DNA from: Prasinococcaceae sp. CCMP 1430
Lineage: Eukaryota > Plantae > Prasinodermophyta
NCBI GenBank assembly: GCA_013416795.1
Contig: RQSC01000002.1
Span: 575,801-639,800, forward strand
Length of the DNA stretch: 64,000 bases
Direction of reading: 5' to 3'
Shown here piece by piece: positions 1-64,000 of the stretch. The first letter of the stretch is position 1; the number at the start of each line of letters is the position of its first letter. The position numbers and the translations under genes were made by a program. The notes under the pieces are model-generated. The model did no database searches. It was not told where the DNA came from and saw nothing but the letters and a program-made list of their open reading frames with translations.

Positions 1-677
1 CGCGCGGCACGGCGGCGGCGGGCGGCGCGCCGCATCCGGACGAGGTGGCGCTTGCCCGCTCGCGACTGCGCACCTCAGGCCTCGACACAAGCTGCTACAT
101 CATGCCGCGTTGCTGGATGGTCGTGCCTGGCGCCGAGACCGAGGAGCTCGTCGATGTGCTGCCAACGAACCTGGTGCTCATGTCGAACGCGTGCGTCGTG
201 CTCGACGCTGGCTCACACACTGTGGTGTGGGTCGGAGCAAGCGTGTCTCCCGACGAGAACGCCGGGGTCATAGACAGGTGCAATGCCTTTGCCACAAAGC
301 TCGTCACGGGGAGGTTTCCGGCCCCGACATTGTTGACAGGTGCGATTCGCTGCGGGTATCACCCGAGGCTCCACGCGACCTATGAGCGTTCCCTTCCCTG
401 GCCTCGCGACTGACATCGATGACGGCGCCCCGCCCCATCCGCGCGCCCGCGCACCCGCGCGTCCGCAGTGCGCGAGCACAGCTCCGCGTCCAGACAGGTG
501 CTCGCGCGAGTGGCTCCTGCGCACCACGACCCTGCCCCAATGCAGGATAATGCCTGCGCGTACGTCCGCACGATGCTGCCCGGCCAGCGCGCCGAGCTCA
601 TGAGGAAGCTCGCCACGATTCCCACCGACGAGCTCGGCTTCTCAGATTGGCTGCAGGAGCTCATGGAGGAGGTCTGA
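1..677 (+). CDS. Sec23/Sec24 family protein, C-terminal gelsolin-like part (plant SEC23A-like); 5' end outside window; intron 340-468
   Basis: Reads ...VVLDAGSHTVVWVG...GRFPAPTLLT. A GT(340)..CAG(468) intron with ACTGAC at 409-414 joins it in frame to VREHSSASRQVLARVAPAHHD...PTDELGFSDW, resembling the plant SEC23 C-terminus (EGSSQARYFxSRLIPAHKD). Stop at 675-677. Confidence 0.8.
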
Positions 678-800
678 TCCGTGACGTGACCTGGGCTCAA
701 GCGAGCAGGCCGGCGGACAGGCCGGTGGGCAGACGGGCGAGCGCGCAGGCGCGGGGGGGTGACAGTAATACAAAGTCTTTCACCGTCGCTCACTACGCGC

Positions 801-2783
801 TCAGCGTGCGACGAGATATCGCTGCGGCCGGCGGGTGACCTCGCCGAAGGCGTCGAGCAGAGCGTCGCGCCGCGCAGGCGCGTCGCGCGGTGCGCGGAGC
901 GAGCGCGCGGCGCTGTCCAGCAACGCGGCGGCCGCCGCGGCGGCGCGCCTCCACGTTGCCGCAAACGCCTCGGGAGCCGCGCCGTCGCCGGCCATGCGCT
1001 CGCGCAGTGCGCGCAATTGCGCGGAAAGCCACACGCTCGCAGCGGCGGGTCGCGAGAGCTTGCCGTTCGCCACGCGAGCGAGCGCCGTGCCCACCTTGTC
1101 GGACGCGGCGGCGCTCAGCTCAGCGTACCGCCTCGACTCGCGCGCCAGTGCGAGCGCCAGCGCCTCCTGCGCGGCGGCATCTGGGTTGGCTCCTGGGTCT
1201 GCCTCCGCACTGTCGCACTCGAGGGCGAGCGAGTCGCCCGCCGCGCCTCCGTCCTCCTCCGACTCTCCAACGTCGACGTCCTCAGGCATCTCATCGTCGG
1301 CTGACAGCAGCGCGCTCTCGTCGACAGGCTCCAGCCCCAGGCTCGTTCCAAAGTCTTCAAGCACGCGATGCGCCAAGTACGCGTCCGCTGCGACGCCCCC
1401 CGCCGCCACGATGGTGGTCGTCGAAGTTAGCCCCATCGCCTCCTGCTCTTTGAGGCGCATGTCGAGCTCAAATAGGTGGCGCTTGGCGACAGCACGGACC
1501 GTGAGGCGGAGCGCGCGGAGACCTACTCGCGGCGGTGCGGCCTCGTAGTCGCACGCCAGACCCTCGAGCGCGCCCGCGAGCGCGTCCGGGCGGAGAGGCG
1601 CGTCACCAGACAGCAGCGCGCGCGCCTCGGCCGCGGCGAGCGCGCGCGCCCAGCGTGCACTGGCGAAGGGCGCACACGCGGCGCCCGGCCGCACGCCGAG
1701 TGCCCGCTCGAAGGCGAGCGCCGCGCGCAGCGTACCACGCAGTGCGTCATCGGAGGCAAGCGCAGCCTGCGACGACTTCATGCTAGCATTTCCCGCGAGG
1801 GCCTCCAGCGTGGGGAGCGTGTGCGCGCGAAGGTGGCTCGCGGTCGACGCGGCCACGCAAGCCTTCACGTGGGCGCGGAAGTGCAAGTGCGAGGGCTGCT
1901 GCTCTTGCTGCTGCTGCTCGGGGCCGGGCTGCGTCGGCAGCGATGAGACGCACAGCCCGGCAGCGTCCACGAGACCATCCGCGATCGCCGCGCCATGTGC
2001 ATCGTCGAAGCGCTGCGCGTACGCGTACATGAGCTCCGGCCGGCCGAGCGCGGCGGCCGCGCCTGCCCCGGCGAACACACGCTCGAGAGCGCTGCGCAGT
2101 GGGAGCGCGACGAGCGCGTCGAGGGCCCACAGTTGCTGCGGCTGGGGCTGTACTAGCGTTCGCTGCACTCGCGGAGGTGGCGGTTGCGCTCGAAGAGTTG
2201 CGCCCAGGGCGGCTTTGAGCGGGGCTTCGAGCGGGGAGCGGAAGAGCTTCGTGTAGAGCTGTTCTGAGCCCGCCGATGTCATCTCGTCGGCGGGCGGGGG
2301 CCAGCGGTCGCCGATCGCCGCCTCCACGGCCACGCGTAGCGACTCACGCGCGGCGCGCTCGCTGCGCAGTAGCTCGACGGTCGCGAGCTCGCTCGCCCTC
2401 GCCCACGCGCGCCCGTTCAGTGGCGCTGATGACGAGCGTAGGGCGCAAAGCGCATCGGCGAGCGCTCCAGCGGACAACGGATCCGCGGGCGCTGCGAGCG
2501 CGCTCGCCAGGCGCGCGCTCGCTTGGGCCGTCGCCGCGACGCAGCGCATGTACTCCTCTGCGGCGCATGCAACGAGCAGCCTGCTGGGCGTCGAGGATAC
2601 GGGCGCTTCGGGGTGCTCCGCCGCCCCTGGTGGCTTGCCGTCTGAGCCGCCTTCGCTGGCGGCCAGTCGCGCAAGCGCCCTCTCGCACCGCGCCGCGGCG
2701 CCGGTGCGCGCGGCATGTGCGAGCTCGGCGAAGGAGCGGACGGCAGCCGGCGATACGTCCATCCTGTTGGTGGCTGGGGCCAT
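801..2783 (-). CDS. RINT1/TIP20 (MAG2-like) Dsl1 tethering complex subunit
   Basis: Long helical ORF with WPP and LWALDALVALPL...RPELMYAYA, similar to the RINT1/MAG2 WAIxELVxP...KPEFxF motif. First ATG at 2783. Confidence 0.6.
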   Translation of the reverse strand: MAPATNRMDVSPAAVRSFAELAHAARTGAAARCERALARLAASEGGSDGKPPGAAEHPEAPVSSTPSRLLVACAAEEYMRCVAATAQASARLASALAAPADPLSAGALADALCALRSSSAPLNGRAWARASELATVELLRSERAARESLRVAVEAAIGDRWPPPADEMTSAGSEQLYTKLFRSPLEAPLKAALGATLRAQPPPPRVQRTLVQPQPQQLWALDALVALPLRSALERVFAGAGAAAALGRPELMYAYAQRFDDAHGAAIADGLVDAAGLCVSSLPTQPGPEQQQQEQQPSHLHFRAHVKACVAASTASHLRAHTLPTLEALAGNASMKSSQAALASDDALRGTLRAALAFERALGVRPGAACAPFASARWARALAAAEARALLSGDAPLRPDALAGALEGLACDYEAAPPRVGLRALRLTVRAVAKRHLFELDMRLKEQEAMGLTSTTTIVAAGGVAADAYLAHRVLEDFGTSLGLEPVDESALLSADDEMPEDVDVGESEEDGGAAGDSLALECDSAEADPGANPDAAAQEALALALARESRRYAELSAAASDKVGTALARVANGKLSRPAAASVWLSAQLRALRERMAGDGAAPEAFAATWRRAAAAAAALLDSAARSLRAPRDAPARRDALLDAFGEVTRRPQRYLVAR

Positions 2784-3234
2784 CGCTGCCGTCACGGGCC
2801 TGCCGTCGCAGCTGCCGTTGCGGCTGGCCGGCCAGCCCGCCAGGGCGGGCCGCGCACGGGCTCTGGCGCGCCCTCGAGCACAGAAAATTGGCCGGAGTAC
2901 TCTGCCATACAGCACGGTTGCGCCAGCCCACCAAGCCCCTCTCCCTCCCCCTCTCCCTGGACCCAAACACCACCCTAGCTAGCGCCACGTCGTGCCGTCA
3001 CGTGAGAGCCCTTGGGATCGGCGTCCGCCGCGCCGCCTGCGGGCTGCTGCGCGGCGGCGGGCAGCGCGTCCGCCAGCACTCCGCGCTGCAGCGCCGCCGG
3101 CGGTGCAGGCGCACGCGCACGCGTGCGAGTGAGCATAGACGGCCAAGCTGGCGTCACTGCCGCCGACGTGGGCGCAGCGAGCGGCTTTGGTTGAGCTCGA
3201 TCGCGCGCTCAAGCTCTGACTTCACGGCCAGGCA

Positions 3235-5433
3235 ATGTGGCTGAGGTGGAGGGGCGTGGCCATAGCTGCGAGGACGGCAGCAGCGGCGGCGGCGGCAGCG
3301 GCAGGCAGGCCATGCGCTGCGCGCGCTGGCGAGGCGCGCGTTATCTCTATGCCCCGAGGAACGCGTGCACTGCACGTCTCCGGTGCGGCTGCGGGACTTT
3401 ACGGCGTACCTGAGCTCTCATCGCCCGATGGCTTCGATGCGCTCGCGGAGCGTGCTGAGGCGCTTGCCCGCGATGTGCTCTCGCACGCCATGCTGCCGAG
3501 CGCCGCCGAGGGCGACAGCGCGTGCCCGCTCGCGCCCCTCGACGCGCTCAGTGACGCCGTTTGTCAAGTCGCCGACGCTGCCGAGCTGTGCCGCAACACG
3601 CACGCCGACGCCGAGTGGAGGCAAGCCGCTGACGGCGCCTGGCGGCGGCTCGGGGCACTCATCTATGCTGTGAACAGCGACCAGGCGCTGTATGCGTCGA
3701 TCAAGCGCGCCGAACGGCGGCACGAAGCGCTCGAGCGCGAGCGGGCGCTCGGCCTCGCTGAGGCGAACGCTCTAGCGGCTGATGTGGATGGCTGGCGAGC
3801 CTCCGAACCGCTCGTGGTGCTGCGTGGGTATCTGCACGAAATGGAGAGCGGCGGCGTGCACCTGAGCGGAACGCCCGCCGGCACCCGCCACGCGGTCGCC
3901 TGCCGTGACGCTGACCGCCTCGCGCACGCGTTTGCAGCGGCGGCAGGAGGTGGTGGGGGTGGCGGCGCGGCGGCCGCCACAGCGGCACTGCAGAGGCTCC
4001 CGGACGCAGCCGCGCGCAAGCAGGTGTACCTCGCGGGGGCGCGGGCGGGCCGCGAAAATCTCGACGTGCTCGTCGACCTGCTGCAGGCGCGCCACGCGAT
4101 GGCCGCGGAGCTCGGCTACGCATCTTTCGCGCACGCAACCGCCGCGCCACTCATGGCGCGCTCGCCAGAGACCATCGCTGAGCTGCTCGTGGAGTTCGAG
4201 ACGGCGATCGCACCGTGGGCGGAGGAAGAGGACGAACTGTTGCGGCAGTCGGCGAGGCTGCCAGCGGGTGCGCGCGTGGCCCCATGGGATAGGCCCTTCT
4301 TTGAGGCGCGGCGCTCCGAGGCGGCCTACACCTCCGCGCAGCAGCGCCGCAGGCACACCAACGTGGCGGTGGACGTGTCCGAGTACATGCGCCTACCGAG
4401 CGTGCTGCAGGGGCTCAGCGAGCTGCTCACGAGGCTCTTCGGCATCACGCTGCAGAGGGTTGGAATGGGCGAGTGCGAGGCGTGGGCCAAGGGCGTGAGC
4501 AAACACGCGCTCGTGTGCCCAGAGGAGGGTGTGCTCGGCTATGTCTACCTTGACCTGCTCGCGCGCGCGCACAAGCGTGCTGTGACTGCAACCCACGTTG
4601 TGCGTGCGGGGCGAGAGGATCCCTCGATGCCTGGTGGCTACCGCGTCGCAACCGTTGCGCTCGTCATGAACGTGGGCGGTGTGTACGCGCACGAAGAGGC
4701 CGACCCACTGCTTTCGTCCGCTGGCGTGTCGCTCTCGCACGGGCAGCTCACCACGCTGCTGCACGAATTCGGCCATGTGCTTCACGCGCTGCTCTCGAGG
4801 ACGCGATACCAGAGCGTGAGCGGGATCCGTTGCGCCCACGACTACGTTGAGCTTCCATCGACGGTTTTCGAACACCTTGCGAGCGATCGCGAGGCGCTCA
4901 AGCTGCTCGCGCGACACTCAACGACGCGCGAGCCACTGCCAGACGAGGCCATCGACGGCCTGCTCGCGGCGAGCGACGTCGCGCCCGCCAGCGCACTCGC
5001 ACAGAAACGCGCATTTGCGGCGTTCGATCAGAGGCTGCACAGCTGCTCGCCGCCACCGACCAGTGCACAGGACACCATCGACGCGCATGCCGGTGTGTAC
5101 ACCGCGACAACACCTGGCGTCGGCGAGCATGTGGAGGGGACGTGGCCGCACGCGCAGTTTCACCACCTAGCAATGGATGGATACGCTGCTGCATACTACT
5201 CTTACCTCTACTCTCACGCATTTGCTTCGCAGGTGTGGGATGATGTCCTGGGGGGGGGCGCGGGAGTCAACCGCACGGGTGGCGATGCCCTGCGTTTTGG
5301 CTTGCTAGCGGCAGGCGGTGGCGCCGACCCCGGTGCGCTGCTATCGCGCCTGCTAGGCAAAGGAGCCGTACGGGCGGGCGCCGACGGTGGGGTCTTGCCG
5401 GACGTGCAGCGATGCGTGCGCGCAATGCGCTAG
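3235..5433 (+). CDS. MIPEP: Mitochondrial intermediate peptidase (M3A metallopeptidase)
   Basis: Arg/Ala-rich presequence; LDALSDAVCQVADAAELCRNTH; zinc motif HEFGH; DYVELPS; YAAAYYSYLY. Confidence 0.9.
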   Translation: MWLRWRGVAIAARTAAAAAAAAAGRPCAARAGEARVISMPRGTRALHVSGAAAGLYGVPELSSPDGFDALAERAEALARDVLSHAMLPSAAEGDSACPLAPLDALSDAVCQVADAAELCRNTHADAEWRQAADGAWRRLGALIYAVNSDQALYASIKRAERRHEALERERALGLAEANALAADVDGWRASEPLVVLRGYLHEMESGGVHLSGTPAGTRHAVACRDADRLAHAFAAAAGGGGGGGAAAATAALQRLPDAAARKQVYLAGARAGRENLDVLVDLLQARHAMAAELGYASFAHATAAPLMARSPETIAELLVEFETAIAPWAEEEDELLRQSARLPAGARVAPWDRPFFEARRSEAAYTSAQQRRRHTNVAVDVSEYMRLPSVLQGLSELLTRLFGITLQRVGMGECEAWAKGVSKHALVCPEEGVLGYVYLDLLARAHKRAVTATHVVRAGREDPSMPGGYRVATVALVMNVGGVYAHEEADPLLSSAGVSLSHGQLTTLLHEFGHVLHALLSRTRYQSVSGIRCAHDYVELPSTVFEHLASDREALKLLARHSTTREPLPDEAIDGLLAASDVAPASALAQKRAFAAFDQRLHSCSPPPTSAQDTIDAHAGVYTATTPGVGEHVEGTWPHAQFHHLAMDGYAAAYYSYLYSHAFASQVWDDVLGGGAGVNRTGGDALRFGLLAAGGGADPGALLSRLLGKGAVRAGADGGVLPDVQRCVRAMR

Positions 5434-5677
5434 TGGAAGCGAAACCAAGTATGTGATAATGTACCAGTACTGTACTCATGCTCCGCGAGAGAGGACGTGC
5501 GCGTGCCCCAATCGCCGATGTCCAGAATGCGTGTTGGTGGCACATTGGCGGGTGGTGAAGGTCCCCCCACCCAGCTGACATGACCAATCGGATCAAAAGA
5601 TTTTATAGATCATCGCAGTTGACAAAAAAAGGGAGGTGTGTGGGGGGGGAGGGGATGACACCGCAGCTCGCTGGCGA

Positions 5678-7655
5678 CTACGCGTCCACCGAGATGTTTA
5701 TGGGCAGGATGCGCAGCCTGCCCCCGCGCACCTCGGTCTCGAGGGCGTACTCCTCGGCAATCATGGTCGCCTGGGCCTCGATGAGGTACGCCTCGCGGGG
5801 CGCGAGGTCGACTGACTCGCCCAGCGGCTGCACGATGCGCTCAACCATGTAGCGCGCTTCCTCCAGCGCTTCGTCCTCCATCTGTTTGGCCTCAAAGACG
5901 GCGGCGGCCTTGCGCTCGGCTCTCGTGCGCGGCTTGGTCGCCTTACCCTTTGCCACGCCGTCAACAGCCGCTGCCGTCTCCACGGCGCCACGGTCGCCGT
6001 CGTCCCCTGGCAGACCGAGCACGGCGCGTAGCGTGCGCGTCATGGCGGGCACAGTGTCTTGCTTAATGGCGAAGACGGGGATGCCCATGCGCTGGCCGGC
6101 GGCCTTGAGCACCTCTCCCTTGGATCCCTTGATGGCCGAGCGCAGCGCGAGCACACAGTCCGCCTGATGCAAATCGTCTACGACCATCGCCTCTTGCGAG
6201 AGCTCGAGGAAGGTGATCACGTCGCTGAAGCGGCTGGCGTCCAGCGCGTACAGGTATATGCGGATGCCAGCGAATGGGGCATCGGCGTACGAATCTGAGC
6301 CGTAGTTCGCGCCGCTGCCGTACCCGCCGTTTGGGCCGGCGCCGTTGCCACCGTTCTGGTACCCGTAAGCCTCGTTGCCTGCCTGCAGCGGCAAGGACAT
6401 CCTGTCCGGATTGCCGAGCTCGGCGCCCGTCGGCGCGTCGAAGGTGCGCACGGTGATGCACTCGTCGCCCACCATCTCGCGGACCTCGATGGGAGGGTTG
6501 CGACCGAGCAGCACGGAGTCGACAGCCTCGCCCACCGAGCGGTGCACCCTCCAGCGGCGCGCAGCCTCCATCTCGACGGCGCACTCGAACGTCGGCGGGC
6601 CCTGGCGCTCCAGAATGGTCTTCTGCACGCCCCTGCGCTTAGCCTCGTCGTCGCTGAGCGTCACCGCGCCTATCCCGCCGACGAGGTCCGACAGCGCCGG
6701 GTTCTTCAGGATGTTGTCCAGCACATTCCCGTGCGCCGTCGCCACGAGCTGCACGCCGCGCTGCGCGATCGTGCGCGCAGCCAGTGCCTCCGCCTCGGTG
6801 CCGATCTCGTCGATGACAATGACCTGTGGCATGTGATTTTGGACTGCCTCTATCATCACCTCGTGCTGCAGCTCGGGCCGCGGCACCTGCAGCCGCCTCG
6901 CCCGTCCGACGCCCGGGTGCGGCACGTCACCGTCGCCGCCGATCTCGTTGCTCGTGTCCACGATCACAACTCGCTTGAGGCACTCGTCGGCGAGGAAGCG
7001 CGCGATCTCGCGCACGGCCGTCGTCTTGCCCACGCCAGGCCTGCCCATCAGCAGCAGGCTACCGCCTCCCTCTACGAGGTCCTTCGCCAGGGCCCTGCAT
7101 CCGTTGATCGCCCGCCCCACGCGGCACGTCAGTCCGACCACCTTCCCGCTCCGCGACCTTATGCACGAGATGCGGTGCAGCGTGCGGTCGAGCCCCGCGC
7201 GGTTGTCGCTGCCGAATTCGCCTGCCGCATCCACAGCGTACTCGAGGTCCCTCTCGCTCACGGGCTCGTCGCCACATTCGAGCTCGCTCGTCGGAAACCG
7301 CGCGAGCGCGGGCCTGCCGAGGTCGAGCACAACCTCCACGAGCTCATCCAGCTCGGGGGAGGCGAGCAGCACCTCGCGCACGGCCGGCGGCAATATCTGC
7401 ACGAGGTCGAGCAGCTCGGCGGCTGCGGCGGCCTCAGAAGCCGCTTCATCGCCCGCTGCACTCGCCGCGCTCGCCGCTAGCTCCCTGGCCGCCTGTTCGT
7501 CGCGCCTGCGCTGCTCCTCAGCATCCACGCGAACGGCCGAGCCGATCGCCGCCTCGGCGTCGCTCACGGGCTCGTCGCCACATTCGAGCTCGCTCGTCGG
7601 AAACCGCGCGAGCGCGGGCCTGCCGAGGTCGAGCACAACCTCCACGAGCTCATCC
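5678..7655 (-). CDS. ycf45: Ycf45-like SpoIIIAA/AAA ATPase with C-terminal R3H-like region (paralogue 1); 5' end unresolved at N7656
   Basis: EVVLDLGR, TLHRISCIR, GLTCRVGRA, Walker A GRPGVGKT, VDTSNEIGGDGD, EAVQNHMP, Walker B IVIDE; C-terminal VDLAPR...RLRILP. Confidence 0.9.
7254..7655. repeat. 96-bp direct duplication (7254-7349 = 7560-7655) inside ycf45-1
   Basis: Identical sequence at offset 306; the second copy ends exactly at N7656. Confidence 0.9.
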
Positions 7656-8428
7656 NCCCACCCCACCCCACCCCACCCCTGCGCGCCTCCCGATCCGGCG
7701 CGCGCGCGCGCGCGATCGAACCGCGGGACGGATTAATCCCCGGCGCACGCTCGGATGTATCCGCCGCATAAAACCCGCGCGCCCCGCGCACGCCCACCGC
7801 CCACCGCCGAATTCTCCTGCGCGCGCGGATAAAAACTACACAGTAACCCTGAAAGAAATTAAGAACCCTAAAACACATTCGTGGATCATTTCAAGGGTCT
7901 GTCGGACGGAGATCCACCCAATTCGCACACCCCCGGGACGCCCCCGTGGGTCAGTTCCGGCATACGCGGGGGGGGGGGCCGCCAGCCAGTTTTTCGCCGC
8001 GCATCCGCTCGCGTCGACGGCAGACGCAGGCGGGAGGCGCGCGAGTGCGACGACGCGTGCGTTTTCATGACGCATGAGAGGCAACCGAAACTTCGATTTT
8101 TGGGGTGACTCGCGCGGCCGCGCGCGCGCGGCGTCGAGCCGCGGCGTCCGGGGAGAGGTTCGAAAGCGTTTCATTCCGGCGTCAAAAATGCGGAAGTTTA
8201 ACTCGAATAATTGCAATTCCGCAGATTTGAAGTGGCAGGGCTCCCCCCGGGCGCGGCGCGAAGTGGCGCGCGGCGGGCACACGCCGCAGCGGGGGAGGGG
8301 GAACGCACACCGCCGCCTGCCCGGGGGGGTCCGGCGCCTCGTGCGGCCCACGCGCGAACCCGCCGCCCGCCGTGCCGCCGGCGAACCGACCGCTGCGCAG
8401 CAGGGGACGACCGAGCGGCGAGTGCCCT

Positions 8429-10720
8429 ATGTGCGTCGCGCCCGCTGCGGTGCCGCGCGATGGGAAATGCGTGGAGACTTCGCCCCTGCTGGAGGAACAG
8501 CCACGCTCGCGCGAGGCGCCGCAGAGGCGAGACCCGCCGGCATGCACAACGGGCGAGCGCCGCGTGTGCGCGTGCCGACGCTGGGTGGCGCGCTGGGCGC
8601 TGCGCATGCTGGGTGCTTCTGCAGCTGCGTGCACGCCGCTCGCGCTGCCGCTCGCGCTCGCATCGACGCAGTGGGACCCAAGCATGATGTGGTTGGCGGT
8701 CTTCCCTGACAAGGTGCTCTGGGTGTCGGGATACACGCTGCACAACTTCCTCTACTGGGTGATGCCTACGGCACTGGCCGCGCTGGGGGCAGCCGCGGCG
8801 CTGCGCGCGCAAGGCGACGTTGCCGTCGCCTTCCGCAATCGCCAGAAGCCCCCGCGGCGTCTGCTGCGGCTGTTTGCGGCGCTGTGGGTGCTTGCAACGA
8901 GTGCAGCGTACGTGTGCAACGCTGCGCGAGCCCGCATCGAGAAGGAGGAGGCCGGCATGGGATGGTCAGACACGCGCGCGGCGTCCGAGTCGCTCTCGTA
9001 CGCCTTCGGGCCGGCCGGGCTCTTTCTCACGTTGGCGGCGCTCATGCCGGTGTCACGCGGCGCGGAGCTGCTCGCGGGGGCGGGCGTGTCTGTCGAGGGC
9101 GCGCTGCGGGTGCACGCGCTCGCGGGGCGCATCTGCCTCGCCGCGCTCTTGGCGCACGGCGCTGGCTACGCCTTTACGTGGGCGCGCTACGACGGCGTGG
9201 CCGTGGCGGCAGCACGCCTCGCGGCGTGGCCCAGCAACGCGTACGGTGTGGTCAATCTGGCTGGCGGCCTCTCCCTCGTAGGGGGCGCGCTCGCGGCCAT
9301 CGCTGCGCTGCCCGCGGTGCGGCGCGGCTGCTACGAGGCCTTCTTGTGGGGCCACCTGCTCGGAGCGGCGGTGTTCTACCTGATGGCCTGCGCGCATGCG
9401 TCATGGATCTGTTGGTGCCTGGCGCCCGCCACGCTCATCTGGGCCATCGAGCGCGCCCACAGGGCGCACAGCCGCAGCACGCTGCAGCGCGCGCGCATCT
9501 CCATGCCCGCGCGGAGCCTACTCCGCGTGCACCTTCCGGACGTTCCGCTCACGTCCGGCCACGCCATTGCGTGGCTGACGGTGCCGCAGTTGGGAGGTTC
9601 GCTGGGCGCGCAAACGCACCCATTCAGCTTTCTGCCCGCGGCGGGTGGAGGGTGCGTGGCCTTCGTACGTGTCGTGGCAGCCGCGGCCGGCGATGCCAGC
9701 GGCAGCTGGACACAGCATCTCGCCTCGCTCGCGCCCAAGGACGGCTCCAATGCCGTGGCCGCCGAGGTCGCCGTGCGCGTCGACGGACCGCACGTGAGCG
9801 AGCACCAGCAGCTGCCGCCGGATGGGGAGATGGCCCTAGTTGGTGGAGGTGCGGGCGTTATGCCGCTGCTGGCGCTGCTCAATGGGCGGTGCCTTGCTCG
9901 ACGCGCGAGCGCCAGGGGAGCGCCGGGTGGCTATGTCGCGCTGCCAGGAGACAGCCAACCCCTGAACGCGCACACTCGCGTGTGTCTCGTCACGCGCGAG
10001 GCGGACGATTGCGTGATGCTTGAGGTCCTCGCACCCGAGACGATCCGTGAGCTGCATGGTGGCGGCGTCGGCGTGAGCGTGAGCCTCACCCGCGGCGGCG
10101 GCGATGCCGACCTGGAAGCATCGCCGAGCGCCGCGGCTGTCGCAGCAGTGGCGGCGGCGCTCAGCCTCACGCCGCTGCCGGCGATGGCGGTCAGCGCCGA
10201 TGGGCATAGCGTCGGTGGGGATGACGGCGTGGGCGCTTGCTGGCATGGCGAGCTGGCGGTCCTCCTCACCACCGTCGGCATGCTCGTGGGCACAGTGCTC
10301 GCCGAGGGCGCCACCAATGGCTTCGGCGGTGACGGGCCAATTTTTGCCGTTTTTGGCGATGGCTGGGCCAAGGGCATGCTCCTTGGAGTTTTGCTCAATG
10401 CCGGCGCATTTGCTGGCGCGTGGAGTTATGTTTGGGCGCTGCGCATGATGCGGCGGCGGCGAGCAACAGCGCCTGCAGATGTCGAGGCGCCCAGCGATCT
10501 GGTCCCGCACTCAAGTTGGCAGGGCGAGAAACTCTCTGCCATGAGCGCCGCCGCTGCGGTGCGCGTGAGTGCCGGCCGGCCAGACGTGGGCGCCTTCGTC
10601 GCCGGCTCAACGGCTGCGGTCGTGTCAGGCTCGCCCGGCTTCGTCGCGATGGCACTGGAGGGCGCCGCCTCCAGCGGCGTGCCCGCGTCGGCAGCGTCGC
10701 TGGACATGGCCGCAATTTAA
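8429..10720 (+). CDS. Ferric-chelate reductase / ferric reduction oxidase (FRO/NOX superfamily)
   Basis: Multiple TM helices; paired heme His (HALAGR...AH, GHLL...CAH); FAD motif HPFS; VDGP; NADPH motif LVGGGAGVMP; extra C-terminal TM as in plant FROs. Confidence 0.85.
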   Translation: MCVAPAAVPRDGKCVETSPLLEEQPRSREAPQRRDPPACTTGERRVCACRRWVARWALRMLGASAAACTPLALPLALASTQWDPSMMWLAVFPDKVLWVSGYTLHNFLYWVMPTALAALGAAAALRAQGDVAVAFRNRQKPPRRLLRLFAALWVLATSAAYVCNAARARIEKEEAGMGWSDTRAASESLSYAFGPAGLFLTLAALMPVSRGAELLAGAGVSVEGALRVHALAGRICLAALLAHGAGYAFTWARYDGVAVAAARLAAWPSNAYGVVNLAGGLSLVGGALAAIAALPAVRRGCYEAFLWGHLLGAAVFYLMACAHASWICWCLAPATLIWAIERAHRAHSRSTLQRARISMPARSLLRVHLPDVPLTSGHAIAWLTVPQLGGSLGAQTHPFSFLPAAGGGCVAFVRVVAAAAGDASGSWTQHLASLAPKDGSNAVAAEVAVRVDGPHVSEHQQLPPDGEMALVGGGAGVMPLLALLNGRCLARRASARGAPGGYVALPGDSQPLNAHTRVCLVTREADDCVMLEVLAPETIRELHGGGVGVSVSLTRGGGDADLEASPSAAAVAAVAAALSLTPLPAMAVSADGHSVGGDDGVGACWHGELAVLLTTVGMLVGTVLAEGATNGFGGDGPIFAVFGDGWAKGMLLGVLLNAGAFAGAWSYVWALRMMRRRRATAPADVEAPSDLVPHSSWQGEKLSAMSAAAAVRVSAGRPDVGAFVAGSTAAVVSGSPGFVAMALEGAASSGVPASAASLDMAAI

Positions 10721-10786
10721 TATATTGAGACCCTTTTTAGTTCACACCCTAACTGCACCGTACCCCATATCGCACGCCGGCACCGC

Positions 10787-11983
10787 ATGCGCGCCATACG
10801 CCGCGCCTGGCGCGGGGCCGGCTTGGTCGTAGGGGAGGCTGCAGGGGAGGCTTGCGCGGCGGCTGCCTCTGACGCCTCGCGCCTCGCGATGGTCCGCGGG
10901 CACGATCGGGACGGTGCGGAGGGCGGCGCGCGCGCCGAGCGGGAGGAGCGCGAGGCCTCGGACGAGGAGGCGTTCGCGGAGCTTCTCGAGCTTGTGAGCG
11001 CGTCCGAGGACGAGAGCGAGGACAGGGGTGGGGTGGGGGGCAAGCGCAAGCGCGACAGCGGCGGCGACGGAAGCAGCGGCGGCAGCGGTGGCGGCAGCAG
11101 CAGCTCTGGCAGTGGCGGTTGCGAGGGCAGCGACGGCAGCGGTGGCAGCGGCGGTGGGGCGAAGCGTGGGAAGCGCGCGGCCTCGTCGCCTGTGGTAGGG
11201 GCAGTGATAGCGAGCGGCGCGCTCTCGCTGCCGTCGCTGCCGGCAGACGTGATTATGCACGTGCTGAAACACCTGTCGGCGACCGACCTATCGTCAGTTG
11301 GCGCGACGTGTCGTGCGCTGCGCGCGCCGGCGGCAGCCAAGGAGCTCTGGGCGGCCGCAGCGGCGCGGCGCGGCTGGCCGGCCGACGTCAGCGGACGGCG
11401 CGCGTACGCCACGGCCGACGCAGCCGAGCTGCGTGGCCTAATGGAGTCCTTCAGCGGCGCGAGTGATGATGTGGTGCTCGCCGCCACTCTCTCCCACGCA
11501 GCCTTCAGGCAGAGATGTCCGACGAGGGCGGAAGTTGCGCAATTCGATGCCGCTGCTGCTGCGGCCGCCGACCCGCATGCGTCGTCAGCGGGTGGGTCGG
11601 CTGGCGCGAATGAGCGCTTGGCCTCGTGGCGGCGGCGCTGGGGGGGTGCAAATGTTGACAGCACGCATGCGCACCAGTGCTCGCGCTTGTGCGCATTCAC
11701 ACCCCTCGGCGAAAATCTTTGGGGATGCTCGCGCTCTGGGAAGGTGCACGAGTGCTCGACGAGGCGCAGCCACGCGTGTGCCCTCGCCGAGACGGGCCGA
11801 GACGGCCTGCTCGTATGCCCGGCGTCAGGGCGCTCGTTCAACACCCTCGTTGGCGCTGATGAGGAGGCGCACGGCGCTGACGACGAGGAGGGCTGCAAAG
11901 AGGAGCCCGTAGGACGAGGCCTCGCAGCCGCGTATCTGAGTGGCTACTGGGCGACAGACGAGAAGGCGCTCATGCGGCGGTAG
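10787..11983 (+). CDS. F-box protein, SKIP31-like, with Cys/His-rich C-terminal domain
   Basis: F-box LPSLPADVIMHVLKHLSATDL...TCR; C-terminal HxC..C..GCSRSGKVHEC...C...LLVCPASG and AAAYLSGY...DEKAL match the plant SKIP31 pattern. Confidence 0.75.
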   Translation: MRAIRRAWRGAGLVVGEAAGEACAAAASDASRLAMVRGHDRDGAEGGARAEREEREASDEEAFAELLELVSASEDESEDRGGVGGKRKRDSGGDGSSGGSGGGSSSSGSGGCEGSDGSGGSGGGAKRGKRAASSPVVGAVIASGALSLPSLPADVIMHVLKHLSATDLSSVGATCRALRAPAAAKELWAAAAARRGWPADVSGRRAYATADAAELRGLMESFSGASDDVVLAATLSHAAFRQRCPTRAEVAQFDAAAAAAADPHASSAGGSAGANERLASWRRRWGGANVDSTHAHQCSRLCAFTPLGENLWGCSRSGKVHECSTRRSHACALAETGRDGLLVCPASGRSFNTLVGADEEAHGADDEEGCKEEPVGRGLAAAYLSGYWATDEKALMRR

Positions 11984-12129
11984 CAGCGGCCGCGCACGCA
12001 TTGGGGCGCGCGCGGCCTACACGTAACTCACGTCGATCGCGACGCCATCCTACGCGCACACGCGTACATCACACGACGCTGCTCGGGGCGCGCGTGCTTA
12101 GGGAGGAAGGCAGATGGCAGTTTACAGCA

Positions 12130-13853
12130 TTAGCGTTTGTTGCTCCTCTTGCTCCGACCACCGTTCGACGCTGAGACGCCGCCACCGCCAAACGCCGGCG
12201 TTGCGGGCGCTCCCAACGTTGGAGCGGGCGTCGCAAAGCCGCCAAAGCCGGGCGTCGCGCCGGTCGACCCGAACAGCCCACCGCCGGCTGCCGGGGCCGC
12301 CGCTCCCGAGGCGGGGGCTGCCGCAGCGCCGAAGAGCCCCCCAGCCGCCGGCGCAGCTGCCGCGCTCGTCGATCCGAACAGCCCGCCACCAGTTGTCGCT
12401 GCCGACGCGGGCGGGGCAGCAGCTGCTGTAGTGCCGAAGAGCCCCCCGGCCGCCGGCGCGGCTCCCGCACCTGTGGCTCCTCCGAACGCCCCACCGCCCG
12501 TCGCTGGCGCCGCGGCGGCAGCCGGCGCCGCAGGCGCGCCAAAGAGCGAGGTATTTGCGGCAGGGGCGGCGGAGGCGGAAGCAGGCGCTCCGCCAAAGAG
12601 GCCCCCACCTGTCGCTGCGGCGGGAGTCGCCCCAGCAGGTGTCGCGGCACCGGCGGCGGTCGCTGTCGCTGGAGCCTGCTGCCCGGAAACTGCCGTGGCT
12701 GTGCTCCTGATGGCCTCCTCCTTTGCCCTTGCGGCGTCGCGCTGCTCCTTGCACTCCGCCTCGAAAAAGGGGTCGGTGGTGTCATCGCCTGCCCTGCGGC
12801 GCTCTGCCAGGAAGGCGTGCTTGCGCTCGTCGACTGCGGCAACCACGCTGCCTACCTTGGCCGCCACGCGCATGAGGTATTCGTTCGCCGAGCGCACGAT
12901 GCGCGGCAAGTTGGCGGCAGCCTCCGCCTCGCCGCCCACGCCCCCATTCCCAACTGTCGGCGCCAGCGCCTCCTCGAGTTCGTCGGCGCTCGACGTGATA
13001 GCTCCAACCTCGCTCTCGAAGCGACCCACGGCGCTGTCGAGCCACGGCGGAGGCAAACGCGGCGGCGCGAGCGTCTCTGGCGGAGGCTGCTGCGCAGGGG
13101 CGCCCGGCACGGACGCTGCCGCGGCCGCAGCGCGAGTCTTGAGCCGCTCGTGCAAGTAGTAGGCCCCTTCAGCCTCACGCAGCGCCCGGAGAACCTCTGT
13201 GCGGAGCGCCATCAGGCTCGTCGCCTCCGCCTCGAGCGCGGCGCGCGCAGCGCCTGCTCGCCGCAGCACCGCGCCAGTGGCCTGCCGCGCCGCGCGCGAT
13301 GGCACGGCTTCCTTGAGGCGGGTCAGCCCCGCCAGGTCATCCGCCACCGCCGTGTGCTTTCGCACAGCATCGCCTAGCTGCTGCAGGTACTGCTGAGCCT
13401 CGGGCGACAGCTCGTCGTACAACGTCGACGACTGCACCGGCAGCGCGGCCTTCGGACCGTCTTGCTTGTGTCGCAACCGTCCCTGTCGGCGTCACCGGGC
13501 GTGCGCGCACGCGGACGGGCGGGCGCAGCTGTCAGCAGGAAGCTACGCACAGCGCGGCGCACTGATGGCGGCGGGAGATCTCGCGCCACTCGCAACACTG
13601 CGCCCGGCTCAGCTGCCCCCCCGCTTCCACCGCCCAGGGCCACCCGTCCCGCCCATACCAGCAGGCGAACCCTAGAGCAGCACGGCAATCGCTCCCGGTG
13701 AGGAGAGTCGCCCACGCACCTGCTGCTGCTGCCCCAGCGGAAGAGACTGCTGCTGTGGCTGCGCACTGGGAAAAAGCGACCCCGCGGGCGCGGCCGGCGT
13801 GGCGGCGGGCGCGCCGAAGAGGCTGGTGGCCGGCGCGGCCGGCGTGCTCGCCG
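12130..13853 (-). CDS. NUP58: FG nucleoporin NUP58/p45; intron 13483-13719; 5' end lost at N13854
   Basis: GGLFG/SLFG repeats at both ends; coiled-coil core with TLYDELSPEAQ and AFLAERRRAGD..DPFFEA (plant NUP58 motifs); basic C-terminal tail. Phase-0 intron with GCTGAC branch point at 13531-13536. Confidence 0.85.
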
Positions 13854-13854
13854 N

Positions 13855-16042
13855 GGCGGCCGCCGCGCGGGCGCGTGTGGTGCGCTGCTCGGGAGCGGCG
13901 GCGGCTGCGCGGCCTTTGAGGCCGTGGGTGGAGTCTCCAGGAGGTGGGCGAGGGCGTGGGCCAGAGCGGCGCTTCGGCCATGGCGTCCGGTGGCGGTGGC
14001 GACTTTCACAGCTCAAGCTATCAAGCGGCGAAGATAGCGCTGCTCATGGAGCCCGAGAAGCGGCTGGGGCTCGACGAGTGGAAGGAGAAGAAGGAGGAGG
14101 ACGCGCGCGCGCGAATGGACGACGCGGAGGCGCAGATGGAGGCGTACAAACGCGAGCTCGAGCGCGACCGCGAGCGCCGCCTCGCGCGCGGCGTGAACCA
14201 CCGCGACCTCGCCGAGAAGCAGAAGGAGAAGGACCGCGAGCGCGAGCGCCGCCACAGGAAGGAAAAGAAGCACAGGCGAGAGCGGCACAGGCACCGCGAG
14301 CGCGACGCGCGGGGGCAGAGCGACAGCGACAGCGACGACAGCCGTGAGCGCCGGCGTCATAGGAAGTCGCACAAGAGCGACCGCGACCGTGATCGCAGGG
14401 ACCGCGACCGCGACCGCAAGGACAGGCACCGCAGCGGCCGCGACCGCGACCGCGACCGCGGCAGCGACCGCGGCAGGGACAAGCGCGGCGGCGACGGCGA
14501 CGGCCCCGGCGGCGGCGACCAGCCCGTGCGCCTCTCCGACTTCATCAACGCCGCCGCGGACGACGCGTAGAGCGCCCGCTGGCCGGCCCTCTCGCCCGCC
14601 GGCCAGCCGGCCGGCCGCCCGCCTGGCCACCCCTCCTCTCGGGAGCGAGCGCGCGCCCCTCTCATTTTTATTTTTTTTATTTCTGCATTTTCCGCCGCGT
14701 TTTTGTGCGGCCGGCGGCCCGCCTTCGACGCCGCCATCAAAACGCACCCTGAGCGCGCCATTCGGCGACGACCACGGTCTGACGCTAGGGTTATGTCCAA
14801 AGCATCCGATGTCGCGCACTGCATACCCGGTTCGACAAGTCTGGACCGGTGTTCAGACCGGGTTCGTGACCGCGCGCGAATTCGAACCGCAGTCGCCTTG
14901 TCGGCGGCGAGCGGCAGCGGCTCGCCAGGGGCCCCCACGCCGGCGCCGCCCCGCCACCTCGCGCGCCTGGCTGCGCCGGGGGGGAGGGGTGGAGAGGGCG
15001 GGAGGGCGGGCGTCGCACATCGCACGCGCGCGCCGCTGGCACACTGATGTTCCGCTCCGCCCATGCAAAAGCCGTTTGTCCGTTCTGTCTATACGAGGCC
15101 GAGGCGCGCGCGCGCGGAGTGTGGCACCCCCATCAAACAAAAACAAAATCAAAAGAAAGAACGGACGCAACAAAACACATCACAAAATTCGAAATAAAAA
15201 AAAGGCGAGGCGTGCGCCGCACCGCGCCACAACGCGCCCGGCTGCCAGGAAGGCGGACGAGGGGGGGTGGGTGGGGGGAGACGGAGGTCCGAGTCGGGGT
15301 GGCGGGGCGGCGGCGCGCTCCGCTCGCACGCGGGGTGGGTGGGGAGTCGATCGGCGCGCGGGAATCTTTCGGGGCCGAGGCTCGGACCCGGCGGCCGCCG
15401 CGCGGGCGCGTGTGGTGCGCTGCTCGGGAGCGGCGGCGGCTGCGCGGCCTTTGAGGCCGTGGGTGGAGTCTCCAGGAGGTGGGCGAGGGCGTGGGCCAGA
15501 GCGGCGCTTCGGCCATGGCGTCCGGTGGCGGTGGCGACTTTCACAGCTCAAGCTATCAAGCGGCGAAGATAGCGCTGCTCATGGAGCCCGAGAAGCGGCT
15601 GGGGCTCGACGAGTGGAAGGAGAAGAAGGAGGAGGACGCGCGCGCGCGAATGGACGACGCGGAGGCGCAGATGGAGGCGTACAAACGCGAGCTCGAGCGC
15701 GACCGCGAGCGCCGCCTCGCGCGCGGCGTGAACCACCGCGACCTCGCCGAGAAGCAGAAGGAGAAGGACCGCGAGCGCGAGCGCCGCCACAGGAAGGAAA
15801 AGAAGCACAGGCGAGAGCGGCACAGGCACCGCGAGCGCGACGCGCGGGGGCAGAGCGACAGCGACAGCGACGACAGCCGTGAGCGCCGGCGTCATAGGAA
15901 GTCGCACAAGAGCGACCGCGACCGTGATCGCAGGGACCGCGACCGCGACCGCAAGGACAGGCACCGCAGCGGCCGCGACCGCGACCGCGACCGCGGCAGC
16001 GACCGCGGCAGGGACAAGCGCGGCGGCGACGGCGACGGCCCC
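13855..16042. repeat. 653-bp direct repeat (13855-14507 = 15390-16042), period 1535
   Basis: Copies look identical by eye; copy 1 starts right after N13854 and copy 2 ends 8 nt before the gap at 16051. Confidence 0.92.
13980..14570 (+). CDS. FAM133-like Arg/Asp-rich nuclear protein (copy 1)
   Basis: FHSSSYQAAKIALL...DEWKEKK...YKRELERDRERRLARG, RD/RE low-complexity tract, and C-terminal PVRLSDF, similar to plant FAM133-like proteins. Confidence 0.65.
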   Translation: MASGGGGDFHSSSYQAAKIALLMEPEKRLGLDEWKEKKEEDARARMDDAEAQMEAYKRELERDRERRLARGVNHRDLAEKQKEKDRERERRHRKEKKHRRERHRHRERDARGQSDSDSDDSRERRRHRKSHKSDRDRDRRDRDRDRKDRHRSGRDRDRDRGSDRGRDKRGGDGDGPGGGDQPVRLSDFINAAADDA

Positions 16043-16050
16043 ACCCGCCC
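15515..16050 (+). CDS. FAM133-like protein, copy 2 (truncated by gap)
   Basis: Same translation as copy 1 until the last few codons before the N-gap. Confidence 0.55.
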
Positions 16051-16408
16051 NNNNNNNNNNNNNNNNNNNNNNNNNNNNNNNNNNNNNNNNNNNNNNNNNN
16101 NNNNNNNNNNNNNNNNNNNNNNNNNNNNNNNNNNNNNNNNNNNNNNNNNNNNNNNNNNNNNNNNNNNNNNNNNNNNNNNNNNNNNNNNNNNNNNNNNNNN
16201 NNNNNNNNNNNNNNNNNNNNNNNNNNNNNNNNNNNNNNNNNNNNNNNNNNNNNNNNNNNNNNNNNNNNNNNNNNNNNNNNNNNNNNNNNNNNNNNNNNNN
16301 NNNNNNNNNNNNNNNNNNNNNNNNNNNNNNNNNNNNNNNNNNNNNNNNNNNNNNNNNNNNNNNNNNNNNNNNNNNNNNNNNNNNNNNNNNNNNNNNNNNN
16401 NNNNNNNN
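16051..16408. other. Assembly gap (N run)
   Basis: Run of N. Confidence 1.
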
Positions 16409-16594
16409 GCCGGCGACGCGCGGGGGGAGAGGGCGCGCGCGGCGCGCAGGCCCCAGCCGGTCGGGCGCTGATCGCGGCGGGGCGTGGCTGCAGGGCCCTC
16501 CGTCGGGGCGAGTGCGCCACAGCCGCGGCGGGTGCGCCGCCGCGGCGGCGGGAGCGGCTGGATCCGAAGCGGGAGTGCAGGAGGGGCTTCTGCG

Positions 16595-16783
16595 ATGGCG
16601 ACCGCCCCGGCGAAGCGCAGTCCGCTCGGCGCAGCCATGTACCGCATGCGTGTGTCGCTCGCGCTCAACATGCTCAGCCCGAGCGAGGAGGTGTTGTTTT
16701 ACTGTGCGGTGCTGCTCGTGGTGGGGCTGGTGGGCGTGGGCGCATTCCACGTACTCGCATACGCAGCGCTGCACCTCATCTGA
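16595..16783 (+). CDS. Serine palmitoyltransferase small subunit (ssSPT/SPTSS family), 62 aa
   Basis: MYRMRVSLALNMLSPSEEVLFYCAVLLVVGL aligns by eye with ssSPT IYLYNVTFGLYMLDWWERYLFNSLVV (shared Y...V..L.ML...E..LF followed by a TM helix). Confidence 0.7.
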   Translation: MATAPAKRSPLGAAMYRMRVSLALNMLSPSEEVLFYCAVLLVVGLVGVGAFHVLAYAALHLI

Positions 16784-16885
16784 TTGGCAAGTAGCGAGGC
16801 AGGTGCTCAACGGGCGGCGCGGCGGCGTGACGAGCTCGATCTCCGAGCGCTCGGCGCGCGGGTAGCTGTGGTAGCGAGGGAAAAG

Positions 16886-18647
16886 ATGGGCAAGGATGGT
16901 GGCAATGGAAAGAAGCGGAGGAGGGCGAGTGGCGGCGCGGCGGGCGACCCGGCTGGATCGGCTGCGCCAGCTGAAATCGTGCTCGAGGCGGGCGATCGGC
17001 TCGCTCTCGACGGCGCGGCGAAGCTGACGTTGCTGGATGGCGCTATTGACGTCGGCGGGTACCGACTGCACGCTCGCGGCGCCCAGGTCGACGTCGTGGG
17101 CGCGGCCGGCTGCGCGTGCGGTGCGCTGCTAGAGCACGTTGGCTCGGCAGAGGTGCCGAGGGCGGCCGCTGAGGTGGCGCGCCTGCGCGTGGCACCGTGC
17201 GCGGACGCTGGCGCGCGTGCGCCTCGCGTGCTGCGCGCTGGAGCCATCCAGTCGGCGTGCGCGGCCGCGCGCGCACCCGACGCGTGGCGCGCTGCGATTA
17301 GCGAAGTCGTGCGCGCTGTGGCCGCCCGCGATGCGGGGGCGCCGGCACCCATCGTCGCCGTCGCGGGGCCGAAGGGAGCCGGCAAGTCGACATTCGCGAG
17401 GTGAGGGCTTCTCGCGCGCTTTGCCCGCCGCGCCCCTCGGCTGCCGCGCTGTGCTTTGCGCTTACACCCTATGCATGGTTGTGCGCTGAGCTGACGGCCC
17501 GGTGCGTAGGTTGCTCGCCAACGCGCTCCTCTCGCGTGGTGGTGGGGGCGGAGCCGGCGGCGGGAGCGGCATGGCGACTGCTGCCGATGCGCCTGTCGCC
17601 TACTTGGAGGCGGACGTCGGCCAGTGCGAATTCACACCGGCAGGGCTGATCGCACTGCACGTGCTGCGCGGGGGCTCGCCACTCACCGGCCCGCCGCACG
17701 CGCACCTACGCGCGTGGCGCCGTGCAGCCTTTTACGGCGATACCTCCCCTAAGGCCGACGCGCGCGCACTTCCGGCGGCCGTGGCCATGCTCGCCGCCGA
17801 GGCGCGCACGCAGCTCGCAGGCGTGCCACTTGTCGTGAACACGTGCGGCTGGGTCACTGGCGCGGGCCTCGACATCCTCAGCGATACACTGCGTGGGGTG
17901 GCGCCAACGCACCTCGTGTCGCTTTGCCCGACCGGCGGTCGCGCCGTACTACCGCGCGGGGCCTTCTGGCTCGAGGAGGACTCGTCTGATGGCGTACGTG
18001 CTTCGGCGACTTGCCGCGTGCTCGACCTGCCGGCGCTACCGGCACCGGCGGTGGGCGCCGGCGGGAGCTGGCAGGCGGCCGACGCGCGCGCGGCGGCGGC
18101 GCTGGCGTACTTCCACGCTCCAATGGCGCACGTAGACGATGCGGGGATGCCTGCGGCTTCGATGGGGGCGGCGACAGCGCTGGCGGAAGCCGTACCATAC
18201 GCGGCCCCGCGCGCGGCCCTGGGCGTGGTCTTCCTGCACGCCGAAGTGCCCCCTGAGCACGAGGCGACAGTGCTGAACGGCGCGCTGGTGGGGCTCGCTC
18301 GACCGTGGCAGGGCACCGAGGGCGTGCACGCGTATGCGCATGGCTGGCCGAAGTACGAGTGCCTAGCGCTCGGCGTGGTGAAGGCGTACGACCCCGCGCA
18401 CGGCGGTGTGGTTTACGTGCACACCCCCGCGCCTCCCGAGACGCTCGCGACTGCGACCGTGCTGCTGCACGGCCGCGTTGAGCTGCCCGCGTCTGCCTAC
18501 ACGCCACCCGGCATGCGCGCGGCGTATGTGCTGCCGCACGCCATCTCAACTGAGGGTGTGGGCGCCGCGCCGCAGAAGGCGCGCAACAACCTGCAGCGGG
18601 GCGGAGGCGGCGCGGGCGCCGCGCAGCAGCAGCCTGATGCGATCTGA
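16886..18647 (+). CDS. NOL9: Polynucleotide 5'-hydroxyl kinase NOL9/Grc3; intron 17401-17509; 550 aa
   Basis: GPKGAGKSTFAR|LLAN joined across a GTGAG..TAG intron; YLEADVGQCEFTPAG; PLVVNTCGWVTGAG; ECLALGVV; C-terminal RNNLQR. Confidence 0.9.
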
Positions 18648-18836
18648 GCGTGCGCGGTGAGCGGCCCGAAGCCCCGCGTGGTCGGTCCTCCCCGGTGCCT
18701 GCCTGCCCGCTTTTCACCCCCCCGACTTTTGGTTGGGACATAATACACAGTCTGAGACATGGGATTGCACGGGTCTTATCGGCGCCGAGCCCTGCGACAG
18801 AGCGTGGCGCTCGCTGCTCGGGCGCAGAAGCAAAAA

Positions 18837-19841
18837 TCAGACGGCAACTGCCATCACTGTGCGATGGCGCGGATCGGAGGGCACCGTCTCCACCGCGCCA
18901 AATCCCACGTCGCGCATGGTCTGCTCGAGATCGAGCAGGTAATACTCGTCGGTCCAGGGCTCGGTGGACTTCATGAGCGTGAAGAGCGCGGGCGGCAGGC
19001 CCTGGATCACCGGCGAGCGCGGATTGTTGTCGGTGAGCACCAGCACGCCACCCGGCCGCAGCACGCGCCTCGCCTCGCGCAGGATGTCGCGCGCGGCGTG
19101 CGAGGGAAGCTCGTGAAACACGAAGGCGAACGACACGACGTCCGCGCACGCGTCCTCGAGCGGCATCGCCTCGGCACGCGCATGCAGCCAGTCGACGTTC
19201 GGGAGCGCCGCAGCCTCGCCGCGCGTGGCGGCCACAGCCAGGAAGTGAGGGCTCAAGTCCACGCCAGTCACCTTTGCGTCGGGGAACGCCTCCGCCAGCG
19301 CGCGCGTGCTGATGCCAACGCTGCACCCCACGTCGAGCACGCGCTTGACGTCACCCCATGCCATCCCCCCCGTGCCATCCGCATGGGCGCCCATGTACGC
19401 GCGCAGCGAGTCCAGCCACGAGTCGCGCAGCCGGCGCTGCGCCTGCTCCGGCGTCAGGTCCTCTTTGGGCCACACGCGCAGCGCCATCGAGTACGTCGCC
19501 GACTGCGCTTCTGAGGCCGCCTGCCAGTTCAGGTTGCCCTCGTCGTAGGCGTGGAACTCCTGCAGGTAGTAGTCGGGGTAGTTGGCGGCGACCTCGGCGT
19601 CCTCGACCTGCTCCTTCATCGCGACGACCTCGGCGTCCTCCGCGAGCGCGGCCGCCGTCTCGCGCCAGGGGATGCCGTTCTTTTCCGCCGTCTTGATGAG
19701 CGTGTCGCGCGCCATGTACTTCATCACGCTGAACACGGGCTTGGTCGCGATGGCCAGGTTCACCGCCTTGGAGAGCATGTCGTCGGGCCCCGCCCAGTCG
19801 GGCTTGAGCTTGCCGCCCGGGCCGGCCCCCGCGCCCGCCGA
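18837..19841 (-). CDS. Class I SAM-dependent methyltransferase (Methyltransf_11, cyanobacterial/plastid type); 5' end in gap
   Basis: YPDYYLQEFHAYDEGNL, VLDVGCSVGIST, GVDLSPHFL, HELP...EARRVLRPGG, LMKSTEP. Confidence 0.88.
   Translation of the reverse strand, partial: SAGAGAGPGGKLKPDWAGPDDMLSKAVNLAIATKPVFSVMKYMARDTLIKTAEKNGIPWRETAAALAEDAEVVAMKEQVEDAEVAANYPDYYLQEFHAYDEGNLNWQAASEAQSATYSMALRVWPKEDLTPEQAQRRLRDSWLDSLRAYMGAHADGTGGMAWGDVKRVLDVGCSVGISTRALAEAFPDAKVTGVDLSPHFLAVAATRGEAAALPNVDWLHARAEAMPLEDACADVVSFAFVFHELPSHAARDILREARRVLRPGGVLVLTDNNPRSPVIQGLPPALFTLMKSTEPWTDEYYLLDLEQTMRDVGFGAVETVPSDPRHRTVMAVAV

Positions 19842-19842
<1 letters not shown>

Positions 19843-19883
<41 letters not shown>
19843..19883. 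repeat. (CA)n microsatellite abutting gap
   Basis: About 20 CA units. Confidence 0.95.
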
Positions 19884-20211
19884 NNNNNNNNNNNNNNNNN
19901 NNNNNNNNNNNNNNNNNNNNNNNNNNNNNNNNNNNNNNNNNNNNNNNNNNNNNNNNNNNNNNNNNNNNNNNNNNNNNNNNNNNNNNNNNNNNNNNNNNNN
20001 NNNNNNNNNNNNNNNNNNNNNNNNNNNNNNNNNNNNNNNNNNNNNNNNNNNNNNNNNNNNNNNNNNNNNNNNNNNNNNNNNNNNNNNNNNNNNNNNNNNN
20101 NNNNNNNNNNNNNNNNNNNNNNNNNNNNNNNNNNNNNNNNNNNNNNNNNNNNNNNNNNNNNNNNNNNNNNNNNNNNNNNNNNNNNNNNNNNNNNNNNNNN
20201 NNNNNNNNNNN
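19884..20211. other. Assembly gap (N run)
   Basis: Run of N. Confidence 1.
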
Positions 20212-20247
20212 CAGTAGCCCGTGCAGCTTGCCTCGTCCGTGTCGCAG

Positions 20248-20433
20248 TGCGCGTACGCCGCGCGGCGCGCGGCGGCGGGCTTCCGCGAGCACCGCGCGAG
20301 CGCGGGCAGCACGGCCGCGGAGGCGTACGAGCTCGGCGCGGCGGAGCTGCAGGTCGCGCGCCGGCAGGGGGTGGTGTACGCGCTCTACGGTGGGCTGTAT
20401 CGGCACGGACTCGAGGTGGCCGCCAAGCGGTAG
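20248..20433 (+). CDS. ISD11: LYR-motif protein ISD11/LYRM4, 3' exon (5' part in gap)
   Basis: AYAARRAAAGFREHR...EAYELGAAELQVARRQGVVYALY...LEV parallels ISD11 (YAVRRIRDAFREN...KRDLGVIRRQVHIGQLY). Candidate CAG acceptor at 20245-20247. Confidence 0.72.
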   Translation, partial: CAYAARRAAAGFREHRASAGSTAAEAYELGAAELQVARRQGVVYALYGGLYRHGLEVAAKR

Positions 20434-20445
20434 CCACGGGAGCGA

Positions 20446-20682
20446 ATGGCCTCCGCTGTGGCGATGGGCGGTGCAGGGCGCGCGCGCGGAACCGGCGGCT
20501 CCGACCTACCGAGCAGCGGAGGCGATCGCGCCGGCGGCGGCGGGCCGCGCGCTCACCTCGCGCCGCGGCTGCTTCGCGCGTTGGGCGACGTCAAGTGCGA
20601 CGCGTGTCCCCTCGGCCAGATGGAGGCGTGCGCCGCCGTGCTTGGCCTGATCGCCACCGTCGTCGCGCTTCTCGCGAGCTAG
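20446..20682 (+). CDS. Hypothetical 78-aa protein with CxxC and C-terminal hydrophobic (tail-anchor-like) helix
   Basis: ATG 12 nt after the ISD11 stop; coding-like codon use; ends ACAAVLGLIATVVALLAS. No family recognised. Confidence 0.4.
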   Translation: MASAVAMGGAGRARGTGGSDLPSSGGDRAGGGGPRAHLAPRLLRALGDVKCDACPLGQMEACAAVLGLIATVVALLAS

Positions 20683-20734
20683 CCAGCCTGCGAGGCTGCG
20701 AGGCGCGCCGCAGGGGCGCGAGTATTTTTGCGGC

Positions 20735-20736
<2 letters not shown>

Positions 20737-20792
<56 letters not shown>
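20737..20792. repeat. (GT)n microsatellite
   Basis: About 28 GT units between convergent genes. Confidence 0.95.
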
Positions 20793-20796
<4 letters not shown>

Positions 20797-20828
20797 GCTA
20801 ATAAGGACTCAAATTGCTTACGGCACCG

Positions 20829-21909
20829 CTACTGCGCCTCCGCGTCAGCGCCACCCGCCCCGTCACCCTCGCCCTGCTCCAGCGCCCACTTCGCGTACGC
20901 GACCTCGAGCTTGTCCATGAACGTGTTGGCCTGCTTCTCGAGCGCCTGGGAGAAAAGCTTGGCGCCCAAGCCCTCGATAAGCTTGACCGGCGCGGGAAAC
21001 TTCTTGGGCAGCAGCATGCCCACGTCGAGCCGCAGGTCGCTGGAAAGCTCTGCATCGCCGTCGCGGCCCACCTTGACCTGTGCGTGGCAGGACAAAGGGC
21101 GTCAGCGCATGCAGACGGAGGCGCGGCGCCACACGGCCTTGCGCACGAGCGCACGAGTGCGCACGCGAGTGGGCAGGAGCGCGCGCGCGGGTAAGGGGGG
21201 CACAGAGAGAGAGAGAGAGAAAGGGCGGACGGGCGGGCGGGAGGGAGGGGGAGCGTTCGCTGCACTCGCCCGCCTCCCACGGCGCTGCTGCGGGTATACG
21301 CGCGCTCCTACCTTCACGTCGGTGGAGAGCGTCTGGTCCGACGTCATGAGCCTGAGCGCGGCGACCATCTTCGGGGGCTCGCCGTCGATTTGCGCCTCAA
21401 TCTGCTCCATTCGCGCGCCGCCCTCGTCGTTGGTGATCTGCATGATCGACGTGGGGCGCAGCGTGAGGCCCGGGAATTTCATCGCGGGCGCCTGGAGGCT
21501 GTACAGGCGCACGGATGGGTCGCAGCTGCTGTCGGTGACCTCGGTGACCGTCGTGCCTGCGCCGAGCATGGTGAGGTGGCCCTCGGAGGTGCTCATGAAG
21601 TCCGTGAGGTAGGCACCGCCGGCTACCTTGCGCTTCACCCGCGCCTTGGAGCGCAGCCACACCTTCTTGCCGTTGAGGATGGCGTCCGCGGTGGCGTCCA
21701 TCTGCTCCTTGGTGGGCTCCGGCCGGCCATCGGTCGCCGAGACGGTGACCGACTTGGGCACGCCGTTCTCCCCCTCCTCGACCGAGGTCACCAGCTCCGC
21801 GCCCAGGTCCCTCGCCGGCTTCTTGCTGAAGCCGCCCCCGCCGCCCCCGCGCGCTGACAAGCGAGCGGCCACCGGCACCTCTCGCCGCCGCCGCCGCCAT
21901 CGCCGCCAT
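20829..21909 (-). CDS. DUF1997-family protein (probably plastid-directed); intron 21078-21311; start uncertain
   Basis: YSLQAPAMKFPGLTLRP...LRLDVGMLLP..FPAP...IEGLG...LEVAYAKW fits the DUF1997 pattern. Phase-0 GTAGG..CAG intron. The transit-peptide-like start at ATG 21909 is out of frame with the main ORF. Confidence 0.6.
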
Positions 21910-22318
21910 CGCCCCCGCCAACACGCGCCCGGGCGCCCCTCCCCGGATTCCTCCCAAGCAGCCTCGCCCACGCCCCGCGCCCGCGCTGTGGCCAGGCCAC
22001 CGCACGGCGGCAAGGCCTCCCCCATCCCCACCCCCACCCCCCTGCCTGGGCTGCTGCGCACCTCTGCGCGTGCGCAGGCGCACGCACGGGTGGCACACGC
22101 GCGCTCTCAAGCCCCCTTGCTCCTTCCGCAGGTTTTTAGGTATCGACGAGTGCAAAAACGTGCGCGATGCCGTGCGAAATGTTCGCGGATCCGTGCAATG
22201 TATCGCGACGGGATGAAAAGTGATGGGGGTTTGGGGTGGGGTTTGGGGATAGGGTTTGTGGGGGAGTATAAAAATGCGTTATGGCGTCGTTTAATTATGG
22301 CGCGTGCCGGCGCTCGGC

Positions 22319-23437
22319 TCAGCCGCCGATGGCGGTCATGGGCCTGTTGGGCATCTGCGCGAGGTTGAACATGCCGGCGTGCTGGCGCTTCTTGCGCCCC
22401 AGCGCGCCCGCGATGAGCTCGGCCAGCCGCGCGTCGTCGGCGCCGCCGCGCATCGCGTCGCGCAGGCTGACCTCGGTGTTCCCAAACAGGCACACCTTGA
22501 AGTTTCCGTCGGCCATCAGCCGCACGCGGTTGCAGTCGTGGCAGAAGTGCTCCGTCATGGACGTCACGAAGCTCACGCTGCCCTCGTAGCCCTCCACCGC
22601 GAAGTTCTTCGCCACCTCGGAGCGCGGGTCGGCGAGCCGCGTGAGGCCGGGCACCGCCTCCATCACGCGCGCCTTCATCTCGGCGTAGGGCACCATCAGC
22701 GAGTCGTCCCAGCGGTTGCCGTCGAAGGGCATGTACTCGATGAAGCGCACGTTCACGCGCCGCCGCCGCGTGAACTCGACGAAGTCGGCGATCTCATCGT
22801 CGTTTTGGCCGCGCATGAGGACCACGTTCACCTTCACCGTGTTGACGCCCCTCGCCAGCGCGCCGTCGATGCCCTCGAGCACCCTCGAGTGCCACGCCGC
22901 CGGCCGTCGGCACATCTCCTCGAACCGCTCCGGCCGCAGCGTGTCGAGCGACACGTTGAGCGCATCGAGGCCGGCGTCGTGCAGCGCGGGCAGCTTGCGG
23001 CGCAGCGCGACGGCGTTGGTGGTCATCGCCACCCACTCAATGCCCTCGGTCGACTTAGTGCGCTCGACGATCTCCACCAGGTCGGGGCGCAGGCTCGGCT
23101 CGCCGCCGGTGAAGCGCACCTTGGTCACGCCCGCCGCCGCGAACACGCGCACCAGCCGCAGCACCTCCTCCGTCGTCAGCAGGTTTTCGTTTGGCGTGAG
23201 CTCGATGCCCCCGAGCGGCATGCAGTACGTGCACCGCAGGTTGCATCGCTCGGTGAGCGAGATGCGCAGGTAGTTGTGCATGCGCCCGAACGAGTCGGTG
23301 AGGGTCGACGCCGGCAGCCGCGGCGTGGGCTCCGCGGCCTCGACGGGACGCAACCGCTCCGGCACCGCCGCCGCCGCCGCGGGAGGCAGCCTCCGCCGCC
23401 GCTCGCGCTCCGCTGGGACCCCGCCGGCCGCGAACTC
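22319..23437 (-). CDS. CNX2: GTP 3',8-cyclase (MoaA/CNX2/MOCS1A), radical SAM; 5' end in gap
   Basis: LTDSFGRMHNYLRISLTERCNLRCTYCMP, RFTGGEP, FCHDCNRVRL...KVCLF, C-terminal MTAIGG. Confidence 0.95.
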   Translation of the reverse strand, partial: EFAAGGVPAERERRRRLPPAAAAAVPERLRPVEAAEPTPRLPASTLTDSFGRMHNYLRISLTERCNLRCTYCMPLGGIELTPNENLLTTEEVLRLVRVFAAAGVTKVRFTGGEPSLRPDLVEIVERTKSTEGIEWVAMTTNAVALRRKLPALHDAGLDALNVSLDTLRPERFEEMCRRPAAWHSRVLEGIDGALARGVNTVKVNVVLMRGQNDDEIADFVEFTRRRRVNVRFIEYMPFDGNRWDDSLMVPYAEMKARVMEAVPGLTRLADPRSEVAKNFAVEGYEGSVSFVTSMTEHFCHDCNRVRLMADGNFKVCLFGNTEVSLRDAMRGGADDARLAELIAGALGRKKRQHAGMFNLAQMPNRPMTAIGG

Positions 23438-23525
23438 NNNNNNNNNNNNNNNNNNNNNNNNNNNNNNNNNNNNNNNNNNNNNNNNNNNNNNNNNNNNNNN
23501 NNNNNNNNNNNNNNNNNNNNNNNNN
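23438..23525. other. Assembly gap (N run)
   Basis: Run of N. Confidence 1.
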
Positions 23526-25001
23526 CCACACACGCGCACGCCCCCCCCCGCGCGCGCCGCCGCGCACCGCATGCACGCATCACCCCGCGCCGCAAAAAGC
23601 GCCCCGCGGAAACGCGACGGAATCTCCGCAAGATCTCAGTCCACAACCCCAAAAATTGCGCAATGTGACGTCACAATGCACTCAAAACACACGCGGATGT
23701 CACGCAGCAAACGCCGCGAATTGGAAAACCGACGCCACGCCGAAAGGCCCGTCTGTGTGTGTGTGCGTGTCAGCGTGTGTGTGTGTGTGTGGGAATGTGT
23801 GTGTGTTTTTCAGTGTGTGTGCGTGCAAAAAAATGCGTCGTGTCATGAGTCGTTTCCGTCGAAAACAACGGTGAATTTAGCGACAATTCGCATCGACTGC
23901 TCAAAATAAATTAACATTGTGCATAAAAATCTCAACGCGCGCGTGTGTGAACGTGTGTGCGTACGCGTGTTTTTCCGCGCGCGCCGGCGGCGGCGCGGCG
24001 TGGTCCGGTGCGCCGCCAAGGGGCGCGCCGTTTTCGCCATCAGATCCGAATGCGGTTTTGCGCGCCGCGCCCCGCGGGCCCGCAGGGGGACAGCGCGCGC
24101 GCCCGAATGCCGCCAAACACTGCTGGCAGGGCCTGCGGCGAGGGCGACGGGGCCAGCCACACCTCCGGGGTCACCTCCCGCTTGACCTGGGTCGGGCGTC
24201 ACCTACGGCCTCACCCCCGGGCTGAAGTGCGCACGGCACGTGCAGTACTGTGTGTGCCGCTGGGCACGCACTGGACCGTACCGTATGTGCTCCGCACCGT
24301 CGAAGTGTTGCCACGGGAGGGGCCCGTTGGGTGCGGTTTGGGGTTCGGAGCCGTTTCGCGGTTTGGAGGGTTTGCGCACCCTAACCCCTAACCTCGTTAT
24401 TTCGGCATTGAGGGTTTTAATGAAGGGTTCGTATTTAGATGCATTTTCATCGGATGCCCCCGCACGGGCACACTCGAGCCGCGGGGGGGGGGGCGCAGCT
24501 GATAAAATCTGACCGAAAAAAAAAAAAAAACGGCACCGGCGCGTGCGGTTTGACCTGCGCGAGCCGTTGCGATGCGGCAGCGAGGTGACGTCGAATGCGC
24601 GTTGGCACGATGGGGGCCAAGGGAGTGGGGGTGAGAGGCTCCCGTGGTCGCATGTGACGTAAACGTGTCTTCACTGTCGTGGGCGATGCGCGCGGGCATT
24701 GGAGTTCCCCCGAGCGCAGCGCGGGGCGGCGGGCGGCGGGCAGCACGGGCGCAGGCGGGCCGCGAGACGAAGGTCCCGGCACGCGAGGAGCGTGTGCGTG
24801 TGGTGGGGGTGCTTGTGGTGTGGTGGGGGTGGGGGTGGAAGGTGCGCGTGCGGGTCCGCTGTGATCGAACGGGGGCCTGAAGCGGGCCGCAGCGCAGAGC
24901 AAGGCCCAACCACGGGCGGGCGACCCGGCCGGGGAGGGCAAAGCACGGGGGCGGGCGTTGTGAGGTTGCTGTGAGAGGTGCACGCATCCTCATCGGCAGC
25001 C

Positions 25002-27061
25002 ATGAATCGATACAAGGTCCAGAAGATGCTTGGCGACGGCACGTACGGCTGCGTGTGGCGCGCCGTCAACCGGCAGACCTCAGAGGTGGTCGCCATCAAG
25101 AAGATGAAGCGCAAATTCTACAGCTGGGAGGAGTGCATGCAGCTCCGCGAGGTCAAGTCACTGCGTAAGCTCAACCATCCCAACGTGGTGAGGCTCAAGG
25201 AGGTCATACGCGAGAACGATGAGCTGCACCTAGTCTTCGAATTCATGGACAAAAACCTGTACCAGTGCACCAAGGACCGAGACAAGCTGCTGCAGGAGGG
25301 AAAGGTGCGCAACTGGGCCTTCCAGATCTTGCAAAGCCTCGCGTACGTGCACAAGCATGGCTACTTCCATAGGGACCTCAAACCCGAAAACCTGCTCGTG
25401 AGCTCAAGTCCGACGGGCGGTGACGTGGTCAAATTGGCAGACTTTGGCCTGGCACGCGAGATTCGCTCGCGCCCGCCGTACACCGACTACGTGTCCACCC
25501 GCCGGTATCGCGCGCCAGAGGTTCTGTTGCGCTCGACACATTACAACTCGGCAATCGACGTGTGGGCCGCGGGCGCCATCCTGGCTGAGCTCTTCACGCT
25601 GCGGCCACTCTTCCCGGGTTCGTCCGAGGCAGACGAGATTTACAAAATATGCAGCGTGGTTGGGACGCCCACCCAGCAGAGCTGGCCGGAGGGCTTGCGC
25701 CTGGCTGAGGCCATGAAATTCAAGATGCCTAAGTTCGCCCGCACACCGCTAGCGACACTTATCCCGACGGCATCCCCCGAGGCGATTGAGCTCATGGAGG
25801 CCATGACACGCTGGGACCCCGCCAAGAGACCTACGTGCGTGCAGTGCCTTCAGTTTCCCTTCTTCCAGGTAGGCATGAAGGTCCCGCGCGGCCCTTCGAT
25901 GATCCCCGGTGGCGGCACTCGCGCGCGGCCGAGCTCGTACGGTTCGGGTGGTGCAGTCGGCGGTGACACGGGCGGGGCCAGGAATGGTGCGCCGCGTATG
26001 AACGACTGGGCAGGGACCAGAGCGCCGCTGGTTGCGGGCATGTCCAACACCATGGGCAGGTGCGCGCGCGCGAGTTTGTGCGCGCTGCACGCGCAGGCTC
26101 TGCAAACGTGTCCTTGTGTCTCTGACACATTCGCGCAAACGCGTCTCTCGCATCCAGAAGCTATGGCAGTGCTACCAAGGCCGGCGGCGTGCTCGCCAAG
26201 GGCTCTACTAACCATCAGGTGGGGCAGCGGGCGGGCGGAGGGATGCGCCCCGCTGGGGTAGGCGGAGGGGGCGGAGGCGGCGTGCTGGGTGGAAAGTTCG
26301 GTGGTGGGCTCGGCGGCGGGAGCGGCGCGCTTGGCGGAGGGGGCGGCGCGCTCGGGGGTACAGGCGATGTTCTCGGCGGTGCTGGCGACGTGCTCGGCGG
26401 CGGCGGGGGCGTGCTCGGCGGCGGTCGTGGTGGCGTGCTCGGTGGTGGTCGTGGTGGCGTGCTCGGCGGTGGTCGTGGTGGCCTGCTCGGCGGTGGCCGT
26501 GGTTCCGTGCTCGGCGGTGGCCGTGGTTCCGTGCTCGGCGGCGGCGGCGGCGTGCTAGGCGGTGGTCGTGGTGCCGTGCTCGGCGGCGGCGGAGGCGTGC
26601 TCGGCGGTGGTCGTGGTGGCGTGCTCGGTGGCGGTCGTGGTGGTCATAACCTGCAGGCGCGGCAGAGCGCGGGGCCGTATGGCGCAGCTCGTCACGGCTC
26701 GATAGACCCTCTTGGAGGGGAAGGAGGAGGGCTGAGCCTGGGCCACAAGGCGGGAGCCAGCCGCGAGCGCTTCTCACGCGAGCGTAATAGCCGTGAGCGC
26801 AGCGGCGGCGGCGTGTTTGGCAACGCGGCAGGGGGCGTGCGCTCTTCACGCTTTCGCGCGGGTATGCCCGTCAAGCCACACGCGCTACCACCCATCGGCG
26901 CAGGCGGCCTGGGGGGCGTCAGCGTCGGTGGTGCTCCAAGGGCCCCAGGCGGTGGCGTTTGGCCCAACACTGGCGGCAAAGCTGGCCTCTATGGTGGCAA
27001 CTATGGCGGCAACCACTCGAAGCCTCTGGGCGCACCATCGTACTCGGGCCCGTACAGATGA
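25002..27061 (+). CDS. MAK/ICK-like (RCK family) CMGC kinase with Gly/RGG-rich tail; intron 26060-26157 (or 26160)
   Basis: MNRYK...[46 protein letters not shown] activation loop. Phase-2 intron (TCTGAC at 26121) joins the kinase to the Gly-rich ORF. Confidence 0.92.
26281..26645 (+). repeat. Coding tandem repeat (21-24 nt; VLGGGRGG / VLGGGGG)
   Basis: More than 12 copies of GTGCTCGGCGG(T/C)GG... units. Confidence 0.9.
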
Positions 27062-27326
27062 GCGGGAGTAGCCATGGCGCTCTCGTCGCATCGGCGATCA
27101 AGGGCCAGCAGCAAGGTGGACGCGGGCCCGAACGTACCGGCTTGAGGGACCGAGTAAAATCCAACCCGATGTGGTGCACACGGGATGCCGCGGCGGCAGC
27201 TTCGCTCGTGTCTGGAAAAGCGCCTTGCTAGAGAGCATCGCAGCGCATCCACGCTGCCTCCTCTCACTTGCCGGTGCTCAAAAATGAAAAGAATAGTACT
27301 AGTCGAATGAATAGTCTCTTGAGCGC

Positions 27327-30300
27327 TCAATCGCCCGCCTGTTCGCACCCGATCGCAGCAAGGAAGTTTCGCGTGTTGCTAGCAGCCTTGCGCACAGCAC
27401 TGTCTGCCGCGCGCACTGCGTGATTCGAGCGTCCGTCGCCCGCGGAGGAGAACGCAGCATACGCGCGGTACACCTTCGCTGCGAGTGGCCTTGTGTCGCC
27501 AGTACCCTGCGGCACGTACCGCTCACTGAGGGGTGAGCGCTGCCGCTCGAGCTCCGCAATTGCCGCCACGTGATCGAACGCTCTCCCGCCCAGCATAGGC
27601 ATCTTGCTCAGCGCACTGACGACGCAGTGCGCGAGTCGAGCGAGCGTGAGTGCGCGCGCGTGAGAGAAATCACACCAGTCAGCGCACTCACGGTCGTACC
27701 ACACGCGCACGTGCACCGTGGCACCTACGCACGCACACGGAATGCAGAGAGGCTGCCTGCAAGGCCAGGGTCGCAAAGCGGCGCATCTGGAAGCGCACCT
27801 CCCCCTGTCGTACTCGCACTCGCCGCCCAATGGTGTGGGCTGCACCACGAAAATACGTCGTCCGCTGAGCGGGTGCTCGCGCACGACCACGCCCTCCCAC
27901 TTGTTTGTCACCCAATCGGGCATGCCGCCACCGTGTTGACCGCGTGCATAGTATCGTGGCAAGCATGCGCGGCTGAGGTCGCGCACGAAGGCAGCATCGG
28001 CGTCGTGTAGGTGGGCACGGCGGTCATTACCACCCCTGCTGTTCAGTAGCGCACCCTCCAGGATGGCTTCGGCTTTCGCGAGCACGTGCGCGCACGAGCG
28101 GTAGGGCTGATTTGCGAGCACAACAGGCGGCACCAGCGCGTCAGAAGTACCCGCGAGTTTGCGTGTGCGCGCACCACGCGATTGCACGCCCCGCCCACTC
28201 GGTGCCCGCGCGGGCGCTCTCGCCTCCGATCGGCCGCAGGCGGTAGCTTGTGCAGGACCCGCTCCCCCCGTGCCCATTGCCGAGACCCGCGCGAACTGCA
28301 GCGCGTCGTCCAGGTGCCTGAGCGTTTCGACAGCGAGAATTGCGCGAGATCGCGTGTTCCATCTGGCGGCCGCTGCGCGCTGGGGTACGCCAGGCCCACA
28401 GAAGGGCGCGGGATTGCGCACATCGACACGCACTTCTGGATCGAGGATGCGCGTCCCCAGATGCTGTGCGTCGAGTGTTCCGAACGGCATCGAACTGAGC
28501 ACGCGCAAGACTTCGCTGAGCGCGTTGCGGTGTTCGTCGGAGAGGCCAGTTGGGACGCGAGGCGATGATCGCTCCTTATCGCCCTTCCTGCCACGGCGGG
28601 TGGCGCGCTCTTCCTCCGAGTCAGCGAGTCCGTCCGTGTGAGCGCTCGTGAGCGCATCCAGCCTCGCCCGCACGGCCTCTGCGACGAGCTCAAAAGCGCA
28701 TTCGTAGCTGTCAGCCTCGAGCGACCCAGCAAGGCGTGCTGCAGCCACGGGGACCGCCAGGGTGAGGAGTGCCGTGGCCACGTGATGGGGCCGGTCGACG
28801 CCAGCGGCGGCATCCAGTGCCACCGCGCAGGCCACCATCGACTCGAAGACGCGTTCCGTACACACGTCTTTCATTGCGCTGCCGTCTGCGTCTGAGGTTG
28901 CGTTGCTCGCCTCTTGCGCATCTGCGGAAGCCTCGATCGCTCGCGCCTGCACAGGCAACAAGTAAGGCAGCAGACCGAGCTCGCGCAACAGGTAGAGGCT
29001 CTCCGCGGCTTTGCCGTAGCAGAGCAGGCTGCCTACCTCCTTCTGCAGCCGCGAGGCGTTTTCGTCCGCGAGCAGGTGTGCACGCGCGCGCACCGCCTGC
29101 GCGACTGCACTAGGAAACCAACCACCGATGCGCGTGGCCACGCGAACCGCCCGCAGCATGCAGGGTGGATCGTCGCGGAAGAGTGACATGGGGTGGTCGA
29201 TGGTGTCGACGCGACGCTCCTGCAAGTCACGCAACCCACCGACCGCGTCGTAAACGACATTGGCCTGCGTGTCCCAAGTGAGGCCGTTCACCGTGAAGTC
29301 GCGCGTGATCATGTTCTGCACCCACTCCGCGTCGAGCGCGGACGGACCGGCAACGACCGCGCCTTGTGCGCTCTCAGATGAGCTTTCGGGTCGCCCACGC
29401 GGGCCAGCATCGGGGACGAGCTCGAGCGAGGCGGCCGCATCCTCGGCAATGGCACGCGCGGCTCGTGCGTTGCGCACGTTTGCACGGTGTGGCCGCCGCC
29501 TATCGCTAGCGGCTCCCAGGGTATCGCGTGCGCCCAGCTCGAATGTCTCGCCAGCGGCGCTGCCAGCGCCCTTGCCAGCACCCCCGCGGGTCTGCACAAT
29601 AACAAGCTGTAGCGTGCGACCGAGGATGCGCGTGCGAAATGGCGGCTTTGAGAGCGAACGCACGGCTTCCGCGGGGCTGACGTCGGTGGTGACGTCTATG
29701 TCCTTGGGCGTCGCACCCAGCAAAATGTCGCGCACGGCACCGCCCTGCACGTACGCCGCCGCACCGGACTCTGCCAGCACGCCCACGCACTGACGAATGG
29801 AGCGCGGTATGCACGCACGCGCGTCGAGAAGGTGCGTGCGCGCGCCGTAGGCAGCGAGGCCCATAAAGCGCGGGTAGGCCTCGTCTAGCGACCCAGCTGC
29901 ATCCTGCAGGCGACCTGCCTCGGGCAAGCGCTCTCTCGCGCTCGCGCTCGCGCTCTCACTCGCCGCTCGCCGCTGCATTTCCTGCGTCCGCCGCCCCTGG
30001 TGCTCATTCTCATCCTCCCACTGCTGCTGCTGCTGCTGCTGCTGACGCCGCCGCGCGACGCTTTGCCGCCGCCCGAGCGCGTCAAGATGCCCAAGAACGT
30101 CGCGGAAGTCGCCGCCGAGCGTGACGCGATGCTCTGCTCCATCCGAGCCCGCACCGACGGCGTCGGCAGCGAGTTTGGCCGCGCCATCCACTATGAGGTC
30201 GGCCCAGGCCATGCCATTGAGCGCGGAAGCTGCAGCGCTCGCGCACGCGGTGTTTGCGACGCGCACCTGCGCGGCGCCCGTTGCACCCACGCGCGGCGGG

Positions 30301-30416
30301 CGATGGATGACCATCTGCGCCGCAGCGCTCGCCCCGGCGTGCGGCGCGAGTGCTGCAGCGAGCGCGGCAGCTCCGACTTCCGGCCCGACGTTTTCAACGA
30401 AGACCGTGTCGCCCAT
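27327..30416 (-). CDS. Class II nucleotidyltransferase (PcnB-like poly(A) polymerase / CCA family) with N-terminal RRM-like domain; probable intron 27616-27798
   Basis: AYVQGGAVRDILLG..PKDIDVTT, ILGRTLQLVIV (degenerate bacterial PAP signature), RDFTVNGL, FRDDPPCMLRAVR, RLQKEV. Confidence 0.85.
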   Translation of the reverse strand: MGDTVFVENVGPEVGAAALAAALAPHAGASAAAQMVIHRPPRVGATGAAQVRVANTACASAAASALNGMAWADLIVDGAAKLAADAVGAGSDGAEHRVTLGGDFRDVLGHLDALGRRQSVARRRQQQQQQQQWEDENEHQGRRTQEMQRRAASESASASARERLPEAGRLQDAAGSLDEAYPRFMGLAAYGARTHLLDARACIPRSIRQCVGVLAESGAAAYVQGGAVRDILLGATPKDIDVTTDVSPAEAVRSLSKPPFRTRILGRTLQLVIVQTRGGAGKGAGSAAGETFELGARDTLGAASDRRRPHRANVRNARAARAIAEDAAASLELVPDAGPRGRPESSSESAQGAVVAGPSALDAEWVQNMITRDFTVNGLTWDTQANVVYDAVGGLRDLQERRVDTIDHPMSLFRDDPPCMLRAVRVATRIGGWFPSAVAQAVRARAHLLADENASRLQKEVGSLLCYGKAAESLYLLRELGLLPYLLPVQARAIEASADAQEASNATSDADGSAMKDVCTERVFESMVACAVALDAAAGVDRPHHVATALLTLAVPVAAARLAGSLEADSYECAFELVAEAVRARLDALTSAHTDGLADSEEERATRRGRKGDKERSSPRVPTGLSDEHRNALSEVLRVLSSMPFGTLDAQHLGTRILDPEVRVDVRNPAPFCGPGVPQRAAAARWNTRSRAILAVETLRHLDDALQFARVSAMGTGGAGPAQATACGRSEARAPARAPSGRGVQSRGARTRKLAGTSDALVPPVVLANQPYRSCAHVLAKAEAILEGALLNSRGGNDRRAHLHDADAAFVRDLSRACLPRYYARGQHGGGMPDWVTNKWEGVVVREHPLSGRRIFVVQPTPLGGECEYDRGRCASRCAALRPWPCRQPLCIPCACVGATVHVRVWYDRECADWCDFSHARALTLARLAHCVVSALSKMPMLGGRAFDHVAAIAELERQRSPLSERYVPQGTGDTRPLAAKVYRAYAAFSSAGDGRSNHAVRAADSAVRKAASNTRNFLAAIGCEQAGD

Positions 30417-31589
30417 GGCCTCGGCGCGCAGCGCCTGCGTACCACTCTTGGCCTGCTCTCGGCCCAGCGGTGCTCGCCGGCGGCGCGGTTGCTGGTGCTG
30501 GGCGGCTCCGCTGGTGCGCGCCGGCCGCTCCGCTGCGTCCCTCAGCCTCGCCGCGCGGTCCTTGCGCGCGAGGGCGAGCGCCTCCCTGTGGTGCTGCCCC
30601 CACCGCCGCGGGAGCTGCAGGCTGGCAGCAGCAAGCAGCAGCAGAGCCTGCAGCAGAGCCTGCAGAGGGCCTCGATATCGATCTCGGTCGGAAGGTTCCA
30701 AAAGCCCAATCCAATTCCGGACCAGAAGCAGGCCGTCAGCGACGCGGAGTCACATTCGTCCACGGTACAATGCTCCGCAGCACTCTTTCATAATCAATCA
30801 ATCCAAAGTCAGAGTCAACGAGCCAGCACGCACGCCACGAGCGAACGACGAGCGCAGAAGGAAAAGTGTGGCGTCCCTTGCCAAAGGCGGATGTACTCCC
30901 GCGTGGGATTCACCAGCATGAGTCAGAGAGAGTGGGATTGAAGGAGTGAACCACCCCGAATGCAAATGCTGATGACTGAGTGAAGGGGGATTGCGCGGGA
31001 GCGCGCCGCGCGCGCCATTGCGCGCGCGGCAGCCAGAGTCCTACAAGAGGCAAGCCGGAATGTGTGGATGGTGCGGGATGGGGGGAAAGGAAGGGGGGTG
31101 GGTGCGGGGGAGGAAGAGGACGCGGCCCCCGCCTGCGCGCTCTCTGGCGCCGCCGCCTCGCCGGCCGAGAGCCTCGAGCCCCGAGCAATTCGAACCCTTT
31201 TCCCATCACCCTAAAACACACCCCAAACTGCGGGGACCGCCGCGCGCGCACGCGCGCTGCGCCGGTGCATATCCGAATCGGGAGGCGCCGAACCCCCAAC
31301 CGCCCCGCCCCCGCTCGCGCATCAGATCGCACCCGGCTCAACCCAACGATCCAAACCCTACCGCAAATATCACACCCCGGCCGCGCGCGCATGCGCGCGC
31401 GCGCGCGCGCGCGCGCGCGGCCACCGCCGAAACCTCAACCCGGCCCCGCNCCGACGCCCGTGGCGGGGTCTCGCGCCGGGCGGTCGGAGCGTGTGAGTTG
31501 GGGGGAGGGTGGTGGGGGTGGGGCGGGTGGGGGCGCCGCGGACACGAGGAGGGAGGCCGCGCCGTCGGTGAGAGGGGCGCAAGCGAGCG

Positions 31590-32300
31590 ATGGCTTCGCG
31601 GTGTGCGTGCTCGATGGTGGCCCCGCGTGGGACCGGGGGCCATCGCGGCACATATGGCGGCACGGCGCAGCGCTCGCGGCCGCCGGTGCGGCGGCCGCGG
31701 CGTTCGGGGACGGCCAGCGCCGCCGGGGTGGAGACGAGCAAGAGCTCGGCGGGCAAGAGCTCGCCCGAGTGGTGGACGATGAACAGCGCCCCCAACATGG
31801 TCGACGTGGGTTCGACCGTTGAGTTCGTCGACGCGCTCGCGAACGCAGGGGACAAACTTGTGGTAGCCGACTTCTACGCGACGTGGTGCGGCGCGTGCCG
31901 CGCGCTCTACCCGAAGCTCTGTCAGATCGCGACCAAGAATCCCGACGTGATTTTCCTCAAGGTGAATCTCGCCGAAAACAAGAAGATGTGCAAGCAGCTC
32001 GGCGTCAAGATGCTGCCGTACTTCCACCTGTACCGCGGCCGGCGCGGCAAGATAGCACAGTTCACCTGTAGCATCTCAAAGGTGAAGCGACTGCGCGACG
32101 CCATCAGCGAGCACACCGGGGAGAATTGGGACGCGGATGGGCCTTTGCGGCACGACGCCGACGTGACGGCCGAGCTCGCCGCGCTGCTCAGCGGCGAGGC
32201 GAGCAGCGTCAGCAGCGATCCGGATGGGTTGGGGAGCGAAAGCGACGGAAACTCCACTAATCCCGCGGCGGGCGCGGCTCCTGCACGCACCGACAAGTAG
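31590..32300 (+). CDS. Atypical chloroplast thioredoxin (Lilium/ACHT type), WCGAC active site
   Basis: Transit peptide; WW...PNMVDVGS...AGDKLVVADFYATWCGACRALYPKLCQIA; LPYFHLYRG; FTCSISKVKRLRDAI. Confidence 0.9.
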   Translation: MASRCACSMVAPRGTGGHRGTYGGTAQRSRPPVRRPRRSGTASAAGVETSKSSAGKSSPEWWTMNSAPNMVDVGSTVEFVDALANAGDKLVVADFYATWCGACRALYPKLCQIATKNPDVIFLKVNLAENKKMCKQLGVKMLPYFHLYRGRRGKIAQFTCSISKVKRLRDAISEHTGENWDADGPLRHDADVTAELAALLSGEASSVSSDPDGLGSESDGNSTNPAAGAAPARTDK

Positions 32301-32831
32301 TGCCCGTGCGCGTCTCGCGCTGCTCATGACGCACTGACAGAGCAGGCGGCGACCACATATCTTGGTGGGCGACGTCTTTGGCATTGGTCATTGGATTAAT
32401 TACAGTACACACATTTCGTACACAGCTGCTCACGCGCCTTGTGCCGCCAGTGCCTTGGCGTTGCCACGCGCAGCGCGTCAGCGGCGCCCTCCTGCGACGC
32501 GAGCGCTTCCGCTTCGACGCGCAGCTGCTGGGCGAGGAAGACGTCACCTCCTTCGCGTGTCTCCTCGCCCGCCTGGCGCGCCGGCGTCCGACTCCGAGGG
32601 CGTCATGCGCATACGAGACGCGGCGAGGCCGGTGGCGTTGGCATTTCGCACCCGCGCGGCTTGAATGGCACATGCGAAGCACAAGCGGTGGGCGCACAGC
32701 GCCCCTGCCATCAGCGTGGAGGCGGCGCGAGAGCGCGTGGATACATATACAGCGCCACTTACGGGTACCAGACCTGCGGAGCGACTGCGGCGCGACAGTC
32801 GCGCGGTGCGAGGTGCGGGCGCGAGGGCGCA

Positions 32832-33946
32832 TCAGACGCCCCACTTCTTGACCGCGTAGTCGACGAGCCCGTTGGTGTACAGGTGCTGCTGGAAGGCGTA
32901 GCACTTCTTGATCGGATGGTGGAGCAGCCAACCGTTGCCCAGGTCCCTCCCGTGCACGTCCGTAAAGTTCCAGGCCTCCTGGTACAGCTGCTCCATGTCA
33001 TGCGCGAGCGTAAGCGCCTCACCTTCCATGAAGCAGCTTCCCTTGCGCCTCGAGCGCGGATGCTGCACACCCTCGCCGCTCGCGAGCCTCTCCAGCTGCC
33101 TCATCACGCGGGACACGTTTGTCTCTGACGCGGGCCTGTCGAACCACTCGCAGTGCCACTTGTCGGTCTCAAGGAAGGCGCGCATGCCCTCGAGCAGGTC
33201 CACCTTGTGGAGTTTCGCCAGCGTCTCCTCTGGCAGCGATGCCAGCTCGAAGGTCCACTCCTTGCGGCGGCGGCGCACCCTGACCTCATCCTCGCTGTCT
33301 TCGTCGGTGTCGACGTCTGTCTCCGCGTCCGGGTCCACGTAGCGCACGCGGCGCTTGTTGCGCGGCTCCAGCCCCGCAAGCTGCAGGTCGAGCTGCGACA
33401 TCTTGGACGGGTCGACCTCGGCGACCTGCTTGCGCTGGCGGCGCGAGCGGCGCGCCTCGGCGTCCGGATCGGCCTGTGCGGAGCGCTTCCGCTTCAGGGG
33501 GGCCTTGGTCCGCTTTGGCTTTGCGCACACTTTCTGCGCGAACGCGGGCGGGGGAGCGCGCGCCGGGGCGGCGGGAGTCAGCGCCATGGCAAGTGCGCGG
33601 GGAAGAGACGCGAACAAGCGAGCACACCTCGGCTGGCCGGTCGAGTGTCTGTCGCGCAAGGGTTGGTTGGTTGGGGTGGTTGGGAAGGTTGGTTGGTTGG
33701 GTGGGTGGGGAAGAAGGGACGGAGCTAATGACGCACCTCTAGCTTCTGCTTCGCATCGAAGAGCTTGAACTGCTTCATCTTCGCGAGGTTGGCTGCGATT
33801 CTGGCGTTGCGCTCCGCCTCGTAGGGGTTGGCCGCCGCCTTGGTCATCGCGTTGGCCGCCGCCGCGGCGAAGCCCGTCGCCTTCTTCGCGGGCGACGCGG
33901 GCGGCGCGCCGGCCTTGCGCGCGCGGAAGAGGGGCATCACGGCCAT
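32832..33946 (-). CDS. Uncharacterised nuclear protein, 303 aa; intron 33534-33736
   Basis: Exon 1 has NPYEAERNARIAAN; phase-0 GTGCGT..CAG intron with GCTGAC at 33577-33582; NLS-like basic tracts; globular C-terminal domain ending GNGWLLHHPIKKCYAFQ. Confidence 0.7.
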
Positions 33947-34318
33947 GGCCGCACGCCCTGCCCCGCGCGACGCGACGAGGGGGGCGCAGGGAAAAGGGGC
34001 GAGGCTGCGGTGGGGTTGGGATGGTAACCGCAGTGGCGCCTCTCGCGCAGCGCCGCCGCCCCCCCCCCCTCCCCGGCCCCCTCGCGCCCCGTGCCCCGCG
34101 CCCCGACGCCGCGCCCCTTTTCCCGCCAAAAGCGGACGCCCCATCAAACCGCACGCGTCCCCCGGCCGTCACCCACGCAACACTCCGCGCCTCCGTAACG
34201 ACACATCAGTTCGCAGGCGCTGGCGCGCAGCGCGTGGCGGCTGACCTCCCACCGACCGCACCGACGCTCGTCCATCAGTACTACAGAAAGAACAAGCCAG
34301 ATCCAGATCGACGTGCGT

Positions 34319-34593
34319 CGTCGGTCGTGCGACGTGCCAATTCCGGATCCAATCACCGCTCACATTCGATTCGGAGGGCGCGGACCGTCGATCGGCGCGG
34401 GAGTCGCGAGGATCTTTTTCCCGCGTCTGAGGACAGACTGCTGCGCTGCGAGGCACCGTCGGTCGTGCGACGTGCCAATTCCGGATCCAATCACCGCTCA
34501 CATTCGATTCGGAGGGCGCGGACCGTCGATCGGGGCGGGCGTCGCGAGGATCTTTTTCCCGCGTCTGAGGCCAGACTGCTGCGCTGCGAGGCA
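34319..34593. repeat. Tandem duplication, 2 x 138 bp, in a divergent intergenic region
   Basis: Copies start at 34319 and 34457 and differ at about 3 positions; each contains two CCAAT. Confidence 0.92.
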
Positions 34594-34980
34594 AGTTCGC
34601 GCTCGTGGCCCGCGCGCGTCTGCGCGCGCGCGAGCGAGGAATTTCGCGTGTGTGCGGGATCTTTTCGCCGGGACGCTCCCAACCCCAACCCGAAACGCGG
34701 CGGGGGGGCCGCCGCCCCCCCCGCGGCGAGGTGCGGCCGCACCCGGCCGGGCGCGGGACTCAAACCCTGATGAGGAATTGAACCGGAATGTGCGCGGGAG
34801 GCTGGGAACGCCCCCGGGGGGAAAACGCGGGGGGGCAAAAGGGCGCCACTGCGCGCGCGCCGCGGCTGCGGCGGGGCGCGGGGCCTCGGCCCTTCCGCGG
34901 GCGCGGGCGGCGCAGACGGCGGGGCGGCCTCGCTTCCCGAGCTCGAGGTCGCGCGCGTGCCCGCAGGCGCGCCCGCGGGC

Positions 34981-36279
34981 ATGGTGATGGTCCCCGTCGC
35001 GCAGGAGGTGCCCGGCGGCGACGGGGCGCCCGAGGCGGGGGGTTCCACCATGTGCGGCCCGGGCGAGGACAACTGCCTGCCCGAGGACGGTGGCACCGTG
35101 GTGCGCGACGACCTCGATGCGCTGCTGGGCGTGCTTCCGGAGAGCATCCGCGAGCCGCTCGTGCGCCACCCCTTGCGCACGTCGCTGCTCGAGGTCGTGC
35201 TCGACCTCGGTCGCAAGCCCGAGGCGCGCTTCCTCGGCGTGGACGGAGGCGAGTTCCTGAGCGAGCACGAGATAACGGCCGCAGACCTCGAGGCGGCGGA
35301 AGCCGCGGTCGGCGAGTTCGGATCTGACAACCGCGCGGGCGTGACCGGCACGCTGCACCGCATCAGCGCGCTGCGCTCGAGGCGCGGCGCGCTCGTCGGG
35401 CTCACGTGTCGTGTGGGGCGCGCGGTCACAGGCCACGTCGACATGATCCGCGACATGCTCGCACAGAACGAGTCCATCCTCTTCCTGGGCGCCCCGGGCG
35501 TGGGCAAGACTACGGTCATCCGCGAGATGGCGCGCGTTCTCGCCGACCTGAGCAAGCGCGTGGTCATCGTGGACACCAGCAACGAGATCGGCGGGGACGG
35601 TGATGTGCCCCACCCCGCCATCGGCCGGGCGCGCCGCATGCAGGTCCCTGACCCGGCCGCCCAGCAGCACGTGATGGTTGAGGCAGTGCAAAATCATATG
35701 CCCGAGTGCATAGTAGTGGATGAGGTTGGCACGCAGGAGGAGGCGCTGGCGTGCCGCACCATAGCCGAGCGCGGCGTGCAGCTCGTGGCGACGGCCCACG
35801 GCCAGGTGCTGGAGAATGTGCTCAAAAACCCGACGCTCACCGAGCTGGTCGGCGGCGTGGCGCCGGTCACGCTGTCGGACGACGAGGCGCGCGCTCGTGG
35901 CACCCAGAAGACCATCCTCGAACGCAAGGGCCCGGTCACATTCACTGTGGTCATCGAGATGCGCGAGCGCAACCACTGGATCGTGCACCGCCCCAGCGAT
36001 GACAGCGTGGACATGCTCCTGTGCGGCAAGCGCCCCATCGTCGAGTCGCGGACACGCAGCGAGAACGGCGAGATTTTCAGCCAGGAGGTGCCGTACGACA
36101 ATGGGGAGCCCGCCGAGGAGAGCGCGCCCGCCGGGGCCGACCCGCGCTACTCGTGGGCCGACCAGCTGAGCGACGTCAGCGAGCGCGACGCCCTGTCGGA
36201 GCTTGCGCGCGCGGGCTACCTGGGCGGGCGCGGCGGGCCGGCCGGCATGGGGACGGGGAAGCGGGGGGGCAGGCGCTAG
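34981..36279 (+). CDS. ycf45: Ycf45-like SpoIIIAA/AAA ATPase (paralogue 2, no R3H-like tail); start uncertain
   Basis: EVVLDLGRKPEARF, GTLHRISA, GAPGVGKT, VDTSNEIGGDGD, EAVQNHMPECIVVDE, ATAHG. Confidence 0.88.
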   Translation: MVMVPVAQEVPGGDGAPEAGGSTMCGPGEDNCLPEDGGTVVRDDLDALLGVLPESIREPLVRHPLRTSLLEVVLDLGRKPEARFLGVDGGEFLSEHEITAADLEAAEAAVGEFGSDNRAGVTGTLHRISALRSRRGALVGLTCRVGRAVTGHVDMIRDMLAQNESILFLGAPGVGKTTVIREMARVLADLSKRVVIVDTSNEIGGDGDVPHPAIGRARRMQVPDPAAQQHVMVEAVQNHMPECIVVDEVGTQEEALACRTIAERGVQLVATAHGQVLENVLKNPTLTELVGGVAPVTLSDDEARARGTQKTILERKGPVTFTVVIEMRERNHWIVHRPSDDSVDMLLCGKRPIVESRTRSENGEIFSQEVPYDNGEPAEESAPAGADPRYSWADQLSDVSERDALSELARAGYLGGRGGPAGMGTGKRGGRR

Positions 36280-36532
36280 CACCGCTGCCCACGACGACTC
36301 GACTTGGAGTTTTTTGCATTCATTCTTTTTGTTCATCATCGCCGTGCCTGCGTGCGCACACGTGTGCGCTTTCGATCTCGCAAGGGACGCCGTATTCCGC
36401 GACAGGACGTGTATAAGGATAGCTTACAGTGACAACCGATGGTCGACCACGCGCGTGCGGCACGCGCAGCGCCTGCCCCTCACCAAGCGGCATCGAGCCC
36501 TCCGCGCCCCCTGTCCCCCCGCGAGCGTGTGC

Positions 36533-38630
36533 TCAGTGCACCGTTGCCACAGGGTGTCCATCGCGGCGACCAAGCACGCCCATGCGAAAGGTGGCGATGT
36601 TTTGCAGGTACTTGGGCACGCCAGCGCTCTCCATGGGCGCGAGCGACTCGTCGTCCATGCCAATGTTGAGCATGGCCTCGCGCGCATAGAAACGCGTGGT
36701 TTCTGACTGCGCCTCGAGCAGCGGCTGCAGCGCCCGGATGCCACCCACCTCAGCGATGACGCTGCGGTACGATGGATCCTGACTGAGCTGCCGCAATGCC
36801 GCGGCACAGAACGCCTGCGACTCGGCCTGGCCAGGCGCGAGTGCCTTGCCCTTCTTCCCCTTCTTGCCCTTCTTGCCCTTCTTCTTCTTTGACTTTTTCT
36901 TTTTGGACTTCTCCTCGACAGGCGCTGCCCCCTGCTCGCCCCCCGGCTCGCCCCCCGACTCGCCCCCCGACTCGCCCCCCGGCTCGCCCCCCGGCTCGCC
37001 CCCCGGCTCGCCCTCCGGCTCGCGCCCGTAGGACAACAGCCGTGTGAGGGCTTCCACACCGCCCTGCTCGGCGACCGTCGCCATGCGCTGCTCGGCCTTG
37101 GACATTTTGGTGCGATCTGTGCCATCCGTGCCCAGATGCGGGCCATCATAGAAATTCGTCGCCCCGCCGAGCGGCACCTCGTGCACGCCAAGTGGCCCAC
37201 GCTCGCGCGTGAGCTCGCTGCTGCCCAGCGCCCCCACCGCCGCGCCCGCGCCTACGTCGCTTTCCGCAGGACCGGCAGCATCGACCGTGCCCGGCGTGAC
37301 GGGCCCACCCTCGCCGATGCCCGCGCTGCCACGGCTCAGCGTGAGCTCTTGCATGCCCAGTGTGGTGGCCGTGGTGTCCTGGCGTCTCTCGGAGCGCAGC
37401 ACCTCGATGTACTCGCGCGCCTCGAGCGTAGTGGGGCTCACCAACAGGAAGAGACAAGCAGCGCCCGCCGCACGCCCGGGCAGCGACAAGGAGCGGTCGG
37501 CCACAGCGCGCACCACCGCATGCACGCCACCCGCGCGCAGGAGCCGCACCTTGCCCTCCTCGGACGCCATGGCGCGCTCCAAGCATACAAGCGACTGTTC
37601 GCGCAGCATTGCCGGCAGCGTGGTCGCGGGCCCCGGCGGCGCGTCGGAAACGCCCTCGCCCTCCGTCGCGGTCGACTGCAATGCTTGCAGCGTCTGCAAC
37701 AGCGACTCTACCGCATGCGCGCGACACGCGGCCTCGACTGCCGCCACGCGCGCGTCGCACCCCTCGCGGGCCGCCGCGGCAAGCAGCGAGGTCAAGAGGC
37801 GCGTTGCATCCAATCGCGAGCGATCAGTCGCGCTCTTCTCCCCAGCGATCACGCGCGCAACGCGCGCCAGGCCCGCGTGGTTGTCCGCCTCGGCTGCCTT
37901 GTAGACATTTTCCGCGACCACCTCCGCGCGCGTCTGCTCCGACATGGTGACCAACCACGAGAGCGCCGCGCTCTCTGCCGCCGCGCTGCGCGCCTGGAGC
38001 GTGCGGTAGAAAAGGCTGCAAAGCTCCTCGGGGTACACCTTCGGCTCAGCGATGTCGTCAGCACTGGCTAGTGCCGACAGCACGCCGATTAAAGCTGTGT
38101 TGTCCTGCGGCGCCTCGACAGCCGTGGCATCGCCGGCCAGGGCCACCTTGGCTGCCACCTCGCACGCGCCCAGTGCAACAATTTCTTTCCGCTTGCTCTC
38201 AGGCCCAGCGGCCGCCAGTTGCCAAAGAAACATAGCCGCGCGCGACCTCGAGATAGTGCATTCGATCTGCGCGAAAGAGTGTGACAGCGCGCGCAGGTGT
38301 TAGCTCACTGACATAATACTGCAGAGAGAGACAGAGAGAGTCTCTGCCTTCCTTCGTCTCCGCTCCTCTTCTGCGCTTGTATGCGCACGCGCGCACGCAC
38401 GCGCGCACGAATCGCACGACGCACGCTCGTGCTGGCAAACGCTCGCTTACCTTGTTGAGCGAGCTCGGCCCACGAACGTTCTGTATGAGCTCATCAGGGT
38501 TGTTGGAGAGAGCCCAGAGCTCGTCGCTCATCCACGCGGGCTTCGCGACCTTCTCCTTCTTACCCTTCTTGCCGCCCTTCTTGCCGCCCTTGTTCCCCCC
38601 CTTCTTGCCGCCCTTCTTGCTTTTCGCCAT
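36533..38630 (-). CDS. Armadillo-repeat protein with KKGKK motifs (possibly flagellar); intron 38267-38450; 637 aa
   Basis: ARM-like GGVHAVV, GGVEALTRLL, GGIRALQPLL; Lys/Gly tracts; phase-0 GTAAGC..CAG intron with GCTAAC branch point. Confidence 0.7.
36935..37022 (-). repeat. Coding 12-bp tandem repeat (PGGE/SGGE, about 7 copies)
   Basis: CTCGCCCCCCGG/A units on the + strand. Confidence 0.9.
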
Positions 38631-39214
38631 GGCTGCAAGCTGGCTCCCCCCGCCCAACCACCAGCCTGCCGCGACCCTCCTCGCCCCTTCCCGCGACGCT
38701 GCGCCCGGGACCAGGCACACGGCGGCCAAGTGCACGGCGCGTCTGCGCCTCGCGCACGCCAAGCGTCGCCTTCGCACCCCTCCGCCGCCGACCCGCCCGC
38801 GCGCCCGCGCGCGCTCTGGCGCACGAACGCGACGCACGCGGCCGCGGGGCGCCGCCTGCGCGTGTGCGCGCGCGCAGTGCATCGCCTCCCCCCTCCCTTC
38901 CTCCCGCCACGCCACGCCCCCCGACCCCACACCGCACCCTCACCCCGTCCAAAAAGGGTAACGCTGCTGCGCGGTTCCCCGGGCGCCGCAGCGGCGGGTC
39001 AACGTCCGTTGCGTTGCAAGCAAGGAGACGACCTCGGTCGACACGTGCAAAACCTGAATACCATCGTGCATATTTGAGGTTTAAAGTAGGGTTCAATGTG
39101 ATTCTCATGGCCTTCCGACCCTCTCTCTCCCTCTAGAGCTAGAGACCTCCCTCTTGAGCTACTCGAGCTAGCGCTAGCCAGTCCTGCTGCAGCTGGACGC
39201 CGCTGCCGCCCTCG

Positions 39215-40195
39215 TCACTTCCCGGCGACACCGAGCGTTGCCGCGAGTGCCTCGAGGACGTTGCCGCAGCCCACGGCACGGAAGTCGCGCGCCGCGGCGC
39301 GCGCGGCTCCCTCCGCGCTGCGCATCGCATCGAGGCGGGCCTGGGTGCTTGGGTGATCGAACAGGTACCCCCCCACGGTCCCGCCGGGCACTGCCTTGTG
39401 TATGGTCGCGAGGCCCAGCGCGGCGCGGTCGGGGCGGAAGCACGCCGAGGCCGCCAGCCTGAGGCCCAGTGCATCAGCCGCGTATTCGCTGGTGCGCTGG
39501 CGCGGCAACTCGATGCCGAGATGCGCTGCAGCGCCCACCGCCGCCAGGAGTGCCGCCTCAGTAAGCAGCCCACCTGTGGGGTCGACAGCGGCGATGAATG
39601 CCATCTGGCACATGGCCGCCACGCCCACCGCATTCGCGTGCTCGCGGCCGTGATACAGCAGCAGGTGCGACAACTCATGCGCCAGGACGAAAGCAAGCTC
39701 AGCGTCGTTGGGCAGCGACTCTAGCAGCCCACGAGTGCAGAATATGGTGTTGCGAATTGCCGGCAGAACGAAAGCGTTGAGCTCCGGCGTGTCGAGCACG
39801 ACAACTTGTACGGAGGAGCGCTTCGCGAGCGCGCGTAGCGAATCAGTCGTCAAAGATTGCATCGCGCGCTCATTCAGAGCAGGCTCGCTGACATTCTCAG
39901 CATCATGGTCCTTCGCTCGTGCCCGCTCGCGTATCTCGCGCACAGCTTGGCGCTTCGCCGCCCCGACGATACGCCCGGCCACGCGCTCGGCTCGCTGCTT
40001 CAACGGATCAGTCGCGTCGAGCACCCCCGTTTCACTGTGGCCGCCTTGACGAAGCGCGGCCCACGCAGCGGCGTTGGCGTACGCCTGTGGGTCCTCCAGT
40101 ACCTCGAACGAACCGTGCGCGCGACCCGCTGCGAACGTGGTCAGCCCAAGGGCGACCGCCCGCATCCCGCGGCTGAGGCGCGGCGCCCACCGCAT
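39215..40195 (-). CDS. Peptidase M48 family (OMA1-like) zinc metalloprotease
   Basis: NAFVLP, ELAFVLAHELSH (HExxH), EYAADALG, DHPS..RL. Confidence 0.85.
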   Translation of the reverse strand: MRWAPRLSRGMRAVALGLTTFAAGRAHGSFEVLEDPQAYANAAAWAALRQGGHSETGVLDATDPLKQRAERVAGRIVGAAKRQAVREIRERARAKDHDAENVSEPALNERAMQSLTTDSLRALAKRSSVQVVVLDTPELNAFVLPAIRNTIFCTRGLLESLPNDAELAFVLAHELSHLLLYHGREHANAVGVAAMCQMAFIAAVDPTGGLLTEAALLAAVGAAAHLGIELPRQRTSEYAADALGLRLAASACFRPDRAALGLATIHKAVPGGTVGGYLFDHPSTQARLDAMRSAEGAARAAARDFRAVGCGNVLEALAATLGVAGK

Positions 40196-40628
40196 TGCAG
40201 TACGGGCTGTTTCACGATGTGACAGGCGTCCCACGGTGGCGCAGTGCCGCCTGGACCTCCCTTCCCCCCGCCTCCACCGACCAAGCGGGCGCGCCCGCCT
40301 ACCCTTCAACGGCTCCGCCGCTGCCACAGCAGCAGCGGCATGTGGCGCGCGCCGCCGCCTCGAGGCCGTTCCCCCAGCAGACCACTAAATTGACGGATAA
40401 CGCATCGATTGCGCGCTTTTGCAACCGAAATAATCCCCCTCGCGACGTGACGGCCGCTCTGCGCACTCTGTGGCGCATTTACGAGATTTTGTTTTACAGA
40501 TGTCGTCGTCGCCACAGACGCGCAGAGGCGGCGACAAGGGCAGCGTCGCTGCCCGCGTGCCGACGCTCGCACGCACGAGCACGCTTCCGAGCCCACACGC
40601 GTGCCCCTTGGCGCAGCGCGACCTGCCT

Positions 40629-42512
40629 CTACACGTTGAAGGGGTAGAGCACGCCCGAGTCGAGCTTGGGCAGCAGCGGCGGATTGCTGGGCAGGACGCC
40701 CGCGGGCGGGTCCTGCGCCATCGCCAGGGTCTCGAACGCGTGGGAGAGGTAGAAGTCCTCGCTCGCCCCCGCATCCGCCGCAGTCGCATCGGAGAAAGCC
40801 CAATCGCCATACGACCACACCATCCGCGCGTAGGCTACCTTGGCCTGCGGATCAGTCTGCGGGCCCTTCAGCGCCGTGAGCAGCTGCACCTTGAAGCCCA
40901 CAGGCATGTTGCGGCACGCGCGGTCGTTTTCGTTCCACGAGACGAGCGTGAGAGTTGGATCCTCCTCCAAGACCTCCACCCAGTCGGCGATGTTGTGGGC
41001 GTTGCTGTCGGCCCACGTGGCGACGTAAGTCTCCGCCGCGCCATCGAGGCCGAACCAGCCCGCGGCCAAGTCCTCACTCGGCGGAGGAACCACGTCGGTG
41101 GACAGGCCCTCGCACATGGTTCTGAGCTGGTCCAGCGTGAAGCTCATCTTGCACTGCGACACGGTCGAACCACCGAAGCGCACGGCCACCGAGGCGGAAG
41201 GGGAGCACGCGCCGGTCTCGTCGGCGCCCGGGATGCGCAGGCCGCCGACGAATTGATCGACCGCCGTTCTCCCGTCTCCGGAAGGCGCCTGGGCTACAGC
41301 GCCGGCAAGAACGCTCGCACCCTCGTCGTAGCCGGGCATGCCGCTCGTGGGGCGCTCGATGCCTGGGCTGTTTGTATTCTCGAATGTAGCTGCGTATGTG
41401 ACAGGCACATAGACAGCGCTGCGCGTGACGCTCAGGACTTCAACGTCGACGGAGACCGCAGAGATTGCGCCATCGCTCGAGTAGCTGACGGTGTAGCTGA
41501 CCGCAGAGACGGCGTTGGTGCACGTGGCTGCAACGGCATCGTACACGGGCGTGGGAATCGCTACCCCGCCAGCGAGATCCACAGGGTTGCGAGTGCCGTC
41601 CGTCGCGTCGATAACAGTCACCGAGCTGATGGTAACCTGCACGCGGTCTCCCGCCCCTCCGTTGGTCGCCAGGAAGAGCGATGTGAAAGAGGAAGCATCG
41701 AATGCGCCGCCCACGCCACAAGAACCTGCATTGAGCAGCCTCTCACACGCGGACGCGTGCGCGTCGTTCATGAAGCGCACGGGGCGCGCCCCCTCGACGC
41801 ATGTCGCGCCGAACGCGGTACCCGGCAGCGCGAAGTTGCCGCCGCGCGGGGCGGGGACCGCTGTGTCCCGCGCCGCGCCGACAAAGGCCGGAATGGGGAG
41901 GCCGACCTTGAAGGTGATCGAGGCATCGGATTCCGCAGATTCCTCCGCAGCGCTGTCGGCGAACGCGGTAGAGCGCGCCGCAACCGCCGCGATGGTGTCC
42001 TCGGCGCCCTGCGTGGCCGTGTAGCCGTCCCCGGTCGGGTCGGAGAAGAAGCGCCCCAGCGAGGGGTTGTTGTCGGTGGTCACGCACAGCTGGTCGCTGA
42101 GGAAGTCGCCCGAGGAGGCGGCCTTATACACGACGCCGTAGTCTGAGCCGCCCAGGTTGACCTTGTGGAAGGTCGCCTGGTCGTTGCAGTACTCGATGCT
42201 CGGCGCGGGTGGGCCCTCGGCCTCGCAGCCGGCGCCCGTTGTGCAGTCGCACGAGAAGAGCCTCTCGAGCTCCTCCGCGGCGCAGTCGCTGTCGCAGCAG
42301 CAGTTGCCATCGCAGCCGCCTGCCGTGAGGTCGCACGCGCAGGTGTCGTCCCCCGTCACAGCCACCTCAGTCGGCTCGGGCGTAGCGCGCACATCATCCC
42401 AATTGATGCCATACACTGCCGGCTGCGCCGCGCGAGCGTCGCTGAGGAGGAATGCGAGCGCGACGCCCGCCGCGAGCGCGCACGCGCACGGCAGCCAGCC
42501 GCGCCGCGCCAT
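40629..42512 (-). CDS. TCTN: Tectonic (DUF1619) ciliary transition-zone protein
   Basis: Signal peptide; CACDLTAGGCDGNCCCDSDC; SGMPGY..G; VRFG....QC; C-terminal PKLDSGVLYPF. Confidence 0.9.
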   Translation of the reverse strand: MARRGWLPCACALAAGVALAFLLSDARAAQPAVYGINWDDVRATPEPTEVAVTGDDTCACDLTAGGCDGNCCCDSDCAAEELERLFSCDCTTGAGCEAEGPPAPSIEYCNDQATFHKVNLGGSDYGVVYKAASSGDFLSDQLCVTTDNNPSLGRFFSDPTGDGYTATQGAEDTIAAVAARSTAFADSAAEESAESDASITFKVGLPIPAFVGAARDTAVPAPRGGNFALPGTAFGATCVEGARPVRFMNDAHASACERLLNAGSCGVGGAFDASSFTSLFLATNGGAGDRVQVTISSVTVIDATDGTRNPVDLAGGVAIPTPVYDAVAATCTNAVSAVSYTVSYSSDGAISAVSVDVEVLSVTRSAVYVPVTYAATFENTNSPGIERPTSGMPGYDEGASVLAGAVAQAPSGDGRTAVDQFVGGLRIPGADETGACSPSASVAVRFGGSTVSQCKMSFTLDQLRTMCEGLSTDVVPPPSEDLAAGWFGLDGAAETYVATWADSNAHNIADWVEVLEEDPTLTLVSWNENDRACRNMPVGFKVQLLTALKGPQTDPQAKVAYARMVWSYGDWAFSDATAADAGASEDFYLSHAFETLAMAQDPPAGVLPSNPPLLPKLDSGVLYPFNV

Positions 42513-42737
42513 GGCTTCACCGCGTACTGCCGCGCGCCGGCGCACGCGCCCGCGCGCGCGCGCGCGCGCGCGAATTTTTGAAAAACGGGGAACCGCGGAG
42601 CGCCGTTCCGAAATGCCGAGCGCCTGAATTCATTCCGGGCAGGCGCCCTCCGCTCCCCCGCGCGCGAAATTCGCCCGCCGCAAAACTGCGGCCGCGCGGC
42701 GCAGTCCCCGGACCGCACCGCGCCGCCCACCCGAAGA

Positions 42738-42745
42738 TAGGGTTT
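42738..42745 (-). promoter_or_regulatory. Telo-box-like AAACCCTA upstream of tectonic (one example of a motif recurring in most intergenic regions)
   Basis: TAGGGTTT on +. Same or near-identical motif at 7864, 10746, 14786, 22250, 24378, 31208, 31353, 39087, 49744, 50287 and 57191. Confidence 0.5.
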
Positions 42746-43382
42746 GTATGCACAAAGGGTTCATACACGTTCGTGTATATCACATCGGATGTACACTAGT
42801 TGTGTTGGAGAGGTTCAGGTTTGGTGCGAGCGCCGCCACCGGCCGCCCGCGTTCCCCGACCGAGCGCCTCCGCCGCTCCCTTGACCGAGCGAGGGCGAAT
42901 GCATGATGACGGTGATAACGGCCGACCCCACGCGTGCTCTCGTGATGAGTCTCGTCACCTGGTAGCGGGAAGCGAGCGCTGCACGCCGACGCTGGCTCCG
43001 ATGGCTCGCCGCGCGCGCGCGTGCTGCGGCAGTTGCTGGTGTGGACAAGTCAGCGCCGCGCCGCATCAGGGCGTTCTGCGCACCGCATCAGGGGGGCGGG
43101 GGGGGCGGGAACGCACGCGGCCCGGGAAAGGGGCGGCGTGGCACCGGCTTCCCTCCCGCCGGGTGACCGCGTGCAGAGGGAGCGAGCGACCTCGCGTGGG
43201 CTTATGCGCCTATGGGTTCTGGGGGGGGGGAGAGGGGGCAGGCACATGCCGCGCGCGGAGCGCGTGCAGCATGCGTCAGTGCGCGTGCCTGCGGTGCTCG
43301 GGCGCGCCGGAGCGACTCGCACCCCTGCCAGCGCACGCGTGCCGCAGGCCCTGTGACAGAAATCCACGCTGCGCGTCGCGGC

Positions 43383-44244
43383 ATGCCGTCGGGGCCCGAT
43401 CTGGTCAAGAAGGCCAAGCGCCTGGAGAAAGAGGCTCGTACCGCGTTCAATGAGTATGACATCAGTGGCAATGGCCTCATCGACAAGGACGAGTGCACGC
43501 ATGTCCTCGCCGACCTCGGCATGCTTGATGGCCTGTCGACAGCGTCGTTTGGGAGTCTCCTCGACGATGCGTTTGCACGCGCCGATGCCGACGGGTCAGG
43601 CAAGCTGGACTTTCAGGTGCGCGCGCTCACGCGATGGGCGGGAGCACGCCGCGCGCCTGCGTGCGCCAGCGCCCCACAGTCGTGTGCTGCCATCGTGCGC
43701 TGGATGGTCTCACGTGCACACGTGCGGGCATGCGCACGTGCGCGAGCGAGCACGTACTTGCATACCCGCGCAATGCACGCGCGCGATCATTCGCTGTCGC
43801 CACGCGTCCGGAGCGCGCTCGCTCGCTGACGTGCCCCACCGGCGCGCGCGTGCGCAGGAGTTCACCAAGTACTACAACTCGGTGATGCGCTTCCGCTCGT
43901 CGGCTGAACCGGATGCGGGCGTCGAAGAGGGCGGCCCGCTGCACTCGCTGTACATAGATTTCTGCTCCTTCGGATCGAGCCTCGTTGCAGATGAGATGGA
44001 CGGGGCCAAGTTCGCCAAGTTCTGCCGCGATTCGAAGCTCATCACCAAGAAGTTAACCTCAACGGACGTTGATATCATCTTCGCGAAATGCAAGACCAAG
44101 GGCCAGAGAAAGATCACGTACGCCCAGTTTGTGAGCGCGCTCACTCTATGTGCTGAGACCAAGGGCATGGAGCTGGGTGTGCTGGTGGAGAAGGTGCTTG
44201 AGGTCGGCGGGCCGACATTGACAAGGGCACCGGCGCGGCGATGA
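43383..44244 (+). CDS. EF-hand + p25-alpha (TPPP) domain protein; intron 43617-43857
   Basis: EF loops DISGNGLIDKDE and DADGSGKLDFQ|EF; p25-alpha EMDGAKFAKFCRDSKLI..TDVDIIFAKCK..RKITYAQF..AL. Confidence 0.85.
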
Positions 44245-44512
44245 CCCTCGCTGACATGTGCAACACTAAAAGGTAGACGTCGCCGACAACAACGGCGAGC
44301 GCTGCCGGTGCTGCGAGACGCGCGTGGGCACCGCCGGTGCCACTTAATAATAGAGGGCGGCGAGTTGCCGCACAGGAATGCAACCGTACACGCGCTCTGC
44401 GCGAGCGTCGACGTGTGGTCCGTGGTGTGACTTGTTGCTGCCAGATTGTTACAGTACAGTGAAATCACGTGGGAATCTAGATTAGTGTGGCTACCGAGAC
44501 TACAACCCCCGC

Positions 44513-47500
44513 TTACGCCGGAACGCACCCAGGCTGGTTGCACCAGTTCCAAGCCAGAATATCATGCGTCTCGTGCACCTCCTCCGGGTCGAAGCCCTGC
44601 TTGGCGAAGCCCTTGGAGCCCGTGGAGGCGGTGAAACCCACGTAGGCGTTGCCGTCTGTGTCTAGGATCTTGGCCATGTCGCGGTCCTCGACGGCCACCT
44701 GGAAGACGAAGCGGTCCATGTCATCGATGAAGACCTGGAGCTCGCCGGGGAACTCCTTGATGATGTTGTAGTCGATCTCGTTGTCCTGTTTCGGCTCGAA
44801 GGCGGGCATCATGGTGATGCGCACCTCGCGCTCCTCAGCAGTCGCACCGGCAGTCTCGGTGTCCTCGAGGTTGGCCTCGTCGTCGTCAATGACCTTGATC
44901 ACGCGGCAGACCTCCCCGTCGTCGCCGAAGCCCGTGGTCGCGACAGGCGGGGCCTGGCGGCACGCGTGGTGCGTCTCGCAGGTGATGTCGCGGTTGACCT
45001 TGATCTTGGCGTTGGCCTTGACGCGGTTCGCGTAGCCGAACTCGTAGCCCGTGCGCAGCTCTGCCTTGAATCGCGTGAGGTGGTTGCCCTTGAGGCGGCG
45101 GCGATCGCCGTCGGCGGTCACGATGTCCGTCGTGGTGATCTTGCCCGAGCCCTGCTTCTCGGTGGTGAAGCCGCGGGTGTAGCGGATCTTGACGGTGTGC
45201 TCCTGGAAGTCAGCGAGCGTAGGCACGCTCGGCGTCGAGCCGAAGTGCGCACCGTTTTCGTCGTCCGAATGGAGCGCCTTAAGCATCGGCTGCGAGGCGC
45301 CCCACGGCTGGTGCGCGTACTTGGGCTCGGTGGTCATGAAGACGCCCAGGTGGTTGTCGTTGTACGAGACGTACTCGGTCGCGTTAATCCACCAGTGCTG
45401 CTTGCCCTGCTTGGGGTCACGGCGCTCGACATTGTAGAACGTGTCGAACTCCACCGCTAGCGCCTTCTTGAGGCCGTGCGGGCACTCCTCCCAGTTGCCA
45501 AAGTAGTTGACGGTGTTCGACTTTTTCGAGTTCGAGTAGCCCAGGCCGTCGGACGGGCAGCCCATGAGGGCGCCGTCGCTGCCGTCGAAGCTGCACGTGC
45601 CATGGACGCCGTTGTCGTAGTCGGCGCCCGGGCAGTCGAACACGCCATCCTCTTGACGGTCGTCGTTGGTGATGACGAAGGCAAAGCCGTCCGCGCCGTC
45701 ACAGATCTTGTCCTCGCCGCCGCACTGCGAGGGGTCGGTGATCTGGAAGACGAAGTTGGTCTCGAAGCCGTCCCAGATGTGCAGCTTGCGATGCCACCAC
45801 ACGGCGCCCGAGCGCTGCGCGTCGGGGTACGACGCGCCGCCCGCGTCGCGCCAGCGAACGAAGGCGTTGTTCTGGCGCTTGCGCGTCTCGGTGAGGCGCA
45901 CCACCCACTGCGGCGAATCGGCCGAGTTGAGCACCACATCGGCGTCGCGAACGAAGCGCAGGTTGTTCTGCACGCACATCGACTTGTGCGAGGCGTCGGC
46001 GAAGCCCGACACGTTCTTGGCGCCCTTACCCGAGTCCTCGCACTCGAAATCAGGGAAGTTGAACTCAAGGTAGAAGCGCGCGGTGTACTCCGACGAGCCC
46101 ACCGTTTGCGGGTAGCGGTTGTCGCCCATCACGCCGGTCACCCACCTCTCGCAGTTGGGCTCGAAGCTCTCCTGAATGTAGTGACCCAACGATGTGCTGT
46201 ATGCCGTGCCGCCCGCGCCGCCGAGCACCGACTTGTCGAGCGTGTCGGTGAGGCACGCGAAGTCGTACTCGTCCTCGTCGATAGCCCACGGCACCGACTC
46301 GCGCACTGACGTCAGGTGGTAGTTGGTGGTGTCAGGGCGGCCCGAGCCGTCGTCGTCGCGGCGCGTGTACAGGTCGATGTTGTCGTTCACGGTGTGCACG
46401 GCGATGCGGAAGTTGTAGTTCGAGTGGTCGGGCTTGACATAATAGTACGCGAACTGCTGCGGCTGAACCACCGAGCTCACCTTGAACCCGCAGCAGCCGG
46501 GGTCCACCTCGCAGTACTTGTACGACCAAGTCTGATAGAAGGTGTGCTCAGGGTGCGGCAGGTACGCGAGCGGGTGCTCGTCGGGCACAATGTCCTCGTA
46601 CGGCGGAAGGCGACCCACCGTCGTGGTGTCGCCCAGCGAATCGGTGTGCCCGACGCCGCCACGCTTGCCGGCCGCGCACTTGAGGATCTGGTAGTTCCGC
46701 GCGGTGCTCGTCACGCTGCTCAGGCGCGAGTCCGACACGAGCGACGTGTCCGACAGCACGCGCACCACGCGGATGTCGTAGTCATCGCTGCCGCCCAGCG
46801 GATCGAGGAGGCGAACGATGTCGCCTGGGCTGACGTCCGAGGTGAATTTGGCGTCGCGGTTGGAGTCGTCCGGATCGGGCGCCGAGGTGAGGAGCATCGT
46901 ATCGGCGTCCCACTCGACGAGGCCCGGCGCGGTCAGCTTCGGACGGTACGAGGCCTCGGCGATGGTGGTCGCGTCCGTGGTGATCGACATGCACTTGCCG
47001 TGGTTGTAGCACACGGGCGGGTTGGCGTTGTCGTCAGTCAGGAAGCGCTCGCCTGTCGCGGTGCAGCGCACGTGCGCATCACGGGTCAGCGACAGGAACG
47101 GAGGCCGAGCGCGAGAGGAGGCCGACGGGATCGGTCGCTTGCCTCAGTAATCGTTTCTCAAATTGTCGACACACTTTTTTGGCTGGCAGGCCATTCAGTC
47201 GCAAATTACCATTTTGTATGACATCTCAGGCAGGTGCGGGCGCAGCGGTGCATGTCCGGCACACGGCACCAAAGCGCGGAACGCGACGCACAGCAGCACG
47301 CAGAGGAGCAGCAGGGCGGCGCCTCAAGCACGCGCGCCAGCACAAGCGTCGCCGCGCAAGACGCACCCTCGGTCGAGAAGTAGTACTCGCAGTTCTCGAT
47401 GTCGGCGACGTGCAGGCGCCACGAGTCGTACGCGGTGAAGTGGCCCGAGGTGGCGACGGCCGTGGCGTCCCACTTGATGTACACCCCGAACGCCTTCTGC

Positions 47501-49345
47501 AGCTCCTTGTCCTCGAGCTGCTTCCACGAGTCCGAGGCCATGGTAATGCCGCAGTCCACATTGTTGTCCATGTCGGCGGCAGTGCAGCTGTCGTCGGCGG
47601 CGTTGGAGTCGCCGTCGTCAGTGTGCTTGAAGGTCTTCCACCACACGTGGTACTTGAACTTCGGGTCGGTGATGTGTGCCGTGACACGATCTCGACGGTG
47701 ACGCCGCGCGGCCACAGAGGCAGCAGGCGCGTGAGGCCGCGCACGTGCAGATCGCTCGCCTCGGCGTCGGTTCCCGAGATCGGGTGGAACTCGCGGTTGC
47801 CCAGCGTGAAGGGGCGGTCGATTGTCATCTCAACGTCCGACTGGATTGAGTTGATCTGGCGCGTCTGGCCACAAGCAGTGATGTAGTAGCCCGTGCGCAG
47901 CTGCGTGAGGAAGCGCGTGTTGCCGTAGAGGCCCTGCGTGCGCCCCTCACCGTACATGCTGGAGAACTCGCGGTTGGACCACGCCTCCGACACCACGCGG
48001 CGGCCGTACGACCGGATCTTGCCGTAGCCGGGCAGCAGCATGGTGTACCAGTTGAAGTGCGTGTGCATGAGCAGCGGCTCCGAGAAGGAGTTCTCCAGCA
48101 GCAAAAAGTACTCGGCGTACGAGCCGACGGTGCCCAGCTCAGCCACGCGCTGGGTCTCGAGGTCGCCGTTGATCTCGACGGTCATCCACGGGCCGCTGCC
48201 GAAGTACGCGCCCGTGCCGCTGTTGGCCCACGTCGAAGCCGGGCCAAACTGCGACTCGAAACGCGTGCCGCGGCCGACGATGCGGTGGCGCTTGAGCGTG
48301 CACGCGCCCGAGCAGGTCTCGATGTTGCCGTCGTTGACTTCGATGGCGGTGGTTCCCTCGAACGCGTCCACCTGATTCGCGTGCGTCTCGATCACGCCGA
48401 GGCCAGTGGCCGCCTTGCCCACACGCGGCGGGCACGCCACCCACGACCACTCGAACTCGTCGGCCATGGTCGTGTCGGAGTGCGGCAGCGCGGCGCCGCC
48501 GGGGCCGTAGCCCCCAGCCGTCGTGTACGCCCCGTCGGCGGCGTCGATGCCCGCGGCCGGATCGTGGTCGACGGTCAGCTCTGTGTCCGACTTGATCGAC
48601 GTGATGGTGCGCACCACGGGCGGGGTCAGCGTGTCGAGCACGAGCAGGTAGCCCACCTTGAGCTCCTTGGTGAACTTGCAGCCCGCGGTGCGGTCGCCGG
48701 ACGACGTGATGTCGGGGGTCGACGGCAGGTCGTTGGCGGCGGCGCCCTGGTGCTCGCACAGCACGGTGAGCTGCTCGACGGACTCTGAGCCCGACAGCAC
48801 GACCTCGTGCGCCTGCGAGCCGTAGCGCAGCGCGCCCTTGCCCCGCGGCATGCCCGGCTCGAAGGCAATGTAGTCCGAGTGGAACGAGCACTCGGCGGCG
48901 GCGCCCGCCATGAGCACGAGCTCGGTGTCCGAGGTGACCTCGAGGATCTCGAACTCGCAGACGGTGCCGTTGACGGTCACCTTGAGGCGGAAGGGGTTGA
49001 AGCCCATCTCCTTTGCCGTGTCCATGTCCGTTTGCGGCGAGTCCGCCACCTCGGGCTCAGAGTCCGACGGGTAGAGCATGCCGTCGACGTTGAGGCTCGA
49101 CTTGCCGCGGAACTGCTTGGTGAAGACGGTGTTCAGCCCGGTGACAGTGTTGCCCTGCGCATCGTCGAGGATCACCTTGCCGATGCCGCCGACCATGTAC
49201 GCATCGGGCGAGTACGGGTTACCCTCGGTGTGGTCACCCTGGCCGGTGAAGCCAAAGCCGCCCGCGTGGAACGGGTCGTTGCCGCACCAGCCGCACGTCG
49301 TGTCGGCAACGCATGACGCGCAGTTTGTGTGGTACTCGCAGCCGC
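44513..49345 (-). CDS. Large extracellular-type protein: PSI domain, six beta-rich repeats, legume-lectin domain; intron 47053-47366; frameshift near 47685; first exon not found
   Basis: CEYHTNCASCVADTTCGWCG (PSI); L-lectin motifs VRLT, GAVW, FETNFVFQI, GADGFAFVI, AVEFDT, NHLGV, AYVGFTASTG, HDILAW. Acceptor CAG at 49346-49348. Strongly biased GC3 codons. Confidence 0.75.
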
Positions 49346-49549
49346 CTGGTCGTGAGTGGGCCGACGCGCGTCAGCGGCGTTCGATGCCTGCGCTGCGCGC
49401 AACACACACACACACACACACAGTAGCGCCCCACGCACACATACACAAAAAACAAACGGGATGGGGGGACCATCGAGGCGCCAACTGCCGCGCGCGGGGG
49501 GCCTGCTCCAGGCCGTCACTACCCGAGGCTGCACCGTCGCGCGCGCGCG

Positions 49550-49550
<1 letters not shown>

Positions 49551-49582
<32 letters not shown>
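49551..49582. repeat. Poly-G tract
   Basis: About 32 consecutive G. Confidence 0.95.
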
Positions 49583-49939
49583 CGAGAGCGAGCGCGCGAG
49601 CGGAGAGGATGGGGGATCACCCTTCTCCCACCATCTCGTCTCTCGCCGCCCCCATCGCCCCGCGCGATCGCGCGCCGTCGCCGCCCCCCTCTCGCCGGTC
49701 CCCCCACCCCGCCTCCCCCCAAAACAGCAAAAAAAAACCATAGACCCTAAACCCCAAATCGGCGGCGGCTGTCGACGCCCGCCAGGTGGCGAGGTCACTC
49801 CGCAGGGGCGTTTCGCGCGGCGGTTGCGGTTGCGCCCGGCGTTTTTCGGCGGGAAAACACCGGAACGGATGCGAAACCAGTCCTTTCGTCCCCCTCCCCG
49901 CGCTTCCTTTTCGGGGCCGCGCGCGGCCGGATCCGGGTN

Positions 49940-50083
49940 ACACACACACACACACACACACACTTGCACGCACACACGCACACGCACACGCACACACACC
50001 ACACGCACACACACACGCACACGCACATGCACACAAACTCACACACGAAGATGCACGCACACGCACACGCACACACACACACA

Positions 50084-50124
<41 letters not shown>

Positions 50125-50150
50125 ACGCACACATGCGCACGCACACGCGC
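49940..50150. repeat. Compound (CA)n/(CACACG)n microsatellite
   Basis: Seen directly in the sequence. Confidence 0.95.
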
Positions 50151-50581
50151 ACCGCGCCCGCGCCGCGCGGCGCGCGAGTGGCGCCACGGCCGTGGCCTGC
50201 TGCGCGCATGCAGGCTCGCGCCCACGCGCGAAAGCGCAACAAAGGAAAAAGAGGAAGAAAACGAACCCCAAACACGTACGGCGGTCTTTAGGGTACGTGC
50301 CTGCGACTTCGGCGCCCATTACGTTCTAAGTGATGAGAGAAATGAAAACGGGTTTGCGGATTCGCGTATCGCCTTTGATTTTGATGTGTTCGGCAACGGC
50401 GGGGCGCAGGCGGGCGGGAGGAGGGGCGCCGCGGGGGAACGGACTGCGGGAGCGCGCGAAGAGGTGCGCGGCGCGCGGCGCGGGGCGCGCGCCACAGCAG
50501 CCACGGCGCGCGCGCGCACGCCCAGCCTTCCCCCATCCAACCCCACCACCCTTCTCCCGGGCGCTCGTGGCCGCAGCAGCC

Positions 50582-51653
50582 ATGATGGACCCCTCGGAAG
50601 CGGTCACCGCGATCGCCGTGGCGGGCGAGGACGTCGAGGAGCTCAAGAAGGCCATCGCCGACGCCGCCTTCCTCGACGGCCTGCCGGGGCACGCGAGGCA
50701 GCGGCTGCGCGGTGCGCAGCGCGCCGAAAAAAAAAAGGGAGGGGGGAAAACGGCACGCGAATTCGGGGCGAGCGGCTCCCGTTGTGTGCGCGCGCACATG
50801 CAGGGCGCGCGGGCGGGCGCGCGAATCCGCGCGCAGCCGCGAAACGGCACGGAAAAAAAAATGCGGCGCGCCGCGGGCGCGCGAACAGGCGCGCGCGTGC
50901 GGACGCGGACGCGGACGGGCGCGCAGGCGCCTGCGCGCGAAGTGGCGCGCGTGGCGCGCGCTGTCGCCCGGCCCGGAGGACCGAGCACGCGGCCATGCGC
51001 TCTCACCCTGCTGACGCGTGGCGGCGATGCCTATGCACCCCGCGGTTCGCGCTCGCATCACGCAGCTGCGCGTGGCCTCTTGCGCCGGCTGGAGCGCGGC
51101 GGCTCGACGCTCAAGGTGAAGGCCGAGAAGGCCAAGGAGCAGGAGGCCTCCAACCCGCAGACCAAGCAGGACATCCCGCCTGTCACGTATGAATTCATTG
51201 ACCTTGAGGAGAGCAAGGCAAAGTATGACATCGAGAAGTTCGACGAGAAGTGGGAGGGGCTCGAGAAGCTGCGCTGGCGCATGGTCCAGATGCCCGGTGG
51301 CGCCATCAAGAAGCCTGACGCCTTCTACTGGCTCTACGGCCTGGGCATGCAGGCCACGGAGGGTGACAATGACACCGAGAGGCCCATGTGGGCGGAGAAG
51401 GGCGGCCTCGACTTCGAAGGCCGTGCGCGTTGGGACGAGTACGAGGGCCGCAAGGGCATGGACCAAGAGGAGGCCAAGCAGAGATTCGTCGAGTTTTTCG
51501 AAGCCGGATACGACCCAAAGAAGTGTACGTCCCCGCGCGTCGTTGGCAGCATGAGCACAGCCAGGGCCGCCGCGCGTGCGTGCCGTCGCTGCGCGCGAAG
51601 GGCGCTAACGCGCGCGCACTCAACTTGCTATCACAGGCCTCTACCAGTTCTGA
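50582..51653 (+). CDS. Acyl-CoA-binding domain (ACBP) protein with N-terminal extension; introns 50712-51065 and 51525-51636; 201 aa
   Basis: LYGLGMQATEGD...RP....DFEGRARWD...KGMDQEEAKQRFVE. Both introns are phase 1 with GCTGAC/GCTAAC branch points; spliced CDS is 606 nt and ends KKCLYQF. Confidence 0.85.
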
Positions 51654-51789
51654 GTCTGCGGAGCGTGCTGCGTGGACACCCCAACGCACAAATATTAGTG
51701 TGCCGACGCACGCGCTCTGTGTAATTGTCATGAGCTGTGCGCGGCGTAGCACAGTACCGACCCTTCGCTCGCGTGCACCGCCAAGTGCA

Positions 51790-53466
51790 TCACACCGTTG
51801 CGACCAGTCCAAGCCTGTTCACCCATGCGCTCAGCGGCGTGTCCCGTTGTGGCATCGTCGCTGCCATGCGCCCCATGGGATGAGCGGGCGCAAGGAGCTC
51901 AACGTTCGCGAGACAGTGCGCGAGCCACTGCCCCACTGGTCGTGCGATTTCGGCACCTCGGCTGGCCGTTGGATCTGCGACTGTGATACCTGCTGGCGCA
52001 GTAGCTTCCAGCAGCTGTCGACACATCGCCAAGCTGCCATCCCCCGTGACGTTGGCATCACGGGCCAGGGCGTTCGTGGCTGACGCCCTGAAGAGAGCCT
52101 CGGCTGTTCGCTCCAGGGCAGCGCTGAGGGATCCGAGCGCTGGTGGAAGCATAGATGCGTCGTTGATACGCGCGGCAGCAACGCCCTCCACGCCGCTGCT
52201 CTCAGAGGGATGCTCTGAGCGTGCGCCATGCTCAAGCTGACCCGCAAGCTCACAGAGCGGCCACGGGAGCACGTCGCAGAGCTGGTGTGCGCCAATAAGA
52301 CCATCCGTTGGGCCGACGTTTCCGCGCAGACCGAGTGCCGTACCTCCTCCCATCGCGTAGCGACTGCTCCCGCGCACACTGGAAACCGGAGGAGGACAAC
52401 CACCATCAGTCTGGATGCGCCCTTCGTTCAGTCCGAGCGCATTTAGGCTCACCAGAGGGCGCCGGTAAGCCCACACAGGGAAGAGCGGCGGGTCAAAGAG
52501 AGGCACGCTTTCGCCGATGCCAGTGCTACTGCCGCCGCCTGCCGCGCGGCGATGGCGGCGTGGGCCAGTCGGTTGTTGCTCGCGCTCCAATGCGCGCAGA
52601 TGTGTCAATGCTCGCATCTCCTCGAGTGCCATGGCACCGCCACCCGCACATCGCGCCGCCGCCGCGAGAGCTGCAACCGCCGATCTGTTTGGCAGACGCT
52701 GTGGCGCGTCGGTCGCGACGGGCATAGCCGCCACAGCATCGGAGCGTACCGCCGAATCGGTACCGCCCACCTGCCAAATGACCGCCGAGTGACCCTTCAC
52801 CTCCAGCGCCTCTGTCAGCACAGCTCCTATAGACAAAAATGAACCGAGCTTCCTGAGCTCGGCAACTTCTGCTGACGCGACGGCAGCGGGAATGTCCCCT
52901 CCCATGCGCGCGTTAGCCACCGCTGCCTGTCGCGACAGTCCCTCTGGTGTCACGGGGACGAGCAAGCTGTCTCTGGCGACGGTGGCGGTGCCATTGTCGC
53001 GGCGATTTCCTCCCTCGCCCAAGGCGGCAGCGATGGCGCGCCGTGCACAGGTCAGCAGCTGCAATTCCTTCTCGCCTTGATCAGACTCTCTGCTGCCGTC
53101 GATGGCGAGAGCAAGCATCCAAGCCCCAGGGGCGGACGCCTCCGCGGCCACCGCGAACGCCGCGAGCGCTGCTGCAACAGACGCATCTTCGCCCCGGCAT
53201 GAGGCCGGGGGCAGCGCGCGCCCAGCGTGCCCCACGCCACCCATGACGGTATACGCAACACCCACGAGCACAGCGCCGCCCCTCACTCGGCCCTTTGCCA
53301 GGCGCGCGAGCGCTGCCGCGCCCTCGTCCTTCCGAGGGCTTGTCAGCGCTCCCGGCGCACCGCTCACGCCTGCCACCTCGGCCCGGGCCGCCGCCGCCGC
53401 CGCCGCCGCTGCCGCTGCCACCAGAAGCAGCAGCGCCACAGCCGCTGCTGGAGAGACCCGGTGCAT
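51790..53466 (-). CDS. Hypothetical secreted or membrane-anchored protein, 558 aa
   Basis: Uninterrupted ATG-started ORF with a signal-peptide-like N-terminus (VALLLLVAAAA). No family recognised. Confidence 0.55.
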   Translation of the reverse strand: MHRVSPAAAVALLLLVAAAAAAAAAAARAEVAGVSGAPGALTSPRKDEGAAALARLAKGRVRGGAVLVGVAYTVMGGVGHAGRALPPASCRGEDASVAAALAAFAVAAEASAPGAWMLALAIDGSRESDQGEKELQLLTCARRAIAAALGEGGNRRDNGTATVARDSLLVPVTPEGLSRQAAVANARMGGDIPAAVASAEVAELRKLGSFLSIGAVLTEALEVKGHSAVIWQVGGTDSAVRSDAVAAMPVATDAPQRLPNRSAVAALAAAARCAGGGAMALEEMRALTHLRALEREQQPTGPRRHRRAAGGGSSTGIGESVPLFDPPLFPVWAYRRPLVSLNALGLNEGRIQTDGGCPPPVSSVRGSSRYAMGGGTALGLRGNVGPTDGLIGAHQLCDVLPWPLCELAGQLEHGARSEHPSESSGVEGVAAARINDASMLPPALGSLSAALERTAEALFRASATNALARDANVTGDGSLAMCRQLLEATAPAGITVADPTASRGAEIARPVGQWLAHCLANVELLAPAHPMGRMAATMPQRDTPLSAWVNRLGLVATV

Positions 53467-53926
53467 GCGGCGGCGGCCGTGGCGGCGGGGCGCATGTCGT
53501 GTGGCGCCGCCCCCTCCCGCATGTCGCCTGGCCCGCCTGGCGCACAGCTGCTCGAGTGCAGGCGCGAGTGCAATAATGCAGCGACACGACTCGTAACAGC
53601 CTCTGCGCGCGCCTGAATTAGCTGAGCAGAGCTGAGGCGTGATATTCGAACCCTGATCTCATGACCTCAAACATGGACCCTATCCGAATCGCACGGCCAT
53701 GCATGCGGATGCCCACGGCGCCGAGGTCTCGGGGGGGGGAGCCCCGGGGCTGGCGGTGGCGCGGGCACGCGCGCCTCCTCAGCTGCCTCCGAGGGGACCG
53801 GTGCCGGCGCTCGGAGGCTCACGGCGACGCGCGGGCTGCAGGGGAATCGTATTACACTTCGCGGCGGCGGCGGCAGCAAGTTGGGGCGGCGCCTGACTGG
53901 CGCCCCCGCCCGCCTTGCATGGCGTC

Positions 53927-55112
53927 TCATGCGACCCGCGCCCCGCCCTGCGCGGCCTCCTCGTCCTTTGCAAGCGCACTCCACATGAGGGCCGCCCCGG
54001 CCGCGTTCACAAGGCCGAGGAGCAGCAAGCCGCTCTCCACGGCCCCACGCGCGACCAACACTCCGAACGCCATGAAAATGCCCAGCCTGCCTACTACCGT
54101 GGATTGGTAGAACGCTCGGAGGCCATCCGCGTCGCGGCGCCCCGCGCCGATGTAGTAGCAGCCGAAGGCGCAGCACAGCACGCCAAACACCTGTATCCAT
54201 CCCTTGGCTATCGTGGAGGTGCTGAAGAGCATACCAAATGTCTTGAGCGGCGCGAAGAGCAACGCAAGGCCAGCAGCAGCGATGTACGCCCCCGTCAGCA
54301 GCGACGCCCGTGCGGCGTTGCGGTCGGGGCGACCGGACGACCGCCTCATGGCCGCCTCCGCGGACACTGCGCCGTCGCCGCCGAGCCGCTGCGATGGCGA
54401 GCACGTGGGCCCGTCAGCGATACGTCTGCATGGCAGGGCGCCCGCGGCGCGCGAGGCGCCGGCTAGCTTACCTGGGCCGCAGGGGCGATTTCGATTGCGC
54501 CGCCGCCGCCAATGGACGCCACCTCCGCGCCGCTAGCGACCTGCACGTCCTCGTCATCGTCGGGCCCGTACGCGACACTGCCCGCGATACGCAGCATGCT
54601 CGGTTGCATCTGAAGCGCAGCAATGATGCAGCTCTCGTCGCCGTACACGCCCGCCGTAGCCTCCCCACGTAGGCGGCCCCACACGTACACATCGCCGCCG
54701 GCGGTCACCGCGGCTGTCGCCCCGAGCCAGGAAACGGGACAGAGGAAAGGTGCGGGGGCACGCGGCCAGCACAGGTCAATACATCGAATTGCTTGTCAGC
54801 GGGCGCGTCTGGACACCGCCGTCGCGGGGCGCTCGCAGAGGCGGTGGTGTGCGTTGAACAGAGGGGCGCGCGTGCAGGCGGGCGGGCGCACGTGGGGGTG
54901 GGGTGGACGGGCTTGGGGCCCGGAGGCTGCAGGCCCGCGATTGCCGCACCGTTGGTGTTCACATCCCCATATATGATCAGGTCGCCCTCGGCGCTCTCCG
55001 TCTGCCCCCCTCGCAGCGTGCGCCGCACGACGCGCGCCGGCAGGCGGCGCCGCGGACGGCGCCGGGGGCGCGGACGCGGACGCGGGGATCGAAGCGGCGG
55101 ACAGGAAGCCAT
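53927..55112 (-). CDS. minC: MinC C-terminal domain fused to a 4-TM membrane domain; exons 55112-54950, 54713-54472, 54388-53927; 288 aa
   Basis: Spliced VVRRTLRGGQTESAEGDLIIYGDVNTNAAVTAGGDVYVWGRLRGEATAGVYGDESCIIAALQMQPSMLRIA matches the MinC_C beta-helix consensus. Both introns are GT..CAG and keep the frame (867 nt total). Confidence 0.85.
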
Positions 55113-55141
55113 ACGTGCATCCCGCGGGCTTCACGCCGTGG

Positions 55142-56068
55142 ATGAAGGCCGACGTGCTGCCGCTGCTTGCCGAGGGCATGGAGGCCGTGCTCGCCGAGGC
55201 GGGCCGGTATAAAGCGCGGCTCGTGGACGGCAGCGAGTTCCCCGACGGCTACAGAGACCCCGAGTGGGCGCCGTGGGACCCGGTGGAGTGGCTCGCGAGG
55301 TGGTTGCGCGAACACAATCCGCGACGCGTGCGGCCGCCACCGACGCCGCCCCCCCCCGAGAGACTTCCGGTGGACAAACTCGAGTACGAGGACCTCACGC
55401 GCGACGAGAAGCTGCAGCTGTGCTTCATGTTCCTCGACAAGGACGGCGGTGGCTCCCTGGACATGGAGGAGGTCATGGTCCTCGCCGAGGTAGCAGGCGG
55501 CTTCAACCCTGCTGACGCGGAAGGGGCGCTCGCAAAGGCCAGGGAACAGCTGATCGCAATGGACACCGACGGCGACGGCCTGGTGGACGAGGGAGAGTTC
55601 GTGGCCGCTATGCGGACGATACTCGAGCCGTTGGACGACGCGGAGTACGACAAGGCCGTGCGCGGCGTCCTCAGCAAGAAGCTCTACGCCGACATGACCA
55701 AGGAAGAGAAATACGACCTGTGCTTTCGGCAACTCGACCGCGACAACTCGGGCGGCGTGACGATCGAGGAACTCGCGGCCTTTGGCAGCTCGGTGTCGGG
55801 CGTGGAAAACTTGGACGACGCAGTCTTGGAGACGCTGGAGGCGCTCGATGCCGACGGGAGCGGCTCAGTGGAGCGCGAGGAATTTCACATGGCGCTCGAG
55901 GAGATCACCGCTGGGCTCAGCCAAGAAGACTTCGAAGAGGCGCTCAAGAGGTTGTTCGACGTCTTCACGGCGGGTGCGGACGCGCGGCGAAACAGGGCCG
56001 CTGGCAGCGGCAAATCCGCCGTCGAGGAGGCGCTCGAAGGCATCCAGGACGGGACACTGGTGGCTTGA
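55142..56068 (+). CDS. Four-EF-hand protein with N-terminal DPY30/RIIa-like dimerisation motif (possibly axonemal)
   Basis: VLPLLAEGM...DPVEWLARWLREHNP; EF loops DKDGGGSLDMEE, DTDGDGLVDEGE, DRDNSGGVTIEE, DADGSGSVEREE. Confidence 0.8.
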   Translation: MKADVLPLLAEGMEAVLAEAGRYKARLVDGSEFPDGYRDPEWAPWDPVEWLARWLREHNPRRVRPPPTPPPPERLPVDKLEYEDLTRDEKLQLCFMFLDKDGGGSLDMEEVMVLAEVAGGFNPADAEGALAKAREQLIAMDTDGDGLVDEGEFVAAMRTILEPLDDAEYDKAVRGVLSKKLYADMTKEEKYDLCFRQLDRDNSGGVTIEELAAFGSSVSGVENLDDAVLETLEALDADGSGSVEREEFHMALEEITAGLSQEDFEEALKRLFDVFTAGADARRNRAAGSGKSAVEEALEGIQDGTLVA

Positions 56069-56232
56069 GCGCCACCAGCGGGGTCTCTGTACCCCTGCGC
56101 ACGCGAGCGCTGCGCGGGGGCGCGCCGCTGCACATGTATGGCTGTAACACTAGCGCTAGTTCACACCAATCACCTGGTGTGTATTAATGGCGCCGCAGGC
56201 CGCACCCACTGGGCGGCGGCCGGCCGCTCGCG

Positions 56233-57056
56233 CTACGGACGGAGGCGGAGCGTGAAGTTGCGGCCGAAGCCAGTCTTGGCAGCCTCGTCGGTGCACGTCG
56301 CGACACAGGTGTCGGCCGCGGCGCGCATCGCCTCAGCGCTCGGAGGCAGGCCGCTCAGCCGCTGCTCGCGCGCTGCGTACTTGGCCCCGCTCGCTGCGCA
56401 GCTCGCGTTGCACGCCTCGCCCGCCGCGCCGAGCAGCGCCGCTTTGGCCGCGCCCTGCGTGACATCAATGCCCGGCGCAGTTTCGGCGGCGGCGGATGCG
56501 CACTCGGCACCCTCCATTTTGCTGGGCACGAAGCGCCCGGCGTCGCCCCCCTCCATTGCGGCCGAGTAGGCCGCCACGCACACGTCCACGGTGACGCCCG
56601 GCGCCCGGCCGACGATGTCCTCGCCGGACGGGCCACCAAGGCGCAGCACCTCAAAGCGCTTGTTCACCGTGCCGTACAAGGTGAAAGGCGCGAACGAGCT
56701 GTCGTCGTCACCGACGGAGCCGATCGAGCCATTCTTGAGCGCAGAGCTCAGCGCCTCACGCAGCGGAAGCGCTTCGGCGGGCGGCGGTGAACACGCCGTC
56801 AACGCAGCCGCTGCGACCACTGCAGCCGCGGCCGCAGCCCGTGCCTGCCAATCCCCCGCCGTCGCAATCTCTGCATTGCCCCGTGCCCGTGCCAGCTCCC
56901 CTTTACCGCCGGCTGCGCGCTTCTGCGGCGGCCGCCGCCGCCCTACCCCGTGCCGCTCCTGCGCTGCACGCGTTCTCCGGCGGGCCGCGGCCGCCGACAC
57001 CGTAGTTCGTAGCCACGTGCTCTAGTCCACTGAGCTACAAGCCCTGTATTTCTCAT
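56233..57056 (-). CDS. Putative thylakoid-lumen Cys-rich protein; start interrupted by plastid-type insert 56998-57053
   Basis: Arg/Ala-rich transit peptide, hydrophobic stretch ending PPPAEA, FTLYG, CxxxC pairs. The in-frame ORF begins only at GTG 57000. Confidence 0.6.
56994..57044 (-). pseudogene. trnR-ACG: Truncated plastid-type tRNA-Arg(ACG): 5' 51 nt only, no T-loop or adjacent 3' acceptor strand
   Basis: GGGCTTG TA GCTC AGTGGACTA GAGC A CGTGG CT ACG AA CTACG GTGTC GG gives an intact D arm and anticodon arm and closely matches green plastid trnR(ACG) as I recall it. Confidence 0.85.
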
Positions 57057-57509
57057 CGCCGCGCGCCTCGCGACGCGTGTGGGCTCGCGGCGGCGCGCCG
57101 CTCGCCCGCGAACGGATAGAGCACCGGTCGGCGCGCTGTTCGGGTCCGTGCCTGAATCCTCCTCCACAACAGCACGAGTTAGGTACTATGTAGGGTTTAT
57201 AACTGACGCTGCTGCATGCTGCATGCTGTACCTGTACTCTGTGCCCGCCGCTGCACCCGTCGCGGCCTGCCGGCTGAGGCTGCACCTCCCAACGACGGAA
57301 TTCGCATGTCATCGGTGCTGTGCGTGAGAAATTCGGAGGGGATCTCCGGTCACGAGGAGTGGAACCCACATTTACAATGGGGAGTCAACCATCCTTCGCG
57401 AATGGATACCGCACACCGTAGGACTTAATATGGAATCCTTGGAATCCTTATCCGCATGCTGCGCGCGGGCGGTGCGGATGGATGGGGGTCGGGCCTCCTC
57501 CGAGTGCCT

Positions 57510-57677
57510 CCTGCGCCGAGGAAAGAGCGGCAGCGTGCGCGTACCCGACGCGCGCACCGCGCCCAGCGTGAGCGGGAAGTACAGCGGCAGCAGGGGGCAC
57601 GCGGCGCCGTAGTGCCAGCCGCAGCAGCGCTGGCAGCCGCAGTACGCCGTCGTGTGCATGCGCTCCGTGCGCGGCAT
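57510..57677 (-). pseudogene. N-terminal fragment of a 3D-domain (lytic transglycosylase-like) protein
   Basis: MHTTAYCGCQRCCGW matches the xTAYCxCxxCCG start of bacterial 3D domains; the catalytic remainder is not visible downstream. Confidence 0.45.
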
Positions 57678-57772
57678 CGCCAAGCCGCCTTTCTCGTCGC
57701 GCGAATCGATCCCTGCGCCGGCCGCCGAGCCGCCCGTCTGCCACCGCGACCGCGGGGCGCGCGCGGCGCGCG

Positions 57773-57797
57773 NNNNNNNNNNNNNNNNNNNNNNNNN
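57773..57797. other. Assembly gap (N run)
   Basis: Run of N. Confidence 1.
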
Positions 57798-59092
57798 GCG
57801 CGTGCGGGCGCCCGGCGCGACCGCTCGCAGCGGCGGTCGCGGTGAGCGCGCCCGCGGCAGCCGGGGGCGATGCTGGCGAGAGCGAGGGGACTAGGGAGGC
57901 GGGCAGGCGTGCCTACGAGCCCATCCGCATGCGTATCGACGACCAGTGGTACGACGCGCGCGGGTGGGCAAAGGCGCACCCGGGCGGGGCCCGCTGGATC
58001 GAGTGGTTCGACGGCCGCGACGCCACCTCTGTCTTCTACGCCCTCCACAGCTACGGCCCGAACGGCAGCTTGCTCGCGGCGGATCGCCTGGCGAAACTCC
58101 CGCGGTGCGATCCGCCGCCTGGCTACGACGGCGACAGCGGCAGGGGGCTGCCCTCCACGCGCGAGTATGCCCAGCTGCGTTCGTTCACCGCGCTGCGCGA
58201 GAAGCTCGAGGCCGACGGCTTCTTCGAGCGCAAGCCGCTTCAGGAGGCGTGGGCGCTCGCGCAGGTGATCGGGCTGTACGCCGCCGGCATCTCCCTCGCG
58301 CACACGCACGCGGTTGCCTCAGTGTGCTTGCTCGGGCTCGGTATGCAGCAGGCGGGCTGGCTTGCGCATGACTACATACACGGCCGCGGGCGCTGGTGCG
58401 AGAGCATGCGCTGGTTCGGGGCGCTCATGAACGGCCACAGCTGCGAGTGGTGGATGCAGAAGCACAGCCTGCACCACTGTTTCACCAACGAGGAGAGGCT
58501 GGACCACGACATCTTCATGGAGCCTTTCTACTACATGCGCAGCCCCGACGAGTCCGGGCGCCCCGACTCGCCCATGCGCAAGTACCAGCACATCTACGGC
58601 TACCCCTTGATCAGCGTGATGTACTTCCTGTGGCGCTGGCTCAGCCTCAAGACGGTCTTCGCCCGCCGCGACCGGAAGGAGGGCGCGGTGCTTGCCGCTC
58701 ACTACGCGCTGCTGTTCGCCCTGCTGCCGCTGCCGGTGGCCATCGGCTCAATCTTCCTTGGGGGCTTCTTGGTGGGTGCGCTGGTGTCCGCGACGCACCA
58801 GTCTGAGGAGATCATGCTGGAGGGCGATGAGCCGGACTTTGTCGAAGGGCAGTTTCGCAGCACGCGTGACGCGGACACTGTGTTCGGTCCGATCGAAACG
58901 TGGCTGTGGGGCGGCATGGACACGCAGCTCGAGCACCACCTGTTCCCCACGATGCCTAGGTACAACTACCACACGGTGCGTCCAATCCTGCAGGCGTGGG
59001 CCAAGGAGAACGGTGCTGGCTACCGCATCTCGCCGTCCACGAAGATCATCGCGGACAATTTCGCCACGCTGAAGCGCGTGGCGGCGGCATAA
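57798..59092 (+). CDS. Front-end fatty acid desaturase (cytochrome b5 fusion); 5' end probably in gap
   Basis: HPGG b5 motif; His boxes HDYIH, HSLHH, QLEHHLFP. Confidence 0.93.
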
Positions 59093-59487
59093 GCGCGTGC
59101 GGCCGGAGCTCTAGCTAGTCTAGGCATTTTTCTCGTCCTCCGAGAGTGTTACATACGTACATACTGCTTGCCACGCCTTCCCACGCGCTGCCTGCCGCGC
59201 CGCTGCGGCCACGCACCCGTCGCTGCTGGTGCCGCCTGGCGCCGGCGGCCACGCGGCGAGATGCTGCTGAGGGCGTCCTGCGGATTTTGGGTCGTCTGTG
59301 CTCCACAGTTCTGCAAGACTTTCCCCATCAAATCAAATCACATGCGGTTTTCTAACAGCGGATCGGGCCACTGCGTCAGTTACACTCGTCTGAGGGCTAG
59401 CTAGGGCGCGCCCGCACAACGCCGGCGGCCCCGAGGGCGGCACATCTCGCGCGTGCGGCGGCGGCGCGGAGTGCGGGGCGTGCCATC

Positions 59488-60603
59488 ATGGCCGCGGCGG
59501 GCGGCGGCAACGGCGGCGGCGATGGAGGGGGCGGCGCGCCGGTGGTCGTCGCGCTCGACTGGACGCCCAACACGAACCACACCGGGTTCTTCGTCGCCGC
59601 GAGGCGTGGGATGTACGCGAAGAGGGGGCTCACCGTGGAGCTGCTCTCCGCGGCAGACGCGCGCTACAAGGGCAGCTACGTGAGCGGCGGCGACGGCGGT
59701 GGCTACGCCACGCCGTGTGGCCTGGCATCCACCGGAGAGGTGACCTTTGCCATGAACTCGCCGGAGGGAGTGGTCGGCTGGAACTTGCCTGCATGCGGCG
59801 CGAGCGGCCGGCGCGAGCGCACGCTCACTACCGTCGCCGCTCTGTGCCAGCGTAACACTTCGGCCGTCGCCGCGCGTAAGGACATCACCCGGCCGCGCGA
59901 GCTGGACGGGAAACGCTACGCCAGTTATGCCGCCCGTTTCGAGGGACGCATCATCCAGCGCCTCATCCAGGCCGACGGCGGCACAGGCGACTACGAGGAG
60001 TGTGTGGAGCCCATGCTTGGCCTGTGGAACACTGTGCTCAAGGGCGAGGCCGACGCCACGTGGGTATTCACGTGCTGGGAGGGCGTGCAGGCCGAGATGA
60101 GTGGGGACGATCAGAAGCTGAACTACTTCATGCTTGAAGACTACGGAATACCGTACGCATACGCGCCTTGCCTCGTGGCGGCGCCCGAGACGCTCACTGC
60201 ACGCGCGGACGACGTGCGCGCCTTCCTTGCGGCCACTGCAGAGGGCTACGAATGGGCGGCCGCGCATCCAGAGGAGGCAGCGCGCGAGCTCGTGGAAGGC
60301 GCCAAGGAGCTCTGCGGCGACGACAATCTCGATCTCGAGATGTGCGTGCGCTCACAGCGCAAGCTCGGGCCGGCGTACCTAGATGGCGACGGCAAATGGG
60401 GGCGCCAGACCCCCGAGCGCTGGAATGCGTACCTGGACTGGCTGGACAAAGAGGGCTTGCTCACGACGTACGCGAACTCGCGGCAGCCGGTCAAGGGCCA
60501 GTCAGCGACACTGGACGGGCTTCGAGCTGGCGACGTGGGCGAGCGCATCCCCAGAGATCAAGTGCGCGCGGAGGCGATCTTCACCAACGAGTACTTCGAG
60601 TGA
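59488..60603 (+). CDS. NMT1/THI5-like (SsuA/ThiY) substrate-binding-fold protein
   Basis: VALDWTPNTNHTGFFVA, ITRPRELDGKRYA, ADATWVF..WEG, VRAFLAATAEGYEWA..HPEEAA, C-terminal FTNEY. Intronless. Confidence 0.88.
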   Translation: MAAAGGGNGGGDGGGGAPVVVALDWTPNTNHTGFFVAARRGMYAKRGLTVELLSAADARYKGSYVSGGDGGGYATPCGLASTGEVTFAMNSPEGVVGWNLPACGASGRRERTLTTVAALCQRNTSAVAARKDITRPRELDGKRYASYAARFEGRIIQRLIQADGGTGDYEECVEPMLGLWNTVLKGEADATWVFTCWEGVQAEMSGDDQKLNYFMLEDYGIPYAYAPCLVAAPETLTARADDVRAFLAATAEGYEWAAAHPEEAARELVEGAKELCGDDNLDLEMCVRSQRKLGPAYLDGDGKWGRQTPERWNAYLDWLDKEGLLTTYANSRQPVKGQSATLDGLRAGDVGERIPRDQVRAEAIFTNEYFE

Positions 60604-60757
60604 GCTGTAGCGCTGCGCACTGTGAGATGAGAGCAACCTGGGTGCGCGCACCCCAGGAGACCAAACGCGACCACACGTACTGTATTAGCAAAGTGAGAAG
60701 TCATTAAAACACCACTGGTGGCCGTCCTGGTCGTTGCGCGCTTGAGAGGTGGCCTAT

Positions 60758-63635
60758 TCACACGTCCTCCGATGCGTGCGCGGCTGCCACCGCGGGCAAG
60801 TGGTGGCGCGTGTCGGGCGGCTCTTCCCCCTCCCCAACGAGAAGCGTGGTGCGAATCTGGCACGGACCGCGATTGGGAAAGACCGCGTGAAGCTCCACGG
60901 TACAGTGGTCGAGAATGCGCAGTGTTCGCCCGCCGCCTGCCGGCCCTCCGGTGAGCGTAACCGTGAACTTGTCAGGGTCGTGCGCAGCTTGCAGGTCGGG
61001 GTGGATGTCATCCAGGTAACACCTGCTCTCGATGGAGTAGTGCGGCAGGAAGACGGAGATGAACTTCGAGCCAACAGAGACGATCAGCCCGTCGGTGTAG
61101 CGGTTGACGCCACCCTCGCCGACCCTCGCAACGCGCGGGTCGCCTTCCTTGCCGGCATTCAAGAGCAGGCACAGATAGAGGCGCTCGGAGGCCTCTTGCG
61201 CCATTTTGGCAGCCTCCTTGCGCTCGTTGCAGCGCGAGGCTTGCCGGTCGGCGTCCTCGCACTCATAGAGCTGCCACTTAGCGATGGCGGCCTCGTGGTC
61301 CTCCACAGCACCCGCGCGAATGTCGAGTGCTGCGGCTAGCATCCTGTGCACAACCACATCCGCGTAGCGCCGGATGGGACTGGTGAAGTGCGTGTAGCGC
61401 TCCATGGCGAGCGCGTAGTGTGGCCAGTCCGCCTCGATGGCCATGCCACAGCTGAAGTACATCGCGAGCTGCATGGGCTTGGTGGCGAAGTGCACGAGCA
61501 CGTCCGCAAGCCCCTGGTCACGGTACGTCTGCCGCGCCTTCTGCAAGCTCTCGTGCAGCGACTTTGAGGTACGCGTATCGACGCTAAGGCCGTGCTTGGC
61601 CGCGAAGGACGCCAGATCACCGAGCTTCTTCTTGTCGGGCGGTGGGTGGCGGCGCAGAAGCGCGCGGTCGGGGAACTCCTCCGCGATAATGCGCGCCACG
61701 GACCTATTTGCGAGCAGCATGAACTCCTCCACCAGCTGGTTCGCCTCGTTGGTTTTGTAGTGGTGTGCCGCCGTGGGCTGGCCCGTCTCGTCAAGCTTGA
61801 AGCCGAACTTCACCCGATGGAGGGCGAGCGCGCCGTCGGCGAAGCGCTTCCTGCGCAGCTGCGAGCCGATCCGCCACAGCGCTTTGACGTCGTGGGCCAC
61901 GTCGTTCCACGTGACCCCGTTGTGAAGCTCCGGCAGCTTGATGTCGCCCTCGTCCGGCGGCAGCCCCTGCATGAGGTTGTAGGCATTCTGGTACGCGAGC
62001 TGGCCGCACGAGCGTATGATGGAGCGGCCGGCCCACTCGTTGTGAATGTTGCCCTGCTTGTCGAACTCCCACGTTATCGAGAACGCCAGGCGGTCCACGC
62101 CCGGCTGCAGCGAGCACAGATGCTCGCAGAGCGGGCGCGGCAGCATCGGAATGACGCCGTCGATGAGGTACGTGGAGGTCGAGCGCTCAGCGGCCTCCGC
62201 ATCGAGCGAGGTGCCGGGAACAACATAGTGCGTGACGTCGGCGATGTGCACACCTACCTCGGTGCGGCCATTGGGCAGCTCGCGGATGGACAACGCGTCG
62301 TCGAGGTCGCGCGCGGTGGGCGGGTCGATCGAAGTGATGCGCCACTCGCGCAGGTCACGGCGCGGCGCGTCGAGTGCGCCGCCGGGCGCACTCAGGTTAA
62401 CGTTTGTGAGCGCCTCGCCCTGCGGCAGGTCCTCAAAGACCTCCGGAGGAAACTCATTTGACGGCACGTTGAACTCGTGCAAGATTGCCGCCGTCTCCGC
62501 CTCGAGCGATCCCACGCGCCCCAGCACGGCGGTCACAGTCGCCATGGGCATCTGGCTGAACTCCGACCACTGCGAGAAATGACCGGCAACCTTCACGCCC
62601 TCGGAATACTCGTGTAGGCGCCCGCTTCCCTCCGGCGTGCGACCGGGCCGAGGCGCTCCACCGCCACCACCGCCACCCCCCCTGCCGCCCGCCCCGCCTC
62701 GCCCGCCGCCGCCCCGCCTTTTGTCCTTCTTGCCATCATCCAACGCATCGTCGCCGAAGGGCGTTGCCTTGGCTGGCACGAAAAAGTCGGGGAACTTCTG
62801 TTCGGACGGGTAAAGGACGAACCCACCGCCACCGCCACCCTTAGCGCGGCGCAGCGTTCCCACCAGCCTTTCACGCCGCGGGGAATCTTTAGCGATGGCG
62901 ACCACGCGCGCCCATGGCCGCAGGTTGCGCACCTCGCAAACCTTCGCAATCTCCTCGGCGGACATCGGCGGAGGGAGCGGCTCCGCGTCCTCGCCTTCGG
63001 GTATCTCTTCCTCCTCGCGCTCGTCGTCGCGACCGCCCGGTCGCCCTCGGCCGTTCGCGTCCTTGCCGTCTGGCCGCCTCCACTCGCTCACATCGAGCAG
63101 CACGTACACGACCTCGTCGGCCTCGATCGCACGATTCTGCCGACGCAGGCCCTGCACGAGAACGTCATGAGGCACTCCCTTGAGCGTGATGTACGCCTCG
63201 CGGCGGTTGTTCGCGTTCATTCGAATGCGTCCCACGCGTGCCTCGCCGCTCTCCAGCGCGGCCGCCACGCGCTCCTTGCTCCAGTGTGGTGGGTACCGCC
63301 GCCGCGGCCCGGCACGCGCGCTGCCCTCCGCAGCCTTTCGCGCGTCGGACATGCGCGCGTACTGCTGCGGCTGCGCGCCCCGGCCACCCCCGCCTGCAGC
63401 CCCCGCAGCGGCGGCGGCCTCGCGCTGCGCTACTTGATCCTGCACGAGAGGGTCATCGCCATAGCGGTCCGGCTGCCGCGGAGGCGTTTTGTCGCGCGCG
63501 CGGGGCGCGCCTCCTCCGCTGCGCCCTCCTGCGCTGCCGCGGCCACGCCCGCCGCGGCCACCTCTGCCTCCGCTGCCGCTGCTAGCGCCAGCGGCACGGC
63601 CAAGTGCGCCCGCCGCCGCCGCCGCCGCCGTCCAT
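60758..63635 (-). CDS. DIS3L2: DIS3-like exonuclease 2 (RNase II/RNB family); start uncertain
   Basis: YPPHWS..V...L, GRIRMNANNRREAYI, QNRAIEAD, SIDPPTARDLDDALS, VGVHIADV, LVEEFMLLAN, YTHFTSPIRRYAD; no PIN domain. Confidence 0.92.
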
Positions 63636-64000
63636 GGCGCGCGCGCGGCCGGCCAACCCCGACCCCACCGCCTATCAGCCCCTCTCCTCCCTTCTACGTC
63701 GCCTTGGCGCCCCTCTCGCGCCCCCCAGACCCACCACCACCCCGGCAGGCCCCGCCGCAACGTGTGGCGGCGCGCGGCGCGCGCGCCGGCTCTGTTCGTA
63801 CGCACGCGCGCGTCCCCGCCAGATCACAACAATCTGTCATTATTGGCTACCGTGGGTGCATGTGACGTAGATCTTCACATTACATACGCGCACGTGTACG
63901 CGCGCGGGTGCGCTCGCTGCTCGCACGCGCGCCGCATGAGCGTGTGCGTGTGCGTGTGCGCGCGTGCGGGCGTGCGACACTGGGCGCGTGCGGCGCGGCC

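Follow-up and report, generated by a model that had tools for sequence, protein, structure and literature searches.

A nuclear green-algal gene for a probable membrane-anchored Viridiplantae MinC, joining a MinC C-terminal domain to a conserved four-helix membrane domain

The locus lies in the window (the whole 64-kb stretch of DNA analysed) and comprises a three-exon gene and a divergent neighbouring ORF (Table 1). The exons (163 + 242 + 462 nt) amount to 288 codons plus a stop, in a single frame running through two GT..AG introns. An in-frame stop (55133-55131) lies 21 nt 5' of the exon 1 ATG, and the GC content of third codon positions is 0.80-0.82 in exons 1, 2 and 3. Codon periodicity was looked for in intron 1 as well and none was found (GC 0.72/0.72/0.72). 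In intron 2, the sequence CGCTGAC, with a branch-like CTGAC motif, is present 26 nt upstream of the acceptor. The divergent neighbour encodes an EF-hand protein with an additional weak Dpy-30 motif, and its position limits the upstream extent of the MinC gene. Since only some 30 nt separate the ATG of the latter from that with which the EF-hand ORF begins, the 5' end of one or the other model may be wrong. The window has a G+C content of 60-73%, is dense in long ORFs and also encodes an RNB/Rrp44-type exoribonuclease and a legume-lectin-domain protein, both eukaryotic genes; it is therefore assigned to a compact nuclear genome that is not human. No tRNA genes were found within the 64 kb. All searches with the window gene were made with single exons as separate queries.

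Table 1. Features of the locus, with positions in the window
Feature	Positions	Strand	Description
EF-hand protein, divergent neighbour outside the MinC gene	55115..56068	+	ORF; Pfam EF-hand_7, E 3.8e-19
Exon 1	55112-54950	minus	163 nt; ATG at 55112; 54 codons + 1 base (translation); 27-residue Arg/Pro-rich leader, then first beta-strands of MinC_C
MinC_C domain	54511..55031	minus	Pfam and PDB matches; split by intron 1
RGGQ, equivalent to the MinD-contacting RSGQ of bacteria	55002..55013	minus	Exon 1 residues 34-37
Intron 1	54949-54714	minus	236 nt, GTGCGG..GACAG (GT..AG), phase 1
Exon 2	54713-54472	minus	242 nt; remaining MinC_C beta-helix, then start of acidic/Gly-rich linker
Intron 2	54471-54389	minus	83 nt, GTAAGC..CGCAG, phase 0
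Exon 3	54388-53927	minus	462 nt including TGA stop; linker end, four-helix membrane domain, short acidic tail
Conserved four-helix (4-TM) domain	53969..54307	minus	Exon 3 residues 28-140; hydropathy, AlphaFold2, conservation
TM1	54251-54307	minus	Exon 3 residues ~28-46
TM2	54140-54202	minus	Exon 3 residues 63-83
TM3	54047-54103	minus	Exon 3 residues 96-114
TM4	53969-54028	minus	Exon 3 residues 121-140

The sequence-only reading had joined three ORF fragments into one 288-aa frame, and its exon and intron coordinates proved exact. Exon 1 residues 28-53 match positions 1-26 of the Pfam MinC_C profile (PF03775) with an E-value of 8e-4, and exon 2 matches positions 30-92 with an E-value of 2.5e-15 (56.7 bits, cut-off 33.2 bits). 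The match is thus collinear over intron 1, as expected of a phase-1 intron splitting one domain. Both junctions were also compared to relatives. L005, a marine-metagenome contig, carries an orthologue whose protein is about 60% identical along exon 3 and, because its own introns sit at other positions, it reads through both junctions of the window gene. On this contig, the stretch matching residues 28-54 of exon 1 continues in the same uninterrupted frame into the one matching residues 1-21 of exon 2, with exactly one Ala codon in between, and there is no intron at the position of intron 1. Its ORF product P0002 runs unbroken from the end of MinC_C ('...GAEVAS...') into the exon 3 match, starting from the first residue of exon 3. 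In L003, the closest relative found (~80% identity), both the DNA and the protein similarity to the window start exactly at the predicted acceptor of intron 2, and the CTGAC motif is located at the same distance 5' of this acceptor as in the window. Based on these comparisons, the three-exon gene with both its junctions can be considered real, far beyond chance.

The locus could also be read as two genes, one for a soluble MinC_C-only protein (ORF 54708-54463, ending in 'intron 2') and one for a small membrane protein starting from an internal Met/GTG of exon 3. This is how the ORF lists and the automatic calls of prokaryote-style callers show it, as separate pieces (P0226, 159 aa; P0001, 149 aa), and other algae do have stand-alone 4-TM proteins. 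Such a split is contradicted by the continuous frame of L005/P0002 over the junction, by the acceptor kept in L003 with the similarity beginning there and by the canonical GTAAGC..CAG sites with their CTGAC motif. Moreover, dozens of single-polypeptide fusions are present in annotated eukaryotic genomes and transcriptomes, and exon 3 of the window falls with a fused clade in the tree described below. Two separate genes are therefore extremely unlikely; given L005/P0002 and L003, this reading was rejected and the P0226/P0001 calls are regarded as a gene-caller artefact.

The assignment of the first half of the protein to MinC goes beyond the Pfam profile. Exon 2 matches the NCBIfam MinC models with E-values down to 8e-15, and its best match among solved structures is PDB 4v02_C, the MinC C-terminal domain of Aquifex aeolicus in the MinC:MinD complex (E 2.4e-9). 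The AlphaFold2 model of a full-length homologue, P0003 (pLDDT 88.9), superimposes on 4v02_C with an rmsd of 1.0 A (48% identity, E 3.7e-12), followed by the MinC structures of Thermotoga, Pseudomonas and E. coli. A complete MinC_C had been claimed from the motifs TLRGGQ and GDVN in exon 1 and GDVYVWGRLRGEATAG and LRIA in exon 2; all four are present in the translations, and the Pfam comparison it had proposed gave the matches reported above. The RGGQ of the window protein departs from the bacterial RSGQ at one position, where G takes the place of S, so that R, G and Q are retained. In a word-based search of bacterial MinC_C domains, the named matches were Chloroflexota and Firmicutes-like sequences, with Chloroflexota the closest and none cyanobacterial. 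These named matches do not establish that MinC_C descends from cyanobacteria and thereby from the plastid.

The second half of the protein was described beforehand as an acidic linker followed by four hydrophobic helices, which agrees with the translation of exons 2 and 3, the hydropathy and the AlphaFold2 model of exon 3. This model has a pLDDT of 90.9 and consists of four long helices (residues 23-45, 62-83, 90-113 and 120-152). Scanning of the window, algal stand-alone and bacterial proteins against Pfam and NCBIfam retrieved no family for the 4-TM domain. For exon 3, nothing significant was found in the PDB either, the best E-values being 0.3 in a profile search and 1.4 with Foldseek and the model. 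From bacteria to plants, two positions are invariant, the Pro that follows TM1 and the Arg with which TM3 begins, and others are near-invariant, namely T-G-x-Y (TM1), the Trp ahead of TM2, a Tyr (TM2) and an Asn (TM4). Exon 3 of the window shows this hallmark pattern of an unnamed 4-TM family, both in its four helices and in the conserved positions. By sequence conservation, the 4-TM part can thus be considered a domain family of its own and no generic anchor. The sequence-only reading was right about the four TM helices of an own membrane anchor; regarding them as a generic anchor does not hold for a conserved domain that also stands alone. Since this conservation exceeds the needs of a passive anchor and the domain exists by itself, it may carry the main function.

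A HMMER search with exon 3 against 1.84 billion representative proteins yielded 366 homologues at E<1e-3. Apart from the ORF call of the window itself, a search with exon 3 by the find-homologues route yielded just two close relatives, making HMMER the informative one. Among the first 150 exon 3 matches, 38 also match exon 2 directly upstream of the membrane domain, and in total at least 45 proteins with MinC_C followed by the 4-TM domain were identified. Named fused members are known from Pycnococcus provasolii, Chloropicon roscoffensis, Cymbomonas tetramitiformis, Tetraselmis striata, Myrmecia bisecta, Raphidocelis subcapitata, Mesostigma viride, Chlorokybus, Klebsormidium nitens, Mesotaenium endlicherianum and the liverwort Riccia fluitans. 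All named eukaryotic members belong to the Viridiplantae. Several are already called MinC in the databases, e.g. 'septum site-determining protein MinC' in Chloropicon roscoffensis, and the Klebsormidium nitens entry is a 'protein with septum formation inhibitor MinC domain'. The search for the same MinC_C+TM architecture in algae and bryophytes, suggested beforehand, thus gave a positive answer. The membrane-anchored fusion itself stands as an architecture, though not as a peculiarity of this locus, with at least 45 relatives across the green lineage.

PF03775 was found in all 45 aligned fused proteins, behind N-termini that are non-conserved leaders; the linker between MinC_C and the membrane domain is variable. 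The GGDV.VWG.L.G..AG core of MinC_C is strongly conserved in all of them and present in the window, which argues for selection on MinC-type interactions. RGGQ occurs in only 6/45 and the motif is degenerate in many members (e.g. GDAE in Riccia), so MinD binding may not be universal. No MinC_N (PF05209/PF22642) was detected by Pfam in any exon of the window or in any of the 45 aligned fused homologues, in line with the lack of this domain noted earlier from the letters. The window gene leaves 27 residues before MinC_C, preceded by the upstream in-frame stop, as room for it. The whole-protein MinC equivalog cut-offs of NCBIfam/TIGRFAM are reached neither by exon 2 alone nor by the full-length homologue P0151. 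For TIGR01222 (cut-off 95.25), they score 50.1 and 94.2 bits, respectively, and all scores for the PRK00513 models are far below the cut-offs. With MinC_C present, MinC_N absent and these cut-offs failed, the protein is therefore not a canonical MinC but a distinct, lineage-wide variant.

A quick maximum likelihood tree of the 4-TM domain groups the window with P0001 (95) and the P0002 group (96). Their sister group (SH-aLRT 85) is a large clade with 34 rows, of which 30 are fused, the fused proteins coming from marine samples; the support is moderate because the domain is short. Given the shared architecture and this placement, the window gene can be taken as an orthologue of a conserved Viridiplantae protein. 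The proteins retrieved identify MinC_C + 4-TM as the standard conserved architecture of the green-lineage 'MinC', from chlorophytes and streptophyte algae to one liverwort. The gene structure, the domain content, the conservation of the fusion and the absence of MinC_N are established.

The 4-TM domain is also found without MinC_C. In Volvocales (P0041, P0049 and P0037), it stands behind transit-peptide-like leaders; the algae concerned are Chlamydomonas incerta, Volvox africanus and Astrephomene, and all these proteins are named 'hypothetical protein'. In bacteria, it makes up proteins of about 120 aa in Bacteroidota, Burkholderiales, Gemmatimonadota and Anaerolineae, among them Chitinophagaceae, Saprospiraceae, Runella, Massilia and Roseateles, and one case of a tandem double domain was observed (P0061). 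No conserved gene neighbour was found at 80 bacterial loci, the largest shared family being present at 8/80, in close relatives. None of these best 80 bacterial 4-TM loci is cyanobacterial; as the scan patterns were drawn from bacterial sequences of this subgroup only, its members are favoured and little can be concluded on cyanobacteria.

Taken together, the locus probably represents one nuclear green-algal gene for the Viridiplantae MinC, a membrane-anchored protein acting with MinD and FtsZ in the plastid. We infer as follows where the protein goes, how it lies in the membrane, what it binds and how it affects division. The leader, which has 27 residues, is rich in Arg and Pro and contains no acidic residues, is presumed to be an organelle-targeting peptide; it is short and not conserved in L005. 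The protein would reside in the inner envelope or the thylakoid membrane of the plastid. Within the family, the flank before TM1 has a net charge of +1.9 and loop 1-2 of -0.2. According to the positive-inside rule, the positive flank implies that MinC_C should face the stroma in either of these membranes, and an N-in orientation with MinC_C on the stromal/cytoplasmic side fits the charge distribution. The beta-helix dimer would then lie on the stromal side and bind ATP-MinD via its RGGQ face, with MinE competing for the same MinD surface. The resulting membrane complex of MinC-C and MinD may hinder the bundling or anchoring of FtsZ filaments outside the division site. Having its own membrane anchor, the protein would not cycle on and off the membrane, unlike bacterial MinC.

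This proposal builds on what is known of the bacterial C-domain. It dimerises, its RSGQ contacts helix 7 of MinD and MinE competes for that surface; moreover, MinC-C with MinD blocks the lateral association of FtsZ filaments in the absence of the N-domain (PMC6803595, PMC5548801). In E. coli, MinC-C with MinD inhibits division without MinC-N (PMC6803595). The sequence-only reading had ascribed the action on FtsZ to the N-domain, which is incomplete, as both MinC domains inhibit FtsZ, MinC-C in a MinD-dependent manner (PMC6803595).

Two other readings of the function have to be weighed against this one. In the first, the 4-TM domain is the functional core and MinC_C a dimerising or regulatory appendage, with a role in e.g. 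plastid membrane organisation, transport or lipid handling rather than Z-ring placement. Its existence on its own, in Volvocales with leaders and as the ~120-aa bacterial proteins, would be in line with this, as would the invariant Pro and Arg, the near-invariant Trp, Asn, Tyr and Thr and the degenerate MinD-contact motif of many fused members. On the other hand, the MinC_C core block is kept in 45/45 fused proteins, the bacterial neighbourhoods (8/80 at most) offer no functional clue and Foldseek with the exon 3 model gave no transporter-like fold match, which makes this role for the 4-TM domain unlikely. The second concerns the compartment: the protein could belong to a mitochondrial instead of a plastid Min system. 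A leader rich in Arg would suit a mitochondrial presequence just as well, and the nearest named bacterial MinC_C matches are non-cyanobacterial. In some stramenopiles, MinC and MinD were predicted to be mitochondrial, as proposed for Nannochloropsis and Ectocarpus (PMC3499364). However, the named eukaryotic members are without exception Viridiplantae, and the green-lineage MinC is included in lists of plastid-division genes (PMC4641359). Viridiplantae are not known to have a mitochondrial FtsZ. A mitochondrial location is consequently considered very unlikely, and a MinC of the plastid membrane remains the preferred reading.

Concerning its origin, it may tentatively be proposed, as a scenario that is still rather doubtful, that MinC was rebuilt early in the green lineage. 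MinC_N would have been lost and a pre-existing, bacterial-type 4-TM domain fused, resulting in an active module that positions or regulates MinD/FtsZ in chloroplasts, the loss of which in vascular plants would be offset by ARC3 and MCD1. In the usual account, chloroplast division lost MinC and ARC3 took over, yet a descendant of MinC persists in chlorophytes, streptophyte algae and at least one liverwort. It does so in one fixed, unusual form, without the FtsZ-severing N-domain and with a conserved membrane domain. Should it act together with MinD, algae would have a Min system with a membrane-resident inhibitor and no oscillation by membrane release, and models of Z-ring placement in monoplastidic algae would change. 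The fusion also offers a first way into the function of a family of four-helix membrane proteins that is widespread in bacteria and lacks annotation.

According to plastid-division surveys, a MinC is present in Chlamydomonas (XP_001692722) and a MinC-like gene in Physcomitrium (PMC4641359, PMC2995336, PMC10030945). The green-lineage MinC entries retrieved here have the same architecture as the window protein and belong to the same family; the Chlamydomonas and Physcomitrium genes are known here from the survey listings. Since the fused architecture is standard in the green lineage, the 'partial' MinC-like sequences of algae and non-seed plants mentioned by the sequence-only reading are probably complete MinC_C + 4-TM proteins. 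In the full-text literature that can be searched without subscription, no mention was found of a TM domain in green MinC, of the absence of MinC_N or of a functional test. The gene therefore looks like a further member of a family already in the databases, of which the architecture and the independent 4-TM domain family are apparently undescribed.

The window protein resembles bacterial MinC (E. coli; Aquifex aeolicus, 4V02; Thermotoga, 1HF2) in the right-handed beta-helix of its C-domain and in the RSGQ-type motif, RGGQ here. It differs in lacking MinC_N, in its own four-helix membrane domain and in being encoded by a nuclear gene with a leader. The homology of the ~120-aa bacterial proteins to exon 3 extends along the entire domain and includes its conserved Pro, Arg, Trp and Asn, but they are stand-alone proteins without MinC_C, a conserved neighbourhood or annotation. 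Vascular plants have lost MinC and use ARC3 instead (PMC4641359, PMC2995336, PMC10030945, PMC13650779), which is described as soluble, located in the stroma and composed of FtsZ-like and MORN parts (PMC13650779). The likeness to ARC3 lies in the proposed role, i.e. a stromal-side negative regulator of the Z-ring working with MinD and MinE. The sequences of the two are unrelated, and Pfam detected neither an FtsZ-like domain nor MORN repeats in any exon of the window gene. MCD1 and ARC6 are comparable in concept only, as integral plastid-membrane proteins that tie the Min system to the membrane; in plants they recruit MinD to the envelope or position it there. They are unrelated in sequence as well, being single-pass proteins that are host-derived or of the cyanobacterial Ftn2 type, whereas the window protein combines MinC_C with a 4-TM bundle.

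The MinC gene, which encodes a MinC_C domain followed by a four-helix membrane domain, contains two introns, as does its orthologue on the Tara marine-metagenome contig L005 (L005:1-1300), where they lie after EATAG and after GPEE. When both genes were compared, neither L005 intron position was found to be shared with the window gene (53927-55112). A CTGAC-type motif is located near the acceptor in every intron of the pair. Since four intron positions are distributed over two genes that are about 60% identical, the sequences point to a rapid intron turnover in this lineage.

On its 5' side, the MinC gene directly adjoins a divergent EF-hand ORF. The first ATG of this ORF lies around 55142, so that only about 30 nt separate it from the MinC start codon at 55112. 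Therefore, either the two genes must have overlapping 5' UTRs or one of the starts must be mis-placed. Elsewhere in the window, two long single-exon ORFs support a compact, intron-poor nuclear genome. The repeats are listed with these genes below. The G+C content reaches its minimum of 0.60 at 16001-18000, and the AT skew is locally strong (+0.33 at 14001-16000 and +0.23 at 50001-52000), being near zero elsewhere.

Genes and repeats in the window
Feature	Position	Strand	Remarks
EF-hand protein ORF	55115-56068	+	weak Dpy-30 motif
RNB/Rrp44-like exoribonuclease	60761-63805	-	long single-exon ORF; RNB, E 7e-101
Protein with legume-lectin domains	44516-47071	-	long single-exon ORF
Tandem repeat	34319-34593		138-bp unit, two copies, 97% identity
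Imperfect (AC)n microsatellite	49940-50152		long, ~97 units
Perfect CA/GT dinucleotide runs	19843-19883; 20737-20792		two runs

The membrane domain, encoded by exon 3, also occurs without MinC_C. Its bacterial homologues (L008-L087) form an unannotated family of four-helix membrane proteins of about 120 aa, widespread in Bacteroidota, Burkholderiales, Gemmatimonadota and Anaerolineae. When these 80 loci were compared, no conserved set of flanking genes emerged. In one case, the metagenomic protein P0061, two copies of the four-helix protein are joined in tandem. In the Volvocales, stand-alone proteins consisting of a leader and the four helices, again lacking MinC_C, are present in Chlamydomonas incerta, Volvox africanus and Astrephomene (P0041, P0049 and P0037).

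For the green MinC_C domain, a word-based search retrieved bacterial MinC_C proteins (P0256-P0363), with no cyanobacterial name among the named matches. The bacterial MinC proteins sharing the most words with it are up to 59% identical, and the named top matches are all Chloroflexota, i.e. Anaerolineae, Ardenticatenales, Chloroflexia, Sphaerobacter and Thermomicrobiales.
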